From assembly GCF_036365525.1 (NCBI RefSeq), contig NC_090388.1, forward strand, positions 43,731,159 through 43,795,158: a stretch of DNA of 64,000 nt. Reading direction: 5' to 3'. The DNA is from Heterodontus francisci. Taxonomy: Eukaryota. The notes below the pieces were generated by a model. That model saw nothing but the letters and a program-made list of their open reading frames with translations. It had not been told where the DNA came from and did not search any database. Positions 1-64,000 of this stretch are shown piece by piece. The position numbers were made by a program, and so were the translations under genes. Numbering within the stretch: position 1 is the first letter of the stretch; every line of letters begins with the position of its first letter.

Positions 1-1006
1 TGACGCCAATCCGGCTCCATATACTGAGATCTGTAATAAAGTGTTTTTAACTTTCTTCATACCATTGCCAATTTTTTGTTCCCTTTAATGATTGACCATA
101 TTTGTTCCAGTTGAATGGTTTTGGATAAGTGTTCGGATGTGTTGATGATCATCAAACCGGCGATGACTTGTTCAAACGCAGATTAACGCGACGTGATGTC
201 AGAGAAAAGGTGCTTATCAAGGCCAGGTCTCAGCGTCCCGCACAAAGATTCTAAAACGCTAGGCAGCATCGGTGCGTGAGCATGCATGGCATATGCAAGA
301 ACTAAAATCGTTTACTTTTTGTAATAGCTTTTAAACTTGTTCGGTGAAGAACCCGTTTAAGAAAGAAAATTTGAACATCATAAAGCAATCGTAAGCTGTC
401 CAATCTTCAATACTGAATTCCGCTACAATAGGTTCTCTGTCATTGTATTGGTGAGTGTTGAGCGGGGAAATGTTCACCAGATTCCATTTCCTAGCATCAG
501 TTCTGTCAGGTCAGACCTTGTCTAGGAGCTTCTGTAGTGCACATACGTGAGCTGTATGACTGATACAAACGTCGAAGAATTGACGAATGTTCTTCTCGAT
601 AAAGTGCAAACTATTATATCAGAACATCATATTCCCATTAATTGTCTTTAACCGTCTAGAGGTTTGATAATGAACACACTTGTTTTGAGGCTTTGTGAAA
701 TAGCCCCCAGAATTTAAAACAAGTCGGAACAAAAAAAAAGTGAAATATTTTAAAGTTCCTTTTCAACGTGACTGGGTCCGATGAAGGGTGAATGGGGATA
801 CTGTGTCTTTGATTAGCGAGTTTAAATTCTGAGCACTGCTCTGCGCCTCCCTGGTCTAGCAGCGGCTCCGCGAGCTCCAACCAGAGTGCACGCTGCCGTT
901 TCTTCTATTCCACGCGATCCTGCAGAAATAGCATGTTTTTTAAAAAAGACTCCTTAGCACGACTGGATAAAGCTTAATTCATTTACCTTTCTGTTTCGTT
1001 CTACAG

Positions 1007-1079
1007 AGCACCTTAAGACGACCAGTGTTTTGGAAAGACTTAGATTCAATCATACTTCGAAAGAACTGACTGCCCAGAA
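1007..1079 (+). other. PTHLH: Probable 5' UTR exon of PTHLH
   Basis: Pyrimidine tract plus ctacAG acceptor (1005-1006) and GTAAGT donor (1080-1085), just upstream of the signal-peptide exon. Confidence 0.5.
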
Positions 1080-1256
1080 GTAAGTGAGAGAAGGGGGATC
1101 AATTTACATGTACACTGGAATCCTGTTTTATAATTTTCACACAGTTTTGAGTCAGCTTTGTGGAAAGAGTTCTGAGTGTAAAGGCTGAGTGGGGATTCTA
1201 TCATGCACTGAATTCTGACTCGTGAATTCTCGTGTTCGCAGGTTAAGCGAAGTGAG

Positions 1257-1363
1257 ATGGCGAACACAAGGAGATTGTTTGACCAGCTAAGCTTTGCAAT
1301 ATTTCTCCTGTGTTGTTCAATGCCCACATATGGAAAGCCAGTGGATGAAATCTCCATTATACA
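1257..1363 (+). CDS. PTHLH: PTHrP prepro (signal peptide) exon: MANTRRLFDQLSFAIFLLCCSMPTYGKPVDEISII
   Basis: Acceptor ttcgcAG at 1240-1241, ATG at 1257, GTAAGT donor at 1364 (phase 2). Resembles the PTHrP prepro sequence and splices in frame to the next exon, giving ...IIQKR-SVSEHQ. Confidence 0.93.
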
Positions 1364-2140
1364 GTAAGTTTTTTTTTATTGTGATGTTCCTATTAACTGC
1401 ATATTAACAGAGACTGAGCATAATGTCTGTTTTATACTGTAGAGTGAATGCTGCATATAACGCATTCAAATGTTTCCCAATGTGGTGCATGAGACGGAAT
1501 ATAGTTTTCTTTTTAAACCGCACCTAGTTCAATACAGAAATAGTTCTAATTATTTGTTAAAGTATGACAGGTGATTTGGATGTTCATTTTCATCAGTTTT
1601 AAAACGAAGGGTGTTCGGATCGCGGAAACAGAGGTGGTTTAATAAAACTACAGAAATGACCAAGTGAAGCATTGCGCTGCCAAAGCTTTGGATCAGTAAT
1701 TGATCCAGGTTAAGGATTTTAATCCAGCGCCCTGTCGTCTCGATAGAAGATTCTGTTGCGATAAGCTTGCGATCCAGCTGCAAACGTTGTTCAATTGATT
1801 CAGGATCAAGTGCGCGCTGAATTTACGACCATATGAAGACGTTTGGGTCAAGGTTTTGCGTTAGATGCCCTGTTATATTTTACAGTCGAGACCTTGACAT
1901 GAACTTGCCTTAAAATAGTTCATAATGAAAACAAATCGTATTAAAATTTTGACTTTAAAATTACTCCAGCGCAGTAGGTTCGGTTGGAATGCAGTTTGAA
2001 TAATACCGCTTTCCTGTTACGGTCGATTGGAATTTAATGGCTGTGTTTTGATGTGGTTAGAACTGGTTTGAACTGTGCTTGAGCCTGTGCCGAGCTGTCT
2101 AATCTAAAATAATAAAAAATCTCGTGTCTGTGTTTTGTAG

Positions 2141-2618
2141 GAAGAGGTCTGTCTCGGAGCACCAGTTCATGCATGACAAGAGCAGGTCTATCCAGGAGCT
2201 GCAGAGGCGGATCTGGCTGCACAACGTAATGGGCGAGCTGCACACAGCTGAGGGCCGGGGAATGGCTCACTCACAGCCGTCTCGCAACCCCAAACACCCG
2301 GCGACGTGGCCGGACTCGGGGGACCTGGCCGTGCTTCTCATCAAACTCGCAGCCAACAGCAGCAACAACGAGGGCACCAAGACTCCGCTGGAACAGCTAC
2401 AAGAGACCAACAAGCCCGGTCCTTTCAAATACCAGAACGCAAAGAAGAATGGCAAGAGGAAGAAGCAAGGGAAAAACAACAAGCGCAAAGCGCAGAGAGG
2501 TCGGGAGGAGAAGAGCAGAAGGCACACACGCTCTGCGGGTTCCGAAGTTAGGGATCCCGGCAGCGGATCCGACTCGGAGCCGCTCCCCACTGCCGCCTAT
2601 GGACGGTTGTGGCACTAA
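2141..2618 (+). CDS. PTHLH: Parathyroid hormone-related protein, main coding exon (mature hormone, basic NLS, C-terminus)
   Basis: ttttgtAG acceptor; KR-SVSEHQFMHDKSRSIQELQRRIWLHNVMGELHTAE is PTH-family 1-34; QETNK, Lys/Arg-rich NLS and RRHTRSA match PTHrP rather than PTH; TAA at 2616-2618; synteny with KLHL42 and MANSC4. Confidence 0.97.
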
Positions 2619-3529
2619 AGGGCCAACTTGTAAAATACACCCTTAGGTAATTACATAATGCTGTCCCAGTCGATTCTCTCAGACTTGCTATAAAGGTCAA
2701 AAGGCGAGTGGTAGTGCAGATAATACCCGATACCGGCAAATTGCGGCTGTGATGTACAGTCAGCAAAACCTGGCTGCACCCAGGTACAACGAGCACAGGG
2801 CAGTCTATATTCAAGTGCATGGAGGTATGTTCGCACCTGCATTCCCCAGACAGTAACTTTTAACGTAAGCTGAGAACAGGCACGTAGCATTAAAATAGAT
2901 CCATTCAAACTATTAAATGGATAATTGTGAAATGCATCTTTGCACCAGGGTGCAGTTATATCGCATCCATGGCAAAATTCCAAGCAGTGTCGTACTTAGT
3001 GTCAGATCAGCACCCAAACTACACGGATACTTTCTTGATTTTCACATTACGCTGACGTGAAAGTGGCGGCATAACTGCAGACTCAGATTGGTTTTGCTTT
3101 AAGTCAATGAACAAAATACTTAAAAAGTGAAAACTTTTCATTAATTATAGCCAGAGGCTGTAACATGTTGGAACCTAATCGACTTTGTACAACATAATCC
3201 TTTGTAAAATGTCTTACGGTTGCACTGATGCTATCATTTTTGTGTGCAGTTTGATTGTGAATCAGCACAAGTTAGGATCAAATCTAAAGATAAGAGGTGC
3301 TAGACCCCTCCAAAAATCAATTTTGCAACGACTGGGCTTGTCACTGTATGGAGTATAATTTCCGGATGCACCTGGCTGGTTTAAAAGCAGCTCAGATGGA
3401 TCGCATCTCCTCTGCACTTGTAAAACTTGGTGTGCAGTGAATGTTGCATGTTTTGAGAAAAGGGACACTACAGCCCAGTCTCCCGAAGTTAAAAGGGTGC
3501 AGGAGGAGAAGAGCTCTGTGCAAACATTC

Positions 3530-3830
3530 GCAAAACAACCGCTTACATTTATTTAACAAGGCCTTTAACGTAGGGAAACGTCCCAAAGCACGTCACAGAA
3601 ACCTAGTCATTGAGCTAAAGAAGGAAACATTAGGAGGGGGACTAAAAGCTTGGTCAAAATGGTGGATTTTAAGGAGGGTCTTAAAGGAGATGAGAGAGGT
3701 GGAGAGGTTTAGGAAGAGAATTCCAGAATTGAGACCAAGGCATCTGAAGGCATGAGTGTGCAGAATTCTTGGATGGTTGTAGGGCTGCAGGAGATTACAG
3801 AGAAGGGAGGAGTGACACCCTAGCAGGCAC
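3530..3830 (-). mobile_element. L2-type LINE 3' fragment; a second copy at about 4265-4480
   Basis: Same sequence family as 17270-18190 and 40945-41725 (aaaagcttggtcaaa...agagaattccaga). Confidence 0.65.
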
Positions 3831-4537
3831 CATCCGATTCACAACCACTTTCAGTCCATGCGTATGAAAGCTGTTATTTGCATATTACAAGTACCATATC
3901 TTGAGTTGACACTACAACTTTAGTGTTACTGCAAAATAAGTTTCATAAAAAGTAAAATATAAAGTTGCTGTATAAATCCATAGTCCTAACCCATCATTAA
4001 CTGCAGATGGAAGTGGAGTGGAGACTTTTCGGAGGAGACAGTCGCGTATGGCTTGGGCTTGAGACGGCATGGAGTGTAACTCCGGCATGATGTCAAATCA
4101 CATTTAATCACATCTCCACAGGACAGCTTGAACTTCCTGGATACTTGTTAAAACCAACAGGAGTTAATTTAAACATTTAGACAGTGTAAAACTGATATAG
4201 CAACTACAGAGTAAACCAGGCAGTGTAAATAGTGTACTGCCTGTATTTCTGGTACAGTATAACAGCAACTCGCATTTATATAGCGCCTTTAAGGTAATAA
4301 AATGACCCAAAGCGCTTCATTGGAGTGTTATAAAGCAAAGTTTTACAGCAAGCCACATAAGGCAATATTAGGGCGGATGGTCAAAAGCTTGTTTAAAGAG
4401 ATAGGTTTTATGAAGTGCCATAAAGGAAGAAAGAGAGGTTTAGAGGGAATTCCAGAGCTGAGGGCCTAGGCAGCTGAAGGGGTACACCGATGAACTCACT
4501 CTCACATGACCTGTAGAATCCAGCCTCTCAAACTGGT

Positions 4538-4657
4538 AAATTGCCCCTAGTGTAGGTAGGTGGTAGGGAATATGGGATTACTGTAGGGTTAGTATAAATG
4601 GGTGGTTGTTGGTAGGCACAGACTCGGTGGGCCGAAGGGCCTGTTTCAGTGCTGTAT
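4538..4657 (+). mobile_element. HE1-type SINE, 3' part
   Basis: Reverse complement of part of 58807-59099; ends in the CR1/HER1-like tail gggccgaagggcctgtttcagtgctgta. Confidence 0.7.
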
Positions 4658-4671
4658 TACTAAAAAATATA

Positions 4672-4888
4672 TATAAAAACAAGAAATGCTGGAACCACTC
4701 AGCAGGTCTGGCAGCATCTGTGGAAAGAGAAGCAGAGTTAACGTTTCGGGTCAGTGACCCTTCTTCGGAACTGACCCAAAACGTTAACTCTGCTTCTCTT
4801 TCCACAGATGTTGCCAGACCTGCTGAGTGGTTCCAGCATTTCTTGTTTTTATTCCAGATTTCCAGCATCCGCAGTATTTTGCTTTTAG
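4672..4888. repeat. Fold-back Penelope-derived repeat (arms of about 80 bp)
   Basis: 4672-4754 is a near-perfect reverse complement of 4771-4852; same family at about 33480-33960, 44030-44445, 51660-51810 and 63207-63337. Confidence 0.8.
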
Positions 4889-5819
4889 TACAAATTTTTA
4901 TTATCTGTTTTCACATAACTGCCCTGATTTACTTTAAATGTTGCTGTAATAACATTTCCTAGTCACAGATTCATAATTTTATAGGTATTAGGTTGATATT
5001 CAGTAAAGTCCAATATGAGAAATATCCAACAATCAACTCAGAAGTTATCAAATATTTTCCAGCGCCCCTCTTTCACATTACAGTCGAATACTATGGAAAC
5101 TGTTTCAAGCAATTTATCTAATGACCTGTTTGATTTGCAAGAACGACAAAATATCCAATAAATTAGTACTTTTTCTATATTTTGTTCGATTTTGAGATTC
5201 TGCCTCTCAAGGTGAAGGACAATTTTTAACATTTAATGGTCAAAAGATATCCTCTTTAAGTAACCTTGCCAACGAGTGGACAATTTTTATACCTTGGACT
5301 GGTCCAATGAGAACTGGAATAAATTTGAAGGAACACATTTAACTTGATACGTAGCTGAGTGAGGAGAGAAAGATACTTTCACTCCTATCTGTCTAGCTTA
5401 TAAGTGTTCTAGCCTACTGCACCAGCCAGCTCCCACACGGAGGATTCAAAGTACAGGCCAATAAACGTTCTATTCATGTAAGCAGTATAGCAGAGTTACG
5501 AGCTTGAGAGTAACATGGATTAGGTCTAGGAATCAGCAGCTCGATATTGCACCTGACCATGGAATACACAGCAAATTGTGTGCATGCAAACATACATGGC
5601 TGAAGCCATTTCCTGTCGGTGCAAAATGTGTAGTATAACTAGTCTATTAGAAGGCAGTCTACCTGGCTATTTGGTATTTTCACAGGGATTCCCAATTAAA
5701 GTTCTACTTGTTACAAAGTTATCAACGTAATTGTTCATTGATCATATTTTAATGGAGCGTTGCGGGTTTTGTTTGTTTAAAATACAAAGTGACGACCTAA
5801 TTTTCCTTTTTTTTTGCAG

Positions 5820-6160
5820 GCAGGTCTGTTTTTCAGGAGAGACCGAAAAATATTTTGCAGTATTCTGTATTTGTGATCATAATTAAACTATTAAACATAT
5901 TTATTGATTGTAAATATAAAAACACACGAGAATAAAAACGTGAGTGTACACTATAGAACTGTACATTGGTCATTCTAAATATTTGGCAATCCATGATTAA
6001 TGTCCCATTCCGTAATTTATTTGTTAAGTCATCTATTTATTTGAATTGTGTATCTTGGTGCTGCTAACTTTATATATATAAATATTGTAAATATATGCAC
6101 TTTAGAGTTCAAGTAATGTTGTTACGTGACCTATAATAAAGTGTTTTCGTGGTTCCTTGA
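5820..6160 (+). other. PTHLH: Terminal 3' UTR exon of PTHLH
   Basis: Long T tract plus cAG acceptor (5818-5819), partner donor ag|GTAATT at 2647, ATTTA elements, AATAAA at 5931 and 6135. Blocks such as GTATCTTGGTGCTGCT and CATTGGTCATT recalled from the mammalian PTHLH 3' UTR. Confidence 0.8.
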
Positions 6161-7769
6161 ATTGGAAAAGGAAGTAGTGCTCTTTAATAACACGAATTAT
6201 GCACGTTACTGAGGCATCTGGCTAAATTCATAAAACAGTTGATAGAACAGTAACAGTTATTTGGCAAAAGCCCCGCAATGCCTCACAGTGCCCTGAGTTA
6301 TAATGCGTTCTTCTTGTGAGCAAACGGAAATTAGAGAAATAATAATAGTGAGTAATACTATCGGTCTCAAGCCAAGATGACTTAAAAGGCATAGGAGTTA
6401 GCGTAATAGCTTTTAGAAGAATCGTGGGCACACCTGCTTAGTCAGGAATGCTTTGTAAGTCTACCTAGAGATGTTTGCTAACGAAAAATGCTAACTTTTG
6501 AACTTTGGATTTTAGTTTGAAGAAATGAACGTTGGTTTTGCAACAAGAACGTGACTGAAGGGAAATTTATATTTAAATGTAAAGTCTAGTTGTCATAAAA
6601 ACTCATCTCCAGAATAACATTTTTATGATTAAGGTAGCTGGTAACTTTGGATCACTTTTATTCAGGTCTGGTCCTTGAAGCAACACTGGCACACAACTCG
6701 TTTCTGTAAGGCTGAAGCACATCAAAGAATCAGTATGATTTGCAATAAACCTGCATGCTGGTTTATTAAGCACTCTGATCTGAAACCGTTGCAAGAATTG
6801 CAGATAAAAATGTTGATGTGCTCGAATTTCCAGAAAGCTTCTCTTTCCGTGTGCCAGTGGAGGGCAGCACGGACCCGAGGTTCACTCGAGGAAAAGCCGA
6901 AATTAATTTCCTCATTAAAACAACCAGGGCAAATTCAAATGGGTTCAATCGCAGCTTTGAACGATGATATGAATTAAACACATCTCTTGTTAGCGTATTA
7001 TCAAAAAAGAGTCAACTTGGAGGGAAACACATTAAGCTCCAGCCTGTTCAGTGAGTGGTATCTAATCATCTAAACTAGCGATTTTATATTAAATTTTGGT
7101 TCCTATTTTTCTAAGTTGCTATACGATACACCCATCTCCCGCTCTTGTTCCTGAAAACCTCCTTATTTAACAGACGAAAGCAGCATGTACCTTTGTTTCG
7201 AGACGAATAGCAATACACAAATAGTAAGCACACAATTAAACAAATACGGAAAGTACAATAAAGATCAACGCACATACTATGAGACCGCCTAGATTATTAT
7301 TCTTTGATTGGGTAGATAAGACTAAATGTAAAATTACTTTTCTTATTTTAGAATTCGATTTGTTTTGTATTACAATAAGTATTTGTTGAGTTTATTGCAG
7401 CGCGTCTCTCAAGCAAGAAGTAAATCTCAACATTTTTATTTTGAACGAGTAGCATTTTTGTCCTGTGCCAGACATCCACTTCTAAGTCTTTAGATGCCAA
7501 AACCAATATTGCTATTAATGGCGAAAACCTTCCCTAAGCTTCAAATGAAGCCTGAGGGGAAGACTGACTCCTATACGTTTGCATTTGTACTATAGCGGCC
7601 CCAATTGGTCTATGACGCAACCATTTTTAATTCAATTCCATATCCATATTTTTAGATCTGATGGCGATAATTCCTGAGTCGTCTCTGAGCAAGGAGTTAT
7701 GTAAAGGTTCAGTCTTTAGATTCCATGATAACGTTCTAATGCAAAAACTAATTTCACAAGTAAACTAGC

Positions 7770-9078
7770 AAGATAAATAAAAACAGATTGTAAAAGTTTC
7801 TACAGGTATGTAAAAAGGAAGAGATTGGCGAATGTAAACGTGGGTCCCTTACAGGCAAAGACAGGATAAATTCTAATGGGAAATAAGGAAATCAAACAAA
7901 TACTTTATATCTGTCTTCACCTTAGAAGACACAAAAAGCATTCCTGAAATACTGGGTCTAGTGAGAATGAGGAACTTAAAGAAATTAGTTCTTTGGGCCT
8001 CCTTATCTCGAGAGACAATGGATACGCGCCTGGAGGTGGTCAGTGGTTTGTGAAGCAGCGCCTGGAGTGGCTATAAAGGCCAATTCTGGAGTGACAGGCT
8101 CTTCCACAGGTGCTGCAGAGAAATTTGTTTGTTGGGGCTGTTGCACAGTTGGCTCTCCCCTTGCGCCTCTGTCTTTTTTCCTGCCAACTACTAAGTCTCT
8201 TCGACTCGCCACAATTTAGCCCTGTCTTTATGGCTGCCCGCCAGCTCTGGCGAACGCTGGCAACTGACTCCCACGACTTGTGATCAATGTCACACGATTT
8301 CATGCATGTCAATTAGTATTCCTAAAGAAATAGCACTGGAGAAATAAATAGAACTAAAAACTAACAAATACATTGGACCTAATGACCTACATTCCAGGGT
8401 TTTAAAAGAGGTGGTGTCATAGATTTGTTAATGGGCAGAAAACAGAGTAAGAATAAAGAGTCATTTTTGGGTTGGCACACTGTAACTACAAGGATCAGTA
8501 TTTGGCTCTCAGCTATCAATGTCTTAGAGTCAGAACAGAAGGAGGCCATTTGGCCCTTCGAGTCATGCCAGCGCTCCACAGAGATATGCAGTCAGTCCCA
8601 TTCTCCAGCTCGATCCCCATAGCCCTGCAAGTCTATTTCTCTCATGAAGGGACCGAGTGTGATGTATCTGAGTTTTCTAATGATACAAATTTAGGTGGGA
8701 AAGAATGCTGTGAGGAGGATGTGAAGAGGCTGCAAAGGGATATAGACAGGTTAAGCAAGTGGGGAAAAAGGTGGCAAATGTAATATAATGTGGGGAAGTA
8801 TGAAATTATCCACTTTGGTAGGAAAATAGGAAAGCAGAATATTTTTTAAATGGTGAGAGACTGGGAAATGTTGGCATTTAGAGGGATTTGGGTACCTGAA
8901 CACAAATGATAGAAAGTTAACATTCAGGTATGGCAAGCGATTAGGAAAACAAATGGTGTGTTAGTCTTTTTTACAAAGGAATTGGAGTACAAAAGTATAG
9001 AAGTCTTATTGCAATCATATACAGCCTTGTTCAGATCACACCTGGAGTAATGTGTACAATTTTGGTTTCCTTACCTAA
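7770..9078 (+). mobile_element. Degraded CR1-type LINE fragments
   Basis: CR1 RT-like peptide in ORF 8472-8783 (VSEFSNDTNLGG...LQRDIDRLSKW); the 3' end continues at about 9510-9715 and 12340-12800. Confidence 0.75.
7990..8310 (-). mobile_element. 5'-truncated RTE LINE inserted in CR1
   Basis: C-terminal CxxC...H...C peptide (CSTCGRACHSRIGLYSHSRRC); same family as 46776-47100; 7-bp TSD aattagt at 7983-7989 and 8311-8317. Confidence 0.85.
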
Positions 9079-9744
9079 TGTTATGAATATTGGACCTTGT
9101 AACATGATTATGTTTTAAAAATTGTGATTTAAAAAAAAATTCAATAGAGTCCGGAAGGCCTGGTGACCTCACCTCCACTCTGCGAAAGGACAAGACTGAA
9201 GTCTTGGTTATCAGGTCTACAGAGAACACAGATCAAAGACTTTCTTTTGAAAAACAGAGACTGTAGGGCTAATACCTGAGTTTGGGACTTCTAAGCGCAA
9301 AGGATTCACCATCAAAAGGGTCTGTGTAAAGTACAAGTGTGGTGTGAGGTTTTCGAGTGTTTTAATAAATTAAAAGAAAACTTTCTTTGCAATTTGGTGT
9401 TTCAACTACTTACAAAGTACTATTCAGTTGATTGGGGATTTCTTTTAGTCTAGTTGTTATAATATAAGTCTTAAAATATAAAATCTTGTTGTGTAATTGT
9501 TACAAGTTGCAACCCAGAGGGTTGTAGATGCTCCATCATTGAATACATTTAAGACAGGGATAGACAAATTTTTGGTCTTTCATGGAATCAAGGGATATGC
9601 CGAGCAGGTGGGAAAGTGGAGTTGAAGCTAAGATCAGTCATGCTTGTGTTGAATAGCGGAGCAGGCACGATGGGCCATATGGTCAACTCCTGCTCCTATT
9701 TCTTGTGTTCTTGTCATTCTTGAAATTGGTCTGGGGGGTTCATT

Positions 9745-11140
9745 TTTTATTTGTTCATGGAATGTGGGCATCACTGGCTAGGCCAGCATTTATTGTCCAT
9801 CCCTAATTGCCATTGAGAAGGTGGTGGTGAGCTGTCTTCATGAACCGCTCCTTGGGTTGCAGGTACACCCACAGTGCTGTTAGAAATGGAGTTCCATGAT
9901 TTTCACCTAGCGACAGTAAAGGAACAGCGATATAGTTCCAAGTCAGGATGGTGTTTGACTTGGAGGGGAACTTGCAGGCGGTGGTGTTCCCATGCATCTG
10001 CTGCCCTTGTCCTTCTAGTTGGTAGAGGTTGCAGGTTTGGAAGGTGCTGTCGAAGGAAATTCGGTGAGTTGCTGCAGTGCACCTTGTAGATGGTACACAC
10101 TGCTGCCACTGTACATCAGTGGTGAAGGGAGTGAATGTTGAAGGTGGTGGATGGGTTGCCAATCAAGCAGGCTGTTTTGTCCTGGATGGTGTCGAGCTTC
10201 TTGAGTGTTGTGGGAGCTGCATGCATCCAGGCAAGTGGAGAGTATTCCATCACACTCCTGACTTGGGCCTTGTAGATGGTGGACAGACAGTGAGGAGACA
10301 GGAGGTGAGTTACTCACCACAGGATTCCCAGCCACTGTAACCACAGTGTTTATGTGGTTTGTCCAGTTCCATTTCTGGTCAACGGTAACCCCCAGAATGT
10401 TGATAATGGGGGATTCCATGATGGTAATGCCATTGAATAGCAAGGGGAGATGGTTATATTCTCTCTTGTTTGAGATGGTCATTGCCTGCCACTTGTGTAG
10501 CGCGAATATTACTTGCCACATATCAGCCCAAGCCTGAATGTTGTCCAGGTCTTGCTGCATCTGGACAGTGGCTGCTTCAGTATCTGAGGAGTTGTGAATG
10601 GTCCAGAACATTGTTCAATCATCAGTGAACACCCCACTTCTGCCCTTATGATAGAGGGAAGGTCATTGATGAAGCAGCTGAAGATGGTTGAGCCTAGGAC
10701 ACCACCCTGCGGAATTCCTACAGTGATGTCCTGGGACTGATTGATCTCCAACAACCACAACCATCTTCCTTTGTGCTAGTTATTACTCCAACCAGCGTAG
10801 AGTTTTCCTCCTGATTCCCATTGACTCCAGTTTTGCTGGGGCTCCTTGATGCCATACTTAGTCAAATGCTGCCTTGGCATCATTGGCAGTCACTCAGGCC
10901 TCACCTCTCGAGTTCAGCTGTTTTGTGCATGTTTGGACAAAGGCTGTAACGAGGTCAGAAGCTGAGTGACCCTGGCAGAACCCAAACTGAACATCAGTGA
11001 GCAGGTTATTGCTGAGCAAGTGCCATTTGATAGCACTGTCAATGACTCCCTTCCATCACTTTGCTGATGATCAAGAGTAGACTGATAGGGCAGTAATTGG
11101 CTGGATAGGATTTGTCCCGCTTTTTGTGTACAGGACATAT
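9745..11140 (-). mobile_element. CR1/L2-group LINE, 3' RT portion
   Basis: PQGGVLG and INDLP RT motifs with frameshifts; same family as 21050-21920 plus 28109-28417. Confidence 0.85.
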
Positions 11141-11149
11141 CTCATTTTT

Positions 11150-12330
11150 TTCATGTTAATGATCTCACTGAGGTTCTAACTCCTCCTAAGAACTCTTCAT
11201 TCTCTTCTTTGCTGCAATGCTTAAGGAAGGCACCAGAGGCATGCCTACAGGCATCAACATTAGGTTCTGTTCAAGGAAGCTGTTCAATCTCTCCAGACTG
11301 CATGCCTCCACCAAAGTCAAAGAGGCATGCTCATGACTATGCCCTAGCTGCCCACAACAAGGAAGACATCCAGAGTATGGTAAACAAATTCTCAAGTGCT
11401 TGCGAAAAACTTTAGTCTCCAAATCTGTGTCTCCAAGACCAAGGTCATGTTTCAGCCATCACCTGGTACACACTATGCAGCATCAGACATAACTGTTGAT
11501 GGAACCAGTCTCAAGGCTGTAGAAAAATGTTCATACCTTGGTAGTGTGCTCTCTAGGGATGCCACTATTGATGAAGACATCCATGCATGCACGCAGAAAG
11601 CAAGCTCTGCCGATAGCTGATTCCACGATCATGTCTGGAAGTAGCATGACATTAAGGTGAAGACTAAAACTCTTCCAGGTCATTGTCCTTACCATTCTGC
11701 TGTATGGCACAGAATCCTGAATCTGCTATAGGCTTCATATCAAAGCTCTGGAATGCTTCAACCGAAGACGCCTGAGGTCTATCATGAGAATTCAATAGTA
11801 GAACAAAATCACAAACAACAAAGGTCCTCCATCATGCTGGGCTCAACAGCATGGAGCCCATTCTCCAGAAAATTCAACTTAGATGGGCAAGCCATTTTTC
11901 CCACATGGATGATTACAGGTCCCTAAGCAGATCTTCTTTGGGGAACTGTCTCAGAGCAAACAACAAGATGGTCAGTACAAATGATATAAGGACACCCTAA
12001 AAAACAGCCCTACAAACTTCTGCATTGCAGACCACCTCTCTTGGGAAAACACTGCAGCTGACCGGCCCATGTGGAGCACTGAAATTTTGTTCAGCATGTT
12101 TCGAGGACCATCTAGGCCAAACTCACAACATCTGATGTGCCCAGAGGAAGGCCAGAGGTGGCGCAGCTACAGAAGGTCCACCTAGCACCAACTATAACAA
12201 TATGGCGTGCCAGTTCTGTGGACATTCATGCTGATCCCACATTGGACTCCTCAGTCTTGAGGAGACTCACAGAAGATGATGAAATCATTTACAGCTTGGA
12301 CATACTCTAACAAAGAGTCTACCATGATGA
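11150..12330 (+). mobile_element. Old RTE-like LINE remnant
   Basis: KTKVMFQP...YLGSVLS...IDEDI RT-tail peptide in ORF 11396-11620; many stops. Confidence 0.7.
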
Positions 12331-15300
12331 CAACCTAAAAAATGATATACTTGCCTTAGAGGGGGTGCAATATAGGCTCACTAAACTCATTCCTACGAGG
12401 AGAGATTATGTAAACTAGGCCTACTTTTCCTGGAGTTACAAGAATGAGAGGTGATCTCACTGAAACATATAAAATTCTTAAGGGGCTTGACAGGGTAGAC
12501 TCTAGAAGGATGTTGCTCCTGGAAGGGGAGTCTAGAACTAGTGCTCACTGTCCAGAATAAGGGATCAACCGTTTAGGACTGAGATGAGGAGAAATTTCTT
12601 CACTCAAAGGGTTGTAAAACTTTGGAAGTCTCTTCCTGAGTATATTCAGGATAGAGATCAGTAAAATTTTGAGTACTAAGGGATTCAAGGGATATGGGGA
12701 TTGGGCAGAAAAGTGAAGTTGGGATATAGAACCAGACATGATTTTATTGAATGTTGGAGCAGGCTCAAAGTGCAGAATGGCCTACTCCTGCTTTTTCTTA
12801 TGCTGTTATGACTTAGAAAGTATAGTTTTTCATTGCAAATTGTCAGAGGATAACTGGCTTCAAAAAGTGGTATTTTTTTGTTTGCCAAAGTGCAGAATTG
12901 AGGATAACTTTTGGCATGGAGATGCCACACCCTAATGCTTTTCAATAAGATGTTTATCATAGTATCATTTGTAATCAATAAAAAAAAATTACCTAGTAAT
13001 TCTTTGTGAAGAGAGTGCCCCCTCCAATTCTTAATTCTCCATTGTTGTATTTGTGTGTACAACAGTGGACATGTGTATCGAGACTGGAGTGATCTAAGGT
13101 CAATCAAACATTTGTAAAGCTGCCATTAATTAAAATGTTCACTTAAATTTCCAAAATAACCAGAAAACACATTAAAATGATCATTTACAGCTGTGCTTTG
13201 CTTATTTGTTTTCTTCCATAGTTAACTACACCCATTGCCCTTTAGTTGGGCCCACACAGATCAAATAATAAATTTAAAACATGTGGTTTAAGCTCAATTA
13301 AATAAAATAAAATGATCAACAGTAAAAATGTTGGTTCTCATTCCTTAACCTCTCAATCTAATTCCTGTGGTGAAGAATAACGATATTGTGAAAGACAAAC
13401 TGAAGGATGATCAGCTTATAAATTAAAACCTATCAATATAAATCAACTTTTTTGGGTTGAAGTAAACCAGTTTCAAAAGCAGCAGTGTGATTTGGGCATT
13501 GGTCAAAATCTGAAGCTTGAATTACTGAAGGCAGGAAATGTGACTATCTCTAGCAGATAGTCGCATGACTTTTGGGCTACTCACAAAGTAAACTTTCATT
13601 AGAGGTTCTGTTTTCTTTTCTGATTGCTAACAGGTGGTTTTCTTCAATTCAGTGCTCCTTGGAGCCCATCTCCTACAGCAGGATCACTGCTGCCACCAGT
13701 TTACTCTGTAACTGTAAGCAGTGCTGGCCATGGGCATTCCATTGAGGTTGTCAATGACTATGCTGAATTTTGGAGGAAGAGGAATTCCTGAGGATGAAGG
13801 AGAAGCAGCTGCATTGGTAAGGCAGGCGCCTGACACTGATCCACTTTTAACATGGGAATTAGATCAAACAATCCAAGCACAACAAATTAAAGTTCGGAGT
13901 CAACTCTCTTTGCCATCTACTCTTCATCAGGGAGGTAGTCCTCAATTTATGCCATATACTAATCTATTGTTTGATCTGCAGATGACATCCAGCACTGGGA
14001 TAGCTCTACCACCACAACATTTTAAGGCACTGCTGGTGACGATTGACAAATATGTCAGCTGTCCATACACCACTGTATCAAGTAAGTCACCACAGCCTTG
14101 ATTGTCAAGAGCAACACTTTGTCATCTTCCCAATAGAAATGAAGGAATAACTGGAGAAGGCCCAGTATTTCTATCGGCTGGCTGCATTCCCAAGAGTGCA
14201 GGGCATTGTCACACACCTATGTGTTAACTTTTCTATGTCGTTATCGAAGAACCATGAACATCGCAATCCTTACAGAAACAGTTTATAGCAAAAGGAGACA
14301 AATTATAGTCTACTGCTCATCGCTGCAATTTTTAAAAATATATATTTATTTTGTGTCTCAGGTTTCTCTGCCAGAAAACAGACTTTTGGGCTTTGGAATG
14401 TTGTGTGTATATTAGGGCATGAACACTTATGCATTCATCGGCAATTCTTTTGCTCACTACTTTCACTGCATTAGCTGGTATATTTTATATGTTAATATGA
14501 TAAGGTTTACATGCAACTTCAGGATTTTGGTATCTGGTTTATAGTTCAGAAGTTTCTGTTCAAGTAAGCCAGTCCAGTCGAAAAAGTGATTGGTGCCAAC
14601 CTATATCCTGAAAGACTGTACATTTATTCTTTAATAATTTAGATTCCTGGTAGTTTAATGGGCAGGTAGATAGCCTTATTAAATGGTTGAAAATAAGGAG
14701 CCTTTTGATAGTGGAAGAAAGTGGCAAGGGCTTAAAAGAAAGATTTGTGCAGAGTTTTATTGCAGGTGTGTAGCAAAGAATTATAAAAGCAACTTATATA
14801 ATATGAAAGGCATGTTGAAGTGAAATGGAAATACAAAAATTATAAGCAAAATAAGTTATGTTTCCTTCAGCAAAAACAGTGTATCTGGCTAAATTGCTAC
14901 ATGTGGGCATAGCCAGATGAAGAATAAACCGTTTATTAAGTAATAATCTTAATTCTTAATGTCAGCAGCACTACTGAACTAGCATGGTTATTACAATTTA
15001 TCATACCAACCTTCCTTACCTCTCTGAGGGAGATTACCAAGTTAATGGAAATTTGTGCTGAGTTACAAGTAGTTTTGTACTTTGGGAGTAGCCTATTAGG
15101 GTGAATCAATTTCACAAGAACTCTTACTTGCAGCCATATAAATGTATGTTACACTAGTCTGGTCCTAGCTCCCCAGAATTCACTGGGCTATTAACACTAT
15201 GGCTTATGAAGTTCTGATTTTAAAAATAAATAAAATGATCCACAATACACCCACACAAAAAATCTGAAATCTCTGTTTGACAGTTAGAAATGGAACGGAT

Positions 15301-16299
15301 AATAACCATATAAAATAAGATTTGAATGTGTAATTACAAAGAGCTTAGCTTTTACAATTCTTTTAAAACAAAAATCAGTCTCTTTTTATTTTCATTCCCT
15401 TTTTCCACCAATCTCAATGGAATAATTTGCTCTGATGTCAGAATATTAAAAGCTGACTTTGAAAATAACCACTCTCTTGTTTTGACAGACTCTGCTCCAT
15501 ATGTCTGGTGAATGAAATGAAGAGTAAACAGAGTACTCTGTGCTCATGTTTACTTTTCTGTTCTCCTCCGGTTGATACCTTGTGAAACATGCATGGTACA
15601 GCCAGGCATCTGTTATAACACTATCAAAGATGTGCACTATACAACTGAAGAGTACTTTCTGATAAAGCACTCCTAGAATCTGCTCAGGTAGAAAATGTTT
15701 GGAAAAACAAACAGTAAATGATATTGAACAGGTGTATACCTTCATCACATAAAAAAATCACTAACATGGATTGTTAGGACATGAGCTTACAAATTGTTTC
15801 CTTTGGGCTGTAAACTAGTGATAAGATGGAGGTTATATTATCAAAATCAACACAGCATTGCAAAAAAAAAGTCATACTCTCTCTCTGATAACAGACATCA
15901 GCTCAGTTTTCCGGAAATCAAACAGGGAGACAATCTTCTGAATTTAACAGCACATGAATAAAAATTGAGTGAAGTACAAATTGATGTTAAGGGGCTATGA
16001 TCTTATTAGAGATGCAGGAAAAGGCATGATTATACTGGAGATGCTGTAAAAAATGTGGTGTATTAAATTTATGAAACATTATCACACACATTGAGAATAT
16101 TTATGTGTGCTACATAGTAATGATTCTTAGCAATTTTAATTGCAATATGAACTATCACAATGAGGCTCAAAAGGAGGGTAAGGAGATTGAATGAACCAAT
16201 TGATCAAGGGCTAATGATTGAACATAGTTTCTCCTCAATGACTGCAGTGAGCAAACAGTTCTGTCACATGTGCCAGCAGGTTTCACATGTAAGCTGATG

Positions 16300-17190
16300 A
16301 CACCCAGCTCTATTTCTCTTACCAGCGCTCTCGACCCCTCCACTGCCTGTGCTATCAGCCTATTAGTCCAACATCCAATCAGGTTGAGCCACAATTCTTT
16401 CATGAAATATTGGGAAGCCCAGAATGGTCATCTTCAGCCCCCACAACAAACTCCATACCCTCATCACCCTCTCCATCCTCTCCCTGGTTGAAGCCAACTT
16501 TTCACCACCTCAGCATCCTATTTGTCTAAAAACTGAGCTTCTGACCTCATATCATCTCCGTCACAAAGACTGCCTATTTCCACCTTCATAACATTGCAAG
16601 TCTCCACCGCTGCATGTCCATCTGCTGCTGAAATCCTCATCCATGCCATTATCACCTCTAGACACAACTATTACAATGCTCCCCTGCTCAGTCTTCCATC
16701 CTCCGCCCTCTATAAACTTCAGCTCATCCAGAACTCTGCATCCGAATCCATTTCACATTTCACCTCTGTGCTTGCTGGCCTACATTGGATTCTGCTCCCC
16801 TACAATTCCAATTGAAAATTCCCATCCTTGTGTTCAAATCCCCTTTTGACCTCAACCCTCCCTATGTCTGTAACCTCCTCATCTACAACCCTCCAAGAGC
16901 TCTGCAATCCTCCAACTCTTGCCTCTGGTGCATCCCCCACTCACTTCACCTCACCACTTGCAACTGTGCCTTAAGCTGTCTAGGCCCTAAGCTCTGGAAT
17001 TCCCTCCCTAAATCTCACAGCCTCTCTGCTCCTTCAAGATCCTCCTTAAAACCTGCCTCTGTAACCAAACTTTTAGTCATCACTCCTAATATCTCCTTGT
17101 GCTCATGCCATTTTTGTCTGATTATGCATCAGTGAAGCACCTTGAGATTTTGTTTACCTTAACGGCACTATAACAGCAAGCTGCTGTTGT
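16300..17190 (+). mobile_element. L2 LINE 3' fragment
   Basis: L2 ORF2 C-terminal peptides (LIHAIITSR..YYN..L; KLQLIQNSA; LHW; KLWNSLP). Confidence 0.8.
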
Positions 17191-17269
17191 TTTCATATCA
17201 CAGTTAAGCTTAGAACTACTCTAAGCCGTTTCCTCCTGATGATTTCATCAGGATTTACTGCAATAACAC

Positions 17270-18190
17270 CAATAATTTGTTCTTATATAGCATCCTTAAA
17301 GTAATAAAATGTCCCAAAGTGCTTATAAAGCAGAATTTAACACCGAACCACATAAGGAGATATTAGGTCAGATGACCAAAAGCTTGCCAAAGAGGCAGGC
17401 TTTAAGTAGCATCTTAAAAGAGGAAAGAGTGGTAGAAAGGTGGAAAGGTTTAAGGACAGAGATCCAGAGCTTAGGGCTTGGGCAACTGAAGGCAGGTTCA
17501 CCAATGATGGAGTAATTAAAATTGGGAATGCTCAAGAAGCTAGAATTGGAGGAGCACAGCTATCTCAGAGGGTTATGAGGCTGGAGGAGATTACAGAGAT
17601 AGGGAGGGGTGAGACCACAGAGGGATTTGAAAATAAGGATGAGAATTTTAAAATCGAGGCTTTGCTTAACTGGGAGCCAATGTAGGACAGCGAGGACATG
17701 GGTGATGGGTGAACAGGACTTGGTGCGAGTTAGGTCAGAGTTTTGGATGACCTCAAGTTTACAGTGGGTAGAACGTGGGAGGCCGACCAGAACTGCATAG
17801 GAATAATCAAGTCTAGAGGTAACAACGGCATGGATGAGAATTTCAGCAGCAAATGAGCTGAGGCAGAGGGGGTGTCAGGCAATGCTATGGAGGTGGAAAT
17901 AGGTTGTCTTAGTGATGGCACAAATATGTGGTCAGAAGATCATCACAAGGTTAAATATGGCACCAAGGCTGCAAACAGTCTGGTTTAGTTTCAGAGGGTT
18001 GCCAGGAAGAAGGTGAAATTGGTGATTGGGGAACAGAGTTTGTAATAGAGACCTGGCTTCGGTCTTCCCAATATTGAGTTGGAGGAAATTTTTGCTCAAT
18101 CAATACTGGATGTCTGACAACTGATAATTTAGACAGTGAAGGTGTCGAGAGCGTTGGTGTTGAGGTAGAACTGGATGTCCTCAGTGTAAA
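17270..18190 (-). mobile_element. L2 LINE 3' fragment, tail-to-tail with the previous copy
   Basis: Reverse-complement similarity to 16300-17190 (e.g. ccagcgctctcgac versus gtcgagagcgttgg). Confidence 0.8.
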
Positions 18191-18552
18191 CGCCCAAATA
18201 TTCTAAGTAAATAGAGAAAAGTTAATCATTCACAATAGGATTATTTTCAGAACTAGGATACACGAAGTGACTGTAGCTTCCAAGCTATTTGTTTGGGGAT
18301 CGAACTGGGCAAAAATGTCGCAGTAAAGTGGCCACGCTTCAATTATTGTGCATTAACACAGTTTGTTTCGGTTTGCAATAATTTGAGTACTGTATTACTT
18401 AGTTTTCGACGAGGTCTGATTACGTGAATCGAGACGTCCGACAAATATTCATCCTGCAGAGAACGATCTCCAGGTTTGTAAACCAAGAAACGGGATAACA
18501 TTATTTGTTACTACCTTTCTGCAGAAGAGCCAGCTACTGTGAACTTCTAATC

Positions 18553-19506
18553 ATGGCCATTCCATATGGGATCATCTTCGCCACCATTTGCAGTGTCATC
18601 GTGTTGGTTGGGGTGTTCGCCCATATGCTGGTGTTCTACATCTTCACCAAGTATGTTTCATTCCGTAAAAACCGCTTGGACATCCTATTGGTAAGCATGG
18701 CCGTGGCAGATTTCATCTCTCTCCTTCTAGATCCTTTCCTTATCGTGGCTGTTCTGGGATATACATGGCCCTTTGGAAGGACATTCTGCAAAGTGTTTCA
18801 GTTCCTCTTGGCGTTCTCTTTGGCCGCCAGCGCTTACTCCCTGTGCGCTGTCTCCATTACCCGGGCCTGGATCATATTGAAACCCCACAGACCCCCTGCA
18901 ATGACTTTCAGCATGGTCATGTTGGTCTTCGTCTGGGTTTTGAGCCTCTGTGTGACCATACCTCTCCGGATCAATGCCACAACAGGGAGAGGGAATCACA
19001 ACATCACCCTCTGCGTGTCGGGGTTATACCAGCACAAATACAAGACCATCTTAGCTCAGTTCATCCTTTATTATTTGGTCCCCATGCTGGTGATTGCCTA
19101 TAACTACGCTCGTCTTGCAGTCTTCCTTCTTAAAAGCCCCATGATGTCTTTGGTCAGTTCCAGAAATACAAGAAGGGCGTCCATTATGATTTTATTTGCC
19201 ACGGGCTCCTTCTCTGCGTGTTGGCTGCCCAGCTATATCTTAGAGCTCTGCATCTACCTGGGCTCCTGCTATCGTGGGCAGACCTGGGAAATACTCTTTT
19301 TCGGCTGCACCGTCCTTAACTATTTCTACCCGTGTGTCAACCCGATCATTTACGTTTTGCTAGCCAAGAGATATCGGAATGAGAAATCGTGCTGGAGCCT
19401 GTCTTTTAACACACATAAAGTGCACCCCAAGAACAGCGCGAGAGGTCTAGATGAGAAGATTTTCTCATGCCATCGAACTTACAGACTTCAAAACACATCT
19501 ACCTGA
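18553..19506 (+). CDS. Class A (rhodopsin-like) 7TM peptide-receptor-like orphan GPCR, galanin/kisspeptin/allatostatin-receptor-like, about 317 aa
   Basis: Uninterrupted ORF with seven hydrophobic segments, MAVAD (D2.50), WPFG..CK, ECL2 Cys, TM5 Pro, CWLP and NPIIY. Kozak atcATGG; AATAAA at 19905 and 19955; possible acceptor at 18523-18524. Confidence 0.9.
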   Translation: MAIPYGIIFATICSVIVLVGVFAHMLVFYIFTKYVSFRKNRLDILLVSMAVADFISLLLDPFLIVAVLGYTWPFGRTFCKVFQFLLAFSLAASAYSLCAVSITRAWIILKPHRPPAMTFSMVMLVFVWVLSLCVTIPLRINATTGRGNHNITLCVSGLYQHKYKTILAQFILYYLVPMLVIAYNYARLAVFLLKSPMMSLVSSRNTRRASIMILFATGSFSACWLPSYILELCIYLGSCYRGQTWEILFFGCTVLNYFYPCVNPIIYVLLAKRYRNEKSCWSLSFNTHKVHPKNSARGLDEKIFSCHRTYRLQNTST

Positions 19507-20240
19507 ACTTTTGTCCCCAAATAATACTTAGAGCGGATGCACCAGGCCATTCCTCAGAATTTAAGAGACCGCCATGAAGCACAGGCGCAGTAATATTCTG
19601 AAACCTAATTGGGAGGATAGATACGAATGAAAGTTTTTGTCGGGGTACTAAGCAGTTCAGTCCTGCCTGGCACAGAAAATGTAATGGCTGGATCAGCCAA
19701 ATTGGAATCCGAAGACACAATGTTTAAAATGGATTTGGCATATATTTATTTCCATGTCTGCTAAACACCACATTGAAATGTAACTAAAATAAACGAACGT
19801 TTGTACACTATATGTGAGAAAATATTTCGCTGACAAGGAGCCACAAGTTTTGGAAACAGTAAGATGGAGGATAGAGATAATGGCATTTTCTGCTAATTTA
19901 TTAAAATAAATTGAAATGTAAACGAGCTTTGCGTTACAACATGCAGAAATCTTAAATAAAATCATCTTAAATTATAGCATATATTTTCTGTTTTCTATCT
20001 AATTAAACAAAATCACTCTTCGGTTAATGTTTTTAAAACAAATTAATATGGTTCAGAAATAAATCTTTAAAGCTAAACAAATCAATCAGGCATTATGATG
20101 GCACAATGATTTGGAGCACCAGTAGATTCATGCACTTGATTCCTCATCTGATTCGTTTACTGGCCTGAGCCCTGCAAAAAAAAGGTTTGTAACAAAAAAT
20201 AGAAACTTCTTTAAACAAAGACGGGGGCAATCAGAAGGTG

Positions 20241-20295
20241 AGCCAATCACATCAAACTGCTCTAATCCACCTGCTGGTAGCTGCATATAAAGGAG
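20241..20295 (+). promoter_or_regulatory. Candidate CCAAT/TATA core promoter
   Basis: AGCCAATCA at 20241-20249, TAATCC at 20263, CACCTG at 20268 and TATAAAA at 20286-20292, in canonical spacing. Confidence 0.35.
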
Positions 20296-21049
20296 GACTG
20301 TTGGAGAGTTTAAGAACAGGACCTCAGGACCACAGAACTTGCCTGGTTTAGGGTCATTTCAAAATGGCTGCTTTAGAAGAATGTTACTTATTTTGTTGAA
20401 CTGTGGTCACAATTGTATTTTATTCATCCAATCAGACTTGTGAATCTATCTTCAGTGGGACTCGCCTTCCTACATTACACGCAAGAACACATATAGCTGC
20501 TATGGAGCCACAAGATTATAATTCAATCAAATCACAAACTGAGATTAAGCTTTGAGTGAGTTATGAACATCACTAAAACCCTTAATCCTTCCAGGAATGA
20601 ATGGTAGCATTATTGGCAGCACCAGTTATTTATAAGCCTATATAATAAATATCAAATAGGACTTTAAATATTATGAAGGGCATATTTGAATATTGTCATT
20701 GACATTCATTTTCAATAATCCAACAACAAAATGATTAAATAATTAAAGAACACTGCTCAACAAAATGTCACAACTAAATGGAACTTAGTTATAACTAGAA
20801 TGAGTAAGTGGGTGGAAAATGACCACAGGTGCTTTCCTGAATCGAGCTTCATACCTTCCTGTAAAGAGTTAAGAGGGTGTTAATGCTTTAGACAAAAAAT
20901 AGGAAGATCATTTTCATCATTACTATCGAATGCAAAATTTCTGAGTGGCTGTAAATTACTATAGACTTTTCATGTGGGCAACCAAAAAGGCTAATAGAAT
21001 GTAAACCTTTATAAACTAGAAGGCTAGAAAATAATGGGAAGAGCTGAAC

Positions 21050-21920
21050 TCCAGAGGTGAGGTGAGAGTGACTGCCCTTGACAACAAAGCAACATTTGAC
21101 CAAGTATGACATCAAGGAGCACTAGCAAAACTGAAGTCAATGGGAATCAGGGGGAAATCTCTCTGCTGGTTGGAGTCATACCTAGCAAACAGGAAGATGG
21201 TTGTGGTTGTTGGAGGTCAATCACCTCAGCCCCAGGACATCACTGCAAGAGTTCCTCAGGATAGTGTCCTAGGGCCAATCATCTTCAGCTGTTTCATCAA
21301 TGACCTTCCCTCCATCATGATATCAGAAGTAAGGATGTTCGCTGATGATTGTACAATGTTCAGCACCATTCGCAACTCCTCAGATACTGAAGCAGTCCGT
21401 GTTCACATGCAGAGGACCTGGACAACATTCAGGCTTGGGTTAATATGTGGCAAATAATATTTGTGCCACACAAGTGCAGGCAATGACCATCTCTAACAAG
21501 GGAGAATCCAACCATCTCCCATAGACATTCAATGGCATTATCATTTCTGAATCCCCCACTATCAACATCCTGGGAGTTACCACTGACTAGAAACTTAACT
21601 GGACCAACCACATAAATACTGTGATTACAAGAGCAGGTCAGAGGCTGGGAATTCTGTAGCAAGTAACTCACCTCCTGACTCCCCAGTGCCAGTCCACCAT
21701 CTACCAGGCACAAAGCAGGAGTGTGATGGAATACTCTCCACTTGCCTGGATGAGTGCAGGTCCAACAACACTCAGGAACCTCAACACCATCCAGGACAAA
21801 TCAGTCCACTTAATTGACACCTTCAATATTCACTCCATCCACCAGCGATGCACAGTGGCAGCAGTGTGTACCATCTACGAGATGCACTACAAGACTCAGC
21901 AAGTCTCCTTCGACAGCACC
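21050..21920 (+). mobile_element. LINE RT fragment interrupted by the Gypsy element; resumes at 28109-28417
   Basis: VPQDSVLGP...MFADD. The intact site cgacagcaccttccaaacctgc (seen in the copy near 10030-10055) is split between 21920 and 28109. Confidence 0.85.
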
Positions 21921-24900
21921 TGTTATGGCCGACTGCTCAAGACAAAGCATCCAATCAAAATATATGATTCTGATTGCGGTGGGAGAAATGCATTGTCAAC
22001 TCAGTCCTGCCACTCCACAGATCGCCTAAACTTTCCAAATTAAAGGAAACCACAGCCAACTTGACTATCTATTAACCCCCTGAATGAGGCAAACCAAACC
22101 AGGTGTCCTTAGATCAACAAATTAACTGTTTAATTAGAAAACCTAAATTCTTAGACATTATTAAGATATAAACAACATTTCAAATAGCAAAAGTTAGTGT
22201 CCTTGCAGATTTATGCTCCTGCCAAAGTGGTATCTTCCAATGTGGAACAGTCCTAGGTTGCCTGAAGTTCTCACAGCCATACAATGGGGGGAAAAAGGTG
22301 CTTCAACAGTCGGACAGTCAGTAGTTTAGTTCCAGTTGAAGTGATGCTCTTCTTCCAGCGATGAATTCAGCAATCAACAACTTGCAGACACTTTTCAATG
22401 AATCAATTTGGCTTTAGAATTGTTTTGTAGGGTGAAAAAGTGATCAGTCTAAAATTCACCACCTTTCAGTTTAAATTATCAGCGATCTCTGTTAGGTCCA
22501 TGCTGGTCCAGCTGTCTGTCTGTCTGTCTCAACTAAAAAGCCAGTTCAAAATGTAATTGTAATATTGTATATCCGGTCCTTGTTCTCGGAAAGGCTGTTA
22601 CCGGGTAACCAGGATGCATTCTTTGAAGCTGGTTGGTTTCCTCTCCCTGTGGTTGTATCCTACGGCAACGAGAATACATTCTTTGACTCACAGTCCCTAG
22701 AGCTTGCTGCCTTAAAGCAGTACTGATCTTCTTGCAGCCTTAAAGGCACACTGCATACTTCCTGGAAAAAAAGCTACAGGATCATAACACTTCCGCCCCT
22801 GGTAGAATGAAACGCCATTCCTGAAATGCATTTCATTACAATGGGTGAAAAAAAAAATTGAAAAAAAAACACTAACATTTTTTTTCCCACATTTACAGGC
22901 ATACACTTTTCTCTAAAAATGGTAAGATTACAGCAACAAGTTCCACCAGAACATTTCAGCTTTAAACTTTCAAAAGGTTGTCCCAATTAACCCATTTCAA
23001 ATTTCCAAGTATTGTCTTCCAGTTTCGTATTTTCCTTCTAAGTGTCCCTATGATCCATCACCTCAGCCAGGTGAACGACACAGCTAGGAGCACTGACCGC
23101 TACTGGGTTCACTATTCTCTGAGAAGTTTTTCGATTACCCCTTAACCTATGTGGCATCACTTGATACTGGAAAACCCTGTCCCATGTAACAGAAACTGAT
23201 TTTTTCTTACCCTGGGGTGTCAAAGGAATTTGACAGTATCCTCCAACACATCTGTTTCTTTAATACACATTGTGTTGCCCACTCTGCCTAGACAGTCCTT
23301 TAAATGAGAATTTGCGTAGGAGTCTATGCAAGTTTGAGCCGTCCCACCAGGTTTAGTCATCAAGACCATCTGTGAATTCCAGCTGTCCTAACTAGGTTCA
23401 ACTAAGCTGCCCTTCAGCAAGCATTGTACCGTTGCTTCCACTTGGGCCTGTCTGTCCAGACCTACACGGCAAGGATGTTGTTTCAAAGGAATGGTTCCTC
23501 CTATACCTACATCAAGTGTGGCTAAGGGTGTACATCCCAGCTTATCCTTACAAACCTTTTGAAATGTTGTGAAAAGCCTGGTTAGGTCTTCATGCTGTTT
23601 TGCCTCCAAAAGAATTTTGTCTAATTTTCCTAGCCATTCTATATTCGCTAATCTGACAGTTGGAGGTTCCATCTAAGAATTTCCTAGGCCTGCTTCTGCC
23701 TCATCCTCACTATCCTTTTTCTTCTCAACAGTCCCGATTACCTGACATACCTGTACTGCTTATCCTCCTCCCTGTGGTAATATTGCTTGAGCATATGATG
23801 TGACACAACCAGTTCTTCTTCTGGCGATCAGGGGTGTCAATCAAGTAATCTACCTTCCCCACTCATTTGATTACTCTATATGGGCCACTGAACCATGCTT
23901 TTAATGGTTCTCTCTGTGATGGTAACAACACTAATACTTCATCCCCTGGTTTTATGGTAGGTTGTGGTTTTCCCACCATTTGACAGGTATAGCATGTCCT
24001 ACAAAATTGTTTCACATCTTTTGTAAGACCTGGCCAGTAATAATGTTGACTTATGCATGATTTGGTCTTCCAAATTCCCCGAAATCCTGCAAAAGGAATG
24101 TCGTGTGCTAACCTTAATAGTCCTTGTCGATATTTAGGTGGTACCACTATCTGTTCAACAGCAGTCCAGTCTTAGTCAGCAGGGGATTAGAATAGATAGG
24201 CTTGATGGCCGGTGCAGACACGGTGGTCTGGAGGGCCTGTTTCTATGCTGTCTAACTCTATGACTCTAGGCCTATGAGGCGGTCTCCATTTCTCCCTCAA
24301 ACCCCCATTTGCCATATAATAGCCTTCCAGAACTCCTTTCGCCTCAGCTTAGGTCAGAGCTGTCTGTGCTTTTCCAGATATCCCTGGTGTTATGACCGAC
24401 TGCCCCCGTCAAAGTCCCCAATCAAAATATACGATTCTGATTGTGGTGGGACCAATGCACTGTCAATTCAATCCTGTCGTTCCACAGATTGGCTAACATA
24501 TCATTTAAAAACGTTCCAAATTAAAGAAAGAACCAGCCAAATTGTACCATCTATTAACCCCCGAATGAGGCTAACCAAACCAGGTGTCTTTAACTCAACA
24601 ACTTAACTCTTTAATTAGAAGAACTAAATTCTTAAACATTATGAAGATATAAACAACATTTAAAATAGAAAGCATTAGCGTCCTTGCAAATTTACTGTCC
24701 AATGTTGCTCAAAGTCCTCACAGGATGTTGCTCGAAGTCCTCACAGGATGCTTTCCTTCTCCAGCGAATTTCAACAGTTAACGAATTGCAAACACTTTCA
24801 ACAGAATCAATCTAACTTTAGAGTATTTGAGGGATAAAAGATTGTCACAGTCTAACTTCCCCTTCTTCAATTTAAATTACCAGAGACCTCTGTTTTGGCT

Positions 24901-27900
24901 TAACTTTTTCTTAGCATTTTGAGAGATAATAAACTAAAAATAAAATCCTATTCCTTCAGTTTAAATGGTAGAGAGCTCTTTTTCAGGTGTGCTCATCACA
25001 GCTGCCTGTGTCTTCTGTTAGTGTGTTCTGTTAGGACAAACTGTCTCACTGAAAGGCAGTTCAAGCTGAATTGAAGCAAATATATCACATCAGGCTCACT
25101 CCCAGTGGCTGTTTCCACAGTATCAAGAATGCACCCTTTGAATTACAGTCTCCAAATGGCTGTTTCTAAGGCAATGAAAATGCACTTTCCTATAACTCCT
25201 AAGGCTTGCCTGCTCTTAAAGCAATACTGATCCCTTGCAAGCCTTAAAGGCAAACCTCATATTCCGAAAAGAAAATACAGGACCATGACACCTCCGCCCC
25301 TAGCAGAATGAAACGCCATTCCTGAAATGCATTTCATTACAATGGTAAAAAAATACAAATTGAAAAAATGCTAACTTTTTTTCACGCATTTACAGATATA
25401 CACATTTCTAAAAAAAATGTTTAGACTACAGCAGCAAGTTCCACCAGAACATTTCAGCTTTACATTTTCAAAAGGTTGTTCCAATTAACCCATTTTTTAA
25501 TTTCCAAGCATAGTCTTCCCATTGTTTTGTGTTTTCCTTCCAAGTGTCACTATTTTCCATCACCACAACTAGGAGCACTGACCACTACTGGGTTCCCTAT
25601 TCTCTGAGAAGTTTCGCGAGTACCCCTTAACCTATGTGGCATCACTTGACACTGGAAAAGCCCGTCCGGTGTCACAGAAGCTGATTTTTTCTTACCCTAG
25701 GGTGTCAAAGGAATTTAACAGTATCCTTGCAACACATCTGTCTCTTTAATACACATTGTGTTGCCCACTCTGTCCATAACAAGTCCTTTAAATGAGAATT
25801 TGTGTAGGAGTCTGCCTTCTTTACCACAGTGACTTTTCCAGAGTCCATGCAAGTTTGAGCTGTACCACCAGGTTTAGTCATCAAGACCATCTGCGAATTC
25901 CAGCTGTCCTGAATAGGTTCATCTAAGCTGCCCTTCAGCATGCATTGTACCTCTGCTTCCACTTGGGCCTATCTGTCTGGGCCTATCCTTCTTGGGTTTA
26001 TGGGGGTGATGGACAAAATAGGTTGGCTTATTCAGAAGCTCAAAATAATCAGGAATTTCTGCTGCTTGCCTAGCTTACAAAACTTTCAGGTTATCTCTAT
26101 GATTTCTCACTAATGAAGGAATGGAGTTTTTAAACTCATCTAAGAGATTCAATTCTCAAAGGTTCTCTCATGTAGTTTCTATCTTTAATGCCCATATCCA
26201 ATGGTCAAAATTCATTTACTTCACTCTCTCAAATTCCAAATATGTCTTCCCAGCCAATCTCCATAAATTCCTAAACTTCTGACTGCGAGCTTCAGGGACT
26301 AATTAATATGCAGCGAGAATAGCCTTTTTTGTTATCTCATAATCTGCAGAAGCCTCTTCAGGAAGCATGGCCTAAGCTTCATGAGCTCTGCCTACCAACC
26401 TGCCCTGTATAAGCAGTGTCCAGCATTCTCTTGGCTATTTCATCTGTTTGGCTAATTTTTCAAAAGATATGAAAAATTCCTCTATGTCCCTTTCCTCAAA
26501 CCTAGGAAGAGCCTATATAAATTTAAACAACTTTTTGCTGGGTCCTGTGCTAAATTCAGATTCTTCCTGACCTGAATTTTCCCTGGATTTAAGACTAGCC
26601 CTTTGTCTTAGTTCCGTCTCTTTTAACTTAAATTCCCGCTCGTCTCTTTCACTCGCTCTCTGAAGTTCAAGTTTTCTTTATTCTTTTTTGCCTCAAGTTT
26701 TTTCATTTCTAACTGAATCCTAGCCAATACCACTGCATCACTCTTTGACCTACTACCTTCTTGTTCCTCGTAATACCCTTCATCATCATCAACATTTACT
26801 AATTCCAGATGTTCAGCTATTATGTCAATTATCTCTGCTTTTTTAGCACCTAATTTGAATTCCATCCCCAATTTCACTGTCAATTCTTTTAATTTGTTCT
26901 TAGTTAAAGTTATCAAGTCACTCAGGGAAACATTCCGTTTTCCCAAAAACTCTGCTGCAACCACTAATGCCATTACAATGATATAGACTGTACCTTATTA
27001 TACAAGAGAGCTGGTTCTTTTATTTTCTTTGCAATTGGCATTAGATTTAGATCCCAACAATCAAGTTTGCAATTGTTATGATCCCAATGCAACAGCAATT
27101 AAATATGATGCCAGACGCAAGACCCTAATTTAAATATGTTTTCCCAGAGATGAGTAGATAATATGATTCCAAATGTGAGCCCTCCAAATTAGTCTGATTC
27201 TGATACCAGACAAGCCCCCAATTAATATGTTATGACCAACCACTCAAGACAAAGCACCCAATCAAAATATATGATTCTGACTGCGTTGGGAGAAACGCAC
27301 TGTCAAATCAGTCCTGCCACTCCACAGATTGTCTAACATATCACTTTAAACATTCCAAATTAAAGAAAACCACAGCCAAATTAACCATCTATTAACCCCC
27401 CGAATGAGGCGAACGAAACCAGGTGCCTTTAGTTCAACAAATTAACTGTTCAATTAGAAAAACTAAGTTCTTAAATATGACTAAGATATAAGCAACATTT
27501 CAAATAGCAAAAATGAGTGTCCTTGCAGATTTACGGTACTGCCAAAGTGGAATTTTCCAATGTGGAACAGTCCTAGGCTGCTTGAAGTTCTCACAGCTGT
27601 CCGATGGGGGAAAAAAGGTTCTTCAACAGTCGGACAGTCAGTAGTCTAGTTCCAGTTGAAGTGATGCTCTTCTTCCAGTGATGAAGTCAGCAATCAACAA
27701 CTTGCAGACACTTTTCAATGGATCAATTTGGCTTTAAAATTGTTTTGAGGGGTGAAAAAGTGATCAGTCTAAAATTCACCTTCCTTCAGTTTAAATTATC
27801 TTATCTCTTTTAGGTTCATGCTGGTCCAGCTGTCTGTCTGTGTCTGTCTGAACTAAAAAGCCAGTTCAAAATGTAATTGTAACACTGTATATCTGGTCCT

Positions 27901-28108
27901 TGTTCTCCGAATGGCTGTTGCCGGGTAACCAGGATGCATTCTTTGAAGCTGGTTGGTTCCCTTTCTGTCTAGTATATCCTATGGCAACGAGAATGCATTC
28001 TTTGATTCACTGTCCCTGGAGCTTGCTGCCTTAAAGCAGTACTGATCATCTTACAGCCTTAAAGGCACACTGCATACTTACCAGAAAAAGAACTACAGGA
28101 TCATAACA
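21921..28108 (-). mobile_element. Degenerate Gmr1-like Ty3/Gypsy LTR retrotransposon complex
   Basis: TG...CA LTRs at 21921-22789 and 27228-28108; 4-bp TSD CACC/TACC; PPT next to 22790; tRNA-Pro-like PBS at 27203-27220; gag remnant about 26000-26973; integrase Zn-finger remnant 23863-24147 lying upstream of RT remnants. Confidence 0.9.
24388..25290 (-). repeat. Third, diverged LTR inside the Gypsy complex
   Basis: tgttatgacc...catgaca termini, followed by its own PPT (cctccgcccc) and a duplicate of internal region 22790-23460. Confidence 0.85.
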
Positions 28109-28419
28109 TACCTTCCAAACCTGCAACCTCTACCACCTAGAAGGACAAGGGCAGCTGATGCATGGGAACGCCACCACTTGCAGTTCCCCTCCATGCCACA
28201 CACCACCCTGATTTGGAACTATATCACCGTTCCTTCACTGTCGCTGATTCAAAATCCTGAAACTCCCTTTCGAATAGCACTGTTGGTGTACCTACACCCC
28301 AATGAGTGCAGTAGTTCAAGAAGGCAGCTCACTACCACCTTCCCAAGGGCAATTACGGATGGGCAACAAATGCTGGCTTAGCCAGTGACACCCACATCCC
28401 ATGAATGAATAAAAAAAGT

Positions 28420-28970
28420 TATGCTGCAGCTATACAAAACACTGATTAGATTGCATCTGATGTGCAGTTCTGGGATATAGTGGCCTTGGTAAGAGCTGAG
28501 CACAGATTCACCAGAATGTTACCTGGGCTTCAAGGGTTGGATTATGAGAGTAGATTAAATAAACTAGGCCTAGCTTTCTAGTAATGCAAGTTAAGGGGTG
28601 AATTGATTGACACTTTTAGGATTTTGAAAAGAATTGATAGAGTAGATAGACAGAAACTTTTCCCACTGGTGGGTGTGCCTAGGACATAAGTGCATAACCT
28701 TAAAATCACTGCCAGGCCATCCAGGAGAGAAGTTAAGAAACCTTTCTTTACGCAATGGATGTTAGAAGTGTGGAAATCTCTTCCACAAAAAGCTGTAAAT
28801 GCTCACTCAATTAATAATTTTAAATCTGAGATCAATGGACTTTTGCTAGCCTAAGGTATAAAAGGCTATGGAGCTAAGGCAGCTGGATGGAGTTGAGATA
28901 CATATCAACCAAGATCTCATTGAACGGCAGAACAGGCTTGAGGGGCTCAATGTCCTACTCCTGTTCCTAT
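28420..28970 (+). mobile_element. CR1 LINE 3' fragment
   Basis: Typical CR1 3' region ending cctactcctgttcctat. Confidence 0.7.
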
Positions 28971-28999
28971 TAAAATAGTAATCTCATGAGCAAGCGGGA

Positions 29000-30056
29000 T
29001 AAATTTATAATAGAAAAGGAACAATTTTTAAAATAATTTGGTTTTGCTGTCAAAATAATGGTGAGGCTAATGATGCTCACTATAATTCATGACGAACTGG
29101 TACAGCAACTTCAGGTGAGGAGCAAATGCACATTTAAATGCAAATATCCAAAAATTGCCATCCAAGTTGTGCTACTTTGCTGCTATCTTTGCAAAAATGA
29201 CATTCCCCTGTCTGCCTCACCATTCACATGCATTGAACATCATGAAGTTGCTCTACTTGTATGCTAGATATGAACTAAACTCACCACGGAAAATTAAGTC
29301 TTGTCATTTTAAGTGTAAGTACCCATTTAATGATGTGGTGTTAATAACTGCCAACCTCTCTGGCATTGAAAACTAATTATTCCTTCAGCTATTAATTGAT
29401 TTTGGAGATTTTAAAAATGTAAAATTTACCATTTTTTTAAACTTTGCCCTTTTGTGTTTTTTCTCTCTTAATCTAATCATTATTTCCCTATCTTTCTCTT
29501 TCTCATGACATTGGGCTGGATTTTACCAGCCAGATGTCTGGGTCGTGACAGGGAGGCCCGAGAAATGCTATCAGGAGAGGCCCCGCCAGATATTAGCGGC
29601 GGCAGCAAGGCCTCAGTGCGCCCCCCGCCCCTCCCAGCCTTCATTAAAATATTGAAATGAGGTAAATAAAAGTGCAAATCAACTTACCTGCTGCTTGTGG
29701 CCGTCCCACGCCGCTTTTACGGTCGCTGGCCACTACTCCCACACCTTTAAAACTCCGAGTCGGGACACTGGTGGGGAGGGGGGAGGAATAAAATTATCAG
29801 AGCGGGAGTGGGGGAGGGGGGCGGGAAGTTAAACTTTTATTGACATTTTTATCAAACCAGCACCTTTAAATATTTAAATCTCTCCTGAAGGGCTTGAAAT
29901 CCTGTAAAAATGGCGCCGGAGTATCCTCTCACTGCAACATCATCAGCTTACATTTTCAGCAACTCAACATGCAAAAAAAATTTAAAACCTACATACCCAA
30001 GGTCAGGTCTAACACCAGACACTGTTAGATGGACTGCTACAGCAAAATTTGGGCCA
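29000..30056. mobile_element. Nested non-autonomous DNA-transposon-like repeats
   Basis: aacctctctggcattgaaaactaatt (29352) recurs in reverse near 62865-62890; gggctggattttac at 29513 resembles the TIR at 33036. Confidence 0.45.
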
Positions 30057-30164
30057 TTATTATAATTCTTAAATTGTAAAAATACACAGCTTTAAGGCAG
30101 CGGTAGCCATGTTGAAATACAAGTGATTTATACGGGATGTATGTAACAAATTAAAGACCTACAT

Positions 30165-30750
30165 ATGAACATATAAATTAGGAGCAGGAGTAGCCACTCG
30201 GCCCCTCGAGCCTGCTCTGCCATTCAACAAGATCATGGCTGATCTGATTTTAACCTCAACTCTCACTTCAAAGACTCTGCTTCCACTGCCTTTTGAGGAA
30301 GAGTGTTCCAAAGACTCTCAACCCTGAAAGAAAACAATTCTCCTCATCTCTGTCTTAAATGGGCGACCCCTTATTTTTAAACAGTGACCCTAGTTCTAGA
30401 TTCTCCCACAAGAGGTAACATCCTTTCCACATCCACCCTGTCAAGACCCCTCAGGATCTTGTATGTTTCAATCAAGTCACCTCTTACTTTTCTAAACTCC
30501 AGTGGATACAAGCCTAGCCCTGTCCAATCTTTTCTCATAAGACAACCTGCCCATTCCAGGTATTTGTCTAGTAAACTTTCTCAAAATCGATTCCAACACA
30601 TTTACATCCTTCCTTAAATAAGGAGAGCAAGACTGTACACAGTACTCCAGATGTGGTCTCACCAATGCCCTGTATAGCTGAAGCATCACCTCCCTACTTT
30701 TGTATTCAATTCCCCTCGCAATAAAAGATAACATTCTATTAGCTTTCCTA
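30165..30750 (-). mobile_element. CR1 LINE 3' fragment
   Basis: ARGIEYKSREVMLQLYRALVRPHLEYCVQ peptide. Confidence 0.85.
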
Positions 30751-32000
30751 AACTGATTTTAAAATTAAAAAACAAATGCCATCAGTGACCAATTAAGTGC
30801 AAACAAAAGGTACAAAGGATGATCTTTAACAACCTCTCTCTCACTCCTGTTCTTTGATTTTATATTATTTGTGGTTAAATAGCAAAATGTACAATTGGAA
30901 AGTAGAGTTGGCTGGAGTATAGGTGTTTCTCTGCTGTACAAGCTTAGGAGCTGCTTGATGCAGAACTGAAGTACTATCAGGAGGTTGCAATCCAATGTGA
31001 CAAGTTCCCACAGGCAATTTTCAATACAATTGTGGACACAGGAATTTATAATTGAAGCTGACACAAAAGTGTGACAAATACATGACAGCAGCAACATTTT
31101 AACATAACAGAGACTTCCAAGAGTAGCTTCATTATTTAATATCAGGGCTTGTTTCAATGGCAGTCAAGTGGAATACGTCAGAACCAGGAAACCAGCACCA
31201 ACAATGTCATCACTCGACTTCACTCAATATTTTGACAACAAAAATAAATTAAATACATAATATAAAGACAGAAAAATGTTGAAATTAAGATTTTGCAATG
31301 GTGTCTTTTTAAAAGGAAACTTAGGACTGAGACATTCCCATTTCAAAGTACACATTTATATGAAAAATAGCAGTGATCTACAGGCCAGATAGCTACTGCA
31401 CATGTTGTGAGATAATTGTAAAATGTCCATATAAATTAAATTGGAAAGTGTGGAGTGGCCGGAGGCTTTTCGAGGAGCAAAATAGAGCTTTCTTTACATT
31501 ATAAGCATCCTGCACTGAAGGCACATCATGGACTAAGACTTATTCATGGGTCCTACATTATGCTTCATTGGAAGATACCCTTATCATCAACAGCCATTTA
31601 AGAACAAAGCTTGGGGGCCCTTCTCAAATGGCTATCACTGCCTTACACCTGTTCTTTCAAAAATCTCATGGCTCTGTGTTCTTTGCCTTTCAATAAATGT
31701 AATACATTTGTATTATTAATACAAAGCAAATCATTAGTCTTAGCTTTTTGTCAATGATTCTTGATTGTTTCCTAATTACTATTTTCATGCAAATCCCATA
31801 TGTAGGAGCGAACTGATGCTTGTATTAACAATTGTGAAGTTTTAGTTCTTTACTAATTGTCTGAGAATAATGATCAGCTCCAAACATTTTCAAGGTAGCA
31901 CAGTCTGATTCCATTAAAATAGCCCAATTCTACCATCTCTCCTCATTTAAGGATCTTGCTGCAGTTATGCCAACTGCATTTCCATACAAAACAATGACTC

Positions 32001-32446
32001 TTAAATTACATTAGGGTAATACAATGAACAAAGTAAAATGTTTTGGCCAAATGCTGGAAAACGTCGGAATGCTTCCCACATATCTGAAAATAGATTGTAT
32101 TTCAGGAATACACGATGTTCAAGACTGGTTGTTGGTGCAATATCTCTGCTTATGATGTAGATTCCATCATTGTGCAATGTGCAAGTTAAATTTAGTCCAG
32201 ATTTTGATGTGTTTTCCTTGAGGAAGAGCCATTCCCTAGTGGTCACATTGTAGGACTGTACAGTGAGCATGTCTTCAGTACGGCTTCCCTTTCCACTTCC
32301 ACCTTTTTCATGGATGCAGCCACCCACAAGATAAATCGTATCTTCCACAGAAACCATTTGTTGTTTACGAATATGAACCTCACAGGATTCTAATACAGTC
32401 CAGGCATCTGAGGTAGGGCAATATCGTAATATGTTCATATTTCTAT
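32001..32446 (-). CDS. KLHL42: Kelch-like 42, last coding exon
   Basis: Acceptor ttttactttcAG; DRNMNILRYCP...KENTSKSGLNLTC...WEAFRRFPAFG matches the KLHL42 C-terminus; TAA at 32003-32001. Confidence 0.96.
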
Positions 32447-33035
32447 CTGAAAGTAAAAGTTTTTTTTAATGAATTTATAAACAAGATAAATACTTTTAAA
32501 CATACATAGAATTACAAAGCCGATACTGGAGCACTGTCAAAGATGGGAAGTTTAATGTTATTACAAAACCAAAATATAGATTCTGAAAAGAAAAATGCAC
32601 ACTGGATAAAATTAGAACAAAGTGGACCTCCATTGCCACCAGCTAGAATGGCAATAGAATGAGTTCCATTGTTGTGGAGATAGATAACATATAGATATCA
32701 GGGTACAGCAAGAGTATCCAAAAATGCAGCTGAGCAATTTGGTGCTCACACGTGCTGACCCATGATGCGATTCTCTACACTGCGGCAAGAAAAAATCTTC
32801 ATCACAGAGATGGAATATTATTGGCTCAGGTATGCCAAGCTATTAAAATGCATAGATATGAGTGTAGGACACTACACTAGGCTGGGTGTAAATTTAAAGG
32901 CAATTTTTAACTCTCAAATTTTTTCCAGATGCTGTCTCCTCTTTCCAAATTTGTTTAGGAATTAAACTCAAAAGAATGGGGGAGGCAGCCTGTAAACTCA
33001 ATGTAGCCACGGTCAATCAAAACAATTAAAGCACT

Positions 33036-34229
33036 GGGGCCGGATTTTCAAAGGGCCCCCGGTTGGGACCTGGCGCGGGCGCCATTAGTAAATCACAGTC
33101 CTGGAGGTCACCTCAGGCTGCTGACACTTCCGAGACAGTTTCAAGTTTTCAAAGTGCCGGGGTGGGGGGGGGGGGGGGGGGGGAGAGGGGGGAAGGGAAA
33201 CATGCATGCTATCAATTAAAAGCCCGTTAAGCTCCTTTAGCTGGTTAAGATGTCGGGGCATTCGGGAAGGCAATTTTAAAATCAGATTTCGGCAATCCCC
33301 ACCAGTCTGCTGCACAGCTGTCCGGTCACCACGGACAAAAGCAAGCTTGTTTCCATGTGTATTAAGATTAAATTTGAGGGGCCATCTAGCACTGGGTCAA
33401 GGGCTGTATTGCCATTTGGTGTCTGTGGCCACTTTCCACTGTCATAGCTGACCTGGCTCATTCATCATCTTTCAGAGCATGGGGGGGGGGCTCCCCCTTT
33501 TTATTTTTAGTTATTTTTTTTTTATTTGTTTATTTTATTTTAGCTTGTTTCATCATTCATTTTTTACCATGTGCCTACCCACTTTTTTTTTTATGTTTGT
33601 GCTTTGGGCCAGGGCTGTTCATTTTTCTGTCAATTAACACCCACTCTGCACTAACGCTTTGTCTTTCAGCATACAATTAACATACCGTTTGCCTTTGCTC
33701 CATGACCTTCTGGTCAGTTATTCTTTATGACCCTCTGTCCTATCAACACCTTCCATTTTGTTATCTCTTGCTCCACCCCCCACTTTATTTGCTTGAAACC
33801 TATTACATTTCCAATATTTGCCAGTTCTGATGAAGGGTCACCGACCTGAAATGTTAACTCCGCTCCTCTCTCCACAGATGGTGCCAGACCTGCTGAGTAT
33901 TTCCAGCATTTCTTGTTTTTATATCAGATTTCCAGCATCTGCAGTATTTTGCTTTTATTACCTTTCATAAGCTGCCTGCTCTCCTCAGCAAGACAGCAGC
34001 AGTTCCAAACATGGCTGCTACCTGCGTTTGCTGCTAGCACCAGGCAGGCAGCTCCCGCCTCCTGGAGGCGCTCAGTGCCTCAAATTGGGCGCCAAGCTTG
34101 CTTCCTCCTCAATTAAAGCATTAGCATTCAAAGTTTGCATCGCAAGAGCAACACAGCTGAAGCACGGGGTTGGGACATGGAATTCGTCAGGGTGTCGGGT
34201 TCCCAGCCCCACTTTGAAAATCCAGCCCC
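33036..34229. mobile_element. Harbinger-type non-autonomous element in KLHL42 intron 2, with nested Penelope-derived insert (about 33480-33960)
   Basis: TIRs ggggccggattttcaaag / ctttgaaaatccagcccc match at 17 of 18 positions. Confidence 0.7.
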
Positions 34230-35145
34230 TAGTGTCTTTCAAAATGATAATGACACTACAAATTATAAAATTACTAACTCCGACCAGGAGCATAAATGAT
34301 GTAGGTTGTTAAACTTTGCAACATTATCAAGAACAAAGTCTTATAATCAGCTAACAGACAACAGGGTTCAAGCAAAACAGACTCTTACTGCTGTGGAACC
34401 TTTACTTTCCATGTTCATGGCAGACAGCTTGAGGAATTATAACTCCCAGCTCTTGCTCAGTACACCCATCTGTAGCAGGTTCAGAGCTCCCGCAGCAAAA
34501 TCAAATCTCATCAAAAAAGGAAGAAAAGTTGGGGGATAGAGTGTCATCCTGGGTAGCTCTTGAATACCTTCCAATAGCTCAGAATAGCATTGGTGATAAC
34601 TGGGAACAGGCCAACTGCAGTTGTTATGAATGCCCTGAAAAATGTAAGAGATTTTGTTTTGTTAAAAAGTGTACGAATGTCAGTTAGTAGCTTCTGCAAG
34701 GAAATAAAAGGGGCATGCAGGCTCCTGTAGGAATACATTTTTAATTCTAATAAATACTGTGTGTTTTAAAAAGTTGGTCTCTCAAATTTTACAGTTTTTA
34801 AACTGATGCTGCCTGTGGTTCAATTTTTGCTAAAATCTGCATAGTGACTCTATGGTATTGCATATTTATTATTGCACAGAGTGCCAGCAGGCCTCACCCA
34901 GTATGACCCTCTATCCATCTTTTCTTTCCTGTCATTACAGAAGTGCCAAGCCTCCAATCAAGCCAATGAAATTGAGATCAAGGACTCAAAATTGACAGGC
35001 AAGTAAAATCAGTGCATCATCACTGTTACAGTCTACTTGTCAATGCATCAACAAATCACCCAGGATTTTTTTAGTATATATATATATTGCTTAAGCAGAC
35101 AGTCAACAAATCTCCTTTAAAACCTAGAACCAAAAAATATCTCAC

Positions 35146-35339
35146 CTCGTGTTGTGTATCCACCTATTACATAGATCATCCCTTTGCATTCACAGGCTGA
35201 GAACTCCACAAGAGGATCTGGCATTGAGGCTACAAAACTCCACCAATCCATCTCTGGACTGTAGCATTCAACATTGCAAAGTGACTGTCCACCTACTGCA
35301 TACAATTTCCCACTTACAGCTAGAAGTTTAAAATTTGAT
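35146..35339 (-). CDS. KLHL42: Kelch-like 42, coding exon 2
   Basis: AG and GTGAG boundaries, 194 nt, phases 2 and 1 fit the neighbours; SNFKLLAVSGKLYAVGGQ...ACECKGMIYVIGGYTTR kelch repeats. Confidence 0.96.
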
Positions 35340-37705
35340 CTAAAGAGAGATAAATATGGAAACAGTATAAAATGTTCAATACTGTATTTCTCAAAATCAC
35401 ATGCAGTTTCAACAAGAGATTACACAATATTTGCCATTTAAGTGGCAAAAAAATATACTTTGTTCTCAGAGTGAAGTACATTAGTATTAGACAATAGGAT
35501 ATTCTTTATTTTTGGTTGCCCTTTGTTAGCACCAAGCATTCCCCATTCAGATGCAGTATGGTTAGCAGAACAAAGTTCCCTCTACTTGGTCTCAATAATG
35601 TACCTTATTCCCAACCCACTCCCTACAGAACCAGTGTGTCATTTTCCATATCCTACACAGCCATCCTGTGGCTTTTCTGAGTGAGATGGACAATGTAGTG
35701 CTTATTAATGCTGAAATCAGGAAAACTTTGGGCTGGGGGTCTATGTCCTGTAGCTTGAGATTGGCCAAACTAATGTCACATACAACACTTAGAGCCTGTA
35801 GACAGGAGAGTTGGATCCTGTCACGTGAAACCTAATTCAGATCTTGGTTTCAGAGTATTATTTTGAAACTGCATTGCAAGTCAACATGCATGCTGCAGCT
35901 CTGATTATCCCATCATCTAACTGTAAAGGTGGACTTGTTGGAAGAATTAAAAGAAAGGTAATGGTAATTAACAAAGAGAAATAATTTTTCTAAAAATGAG
36001 CAGCATTAAAGAATGTGCTGCCCTTCATCTATAAGTACCTCACTCCCTTTAGCCTAACCCAAGCTCATGGCACAATATAGCGTCAAATGCAACAGACTGA
36101 ATACCTATGCAGTCTCTGTAGCCTCTGCAGTCAGAGCCCAGATAACATCAAGCCACTAGAGGACTGGCATGAAAGGAGGGTTGTAACATAATTTTTTGCA
36201 TGACGTGGCTTATGCTATACTTCCACTGCTGAATGTCCACTGAAATTATTACTGTTGTCCCTCAGGTTGCCTTCTAACGTTTCTCTGAATATTCTGCTAT
36301 CTTCCTAACATTACTGGTACCATGTATCTGGGCAGCCTGATGCTGTCCATTGTCTGCATATTCCAAATCATTTCAAGCAATTGCTAGCATGTATAGGCTG
36401 CCTTTGTTCATCCATCTCATCCTTCCAAAGTTTTCTTGAGGTACTTGTGCGACAGGAAAAAAATAGGCCACAGGAATTCATTCAGAGTACCAAACTCTTT
36501 TTCTCATAAAGCCACATTCCTGTTGTAAATAATTTGAAAATCTCAATTAGAATTGGAAGCCAGGCTGGCACAGACTAGACTTAAAATAAAATGCGTTCAT
36601 ACTTTTCTTGGGATTGTTGAAATACATACGAAGAAAACAGGTGGAAAAAATAGTGTCCACGATACCAAAACTTTTTTCTAAAAAAATACCCAAATATACG
36701 ACGTTTTCCTAGGGGCAAAAGGGCAATGCAAATAGGATAATCTATTGGAAGTTTAAACCTTTAGGAAATTAAGAACATACTGAGTGGTCTATGACAGTTT
36801 GTCAAATGCCTATTTCTTTAATACAACTTAGTCTAGGGAAAAGCATACACCTCTCTTGCTAAAAAGGAATCCTTTGAAGAGTGCAAACACCTAGTGATTT
36901 GTATTCCCTACTGGATGTGGCCAGTTCTGGCTTCCTGAGAGCTTTTATACAAAACTTAATTGTTTACATAATATCTTGATCACGGCACAGCAGCTCATCT
37001 GTACTCTGAGCATTATATCCCTACATTTAGATTAATAAGGCATATAGTTATAAATATTTTACACGACTGTTAAATGTGCCTTTTTATATTAAAAAAACAT
37101 GAGAAATCCAGTGTCAGCCAAACTACAATGGGACAATGTCAGCGTTATAGCTGACAAATATACTGCAATGATGTTCATCCATTGCTATAAAACATTTGTC
37201 TTTTATTTTAAATACTGGCATGAGAATTGCTAATGGAAATATAAATTATACTCTCACAGGTACAACAGTGCATTATCGCAGTGACATCATAAAATAGTTT
37301 CAACCCATTTACTGGGCTTGAAAAATACTTGCTTCAATTAACTTTGTTTCAGTTGAAAAGCTGTTGTGTTGCATTTATGGAAAAAGAATGAGCCATAACA
37401 CATATGGTAATTGTCTCAAATTGTGAGGCGACTGTTATTCACTTTCCCCCCATTGAATTATCTGGGCAGTCTCACCACTTGTATCAGCCATATGTATAAA
37501 AATATATCTTTTATCTTTTGTAGGAAAAATACCCTTTCTTGGAAATTTTGTAGAACTGTAATGGTGACATTTTTCAGACATACAACCTTATCTGTAAAAA
37601 ATCATTTGAAAATATTTTTGGTAATAGGAAGGAGATTCTTGGGAAAATAGCATGTCGAATAGCACCGTGTGGTGACAGTGAACTACAAGAGTGTCATCTT
37701 TGTAC

Positions 37706-38466
37706 CTTTTCTGATTCATTGGTGCAATCTGATTCCACTCGTTTTTGCAGGGATTGTAGCAATGTGCAGCTGCGATCTCCTGATTAGTCATCCTGTATCC
37801 ACCAATAATGAAAAGGTAATTATTCAGGACTATTGAGCCATAGCCCCTCACATTCACCATGTCCAGAGGGAGGCTGTTTGCCAGGGGTAGCCATCTCTGT
37901 ACGACCTCATCGTATCTCAGCATTGACCAGGCCTCATCAGGAGCCTGGTTCGAGGAGGTGCTGAAGAAATCCCCAACTGCCACCAAGACAGCTGTGCCTT
38001 TAAGGCGCATCTCCCTGATCTGTTGGCGCAAAGTGTTCGGTAGATGGCTGAATTCCTGTCTCCTTAGCACGGGATGGTAATGACACACCATGAACCTGAG
38101 GGAGGCATTCATTAGATCACTGATTCCATAAATTTCTGAAAGTTTATATAACTCCACACAGTTGTCCACTTTAACCTCAGAGAGGAGCAGCTTCAAGATG
38201 GAAGTCACCTGAAGAAAAGATGCCGTTTCCACTAAATCTTCCAAGGTCTCATTATCGAAATCCACTTTGGAGGTATTGATGAATTCAATGACCAGCTCCA
38301 GTCCATGAGCACTCAACCCTTGCAACTGTACCGAGTCCTCTTCAGATTCCTTCATCCCAGAGTTAAAGAGGGCTCTGAAATAGTCGCTTTTCTCAATTAA
38401 CTTACTTTTGTTGACATTGTACGTCTTACCTTCTATTATGATAGCAATGATTTCTTCGGAGGACAT
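37706..38466 (-). CDS. KLHL42: Kelch-like 42, coding exon 1 (BTB/BACK plus first kelch); spliced product about 466 aa
   Basis: SDYFRALFNSGMKES BTB motif; donor AAAAG|GTAC at 37705. Confidence 0.96.
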
Positions 38467-38689
38467 TGTATCAGCAGAGGAGGACTGAATGCCAGTTTGA
38501 GCAATTGTTTTCCTTAAGTGGTCAAGTTCAGCTTTTATTTACATTTATTCAGACCTGCGCACTTCACCATCCCCACGGGCCTATATCAGTTTCATGCATT
38601 AGTTTCAGTTGGTTTATTAACATTACTGTGCTGAATTTAATTTAACAGCAGATTCTTGTTGCACACATTGCATGCAACCACTAAATGCT

Positions 38690-38815
38690 TGCTCCGTTTT
38701 CATGCTTGTTCGGATGACGTTTCAGAGTCTACTCGCTTGCTTCTTTCATCCCGTTTCCTTGCCATTTCGGAATCGTCACTTCTTGTTCCGTTTCCAACAA
38801 CCAATCTCCGACTGT
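38690..38815 (-). promoter_or_regulatory. Probable KLHL42 promoter
   Basis: Local CpG cluster with CGGATGACGT (CRE-like), TTCCG/CGGAA ETS-like cores and CCAAT, about 250-350 bp upstream of the ATG. Confidence 0.4.
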
Positions 38816-39734
38816 AAAAGGCAACAACCAGCACATTCTGCTATTCTCCCATTTTACCATTTCAAGGCGTTCAAACAGCTCTGACTGTTCATGAAATATT
38901 GCCTTTAAGTCGCATATATCATCTGTTACAGCCTAGCTGCATAGTCATTAGTGTTTCTAAAAAATATATATATACTATTACTAAGAATGTTTTGCAAATG
39001 TTGCACCTCGTCTTTTTACTTTTTTTAATTCATTCACGGGAAGTGGGCGTCACTGGCTATGCCAGCATTTATTGGTAATTGGCATGACAATTGTGAAATG
39101 GAAGGGTTGTGAAGAAACTCATGATAGTATTGAAGGAAACTGATCTCCCTTGCAATGTTTGTATTTATTGGTGCTGTTTGAAAGTATATTTTGGAAATAA
39201 AATTTTTTTTATTGCCCATCCCTTATTGCCCTTGAGAGGGTGGTGGTGAGCTGCAATTAGGGATGGGCAATAAATGCTGGCATAGCCAGTGACGCCCACT
39301 TCCCATGAATGAATACAAAAAAAATTGAATTTATTTAACCAACCAATATTAACAAAGCTGATCAAATTATAAAACAATAAACACATTATTTTAAAGAGAA
39401 AATCTATGTTTATCTGTACTTCCCTAGAATAAATAACTCAACATGTCCCCATCCAAACAACAGCAATCCTGAGGTATATTATTGTAGTATAAGTTTGCTG
39501 CATTATGCTGAAACTGTGCAGTGTTCTGGTCAGATTACATCTTGAGTACTGCATTCGGTTCTGGTCACTGATGCTCAAAGGAAACATCTAAGAGCAAGGT
39601 CGTTCATTTCATAGAGCTGAATCAGGAGGAACATTTAGAAAAACTCACAATCTTTAGTAATGAAAGGAGGTGAATGAGAGGGGACCTTGTTGAGGCATAC
39701 AAGAAAGAGCATAGACCTTGTATTATATAGGGTT

Positions 39735-40070
39735 TATGACATCTCAAAGCACTTCACAATAAATGACTTAGTTTGAAGTGTAGTCACTGTTATGAAGGCA
39801 AACACAGCAGCCAAATTATACACAGCAAGGTCCCACAGATGATCAGTTTAGGTGGTGGTGCTTGAGGGATAAATATTGGCAAAATCAAGGGAGGGGAACA
39901 TCCCCGCTGTTCTTCAAGTAGTGCCACAGGATCATTTGCATCCACTGTAACAGGCAAACAGGGCCTTTGTTTAATGTCTCATCTGAAATATAGCACCTCC
40001 AACAATGTGGCACTCGCTTAGTACTGCATCAGCATCAGCCAAGAAAATGTGCTCAAGTCCTGGAGTTGAG
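39735..40070 (-). mobile_element. DeuSINE (SacSINE1/AmnSINE1-like) remnant
   Basis: Deu-domain-like tttaatgtctcatctgaaa...gcacctccaacaatg and tail aaagcacttcac...gaagtgtagtcactgt; family assignment from memory. Confidence 0.65.
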
Positions 40071-40944
40071 AAAAAAATCACCCCCTTTTACATACACACG
40101 AGAGAGAGTGAGAGGTGGGGTGGGGGGTGGGGGGGGGGGGTGTTTGGAGAGAATGGCATAGACTACAAAAACAGGCCATTGATCCCAAACAGTCTATGAC
40201 TTAAAGCAAGTCAACTGTTCAAGGTATTAAATGGAATAGAAATGGTTCATCAAAAATATTATTTCAGGGTGAAGCGCAACAATATTATGAGGGGATATAA
40301 GTGCAAACTAATAAAAGGCAAACGCAGACTGATGTCAAGAAGCACTTCATATAAAGAGTGATTAATCTCTGAATGTTGCTTCTGTATTGGGTAGTGGAGG
40401 CAAAATCTCTGAAATCATTCCAGAGGCAACCAGATGCTGTGATAGGAATGATGGCGATGCAACATAATCTTATCTTGGAGGATAAGTTAGATGAGATGAA
40501 TGCCCTCTTTCCTCTATAGTAGTAGTAGTGATCTACCCAAGGGCAGGTCCTTTGCTCATTTCTCCATGCCTCATGACCCTGCGCTTTCCTCTTCTGTTGC
40601 TCGTAAGACTTTCCCATTTTTTAACTTCCACAAGAAATGAGAAATATGACTAGGGAAAAGGTACATGAGGTGGTTTCCCATTGTCTTCCTCATGTGCTTT
40701 AAAGAAAACACATGCCCTCTTCTGAAGGATCCTCTGTCTGGCAGTAGCCATTGTCCCCCGAGGTTCTAGCTGTTCTGCCATCACCACCGAAAATTCGCTG
40801 GTTCTGCTGTTGGCCATGGCTCATAACCCTTACCTGGGCCTGGGGCGACTCACAAAAGGGCAGGGACGACCATCCCCTGAGGTCTAAAATGACCCTGTTA
40901 CCCTACTGTACGCATAAATACTCATTTTTATAAGTACAATACAA

Positions 40945-43930
40945 AGCAACTTGCAGTTAAAGCAGAAAAATGTTTCATGATTCTTCACAGAAGCCTAATT
41001 AGACAAAAATTGACACTGAGCCAGAGAAGGAGGTATGACTTGAAGCTTGGTCAAAGAGGTAGGGTTTAAAGATGGTCATGAAAGAGATGAGCAGGCAGAG
41101 AGATATTGTGAGAGAATTCCAGAGCTGAGGGCCTAAATGACTGATTGAACAGATGCCAATGGTGGGCTGAAGTCAGGGGGGATGTGAAAGGAAAGAGGCC
41201 AGAGTTGGAGGAATGCTGAGTCCTCAGAGGACTTGAGGAAATTGCAGAAATGGGAAGGAGCAAGGCCACAAATGATTTGAACATGAGCATTTGTACATTC
41301 GTATGAGCATGAGAATTTTAACTTGGAGGTGTAGGAGACCAGCAGTCAGTGCAAGTCAACAAACACAGGGGGGATGGCTGAGCAGGACTTGGCATGGGCT
41401 AGGATATGGGAAGAAAAGTTTTGGATGAGTTTCTACATTTAGAGTGGCTAGAGGATGGGATGCTGACCAGAAAATTATTGGAATAATGAAGTGTGGAAGT
41501 AGCAAAGACACAGATGAGGTCTTCAGCAGCAAATAGGCTGAGGCAGGGCTGCAGAAGAGCAATATTACGTTGATGGAAATAGGCAGTCTTTGTGATGGAG
41601 AGGATATGCGATTGAGAAGTCAGCTTGGGATCAATTAGGATGTCATGTTGGTGAACAGTTGACTTCAACCTGAAGCAGTGACCAGGGAAGGGGATGAAAT
41701 TGGTGGCAAGGTTATGGAGTTTATGAACATAAGAAATAGGAGCAGGAGCCAGGTCTCCCATTTAATAAGATCATGGTTGATTCTCGACCTCAACTTCCAC
41801 TTTCCCAATTCCTATCTCCCTTGATTCCCTTGGAATCCAAAAATCGATTGATCTCAAGACTGAGCATCCATAGCCCTCTGGTGTCGAGAATTCTAAATAC
41901 TCACAATCCTCTGAGTGAAGATATTTTTCCTCATTTCAATCCAAAATAGTTGTCCTCTCATCCTTAAACTATGCCCTGGACTCTCCAGCTGGGTAAAACA
42001 GCTTGTCAGCATCTACCCTTTCAAGCCCTCTCAGAATCTTACATGTTTCAATTATATCACCTCTCATTCTTCTAAACTCTAGAGAGTATAGGCACATTCT
42101 ACTCAATCTCTCCTCATGGGACAACCTTCTCAGTCCAGGAATCAACTTAGTGAACTTTTTTTGCACCCGCTCTAAAGCAAGGATATCCTTCCGTTGGTAT
42201 GGAGACCAAAATTATACACAGTACTCCACAGTGTGGTCTCACCAAAGCTCTGTACAATTGCATCAAGATTTCCTTGCCCTTGTATTCCAATCCTCTTATG
42301 ATAAAGGCTAACATACCATTTGCCTTCCGAATTGCTTGCTGTACCAACATGTTAACTTTCTGTGTTTCTTGTACAAGGACACACAAATCCCTCTGAACAC
42401 CAACATTTAATAGTTTATAATCTTTTAGAAAATATTCAACTTTTCTATTCTTCCTACCAAAGTGAATAACCTCACATTTCCCCACATTATAATCCATCTG
42501 CCACCTTCTTCTCACTCGTTTAACCTATTTATATCCCCTTTCAGACTCTTTGTGGCCTTTCCCACCTTGCATGTATCAACAGCAAACTTGGATACATTAC
42601 ACTCGGTCAGTTCACGTAAGTCATTCATATAGATCATAAATAGCTGAGGTACATCATCGCCTCCAATGTGCCAGATCAGCCTTCGGCCAACTAAGGAAGA
42701 GAGTATTTGAGAATCAGGATCTCAAACCCGAGATTAAGGTCATGGTTTACCAGGCAGCAGTGATCCCCACACTCCTTTATGCTTCGGAGACTTGGACAAC
42801 CTACAGCAGGTACTTCAAAGCACTGGAGAAGTACCACCAGAGGTACCTCTGCAAGATCCTCCAAATTTGGTGGCAAGATAGGTGGGCCAACAGCAGCATC
42901 CTCTCCTAAGCCAACCTGTCCAGCATCAGGGCGCTAATCACCCAAAAACCAGCTCCGCTGGGCAGGACATGTCATTCGCATGCCTGACACCAGACTCCTG
43001 AAGCAGTTGTTCTACTCAGAACTTGATTGCAGCAGGAGACTCCCAGGAGGACAGCAGAAATGCTTTAGTGACATCCATAAAGCAGCACTGAAGAGATCAA
43101 ACATCCCCTGGCTCCTGCGTCCTAGATGAGGAAAGCACATTCGGGAAGGCATTGCACACCTCAGGGGACTCCATTGGGAGCATGTGGAGGCAAAGCCGAG
43201 GCATTGGAGGGAGTGCACAAACCTCCAAAATACTCATCTACCTGACCATTCAAGCACCACCCGTCCCTCATGTGGCATAGTCTGCAGATTACACATTGGA
43301 CTTATCAGCCATCTCAGACCCCATCGTATTGGATTGGAAGCAAGTTATCCTTGATCCTAAGGGACGACCTAAGAAGAAATAGCTGAGGCTCCAGCACTGA
43401 TCCCTGCGGCACACCACGAGTAAAAGTATGCCAACTCAAAAACAATCCATTTATTCCTACTCTCTGTTTTCTGTCCTTTTTAATCAATCCTGTATCCATG
43501 CTATTTATTTTCCCCAACCCCATGAACCCTTAACTTGTGCAACAACATTTTTGTGCCACCTTATCAAAGGCCTTTTGAACATCCAAATATACTACACCCA
43601 CTGGTTTCTCCTTTATCCACATTGCTGGTGGAGACCAAAGATGATAGCTTTAGTCTTTCCAATTGTTAACCAGAAGAAATTGCAGCTCATCCAGCACTGA
43701 TGTCAGACAACACAGAGAAAGTCAAGAGAGGTGGTTGAAAAGTAAAACTGAGTGCCATCAGTTTACTATAGGAGCTGACCCCATGTCTTCAGGTGATGTC
43801 ACAATGGGGCAGGATGTATGAGGAAGAGGTTGGGAGTCAAGCATAGATCCTTGGGGGTCTCCAGAAGTAAAGCTGCTTGAGGGTAGGGAAAAAAGCAATT
43901 GGCTGTAGATGCTCTGGCTATGATTGGATA
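40945..43930. mobile_element. Nested LINE stack: L2(-) interrupted by CR1(-) 41727-43620, itself interrupted by RTE(+) 42650-43376
   Basis: CR1 peptides (ORFs 42147-42515 and 43314-43523); RTE flanked by 12-bp TSD aaatagctgagg (42638-42649, 43377-43388); L2 sequence resumes near 43630. Confidence 0.8.
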
Positions 43931-44445
43931 TGAAATAAATGCAAAAAAAAGATTGTAAAAAATGTAAAAAGAATGTAAAAACATGGAAGAAAAAATAACT
44001 AAAACTGAAAAATGAAAAATGAAAAATTTTTAGTTATTTTTTCTTCCTTGTTTTTACATTCTTTTTTACATTTTTGCAATCTTTTTTTTGCATTTATTTC
44101 ATTTCATCTTAGTTTGTTCAGTTTGCTTACCCACTGTTTTTTTTTCAGGTTTGCACTTGCTGCTGTTCAATATTCAGTGTATTTACACCTAATCTGTACT
44201 AATGCTTTGTCTTTCAACACACCATTAACATATTGTTTGCCTTTGCTCCGTGACCTTTTGGTCAGCTATGTGGCCTGGTCCAATCTACACCTTCTCCTTT
44301 GTTATCTCTTGCCCCACCCCCACCTCACTATAATCTGTGACTTTTCTAATATTTGTCAGTTCCGAAGAAGGGTTAACTCTGCTTCTCTTTCCACAGATGC
44401 TGCCAGACCTGCTGAGTGATTCCAGCATTTCTTGTTTTTATTATT
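43930..44445 (+). mobile_element. Penelope-derived repeat with 5' inversion
   Basis: Inverted arms 43930-44004 and 44027-44102; body homologous to 33500-33960. Confidence 0.7.
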
Positions 44446-44656
44446 GAAGCTTATATGTCTTGTGGGTCAATCTATGCAGCATGTTCAATCTCTGTGTGGT
44501 CATGCGGTGCCACTCTTAGTGGGTGCTAAGCCGGGCAATGTTATGCCATACCACACAGCTGCTGCATGAAAGCACCTGATGTTCCACTCAACATCAATCT
44601 TTGCCCTGTCAGGAACCTTCGAAGCATTGAAGGAACCAAGTTGAATTGCAACGAAG

Positions 44657-45822
44657 ATGGGGATGGTTCACCCTGTATTCATTGATCCGCTTCTTGAGAG
44701 GATCCATATGCACCGCAGGCAAAACCAACAGGCAGATGCAGCACACATAGAGGCCCCCGGTCATGAGCAGCAGCACCCAAGGAGAGCTCACCACTGCAGA
44801 TCTACAGGTCCCACATGACATACCTGCAGATATCAGAGCGTCAGTGTCAGAGGTGACTGCAGATGTCGAGAGAGGCAGTGACACATCCCTGCGCCCTGCT
44901 TCTTGATGACATGCAGCCCAGGGGCTTCGGGGGACATCCTATGCCTGTGGCCCTCAAAGTGACAGCAGCTCTCAATTTTTACACCTCTGCATCATTTCAG
45001 GGGCCCACTGGAGACCTTTATGGTGTCACACAGTCAGCAGTGCACCGCTGCATCAGGGAGGCTACCGATGCCGTGTTCCGGAGGGCTGGTGACTATATCC
45101 GCTTCACGACTGACCTTGGAAGCCAAGCGAGACGGCCGCCAGTTCTGCTCCATCGCAGGATTCCCACAGATGCAAAGGGTCATAGACCCTTGTTGTTGTT
45201 GGCGACCAGCTGAATACGTAAACCATAAGGGCTCCCACTCAAACAATGTGCAGCTCGTATGTGATCACCAGAAGCGATTCATGCAAATCTGTGCCCGCTT
45301 TCCAGGCAGCTGCCATGACACCTTCATCCTGTGCCAGTCGTAGTTGCTGTTGCTGTTCATTGAAATGGTTCGGATGGAGGGGTAGCTTCTTGGAGACAAG
45401 GGCTACCCCTTGCAGACATGACTGCTGACACTGGTGAGACACTCCAGCACTGCTGCAGAAGAACGATACAACACCAGCTAAGGAGCTACAAGAGCCACCA
45501 TTGAGCAGGCGATCGGTCTGCTTAAAATACGATTCCACTGCCTGGATAGATCAGGTGTTGCCCTGCAGTACAGGCTAGAAAGGGTAGCTCGCATCATTGC
45601 AGTTTGCTGTGCTGTGCACAACTACACAGTCAATAGCGGGGAGGCCTTGCAGGATGAGGAGAGACATGAGCCGGACTCATCTTCGGATGATGATGATGCT
45701 GAGGTCTTACAGCAGGGAAGGCACATGGGAGGACAGAGAACATCCAGGCACTGCATGCAGGGTGAGCAGCGAGCTAAGGATGCACAGCAGCACCTCATTG
45801 CTCAAAGGTTCTGCACGCCATA
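44657..45822 (+). pseudogene. PIF/Harbinger DDE transposase remnant
   Basis: PVALKVTAALNFY, AGFP...ID, NHKGSHSNNVQLVCD, ARFPGSCHD, LGDKGYP and IEQAIGLLKIRF...CAVHN across frameshifts and stops. Confidence 0.9.
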
Positions 45823-46329
45823 GGAACCATCATAGGCTCTGCACACCACACAGCACCCTCATTCATGTGTTGTGCAGCATTCCGCATCTGCAACATCTTT
45901 GCGTACACCATTACTCGCAGCAGAATACTGAGCCATTGTCCACATTACTGCATCCGTGGAGATGCACATGAGTGATACTGGCATGTCAATGATGTTATTC
46001 CATACATTGGCAATTCTGGAAGGCCAATGCTGTAATGGGAGGAGCCACAATCAGTACATGCTGGCACACTTCATTCACATAGTAAATGCGTTGCAATTTT
46101 AGCGAAGACGACTTTGTTCCCGGCCTTTCTAGGGTGTTGTGTCACCCATGCAGACACATCTGTGTCAGGATGCTTGTTGGAAATGCTTGCAGATTCTCCT
46201 ACGCGATGTCACTTCTGCTCTAGCAGCCTGACTGTAGGCAGGCTGCTGCTATGATAGCCCTTTGGGTATGGATGACTTTGGCGGTCGTACCCTGTGTGCA
46301 TGAAGCCGAGAAGGCACCGGCGGGCTGGG

Positions 46330-46550
46330 AGAGTAATCGTTCATCCCCTTCTGGCATTGGACCCTTTGATGCCGGATAGCCCCACGGCTACTCACCTTGT
46401 CTGCCACCTGCTTGTTCAGGCGGGAGAGCCTCTTCTTACCATCGCTGGTGAAAAGGACCTCCCACTTTGCCCACACAGCCTGGAGGAGAGTGAGCAGGGA
46501 GGCTTCACTACACTGTGCGGCCACTCTAGAGCACCCCTCTGCTAGCCTCG
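46330..46550 (-). pseudogene. Harbinger Myb/SANT-like DNA-binding partner remnant
   Basis: SEASLLTLLQAV...EVLF...QVADKVS...QCQKGMND trihelix-like pattern, convergent with the transposase. Confidence 0.7.
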
Positions 46551-46775
46551 GCTTTTGGTCTGGTCCTTTAAATGCAAAGGTGACTCCACCATGAAACAGC
46601 TCGAAGTTCTGGCTGTAAGGTTTGTCTTGCACATGTTTGAAAACCAATGCAGCACTGGTGAGGTAGCCGGGGGTGGGGCGGGGGAGCAAATCTGTGTTGC
46701 TGTCATGGGTTTTTCAACAATTACACATCGACACATGTTCATGAACATTTTGTTTCTGCAGCAGCTGATCATATT

Positions 46776-49700
46776 TCTTCTTCTTCTTTGGCCTCCTTGT
46801 CTCGGGTGACAGTGGGTAAGCGCCTGGAGGTGGTCAGTGGTTTGTGAAGCAGCGCCTGGAGTGGCTATAAAAGCCAAATCTAGAGTGACAGATTCTTCCA
46901 CAGGTGCTGAAGATAAAATTGGTTGTCGGGGCTGTTACACATTTGGCTCTCCCCTTGCGCTTCTGTCCTTTTTACTGCCAACAGCTAAGTCTCTTCGACT
47001 CGCCACTCTTTAGCCCCGCCTTTATAGCTGTCCGCCAGCTCTGGCGATCACTGGCAACTGACTCCCATGACTTGTGGTCAATGTCACAGGACTTCATGTC
47101 GCATTTGCAGACGTCTTTAAAACGGAGATATGGATGGCCGGTGGGTCTGATACCAGTGACGAGCTCGCTGTATAATGTGTCCTTGGGGATCCTGCCATCT
47201 TCCATACGGCTCACATGGCCAAGCCATCTCAAGTGCCGCTGGCTCAGTAGTGTGTATAAGCTGGGGATGTTGGCCGCCTCGAGGACTTCTGTGTTGGAGA
47301 TACGGTCCTGCCACCTGATGCCAAGCATTCTCCGGAGGCAGCGACGATGGAATGAATTGAGACGTCCCTCTTGGCTGACATACGTTGTCCAGGCCTCGCT
47401 GCCTTAGAGCAAGGTACTGAGGACACAGGCTTGATACACTCGGACTTTTGTGTTCCGTGTCAGTGCGCCATTTTCCCACACTCTCTTGGCCAGTCTGGGC
47501 ATAGCAGCGGATGCCGTTCCCATGCGCTTGTTGATTTCTGCATCGAGAGACAGTTTACTGGTGATAGTTGAGCCTAGGTAGGTGAACTCTTGAACCACTT
47601 CCAGAGCATGACGGCTGATATTGATGGATGGAGCATTTCTGATGCCCTGTCCAATGATGTTCATTTTCTTGAGGCTGATGGTTAGGCCAAATTCATTGCA
47701 GGCAGCCATAATCCTGTCAATGAGTCTCTGTAGAGACTCTTCTGTGTGGGATGTTAATGCAGCATCATCAGCAAAGAGGAGTGACCTGATGAGGACCTTC
47801 CATACTTTGGTCTTCGCTCTTAGACGGGCAAGGTTGAACAACCTGCCATCTGATCTTGTGTGGAGGAAAATTCCTTCCTCTGAAGCCTTGAACGCATGTG
47901 AGAGCAGCAGGGAGAAGAAGATCCCAAACAGTGTAGGTGCGAGAACACAGCCCTGATTCACACCACTCAGGATAGGAAAGGGGTCTGATGAGGCACCACT
48001 ATACTGAATTGTGCCTTTCATATTGTCATGGAATGAGGTGATAATACTTAGTAGCTTTGGTGGACATCCGATCTTTGCTAGTAGTCTGAAGAAACCACGT
48101 CTGCTGATGAGGTCAAAGGCTTTGGTGAGATCTATGAAAGCAACGTAGAGGGGCATCTGTTGTTCAGGGCATTTCTCCTGTAGCTGGCGAAGGGAGAATA
48201 ACATGTCAATGGTTGATCTCTCTGCTCGGAAGCCACACTGTGCTTCAGGGTAGACACGCTCAGCCAGCTTCTGGAGTCAGTTTGAAATGACTCGAGCGAA
48301 GACTTTCCCCACTATGCTGAGCGGGGAGATTCCACGGTAGTTGTTGCAGTCACCCTTGTTCTTATAGAGGGTGATGATATTGGCATCACGCATGTCCTGT
48401 GTTACTGCTCCCTCATCCCAGCACAGGCAAAGCAGTTCATGGAGTGCTGAGAGTATAGCAGGCTTGGCACTCTTGATTATTTCAGGGTAATGCCGTCCTT
48501 CCCAGGAGCGTTTCCACTGGCTAGAGAATCAATGGCATCACTGAGTTCCGGTTTTGTTAGCTCTTCGTCCAGCTCATCCATGACTGGCAGAGACTGGACT
48601 GCATTGAGGGTGGTATCAGTAATAACATTTTCCCTGGAGTACAGTTCTAGGTAATGCTCCACCCAACGGTCCATTTGCTTGCATTGGTCAGTGATCGTGT
48701 CCCCTGATTTAGACTTTAGGGGGGCGATCTTCTTGATGGTTGGCCCAAAAGCTCTCTTAATGCCATCATACATAACTCCGATGTTTCCAGTGTCGGAGGC
48801 CAGCTGAATACGACTGCATAGGTGTTGCCAGTAGTCATTTGCACAGCGCCTGGCTGTTCTTTGTGCAGCGCTTCTGGCTGCTGTAAGTGCTACGGATGTT
48901 AACACGCTGGGGGCTTTCTTGTAGTTCAATAGTGCAATGCGCTTAGTGGCTGTAACAGGTTCCAGCTCTTCAAAGTGAGATTGAAACCAGTCTGCATTCT
49001 GCTTCTCGCATTTGCCATAGGTGGTCATTGCTGAGTCATAGATGACGTCTCTGATGTGGACCCATTTGGTTCTGCATCCCCTGTAGGAGCATTTTGAAGG
49101 TTTTTTACAAGCGAATTTAGAAACTTATGTAACAGCTGTGGATCAGAAATTCTGTTAGTTTTGATGCGCGGGCGGCCCTTCTGCTTGGAGTGATGTAGCT
49201 TCTTTGGTTTGAGTCTAACTTTGCTGCACACCAGGGAGTGGTCGGTGTCGCAGTTCGCACTGTGGAAGCTGCGTGTGATTTAGACACTGTTTATAGAGGC
49301 TCGCCTTGTGATGAGGTCCAGCTGGTGCCAACGACGTGATCTTGAGTGCCTCCATGAAACCTGGTGACAGGGTTTAGTATGAAAGAATGAGTTGGTGATG
49401 CAGAGGTCGTGATAGGTACACAACTCCAGCAGTCTCTGTCCATTCTCATTCATCCTTCCAATGCCATAGCGCCCAAGGCAGGAGGGCCATGAGTCATGGT
49501 CGGCCCCAACCCTGGCATTAAAGTCCCCCAGCAGGAGCAAATGTTTGGTATTGGGAATGCTACTAATAATATTATGGAGTTCTTCATAACTTTAACTTCA
49601 GGTGGGGAGCAGAGTGTTGGAGCATAGATGCTGAGTAGGTGTACTGGACCAGCAGTCGGATGGACAGTATGCGTTCTGAGCCATTTGAAGGTGTCTCTAT

Positions 49701-50530
49701 CATGCTGAGCAAAGAGTTTCTGATGGCAAAGCCCACTCCATGCTGTCTTGGTTCTTCAGGATCCTTACCCTGCCAGAAGGAGGTGTAGTCTTGCTCTCTT
49801 AGAGATCCGCTTGCAGGGAGGCGTGACTCCTGGAGTGCTGCAATGTCCACATTGAGTCTGCTGAGCTCGATGTTAATGATGGCAGTATTCCGAGAATCAT
49901 TGATTTGTGTAGCGTCTTTCGACAGACCAGGACACATAGTTCTGAAGTTCCAGCTTGCAAAACAAAGGGCTGGGACCTTCTTTCCTTTTTTGCCTCGCTG
50001 TTTGGTGTGGTGTTACAGTCCATTTGTCGGGCAATGACCCTGAGCTCCAAGCACCCATTGATGCAGGTGGACTGTGGCGGGACAGAATCTTACTGACTGG
50101 GGGCTGCCCGGTTTGAGGCAGGCAGTAGCTGTCCAGTGAGATGCGATGACCTCTCCCACCGACAAAGGCAACCTGTGGCGCCCAATCTCTATGCCAATTG
50201 AGCTGGACTTATAACCCATAACTGCTGCCTTCCATGTTGTTTTGGGTGCTGTGAGGTGCCTATGGAGTGACCTCTCCATGGTGCATGCCTGGGCGGATGT
50301 ATGGAGGTTGTGAGTTACCCAAGCGTCAAAACCCACCTCTTGGCCTTCCTAATGGAGTCCAAAGGAGTGCAGAGCATGATGTTTGGCACCGGTATGGCTG
50401 CAGGAACTGCCAGAAACATGCCAAAGGTGACATATGACCACCTTCGGGGTTCCACTCTGGATTTTTTGTTAGGGTTTACACTCTTAGCCTTGGTCTTTCC
50501 CGAGACGCCCACAAGGCAGTGGGGTTGTTA
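46776..50530 (-). mobile_element. Near full-length RTE-clade LINE (APE endonuclease plus RT), inactivated
   Basis: DIAALQE, GVGFAI and LLGDFNARVG (APE); FIDLTKAFD, QGCVLAP and LFADD (RT); (GAA)n tail at 46776-46788; frameshifts. Confidence 0.93.
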
Positions 50531-50579
50531 GGTCCTATCCCTGGGCAGGGGCCCGAGCAAGTAAGCTGTGTGATTTCAT

Positions 50580-50845
50580 GGAGGGAGAGGGAAGGGGGGA
50601 CGGGGTGCAGGGGGAAGGGGGTGTGGGGAATGCTGGGGGGAGTTGTGGGGGAAGGGGTGCAAGGGCGGAGGGGTGCAGGGGGAAGGGGGTGCGAGGAGAA
50701 GCTGGGAAAGGGGTGCAGGGGAGGGGAGGGGGTGCGAGGGGGAAGGGGGTGCAGGGGAGGGGGAAGGGAGTGCGAGGGAGAAGGGGGTGCAGGGGAGGGG
50801 GAAGGGGGTGCAAGGGAGGAGGGGGTGGGGGAAGGGGGGAGGTGT
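50580..50845 (+). repeat. G-rich imperfect tandem array (unit about ggggtgcagggggagggggaag)
   Basis: Direct reading; many G4-G6 runs. Confidence 0.85.
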
Positions 50846-51058
50846 CCGGCGGGGGTCATGACTCTGGCGAGCAGGCCAGCCCACAGTCTGCATGGCCTCC
50901 TTGATGTCGGTGTCCTCCAGACTGACGCTGCACTCGTGGTCGTCATCCAGCTCATGGTGGAACTCCTTACCTGGCTCCCAGCTGTGACGGCAGAAGGGTG
51001 ACCGAGGCCGTATTGAGGCCCTGCACCTCGACGACTGCCTCATGGGTACTAGGGCCAC

Positions 51059-51146
51059 CTTTCACCTCCCTGGCCAGCGCCTTCCAGGTGGACGTGTAGT
51101 GGACACAGTGGCCACACCAGGATGAGTAGAACTCCACAACCCAGGC
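51059..51146 (-). pseudogene. Isolated QSOX-family thioredoxin active-site fragment
   Basis: [29 protein letters not shown] matches the QSOX1/2 WCGHC region; no flanking QSOX sequence. Confidence 0.8.
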
Positions 51147-52084
51147 AAACAACGGTTCCTCAGCAGATGATATCCATCGAGTTGTTTTTCAATCAATCAT
51201 TCTTCACTATCGCCCTTCACAACATGGTGATCTGCGACTGTTGAGTAGATATGATCATATTTATTGGTGTAATATTTGTAGTTGGTAATGCAGATAGAAT
51301 ATGAACATTTTTCCCTTTTTTTTCAACAAGGATGGTATAATTGCAGTTACATGTATTTTCACATAACAGTTAGCAGAGAAATGAATACAGATTACAAATG
51401 CATATTAGTCTGCGGCTTTCCACAGTCAGATGCTTAGATACTCATCGTAGGCAATTATTCTTCAGTTATGGTTTTATTTCTGTTGTGTGTTCGCCTTTTA
51501 TGGTATATTTCAGTCTCACATCATGGAATGTGCAAAATTAAGATTATTCATCCAGGTACGGCATGCTTTCAAGAAGGAATGTTACACTGGAATGGAAGAA
51601 GAGGATCGCAACTTCACAGGACACTGGGACACAGCAGGGTAAGTATGTGGCAGCAAAGCAGAAAGTGCTGGGGTAACTCAGCAGGTCAGACAGCATATGT
51701 GAAGAGAGAAGCAGAGTTAACTTTCAGGGCTGTGAACTTGGACAAGTTAACTCTGCTTCTCTCTCCACAGATGCTGCCTGACCTGCTGGATTTCTGCAGC
51801 ACTTTCTGCTTTGCTGCCAGATTGACAGCAGCCCCAGTCTTCAGCAGTCAGGTAAGTATTTCTTTGACAGCTGTCAGGAAGCAGGTGCTGGAACGCTTAA
51901 AATAAGGCCCCAGCACCTACTGCACAGCTGTCAAAGACTCTCTCCTTGCACCGAATGTCCCGCCTCTCCCCACGTAATATGGGGAAGGCGGCGCGCGGCC
52001 TCTATGGCAATGAGCCTCAGTGATTAATATTGTGGGGGCTCGGTGGCGGCCGCTGAATGCGGGCGCCGCCGTTCAGCCCCGAGA

Positions 52085-52270
52085 CTGTGGTGAAGGCAGA
52101 TTCAATCATGGTTTTCAAAAGGGAATTGGATAAGCACTTGAAGAGCAAACAAATGCAGGGCTACACCGAAAGGGCTGGGGAGTGGATCTAGCTGATTTGC
52201 TCTTGCAGAGAGCTGGCAGGGACATGATGGGCCGAATGACCTCTTTCTGTACTATAACCATTCTATGACA
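52085..52270 (+). mobile_element. CR1 3' end; another copy at about 54410-54670
   Basis: gatgggccgaatg...ttctgt...ttctatga tail. Confidence 0.7.
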
Positions 52271-54038
52271 ATAAAGAAATTCTCTTCATCTCCCCTCAAG
52301 GTACCTTGATTTCCAAAAAGTCATCTGATAAAGTGCATGGACATCTGTTAAATAAGCTTGCGTCCTTCGGGATCGGCAGTCAAATTTAAATTATATTATA
52401 AATTGGTTACATTCACGTAGTCTGAAAATCCCGGGACGTTCCTACTTCAGATTTTCTTGTTAATTAACGAGAGCCAACTTGAATATTATGATTGACTGAT
52501 TGTAAATTATTTCATTTGCTGTGATATAACACTTACAATATTTGAAAGCACCCACAAAGGGATAACAAGCATTATTTACAGACATTTATGGAGTCTTAAA
52601 TTAATTGAATGCAAGATCTTTACAACAACCCATATTAGAGTAACTCAATTAGAAAACTGCCCTCCTAAAAAAAAACACCGTGCTGCAGTTACAAACGGAA
52701 TTATGCGTGTTCACTTTGGGTTGCTTCATATGTGGTCCTGGCATTCTCTTATGGCCGCAGGTAAATACTATCACTCGCTCCACTTATTAGTTAAATGAGC
52801 AATCTCAAAGACGGGATTGTTTAGCAAAACAAGGAACTTCTGTTTATATAGAACAATGCGGAATTGTCTCGAAAAACTTTATTGCGAAAATGAGAATGAA
52901 GAGAAGGTTGAGTGGGTGAAATGTTACCCTTTGCTACGATTGAGATGCGCTTTCGGTGTCAGAAATGTGCTGATGTCTGAATTTAGAAATAAATTACATC
53001 ATGTACAACTTAAGCTGCCTCTTGAGAACAATATTTTCTTTCAACTTTGCCAAGATGAATTGTTTGCCCTGATTAATGGATGTTACGCAAGGCCCGCTCG
53101 ACTTTTTTTTCCCAATAATGAGATCTCACAATACTGTGTGTCCGGATGAAGGATGGGCGTATTTATTTGTGATGATTACCGAGTTTATTAGGCATGAGTA
53201 GTCTCGTCGATAGGTAGAAGTCTCGTGTGCTTGGCCTGTCCCTGAAAATACCAAAATCTCGCCCATTTTAAAAAAATGCTTGCCTTGGTTATGTAACTTT
53301 GTAATTTCTAATCTTACATTTCGTGTAAGTACACCAAACAATCACTAACGGGGAAAAAGTTCGCTACAAACTCACTCCCGAAACAGTAAAGGGCAATTTT
53401 AGTCGCTGGTCTATGGAACAGGTCAGAATTAGTGGAATATATTTGCAACAATTTCACCAAAATCCATTTTGAAACCTGGTAACTCTGACCCCAGTGTAAA
53501 AGATCTGGAGGGCCACACAGAGACTTAAATACTGCTGTTGTGGCAACATTCATCCATTCGTGAAAATACGATTGATACATCTCTTCCTTTCTCTGTTTGA
53601 CCTGCAACAAGCTTGTACTAGCTACTTATAAAGAAGGTCCACTATGGAACACAGTTTAGTAACCTTCAGATTCATTGTTACCTTAATTATTGCTTTTAAA
53701 ACAAAGAAGCCCCGTGAGATTTTACAGTATTGTTTTCAATTTTCCTTTTCCTTTAACTCGAATCTGTGTACGAATTACAGACAGGAATAGGGAATTGGTT
53801 CCTTTGAGCGACCAGAAACTCACCTGTCAATAATTAAATCATGAGGTAATAAAAAACAGTTCTCTCCAAAATGTCAGCGACTGCGCCCACTTCCACCTTC
53901 CCCTTTGTCATTAAAAATCTTGAAGTAGTGCCATGCTAGACATGTTGGACTCTGACGCAGAAGCAGCAACTCGCCTCAATAAGTACCTTGTCTAAGAGCG
54001 CTGACATCGCAGGTAGTTCGCCCATTCACTCAGAAGCT

Positions 54039-54258
54039 ATGATTCTCACGTTAACCCTGCTGATGCTCTTTCCTGTTTTCCAGAAATCAGCTTCTCGGTG
54101 TTCGCCTACAGTGTTCTACAGAAATTGCTGGATGTACCGTTTCTCTGGGGTACTCATAGATTTACCGCTTTCCAGGAGCAGAGGCGCCCATCTGGTCAAT
54201 CATTACCGCGCGAAAACGGCCCGGCAGTGCAGCAGGACTTGCTGCCTCCTCCAGAATG
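54039..54258 (+). CDS. MANSC4: MANSC domain-containing protein 4, coding exon 1 (signal peptide plus start of MANSC)
   Basis: MILTLTLLMLFPVF signal; CSPTVFYRNCW...CSRTCC; donor G|GTTAGT (phase 1); synteny. Confidence 0.92.
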
Positions 54259-55455
54259 GTTAGTTTGACAAGCTCATAGAGGAAGGGTTTCCACCCTGTT
54301 TCAAGACACAGATCGCGGGATTTTCAGTAATTTCTATCAGGATAACATGTCATGTTAAACAATATTTACTAATAATAATTGCTGTTCGTCGTCTGTGGTC
54401 AGTTCATTATGCACAAGAGATGAGGAAAAACGTTTTCACCCAGAGGGTGGTGGGGGTCTAGAACTCACTGCCTGAAAGGGAAGTTGAGGCAGAAACCCTC
54501 AATTCATTCAAAAGGATTCCAGATATGCACCTCAAGTGCCGTAATCTGCAGGGCTACGGACCAGATGATGGAAGGTGGAATTAGAATAAGTGGATCGTTT
54601 TTCGGCCGGCACAGACACGATGGGCCAAGTGGCCTCTTTCTGTACCTTAAACTTTCCATGATTCTATTCTAAGAGGCAAACGGCTGAACTGGGGATCCAG
54701 AAAAGTCAAAGAGTAGCCATCGAGATAAGATGGTTATTATTAAGGACGCAAATGATAAACCTGATGACACAAAAAAATTGATCACAACCACGATTGATGG
54801 TTGGTCTCGCTAACAATTTATGACTGCTGAAGCAATAACAATTGCATCAACTCTATTATTTTAGTTTTCTACGAGGTTTAATATTTTAAACAAGAAGTTT
54901 CGATTCAAAATTTAAAGATACTTAAAACTAAGGCTGAAAGGTGTATTTGAGAAACAGATTCAACCAAGAACTAGGAATGTTGCTGATCGATAAAACTGAC
55001 ATTTTGGCTAAAGCTTAAATTTCATGAAACTGAACCCTGTTCTCTTTCAGTATGAACACAATGATCGTTGTGTTCCTGCAGTCCCAGTCCAGCCCAGGTT
55101 TCGAACGACCTTTCCCCTGCACGCTGGATGCCAATCTGCATGTTCTTATTCAAGTGGTAACAATTACTCTACTGCTTCTTGCTTCCACGCATGATCCTTA
55201 AGCTCGTATGTACTTTCTACTCCTTTCCTACAGGCACAGGGCACCATTCATTCTGCACTCTCCAGTTAAAATCATGTAGTCTTGTCTGCTGCTCGGTAAT
55301 TGAATACTGGCGAGCTCCCTTTTAAACTGTATCTTTCTAATCTGTGAGCATGAAATCTCTCTCCACCCCTGCCCACCATCCCGCACTTGTCACTTACTCC
55401 TACACCTTTGACTAACTATTCGAACTAATTCGTCCCTCCTTTTCGTTTATTACAG

Positions 55456-55590
55456 ACACATGTAATATAGCCGTTTTCAACTTTGCCCAAGTTCTGGGCA
55501 GTTTCAACTGTTTTCACCTTAACTGCCCAAGTCAGGAAAGTTGCATAATGAGAAGGAAGACTGATTTTACACTGTTTAACGTTACAAAAG
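55456..55590 (+). CDS. MANSC4: MANSC4 coding exon 2
   Basis: tacAG and GTAAG boundaries, 135 nt, phase 1/1; TCNIAVF...NCFHLNCPSQESCI...LFNVTK. Confidence 0.93.
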
Positions 55591-56095
55591 GTAAGGACAC
55601 CACTTCACAACATTTAAATGCGAAAGAGCGAATAAAACAGCCATATAATGATTTTTATTTATTAAGTGTATAATTATTGTAATTTGAAAACCAATAATAA
55701 AATATTTAATTATTTCTGCTTAGTTTGGCTAACATTTATTCCTCAACAAACACATCCAGAAATAGATTTATTTATCTCATTGCTGTTAATGGGAGCTGGC
55801 GGTCTAAATTGGCCGTTGCCATTTGCCAACAAAATAACTGGTGACTTTACTTCAAAGTAATTCATTGAATGTAATGCGCGTTGCGAAGGTTCGAGAACGT
55901 GAACGATGTTTTATAAATTCAAGCTCTTTAGCGAGTTTAAGCATCTGTAGGATTTTAATACACAACCACTCAGAGAATGTTGCACTGTTCACTGTCATTC
56001 TCATTGCTATTACTAAACATCCCAATACCATATGCCATTGCAGATGTCATTTTACTTCAATTCCGTGGCCTCACTTTTCGTTTAATGTTTTACAG

Positions 56096-56784
56096 GGGAG
56101 GATCCAGATTTGCTCATTTTTGGAAACCGTCGAAGTAAAGGCAGAGAGCCAAGCTTTCGTTTCTCTGTCGATTTATCAAGATTTAATAATACAGAATATC
56201 TCGGTTTGGACAAACAACGCCATTATAACAGGTATGTTTCCCTTCCATCACAAGCAACTCTTCCCACCTACAACTGGTACACGTCTGTGTCGCTTCCATC
56301 ACAGACACCTCTTCCTTCCAAAGTCAACCCGGTGTCAAGCACTAATTCTCAGGACATTACGAGTGGCGCAAACGGTACCCGGAATGACTCGACTGAACTA
56401 CCAGAGGCTTCAGCTTCAATCGAAGGTGAGGTGGTCATTAGCAATGCGACGCAAGTCACCGTCCAGCCCTCTCGCTTCTTAGCTACCGCGTACGATGAAG
56501 AATCTACTTATCTCACACCGACTTCTAACAGCCTTCCCCTGAAGAAGGGGAACAGCACCAAAGGGCCCTCTGGCAAGAACCAAACAGCTCCAGCACCTTG
56601 GCTATTGGACCCAAAGGTTTTGGTGACTCCCTTGTTGATGCTTTCATTAATCATATTGACTTGTATGTGCACCCTTCTATGGGTAGCAGCACGGTGCAGG
56701 AAAAAGCGACGTTACTATGAACCTCTCCAACCAGGGGGTGTTGGGATAGAAAAAATGAACAGGTATAAAATGAGTGCTTATTAG
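56096..56784 (+). CDS. MANSC4: MANSC4 last exon (Ser/Thr stalk, TM helix, short tail); spliced product about 347 aa
   Basis: GEDPDLLIF, S/T-rich stalk, TM segment VLVTPLLMLSLIILTCMCTLLWVAA, RCRKKRRYYEP; AATAAA at 57042 and 57129. Confidence 0.92.
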
Positions 56785-58806
56785 AAACAGATTATATTAA
56801 ATGGTTTGAATCAATAATTACTGGAAAAATTAGTCACTCTGAAGATGCATTTACATTATCATCGATTTAGCTCAACGCTGAAATTGGTTATAATGTAAAT
56901 GCAGCCTGACTTGTACCATTTGTACCAAGCATATTTCGGATTGGTGTCCAATACCCTTTCACACGCACGCTAACACACGAGATGTATATGCACTCTACTT
57001 TTGAACGACATCCTATTTTATGTTGCACGATTTCTATTTATAATAAAAATAGAAACGTAACAAAGATTCAAATGGTTGGTACAGAGAACATAGGTTAGTA
57101 TCTTTATTATAACTGCAGTGTGCTGAGCAATAAAACTGATTTTTATTATAAACCTTGGACCCGAGGCTTGATCTAACCATCAATTTCCTTATCCTATTCG
57201 TATTGGGTGTATTTATATAAGCATTTATAATCTAGGAATGTGAAGTTGAGTCCATTTTGAATCTCACATCCAATAGTCAAAAATCTAATCATAGATTCAA
57301 AGAGTGAAATTAAAGGAAATACTTTGTTGTGGTAATGTCCTGCCCCTAGCTGTGTTTAGCATGCTTTGTTAATATGATGCCATAGTGCTGTATTTAGTAA
57401 AAATGCGAGTGGCCACGAGTGGCAGATCATCGATATTGCTCCACCCGTTGTTTTTTTAAACATATAGCAGTCCAGCCAAAGTCAGCTATTCATAAGTATA
57501 AAGATTTCTGGCTAGATGGAACCTTATACAAAGTTTTTTTTGCTTCTTTTTCTCTCTCCCAATTACTAGCCATTTTATTCCTGTATGCCGAGTCTATATT
57601 TTAGAATGTTTTTTCTTTGACCAATGCTTCTAATGAAGGTTGCGACTACAGTTCTTCAGATAATAAAATCTTTCACGTTATACTTTTTGTTATTGAATTG
57701 AAAGCTGCATTTTTTCTGACGCGCGTTCTACCGCTGTTCATTTATTAACTACAGTAAGAAAAAAGGGGTTAGTAACAAAGAAACAGTTATGAATGCTTGT
57801 ATTTATACATAAATTGTTTACACACGGTATAAAGCATAGCTGAAGTAAATTAGGCATGTTTGTAATTTAGCCAACTCATCCATAGAGCTAACTCATCTCA
57901 AAGCAGAGCAATCAAATTGTCAAACAAAACCCATATCCAATGTACTGTACAAATTACTGATAATGACAATGGAAAGTTGACGGCACTAAGAAAATGATTT
58001 GCATGTTCTGACACAAGAATCAGTAGATAACCTGGACATAGAAAATATAATTTCTAAAAATACAAGTGGGCAATGAAACTTACATATATTTTGCATAGAA
58101 GTCCATCAGAAATTATGCAAATGAAAGAATGGCGAAAAGCTGAATTGAAGTTATACTTTGCTTTCGTAAGTTTGTTGCGCAGGTGGCCTATACCTTACAA
58201 TTAGGTTATTGAATAATAGACATAATTGGAAAATAACCTAAGATTGAAGCCTAAATTGCATAATGACAAAATTATTGTATGACCGGAATGCAGTATGCAC
58301 CCCCTACTTGTAACCTGCACATAGCACTTCGTCATAGAAACAAAATAAAGTTCAGAAGTTCAAGTAAATGGCGAATGATTCCTTGGCATCATTTGTGCAC
58401 AAAAAAGTTTGATTCACATTTATTTGATACTGTTTTGTTTGAAAGATGGTCAGGTTATAGGTTCTTAAAAGTCAAATTCTATAAATCTAAAGTTCAGTTT
58501 GAACGAAGTTGAATACCAGCAAAACTAAATCTTACCAGACTGTTCTGTTCAAAACCGTTGCAAAATAAAATTGTAAACGCCAAAATTATGACTGAGATGT
58601 CGCGTTGATATGTAAGAATTTTGAACTATGTATAACGTGCTAGATGCTTGGATATGCTAAGTAATGAATTATGGGAGAAGTATCAAGCTCGAAGCAGCTA
58701 GAGCATAATGCTGAAGTTGCTAAAACCTGTCGCTGGGCTTCCCTGATTCTGCCAATCCACAACTGTTCCAGAGATAACTGATTTAACACAATAAATGCTA
58801 GAAGCT

Positions 58807-59099
58807 GTGTTTTTGATTTTTTTGATTTAGAGGTACAGCACTGAAACAGGCCCTTCGGCCCACCGAATCTGTGCCGACCATTAACCACCCATTTATACTA
58901 ATCCTACATTCCTACCACATCCTCACCTGTCCCTATATTCCCCTACCACCTACCTATACTAGGGGCAATTTATAATGGCCAATTTACCTATCAACCTGCA
59001 AGTCTTTGGCATGTGGGAGGAAACCCACGCAGACACAGGGAAAACTTGCAAACTCCACACAGGCAGTACCCAGGCTGCAGTGCTAACCACTGCGCTGCC
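58807..59099 (-). mobile_element. HE1-type tRNA-derived V-SINE
   Basis: A-box-like GCAGTGGTTAGC, V-domain-like GTGTGGAGTTTGCA...CTGCGTGGGTTTCCTCCC and CR1-like tail. Confidence 0.8.
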
Positions 59100-59399
59100 C
59101 CTCCAGTAATCACAGTAATCTAGACTCCTGTAATTTCTATTAACCTTTCGTGCTGCACCTTCAGCCTGTAGTTTAACCCATCAGAAGACTCTCCTCTATG
59201 GATATTTATTTGGCTTTTGCATCAGTGGAGATTTTTATAACATGAAAAAACTTGCATAAAGCACCTCTCAGGAGGTCCCACAACATTTTAAAGACAATGA
59301 GCTGGAATGGAGATGGAGGAGAAGCTGCTAGATTTAACAATGAGTACTTTGAGCCCAGTTGCGCCCAACAATTTCCAATGTGGGACTGTCAAGGGAGGG

Positions 59400-59920
59400 A
59401 GATTCTAGACACTAGGCCAGAAGCCAGTGACGAGGGTCCCCCGGGACCCCTCATGGAGCTGGTAGACTTGCAGCAGGCTTTCAGTGACCCCTTCAAGAAC
59501 ACCCTGATGCAGACCCATACAGTCTGCATCCGGGCTTGCCAGTTGGACATGCTGTCCATGCATATGTATTAGTCCCCGTTCAGCCCTGCCATTGGACAAA
59601 GACCTTGCTTTGCTTTGACCAGGCAGTAGTCGGTGTGCAATGGCTACCCCACATTAAAAGAACCCACACACAGGCATCTTCCATCCCTTCAAAATGAACT
59701 TCGGGACCTGGAGCATCAGGACTCTTATGGACAACCCCAGCAGCAACAGACCTGAACATTGTACCGTTATTATAGCCTGAGAACTCCACCACTATAACAT
59801 TGACCACCTGCCCCACCTGTGGCAGAGTGTGCGGATCCAGAATTGGACTATTCAGTCACCTAAGGACCCACAATCCTGGAGTGGAAGAAAGTCATCCTTG
59901 TTCCCAAGGGACTGCCTAAG
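59400..59920 (+). mobile_element. RTE-like LINE 3' remnants
   Basis: 3' end cctgtggcagagtgtgc...ggactgcctaag resembles 43260-43375. Confidence 0.5.
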
Positions 59921-60117
59921 ATTGTTCATGCCAAGACAATTGATTAGGTTGAAATCATATTATGTAGTTGATTAGATTAAAACCACAGTGTAAGCAGAAA
60001 CTGAAGTTGTGTAACCACATGGTGAGACACTTATAAGATAGGGAACTGGGGAACAAAAGGGGCCACAGGTTCATTAGAATGTATGTGACTTGCATTGCAG
60101 GTGATAGGGGACACATA

Positions 60118-61603
60118 CGGATGCCAAATTTTCAAATCCTCTCTGGCCACAGGCGAGATGGCAGAGGACTGGAGGACAGCGAATGTGGTACCATTATTCA
60201 AGAAGGGTGGTAGGGATAAACCAGGTAATTACAGGCCAGTGAGTCTAACATCAGTGGTAGGGAAACTATTGGAAAAAATTCTGAGGGACAGGATTCATCT
60301 CCACTTGGGGAGACAGGGATTAATCAAGGATAGTCAGCATGGCTTTGTCAGGGGGAGATCATGTGTAACAAATCTGACTGAATTTTTCGAGGAGGTGACT
60401 AGGTGTGTATATGAGGGTAAAGCAGTTGATGTAGTCTACATGGACTTCAGTAAGGCTTTTGATAAGGTCCCGCATGGGAGATTGGTCAAGAAAGCAAGAG
60501 CCCAAGGGATCCAGGGCAGTTTGGCAAATTGGATCCAAAATTGGCTTAGTGGCAGTAGGCAGAGGGTGATGGTCGAGGGCTGTTTTTGCAAGTGGAAGCC
60601 TGTGACCAGTGGTGTACCTCAGGGATCAGTGCTGGGACCCTTGCTGTTTGTAGTGTACATTAATGATTTTGATGTGAATATAGGAGGTATGATCAGTGAG
60701 TTCGCAGATGACATGAAAATTGGTGGTGTCATAAATAGTGAGGAGGAAAGCCTTAGATTACAGGACGATATAGATGGGCTGGTAAGATGGGCAGAGCAGT
60801 GGCAAATGGAATTTAATCCTGAGAAGTGTGAGGTGATTAATTTTGGGAGGACTAACAAGGCACAGGAATATACAATAGATGGCAGGACCCTAGGAAGTAC
60901 AGAAGGTCAGAGGGACCTTGGTGTACTTGTCCATAGATCACTGAAGGCAGCAGCACAGGTAGATAAGGTGGTTAGGAAGGCACATGGGATACTTGTCTTT
61001 ATTAGTTAAGGCATAGAATATAAGAGCAGGGAGGTTATATGGAGCTGTATAAAATGCTAGTTAGGGCACAGCTGGACTACTGTGTACAGTTCTGGTTGCC
61101 ACACTACAGAAAGGATGTGATTGCACTGGAGAGGGTGCAGAGGAGATTCACAAGGATGTGGCCTGGGCTGGAGCATTTCAGCTATGAAGAGAGACTGGAT
61201 AGACTAGGATTGTTTTCCTTAGAGCAGAGAAGGCTGAGGGGGGACCTGATTGAGGTATACAAAATTATGAAGGGCATAGATAGGAAGAAACTTTTTCCTT
61301 TAGCGGAGGTGTCAATAACCAGGGGGCACAGACTTAAGGTAAGGGGCAGGAGGTTTAGAGGGGATTTGAGGAAAAAAAATTCACCCAGAGGGTAGTTGGA
61401 ATCTGGAACGCATTGCCTGAGGGGGTGGTAGAGGCAGGAGCCCTCAGAACATTTAAGAAGTATTTAGATGAGCACTTGAAACGCCATAGCATACAAGGCT
61501 ACTGGCCAAGTGCTGGACAATGGGATTAGAATCGATAGGTGCTTGATGGCGGCGCAGACACGGTGGGCCATATGGCCTGTTTCTGTGCTGTATGACTCTA
61601 TGA
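60118..61603 (+). mobile_element. Relatively young 5'-truncated CR1 (HER1-like) LINE
   Basis: NYRPVSLTS, DFSKAFD, VPQGSVLGP and FADD; stop at 61007 plus a frameshift; tail tatgactctatgac. Confidence 0.93.
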
Positions 61604-62939
61604 CAATAATTGGATTGGAAACGGACGGGGCTCTCCCTGATAGGTGCTCTGACAAAAATTGGCAGCACTACAGAGGGATAAAAGAGGAATTCATGATAAC
61701 CGGCACGACGGAGAGAAGACTCAAGACAGGAAAAGAAGGACACAGAGTAAGACAGAAGACTGAACAATGTGCTCCGACGTCCAGCTGCAACACGGGAAGT
61801 ATATAGCTCGGTTGTTCTGTAAATCGCTGCCTGAATCTATAATAGCGTGCTGCTTGGATTTGTCTCCTGTTTCTCACTAAAGTAACGCAACCTGCCAATT
61901 CATTCACGTCGAATCCTTACCCCACAGATATTTAAAGCTACAAGTTAAAAGATTGAATGAAATGTATATTTTTGAAGACAAAGCAAACAATACTGGAATT
62001 TATAAAGGATGACAGGCTCACATCTTTAACAGATTAAAAAAAACATGATAGTGAAACAAAAAGTACACTTCCCATGAAGGGATCATTGAGGTATAACATG
62101 CACAAAAGAGTATCAACACTGATTCATACTTTGCAAGGGATAAGATTACAGAATGAACTTCTCAGAATTGCATTAATCAAATGTCATGTTTTTGTCTTTG
62201 AAACTTTATTTTTTGACTGATTCCAGTACTCTGAGTCTGCCAAGAACTTATGGAAAACAACTGCTGTCTACGACTGTCTCTAAACTGCCTATTATTCCTC
62301 TCCAGCTCTTCACCATGGACGATGCACATTGTCCAATCTATTCTAACCAATAAAGGGGACCCAGGGAAATACATAATAGCGACTGGAACACAAGGTCATG
62401 AAAGCCCAATTGTCAGCAGTAATCAAATTAAACGTTTTGTTTTACTTTAAACCAGTTACCTCAAAAACCCACAGGACTTTTTAAAGGTCAGCCCAAAACC
62501 TCCTTTCCGCCAGCTTTCTACAGGCATGCTGGGAATTGGGTATCCTTTACCTACAGGCTAGAATTTGGCATTATGCCATTCTCTACCTCCTTTTACTTCA
62601 ACAAATAGTCCCGCCTGTGAGAACTGGTCAAGCAACTGTACATCACCTTAACCAGTCAAATTGAAAAATCGTTAATGAGCAGCGCAGCGTCTGATCCAAA
62701 AGTGAGTAGTGAATTTAATGTTCAACTCAGGTACACAAAGCAACATAAAGAAAGGCTGGATTAAGAGAATGGGATAAGAGACAGAAAGAAAAAGTGAAAA
62801 AAATTGAAAACAGAAACTCGAATAATAATTAAAAATTGAGGAAACGAGACTCCGCACTTATACAAGTTAATTTTCAGTGCCAGAGAGGTTATTAACTAAG
62901 ACTTACCAAGCAAAATACGGATGTTGGAGGTCACATTAA

Positions 62940-63930
62940 AATTGAAAATGCTGAAAATACTCAGCAGATCAGACAGCATATGTGGAAAGAGAAACAGATA
63001 ATATTGTACGTCGATGACATTCGTCAGAACAGGTTTTGCGGAAGTACAGAGGCAAGGAAAGGGGAGGGGAAGAACATAGGGGAAGGTGTATGATAGGATG
63101 GAAGGCAGGAGAGATGAAATGACAAAAGGCATTATGGGGCAAGGCAAAAAGGGGGTGTTAATGGGACAAGTAAAGAAACAAAAGATAAGTCTAGAGGATA
63201 TAAAATCATCGATGAAGGGTCACTGACCTGAAACGTTAACTTTGCTTCTCTTTCCACAGATGCTGCCAGACCTGCTGAGTGGTTCCAGCATTTCTTGTTT
63301 TTATTTCAGATTTCCAGCATCCGCAGTATTTTGCTTTTAAGTCTAGAGGAGGTGTGAATGAGAATAGCAGAAAGATTACCAACAGCTGTTATCTGAAAAA
63401 ATTGGGGCAGTGGTTATGATCTGAAATAGTTGAATTCAATGTTGAGTCTTGTGCCTAATGGATGGATGAGGTGCTTTTTCTTGAGTTTACGTTGAACTTC
63501 ATTGGAAGCCAAGGACGGGGAGGTCAGAGTGGGAGTGGGGTGGAAAATTAAAATGACAGGTGACTGGAAGCTTGTGGTCATGCTTGCAAAGTGAATGGAG
63601 GTGCTCCACATAATGGTCATCCAGCTTGTGTTTGGTCTCCCCATTGTAAAGGAGAATGCATCGTGAGCAGCAAATACAGTGTACTAAAGTGAAATAAAGA
63701 AAGACTTCCATTTTTATAGCACCGTTCACAACCAACAGGTGTCCCAAAGCACTTTACAGCCAATGAAGTACTTTTTGAAGTGTAGTCACTTTTGCAATGT
63801 GCAATGAAGTACGCGTAAATCACTGTTTCACCTGGAGGAGCGTTTGGGGCCCTGAATGGTGGGAAGGGACGAGGTAAGAGGGTAGGTGTTACATCACCCG
63901 TGCTTGCACAAGAAGGTGTTCTGATGACGC
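62940..63930 (-). mobile_element. Penelope-like element remnant with GIY-YIG endonuclease fragment and nested inserts
   Basis: CICCSRCILLYNGETK...EHL...PVTCHFN (ORF 63499-63747); SINE/L2-like tail inserted at about 63690-63800; young family copy at 63199-63337. Confidence 0.8.
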
Positions 63931-64000
63931 CACCTTCCGCACCGGTCCTTTCAATTCATCTTCCTCATTCCACAGCTGAGAATTAGGGGCAGCACAGTGG

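What the first reader, a model, noticed from the sequence alone, without database searches (positions are those of the whole stretch)
18553..19506. Intact orphan peptide-type GPCR between PTHLH and KLHL42, apparently missing from the mammalian locus
Seen: a clean 317-codon 7TM ORF amid decayed repeats, on the same strand about 12 kb downstream of the PTHLH 3' end. It keeps D2.50, the TM3-ECL2 Cys pair, CWLP and NPIIY. It has TRA for DRY (18859-18867), His for the near-invariant TM1 Asn (GVFAH), an extra TM2 Asp (LLDPF), only about 5 residues before TM1, and two N-glycosylation sequons (NAT, NIT) in ECL2. Known: the motif pattern resembles galanin/kisspeptin/allatostatin-A receptors, and I know no coding gene in this interval in human. 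Inference: an ancient receptor lineage lost in mammals, with an unknown ligand and atypical (constitutive, biased or decoy) signalling. This is the best candidate for an undescribed system in the window.
Basis: partly seen in the sequence, partly recalled or inferred. Interest (0 to 1): 0.8.

Follow-up and report, generated by a model that had tools for sequence, protein, structure and literature searches.

The report
Unstudied fish-reptile orphan receptor beside PTHLH
This shark gene encodes a real, long-conserved cell-surface receptor that databases mislabel as a galanin receptor; it belongs to its own unstudied family, found in sharks, bony fish, coelacanth and reptiles but not in birds, amphibians or mammals, and its signal molecule is unknown.

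Summary
The ORF and all listed motifs are real. It is a single-copy class A GPCR of a shark, with orthologues at 46-87% identity in sharks, ray-finned fishes, coelacanth, turtles, crocodilians and lizards. None was found in mammals, birds or amphibians. Databases auto-name it galanin receptor 2a/2b, but it is not one: this genome holds five galanin-receptor loci and GPR151 elsewhere, the TM2 proline is at 2.58 (galanin receptors 2.59), and most galanin contacts are replaced. The xRA-for-DRY change and the tiny N-terminus are family-wide; the TM1 His, TM2 Asp and first sequon are shark-only. R3.50, Y5.58, Y7.53, D2.50 and a polar pocket are conserved, so a ligand-gated G-protein receptor is likelier than a decoy. 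A near-invariant [RK]VxP tail (183 of 188) suggests ciliary sorting. Trees join it, with moderate support, to two other DRY-less orphan lineages near the galanin branch; AU tests did not reject other placements. Gene models put it beside pthlh in several teleosts. Expression, ligand and coupling are unshown. Undescribed non-mammalian GPCR clades are common, so interest is moderate.

The parts
18553..19506 (+). Coding sequence of the orphan class A GPCR (P0001, 317 aa), uninterrupted; ATG has A at -3 and G at +4
   Evidence: single copy in G000, next paralogue 28% identical
18500..18524 (+). Pyrimidine-rich tract ending in CAG 28 nt before the ATG: candidate acceptor of a 5'UTR intron (inferred). 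An in-frame TAA at 18496-18498 closes the frame upstream
   Evidence: sequence; frame opens at 18499; similar element 22 nt before the ATG in teleost-type locus L097
18150..18500 (.). CpG-rich single-copy stretch just upstream; candidate promoter or first-exon region (inferred)
   Evidence: CpG o/e 0.87 at 40% GC in 18001-18500; 18150-18560 matches only itself in G000
18622..18624 (+). His at 1.50 in place of Asn; sharks only within this family, but the majority state in sister lineage B
   Evidence: H12, N170, Y2; lineage B: H72, Q47, N1 of 120
18709..18735 (+). TM2 from D2.50 to P2.58 (one residue shorter than galanin, kisspeptin and GPR151 receptors); D60 is shark-only
   Evidence: receptor table in PMC5403833
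18859..18867 (+). TRA in place of DRY; R3.50 invariant, 3.49 never acidic
   Evidence: R 191 of 191; 3.49 A84/T78/V28/L1; 3.51 A179
18973..19014 (+). ECL2 with sequons N141 (sharks) and N150 (139 of 190) and the disulfide Cys154
   Evidence: of 193 family proteins 123 have one ECL2 sequon, 18 two, 52 none
19132..19182 (+). Short, strongly conserved ICL3/TM6 start (KSPMM...SRNTRRAS) with R6.31, R6.32, S6.34
   Evidence: 74% mean pairwise identity, equal to TM3, in 25 diverse members
19339..19353 (+). NPxxY, preceded by an extra Pro at 7.46
   Evidence: N7.49 and Y7.53 189 of 189; P7.46 181 of 189
19417..19428 (+). KVHP: conserved [RK]VxP tail motif inside a poorly conserved tail; candidate ciliary sorting signal
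   Evidence: 183 of 188 family tails against 5 of 111 control GPCR tails; flanking tail 27-28% identity
19788..19793 (+). First downstream AATAAA, candidate poly(A) signal
   Evidence: sequence
2142..6140 (+). Neighbour: PTHLH mature-peptide exon (2142-2618) and last non-coding exon (from 5820; AATAAA 6135-6140)
32001..38466 (-).

Best explanation
A functional orphan class A GPCR defining its own jawed-vertebrate family, wrongly auto-named galanin receptor 2. SHOWN: intact, single copy, conserved from sharks to reptiles under purifying selection; distinct from GALR1/2/3 and GPR151, which this genome carries elsewhere; next to pthlh in this shark and, by fused gene models, in otophysan teleosts. 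INFERRED mechanism: with almost no N-terminus, a small unknown ligand (most likely a short peptide with a basic group) binds a pocket of conserved polar residues (Q3.29, R at the TM4/ECL2 border, Q5.42, Y6.52, E6.55, W7.31, E/D7.32). Activation runs through the usual W6.48/P5.50/F6.44 switch to R3.50-Y5.58-Y7.53 and a heterotrimeric G protein, most likely Gi/o given the short basic ICL3 and the nearest solved relatives. Loss of D3.49 probably raises basal activity; S6.34 may hold R3.50 in the resting state, as the equivalent Thr does in the mu-opioid receptor (recalled). The [RK]VxP tail probably sorts it, plausibly to cilia. It was lost separately in mammals, birds and probably amphibians. 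Step odds: distinct family 0.9; couples to G protein 0.75; ligand-gated 0.65; peptide ligand 0.5; Gi/o 0.5; ciliary 0.35.
For: Sharp identity gap: family 44-87%, all else 33% or less in an exhaustive HMMER scan. Shark-teleost pair: dN 0.40, synonymous sites saturated (pS 0.747), codon-position identity 59/79/38%. TM3, ICL3 and TM6 73-74% conserved against 27% in the tail. D2.50, S3.39, R3.50, W4.50, P5.50, N7.49, Y7.53, Q3.29 and Q5.42 invariant among aligned members. Own GALR1-type (L066, L067), GALR2/3-type (L056-L058) and GPR151 (L086) loci. P2.58 against P2.59. Galanin contacts H3.29, Y4.64, R7.35 of PMC9371267 are Q, A and Y/H/F here. Mutating R3.50 impairs G-protein signalling and neutralising D3.49 raises basal activity in many receptors (PMC4353375 passages). 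RVxP/VxP motifs reported as ciliary signals (PMC5305262, PMC5350516).
Against: No expression, ligand or coupling data. Placement is soft: AU tests did not reject family+GALR2 (p 0.081), family+GPR151 (p 0.158) or the three orphan lineages inside the P2.58 somatostatin/opioid group (p 0.162); the family stem is long (1.6-2.5). Sodium-site positions 7.45 and 7.46 are changed to H/Y and P, and ICL2 is proline-rich, which could impair normal coupling. Y5.58 is Ser in 20 of 192. VxPx lowered ciliary enrichment of SSTR3 in IMCD3 cells (PMC5305262), so the motif is no proof of cilia. The 193-protein set is dominated by teleosts. Absence in birds, amphibians and mammals rests on protein databases, not on their genomes.
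Confidence: 0.6

Rival explanations
1. A ligand-free, constitutively active receptor controlled by expression and localisation.
For: No acidic residue at 3.49 (0 of 191) or 6.30 (T in 190 of 193); 7.45/7.46 altered; minimal N-terminus. DRY-to-VRY makes CXCR2 constitutively active (PMC4353375).
Against: Invariant polar extracellular pocket residues over about 450 million years suggest a conserved ligand; D2.50, S3.39 and S6.34 are kept.
Confidence: 0.17
2. A fast-evolved extra galanin/spexin (or kisspeptin-family) receptor, so the database names are roughly right in function.
For: The family profile's best solved matches are GALR1 (123.5 bits) and GALR2 (120.7), just ahead of opioid receptors (119.1); trees keep it in the wider group with the galanin clade at 85-92 support; AU p 0.081 for family+GALR2; L6.54 and a basic or His residue at 5.35 are kept.
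Against: The standard five-gene set GALR1A/1B/2A/2B/3 (PMC5207463 table) is matched by five other loci in G000; P2.58; intronless CDS; H3.29, Y4.64, R7.35 replaced; true shark GALRs score about 300 bits to human GALRs against about 80 for P0001.
Confidence: 0.1
3. An atypical, non-G-protein receptor: arrestin-biased, scavenger, or dimer partner.
For: DRY replaced by xRA, proline-rich ICL2, extra P7.46, Y5.58 lost in some cypriniforms, Ser/Thr-rich ICL3.
Against: R3.50, Y7.53, L5.65, R6.31/R6.32 and helix 8 are near-invariant; the cytoplasmic face is as conserved as TM3; the tail is short (median 35 aa, 5 Ser/Thr).
Confidence: 0.1
4. Functionally tied to PTHLH: read-through transcripts make a PTHrP-receptor fusion, or the receptor senses a PTHrP fragment.
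For: Six database models join pthlh sequence to the orthologue (P0025, P0153, P0018, P0367, P0368, P0369); adjacency kept in shark and otophysans.
Against: In this shark the PTHLH stop (2616-2618) precedes the apparent donor and a poly(A) signal lies 12 kb before the receptor; the fused models use different junctions; separate pthlhb and receptor models exist for Pygocentrus; PTHrP's known receptors are secretin-class.
Confidence: 0.03

Closest known systems
Galanin receptors GALR1/GALR2/GALR3 (PDB 7wq3, 7wq4, 7xjj, 7xjk)
   Same: Class A 7TM fold (TM-score about 0.75 to the model), TM3-ECL2 disulfide, short basic ICL3, S/T at 6.34; best profile match; same broad tree region.
   Different: Only 25-28% identity; P2.58 not P2.59; xRA not DRY; galanin contacts H3.29, Y4.64, R7.35 replaced; uninterrupted CDS against split GALR genes in this genome; 4-7 residue N-terminus.
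GPR151 (PDB 9w3k), DRY-less orphan related to galanin receptors
   Same: Orphan, single coding exon, no DRY, galanin-branch neighbourhood.
   Different: The shark has its own GPR151 on another contig (L086, E 5e-112 to 9w3k); GPR151 has K at 3.50 and P2.59 and exists in humans; not sister to the family in the best tree, though AU p 0.158.
Somatostatin/opioid/MCH/urotensin-II receptors (P2.58 group)
   Same: P2.58 TM2; mu-opioid receptor is the best single-sequence and fold match; RRx[ST] at 6.31-6.34.
   Different: Excluded from that clade (98/97 and 100/97 support), though AU p 0.162; those receptors keep D/E3.49 and have long N-termini.
Tentative orphans GPR195 and GPR196 of Rinne et al. 2019 (PMC6504862)
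   Same: Undescribed non-mammalian orphans listed in the CCK/GALR/KISS1R section. GPR196 (lamprey, duplicated in ray-finned fish, coelacanth) fits sister lineage B by range.
   Different: The supplement row matching GPR195 lists five birds and one reptile (row labelled GPR193; the match of rows is my inference), while this family showed no bird. The paper gives no sequences, so identity could not be tested; some family members may sit in those Ensembl trees.

Membership tests
Class A (rhodopsin-like) GPCR | 7tm_1 match over cut-off and seven-helix fold | tested here: met
   117 bits against cut-off 30.5; seven helices; Foldseek matches are all class A
Class A (rhodopsin-like) GPCR | Pivot residues N1.50, D2.50, R3.50, W4.50, P5.50, P6.50, P7.50 | tested here: met
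   Six of seven in P0001; 1.50 is His in sharks, Asn in 170 of 184
Class A (rhodopsin-like) GPCR | Activates a heterotrimeric G protein | not testable with these tools
   Needs cell assays; residues for it are conserved
Galanin receptors (GALR1-3) | Orthology: inside the GALR clade, no other locus filling the slot | tested here: not met
   Outside the GALR clade in all trees; five other GALR-type loci in G000. Caveat: AU p 0.081
Galanin receptors (GALR1-3) | TM2 proline at 2.59 | tested here: not met
   P2.58 in 191 of 191; GALR1-3 listed as P2.59 (PMC5403833)
Galanin receptors (GALR1-3) | Galanin contacts H3.29, Y4.64, R5.35, L6.54, R7.35 (PMC9371267) | tested here: not met
   Q3.29, A4.64, H/K5.35, L6.54, Y/H/F7.35: one kept, one partly; 4.64 is mapped by counting from W4.50
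Galanin receptors (GALR1-3) | Activation by galanin or spexin | not testable with these tools
   Needs pharmacology
GPR151 | Orthology and P2.59 | tested here: not met
   Separate GPR151 locus L086; P2.59 there. Caveat: AU p 0.158 for sisterhood
KISS1R / allatostatin-A receptors | P2.59 and placement in that clade | tested here: not met
   P2.58; outside the AstA-type clade (98/98). No vertebrate KISS1R was in my trees; AstA receptors served as proxy (PMC4489612); KISS1R is not among the best 60
Somatostatin/opioid/MCH/UTS2 receptor group | P2.58 | tested here: met
Somatostatin/opioid/MCH/UTS2 receptor group | Placement inside that clade | tested here: inconclusive
   Best trees exclude it but AU p 0.162
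Rinne 2019 GPR195/GPR196 | Contains the cited Ensembl peptides and the same species range | tested here: inconclusive
   Range differs for GPR195 (birds); the gar member's cluster lists only RefSeq entries; Ensembl identifiers cannot be looked up here

The most novel reading that the evidence does not exclude
The family and two further DRY-less, P2.58, His1.50 orphan lineages (B: lamprey, shark, ray-finned fish, coelacanth, turtle; C: sturgeon, gar) form one clade as old as vertebrates: an unrecognised branch beside the galanin and kisspeptin receptors, not found in mammals, sorted to cilia by a VxP tail, and answering to a vertebrate peptide hormone that has not been discovered.
Probability: 0.25. 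Interest if true: 0.72.

Novelty: new member of a known kind. Interest (0 to 1): 0.45.

Why it matters
It marks a conserved signalling system of fish and reptiles with no known ligand, testable in medaka, zebrafish or anole. It also exposes a naming trap: many RefSeq entries called galanin receptor 2a/2b (and, for lineage B, galanin receptor type 1) are not galanin receptors, so expression or genetic hits on those names in fish may be misread. A receptor family that has lacked D3.49 since the shark-bony fish split is a natural test of what that residue is for. Its ligand, if a peptide, would be a new vertebrate hormone.

Tried and rejected
Expression: no RNA holder listed; three same-sample contig sets (RNA status a guess) gave no cover of the ORF, and one 367-nt contig at 20017-20383; no evidence either way. 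Pseudogene or recent retrocopy: rejected. Longer N-terminus: the extensions in other shark models differ from each other; the Heptranchias one matches the DNA directly upstream, where this genome has an in-frame stop; no upstream exon was found in the window. Lineages B and C in this genome: none found (best 28-36% identity; the last used a stricter first look). ESM Atlas: generic 7tm_1 clusters only. Literature: (six accessions, 0 papers) found no description; subscription journals and bioRxiv supplements are not covered, and the entry NMOGPR in the PMC5207463 table has no sequence to test. Earlier scan notes: nothing by sequence or place, and eight unrelated notes by words. No complex prediction was run, for want of a candidate ligand. 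With lineage C left out, the A+B join fell below 80.

Full report
Observation. window:18553-19506(+) is an uninterrupted 317-codon ORF matching Pfam 7tm_1 at E 1.2e-33 and folding into seven helices (pLDDT 78.4, pTM 0.76; alignment A1, 32 rows). The PTHLH mature-peptide exon is at 2142-2618, its last exon starts at 5820 and has AATAAA at 6135-6140, 12.4 kb before the ATG. A BTB-Kelch gene converges from 32001-38466 (86 of 121 long frames were scanned, overlapping and low-complexity ones dropped). The ATG is in good context, an in-frame stop lies 54 nt upstream, a candidate splice acceptor 28 nt upstream is echoed 22 nt upstream of a teleost-type orthologue, and a single-copy CpG-rich stretch precedes it.

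Range. The genome is a shark's by homology (70-87% identity to seven named shark proteins). The gene is single copy; the next of 96 matches is 28% identical. One search returned 90 proteins: 86 family members (query included) at 46-100% and four at 27% or less. A reptile-weighted profile gave 98 family rows among the 120 listed of 188, then a drop from 204 to 85 bits. An exhaustive HMMER scan of 50% representatives found 6 of 4573 hits at E 1e-30 or better, all family, plus one family fragment; the rest of the 150 listed were 33% or less. Named members are sharks, bichirs, sturgeons, paddlefish, gar, bowfin, teleosts, coelacanth, turtles, crocodilians and lizards. All 31 unnamed rows checked were closest to ray-finned fish (23), squamates (6) or crocodilians (2). 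No mammal, bird, amphibian, lungfish, ray, chimaera or lamprey appeared. This is database absence; their genomes were not searchable. A human case report names seven of nine genes in an 898-kb interval around PTHLH, none a GPCR (PMC8085669, passages). Synteny: six database models fuse pthlh sequence to the orthologue in otophysan-type fishes, and Pygocentrus pthlhb and receptor share a contig length.

Selection. One shark-teleost codon comparison (302 codons) gave dN 0.40 with synonymous sites saturated (pS 0.747; corrected dS about 4, unreliable) and 59/79/38% identity at codon positions 1/2/3. Across 25 diverse members TM3, ICL3 and TM6 are 73-74% identical and the tail 27-28%.

Not what the databases call it. 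Auto-names include galanin receptor 2a/2b, mu-opioid, allatostatin-A, MCHR1-like, NPY6R-like and nociceptin receptor. G000 holds two GALR1-type first exons and three GALR2/3-type second exons elsewhere; one of each kind was checked against PDB and scored about 300 bits to human GALR1 or GALR2, against about 80 for P0001. That matches the five-gene set tabulated in PMC5207463 (passages and section 12). GPR151 is L086 (E 5e-112). The TM2 proline is at 2.58 in 191 of 191 aligned members, whereas GALR1-3, KISS1R and GPR151 are P2.59 (PMC5403833, passages; seen in my own rows); the motilin and ghrelin receptors show that P2.58 can arise separately among peptide receptors (same table). Of five galanin contacts in PMC9371267 (passages), only L6.54 is kept.

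Tree. A 187-row FastTree and mixture-model trees of 60 and 50 rows give the family (A) full support and a long stem. It joins lineage C (sturgeon, gar; 91/93 and 94/93) and lineage B (lamprey, shark, ray-finned fish with duplicates, coelacanth, turtle; 95/91 and 91/92), all three lacking an acidic 3.49 and having P2.58; B and C mostly have His at 1.50 like the sharks, and 87 of 119 B tails have VxP. The group sits beside, not inside, the galanin clade. Against this: long branches meet at A+C; without C the A+B join is under 80; AU tests did not reject A+GALR2 (p 0.081), A+GPR151 (p 0.158) or A+B+C inside the somatostatin/opioid group (p 0.162). Most outgroup labels (SST, UTS, MCH, NPBW, RXFP3, APJ, NPY, PRLHR, BN, AstA-like, AstC-like) come from recalled motifs and tree position, not from calls; no vertebrate KISS1R was included. 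Tandem-fused and fragmentary rows were left out.

Which oddities matter. In 193 family proteins (teleost-heavy), xRA and a 4-7 residue N-terminus are general, but H1.50 (12, against N 170 and Y 2), D60 (12) and the first sequon (13) belong to sharks. Invariant or nearly so: D2.50, S3.39, L3.43, R3.50, W4.50, P5.50, F6.44, W6.48, P6.50, N7.49, Y7.53, plus Q3.29, R139, Q5.42, Y6.52, E6.55, W7.31 and two unexplained cysteines (233, 252). Y5.58 is Ser in 20. Positions 7.45 and 7.46 are H/Y and P, and 2.40 is Asp in 183 of 185. The tail carries [RK][VI]xP in 183 of 188, against 5 of 111 other receptors (controls scanned over the first 45 tail residues, family median tail 35).

Mechanism (inferred). 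R3.50 is the residue G-protein signalling depends on, and neutralising 3.49 tends to raise basal activity (PMC4353375, passages). With the R3.50-Y5.58-Y7.53 set, a conserved basic ICL3 and S6.34 aligned to the opioid receptor's Thr (its role as an alternative lock is recalled), the simplest reading is a G-protein receptor, probably Gi/o, with some basal tone. The conserved polar and acidic pocket favours a real ligand with a basic group, and the missing N-terminus favours a small one. RVxP/VxP motifs have been reported as ciliary signals, and GALR2, GALR3 and KISS1R are among the cilia-localised receptors screened in PMC5350516 (passages), but VxPx worked against enrichment in IMCD3 cells, so cilia are a lead only. 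Nothing links it to PTHrP beyond position.

Prior description. Rinne 2019 (PMC6504862; main text parts 1-5 of 7, supplement parts 3-4 of 4 and two supplement searches) lists 142 clades without human orthologues, 69 undescribed. Its GPR196 fits lineage B by range; the row matching GPR195 includes five birds and fits A poorly, but no sequences are given. Searches by neighbours, by topic, by GPR195 and by six member accessions found no study of this gene; the library lacks most subscription journals. PMC4489612 and PMC12840693 were seen as passages only. Earlier scan notes held nothing relevant.

Verdict. Real, conserved, misnamed and apparently unstudied; a new family-level member of a well-known class, function unproven. 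Interest 0.45.

Noticed in passing
P0197, P0215, P0247, P0278, P0331, P0425 and hits P0389-P0504 (lineage B): A second DRY-less orphan family ([TS]RY, P2.58, His or Gln at 1.50), duplicated in teleosts and present in lamprey, a shark, coelacanth and a turtle, is widely auto-named galanin receptor type 1, delta-opioid or somatostatin receptor; probably Rinne's GPR196. Not found in G000.
   Followed up: partly
P0262, P0450, P0272, P0332, P0333 (lineage C): A third DRY-less orphan (VRY/LRH) seen only in sturgeons and gar, the closest relative of the family in the best trees.
   Followed up: partly
P0018, P0025, P0153, P0367, P0368, P0369: Gene models in catfishes and characins fuse pthlh coding sequence to the receptor; likely prediction artefacts, but one (Clarias) carries a curated-style name and might reflect read-through splicing.
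   Followed up: partly
P0093, P0020 and other cypriniform members: Y5.58 is replaced by Ser in 20 of 192 members, zebrafish included, so zebrafish may be an atypical model.
   Followed up: no
window:2616-2650 and 5820-6140: The shark PTHLH reading frame ends inside the mature-peptide exon; the last exon appears wholly non-coding and AU-rich.
   Followed up: partly
window:20017-20383: One 367-nt contig of run X2 matches exactly 0.5 kb downstream of the stop; could be 3'UTR, another transcript or DNA.
   Followed up: no
L097:2799-2808: A perfect TGACGTCA (CRE consensus, recalled) lies between the candidate acceptor and the ATG of the teleost-type orthologue.
   Followed up: no
G000 C18, C14 (two), C25, C41: Five PTH-family loci in this genome, two of them 6.5 kb apart on C14.
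   Followed up: no
window:47404-49124 (-), 60089-61006 (+), 44963-45340 (+), 23866-24171 (-), 21110-21454 (+): Broken mobile-element remnants: reverse-transcriptase pieces, a DDE_Tnp_4 piece and an integrase zinc-finger piece.
   Followed up: no
window:55838-56781 (+): Two long overlapping frames with no Pfam match upstream of the Kelch gene; one is Ser/Thr-rich and could be an exon of the next gene (MANSC4 in human, recalled).
   Followed up: no
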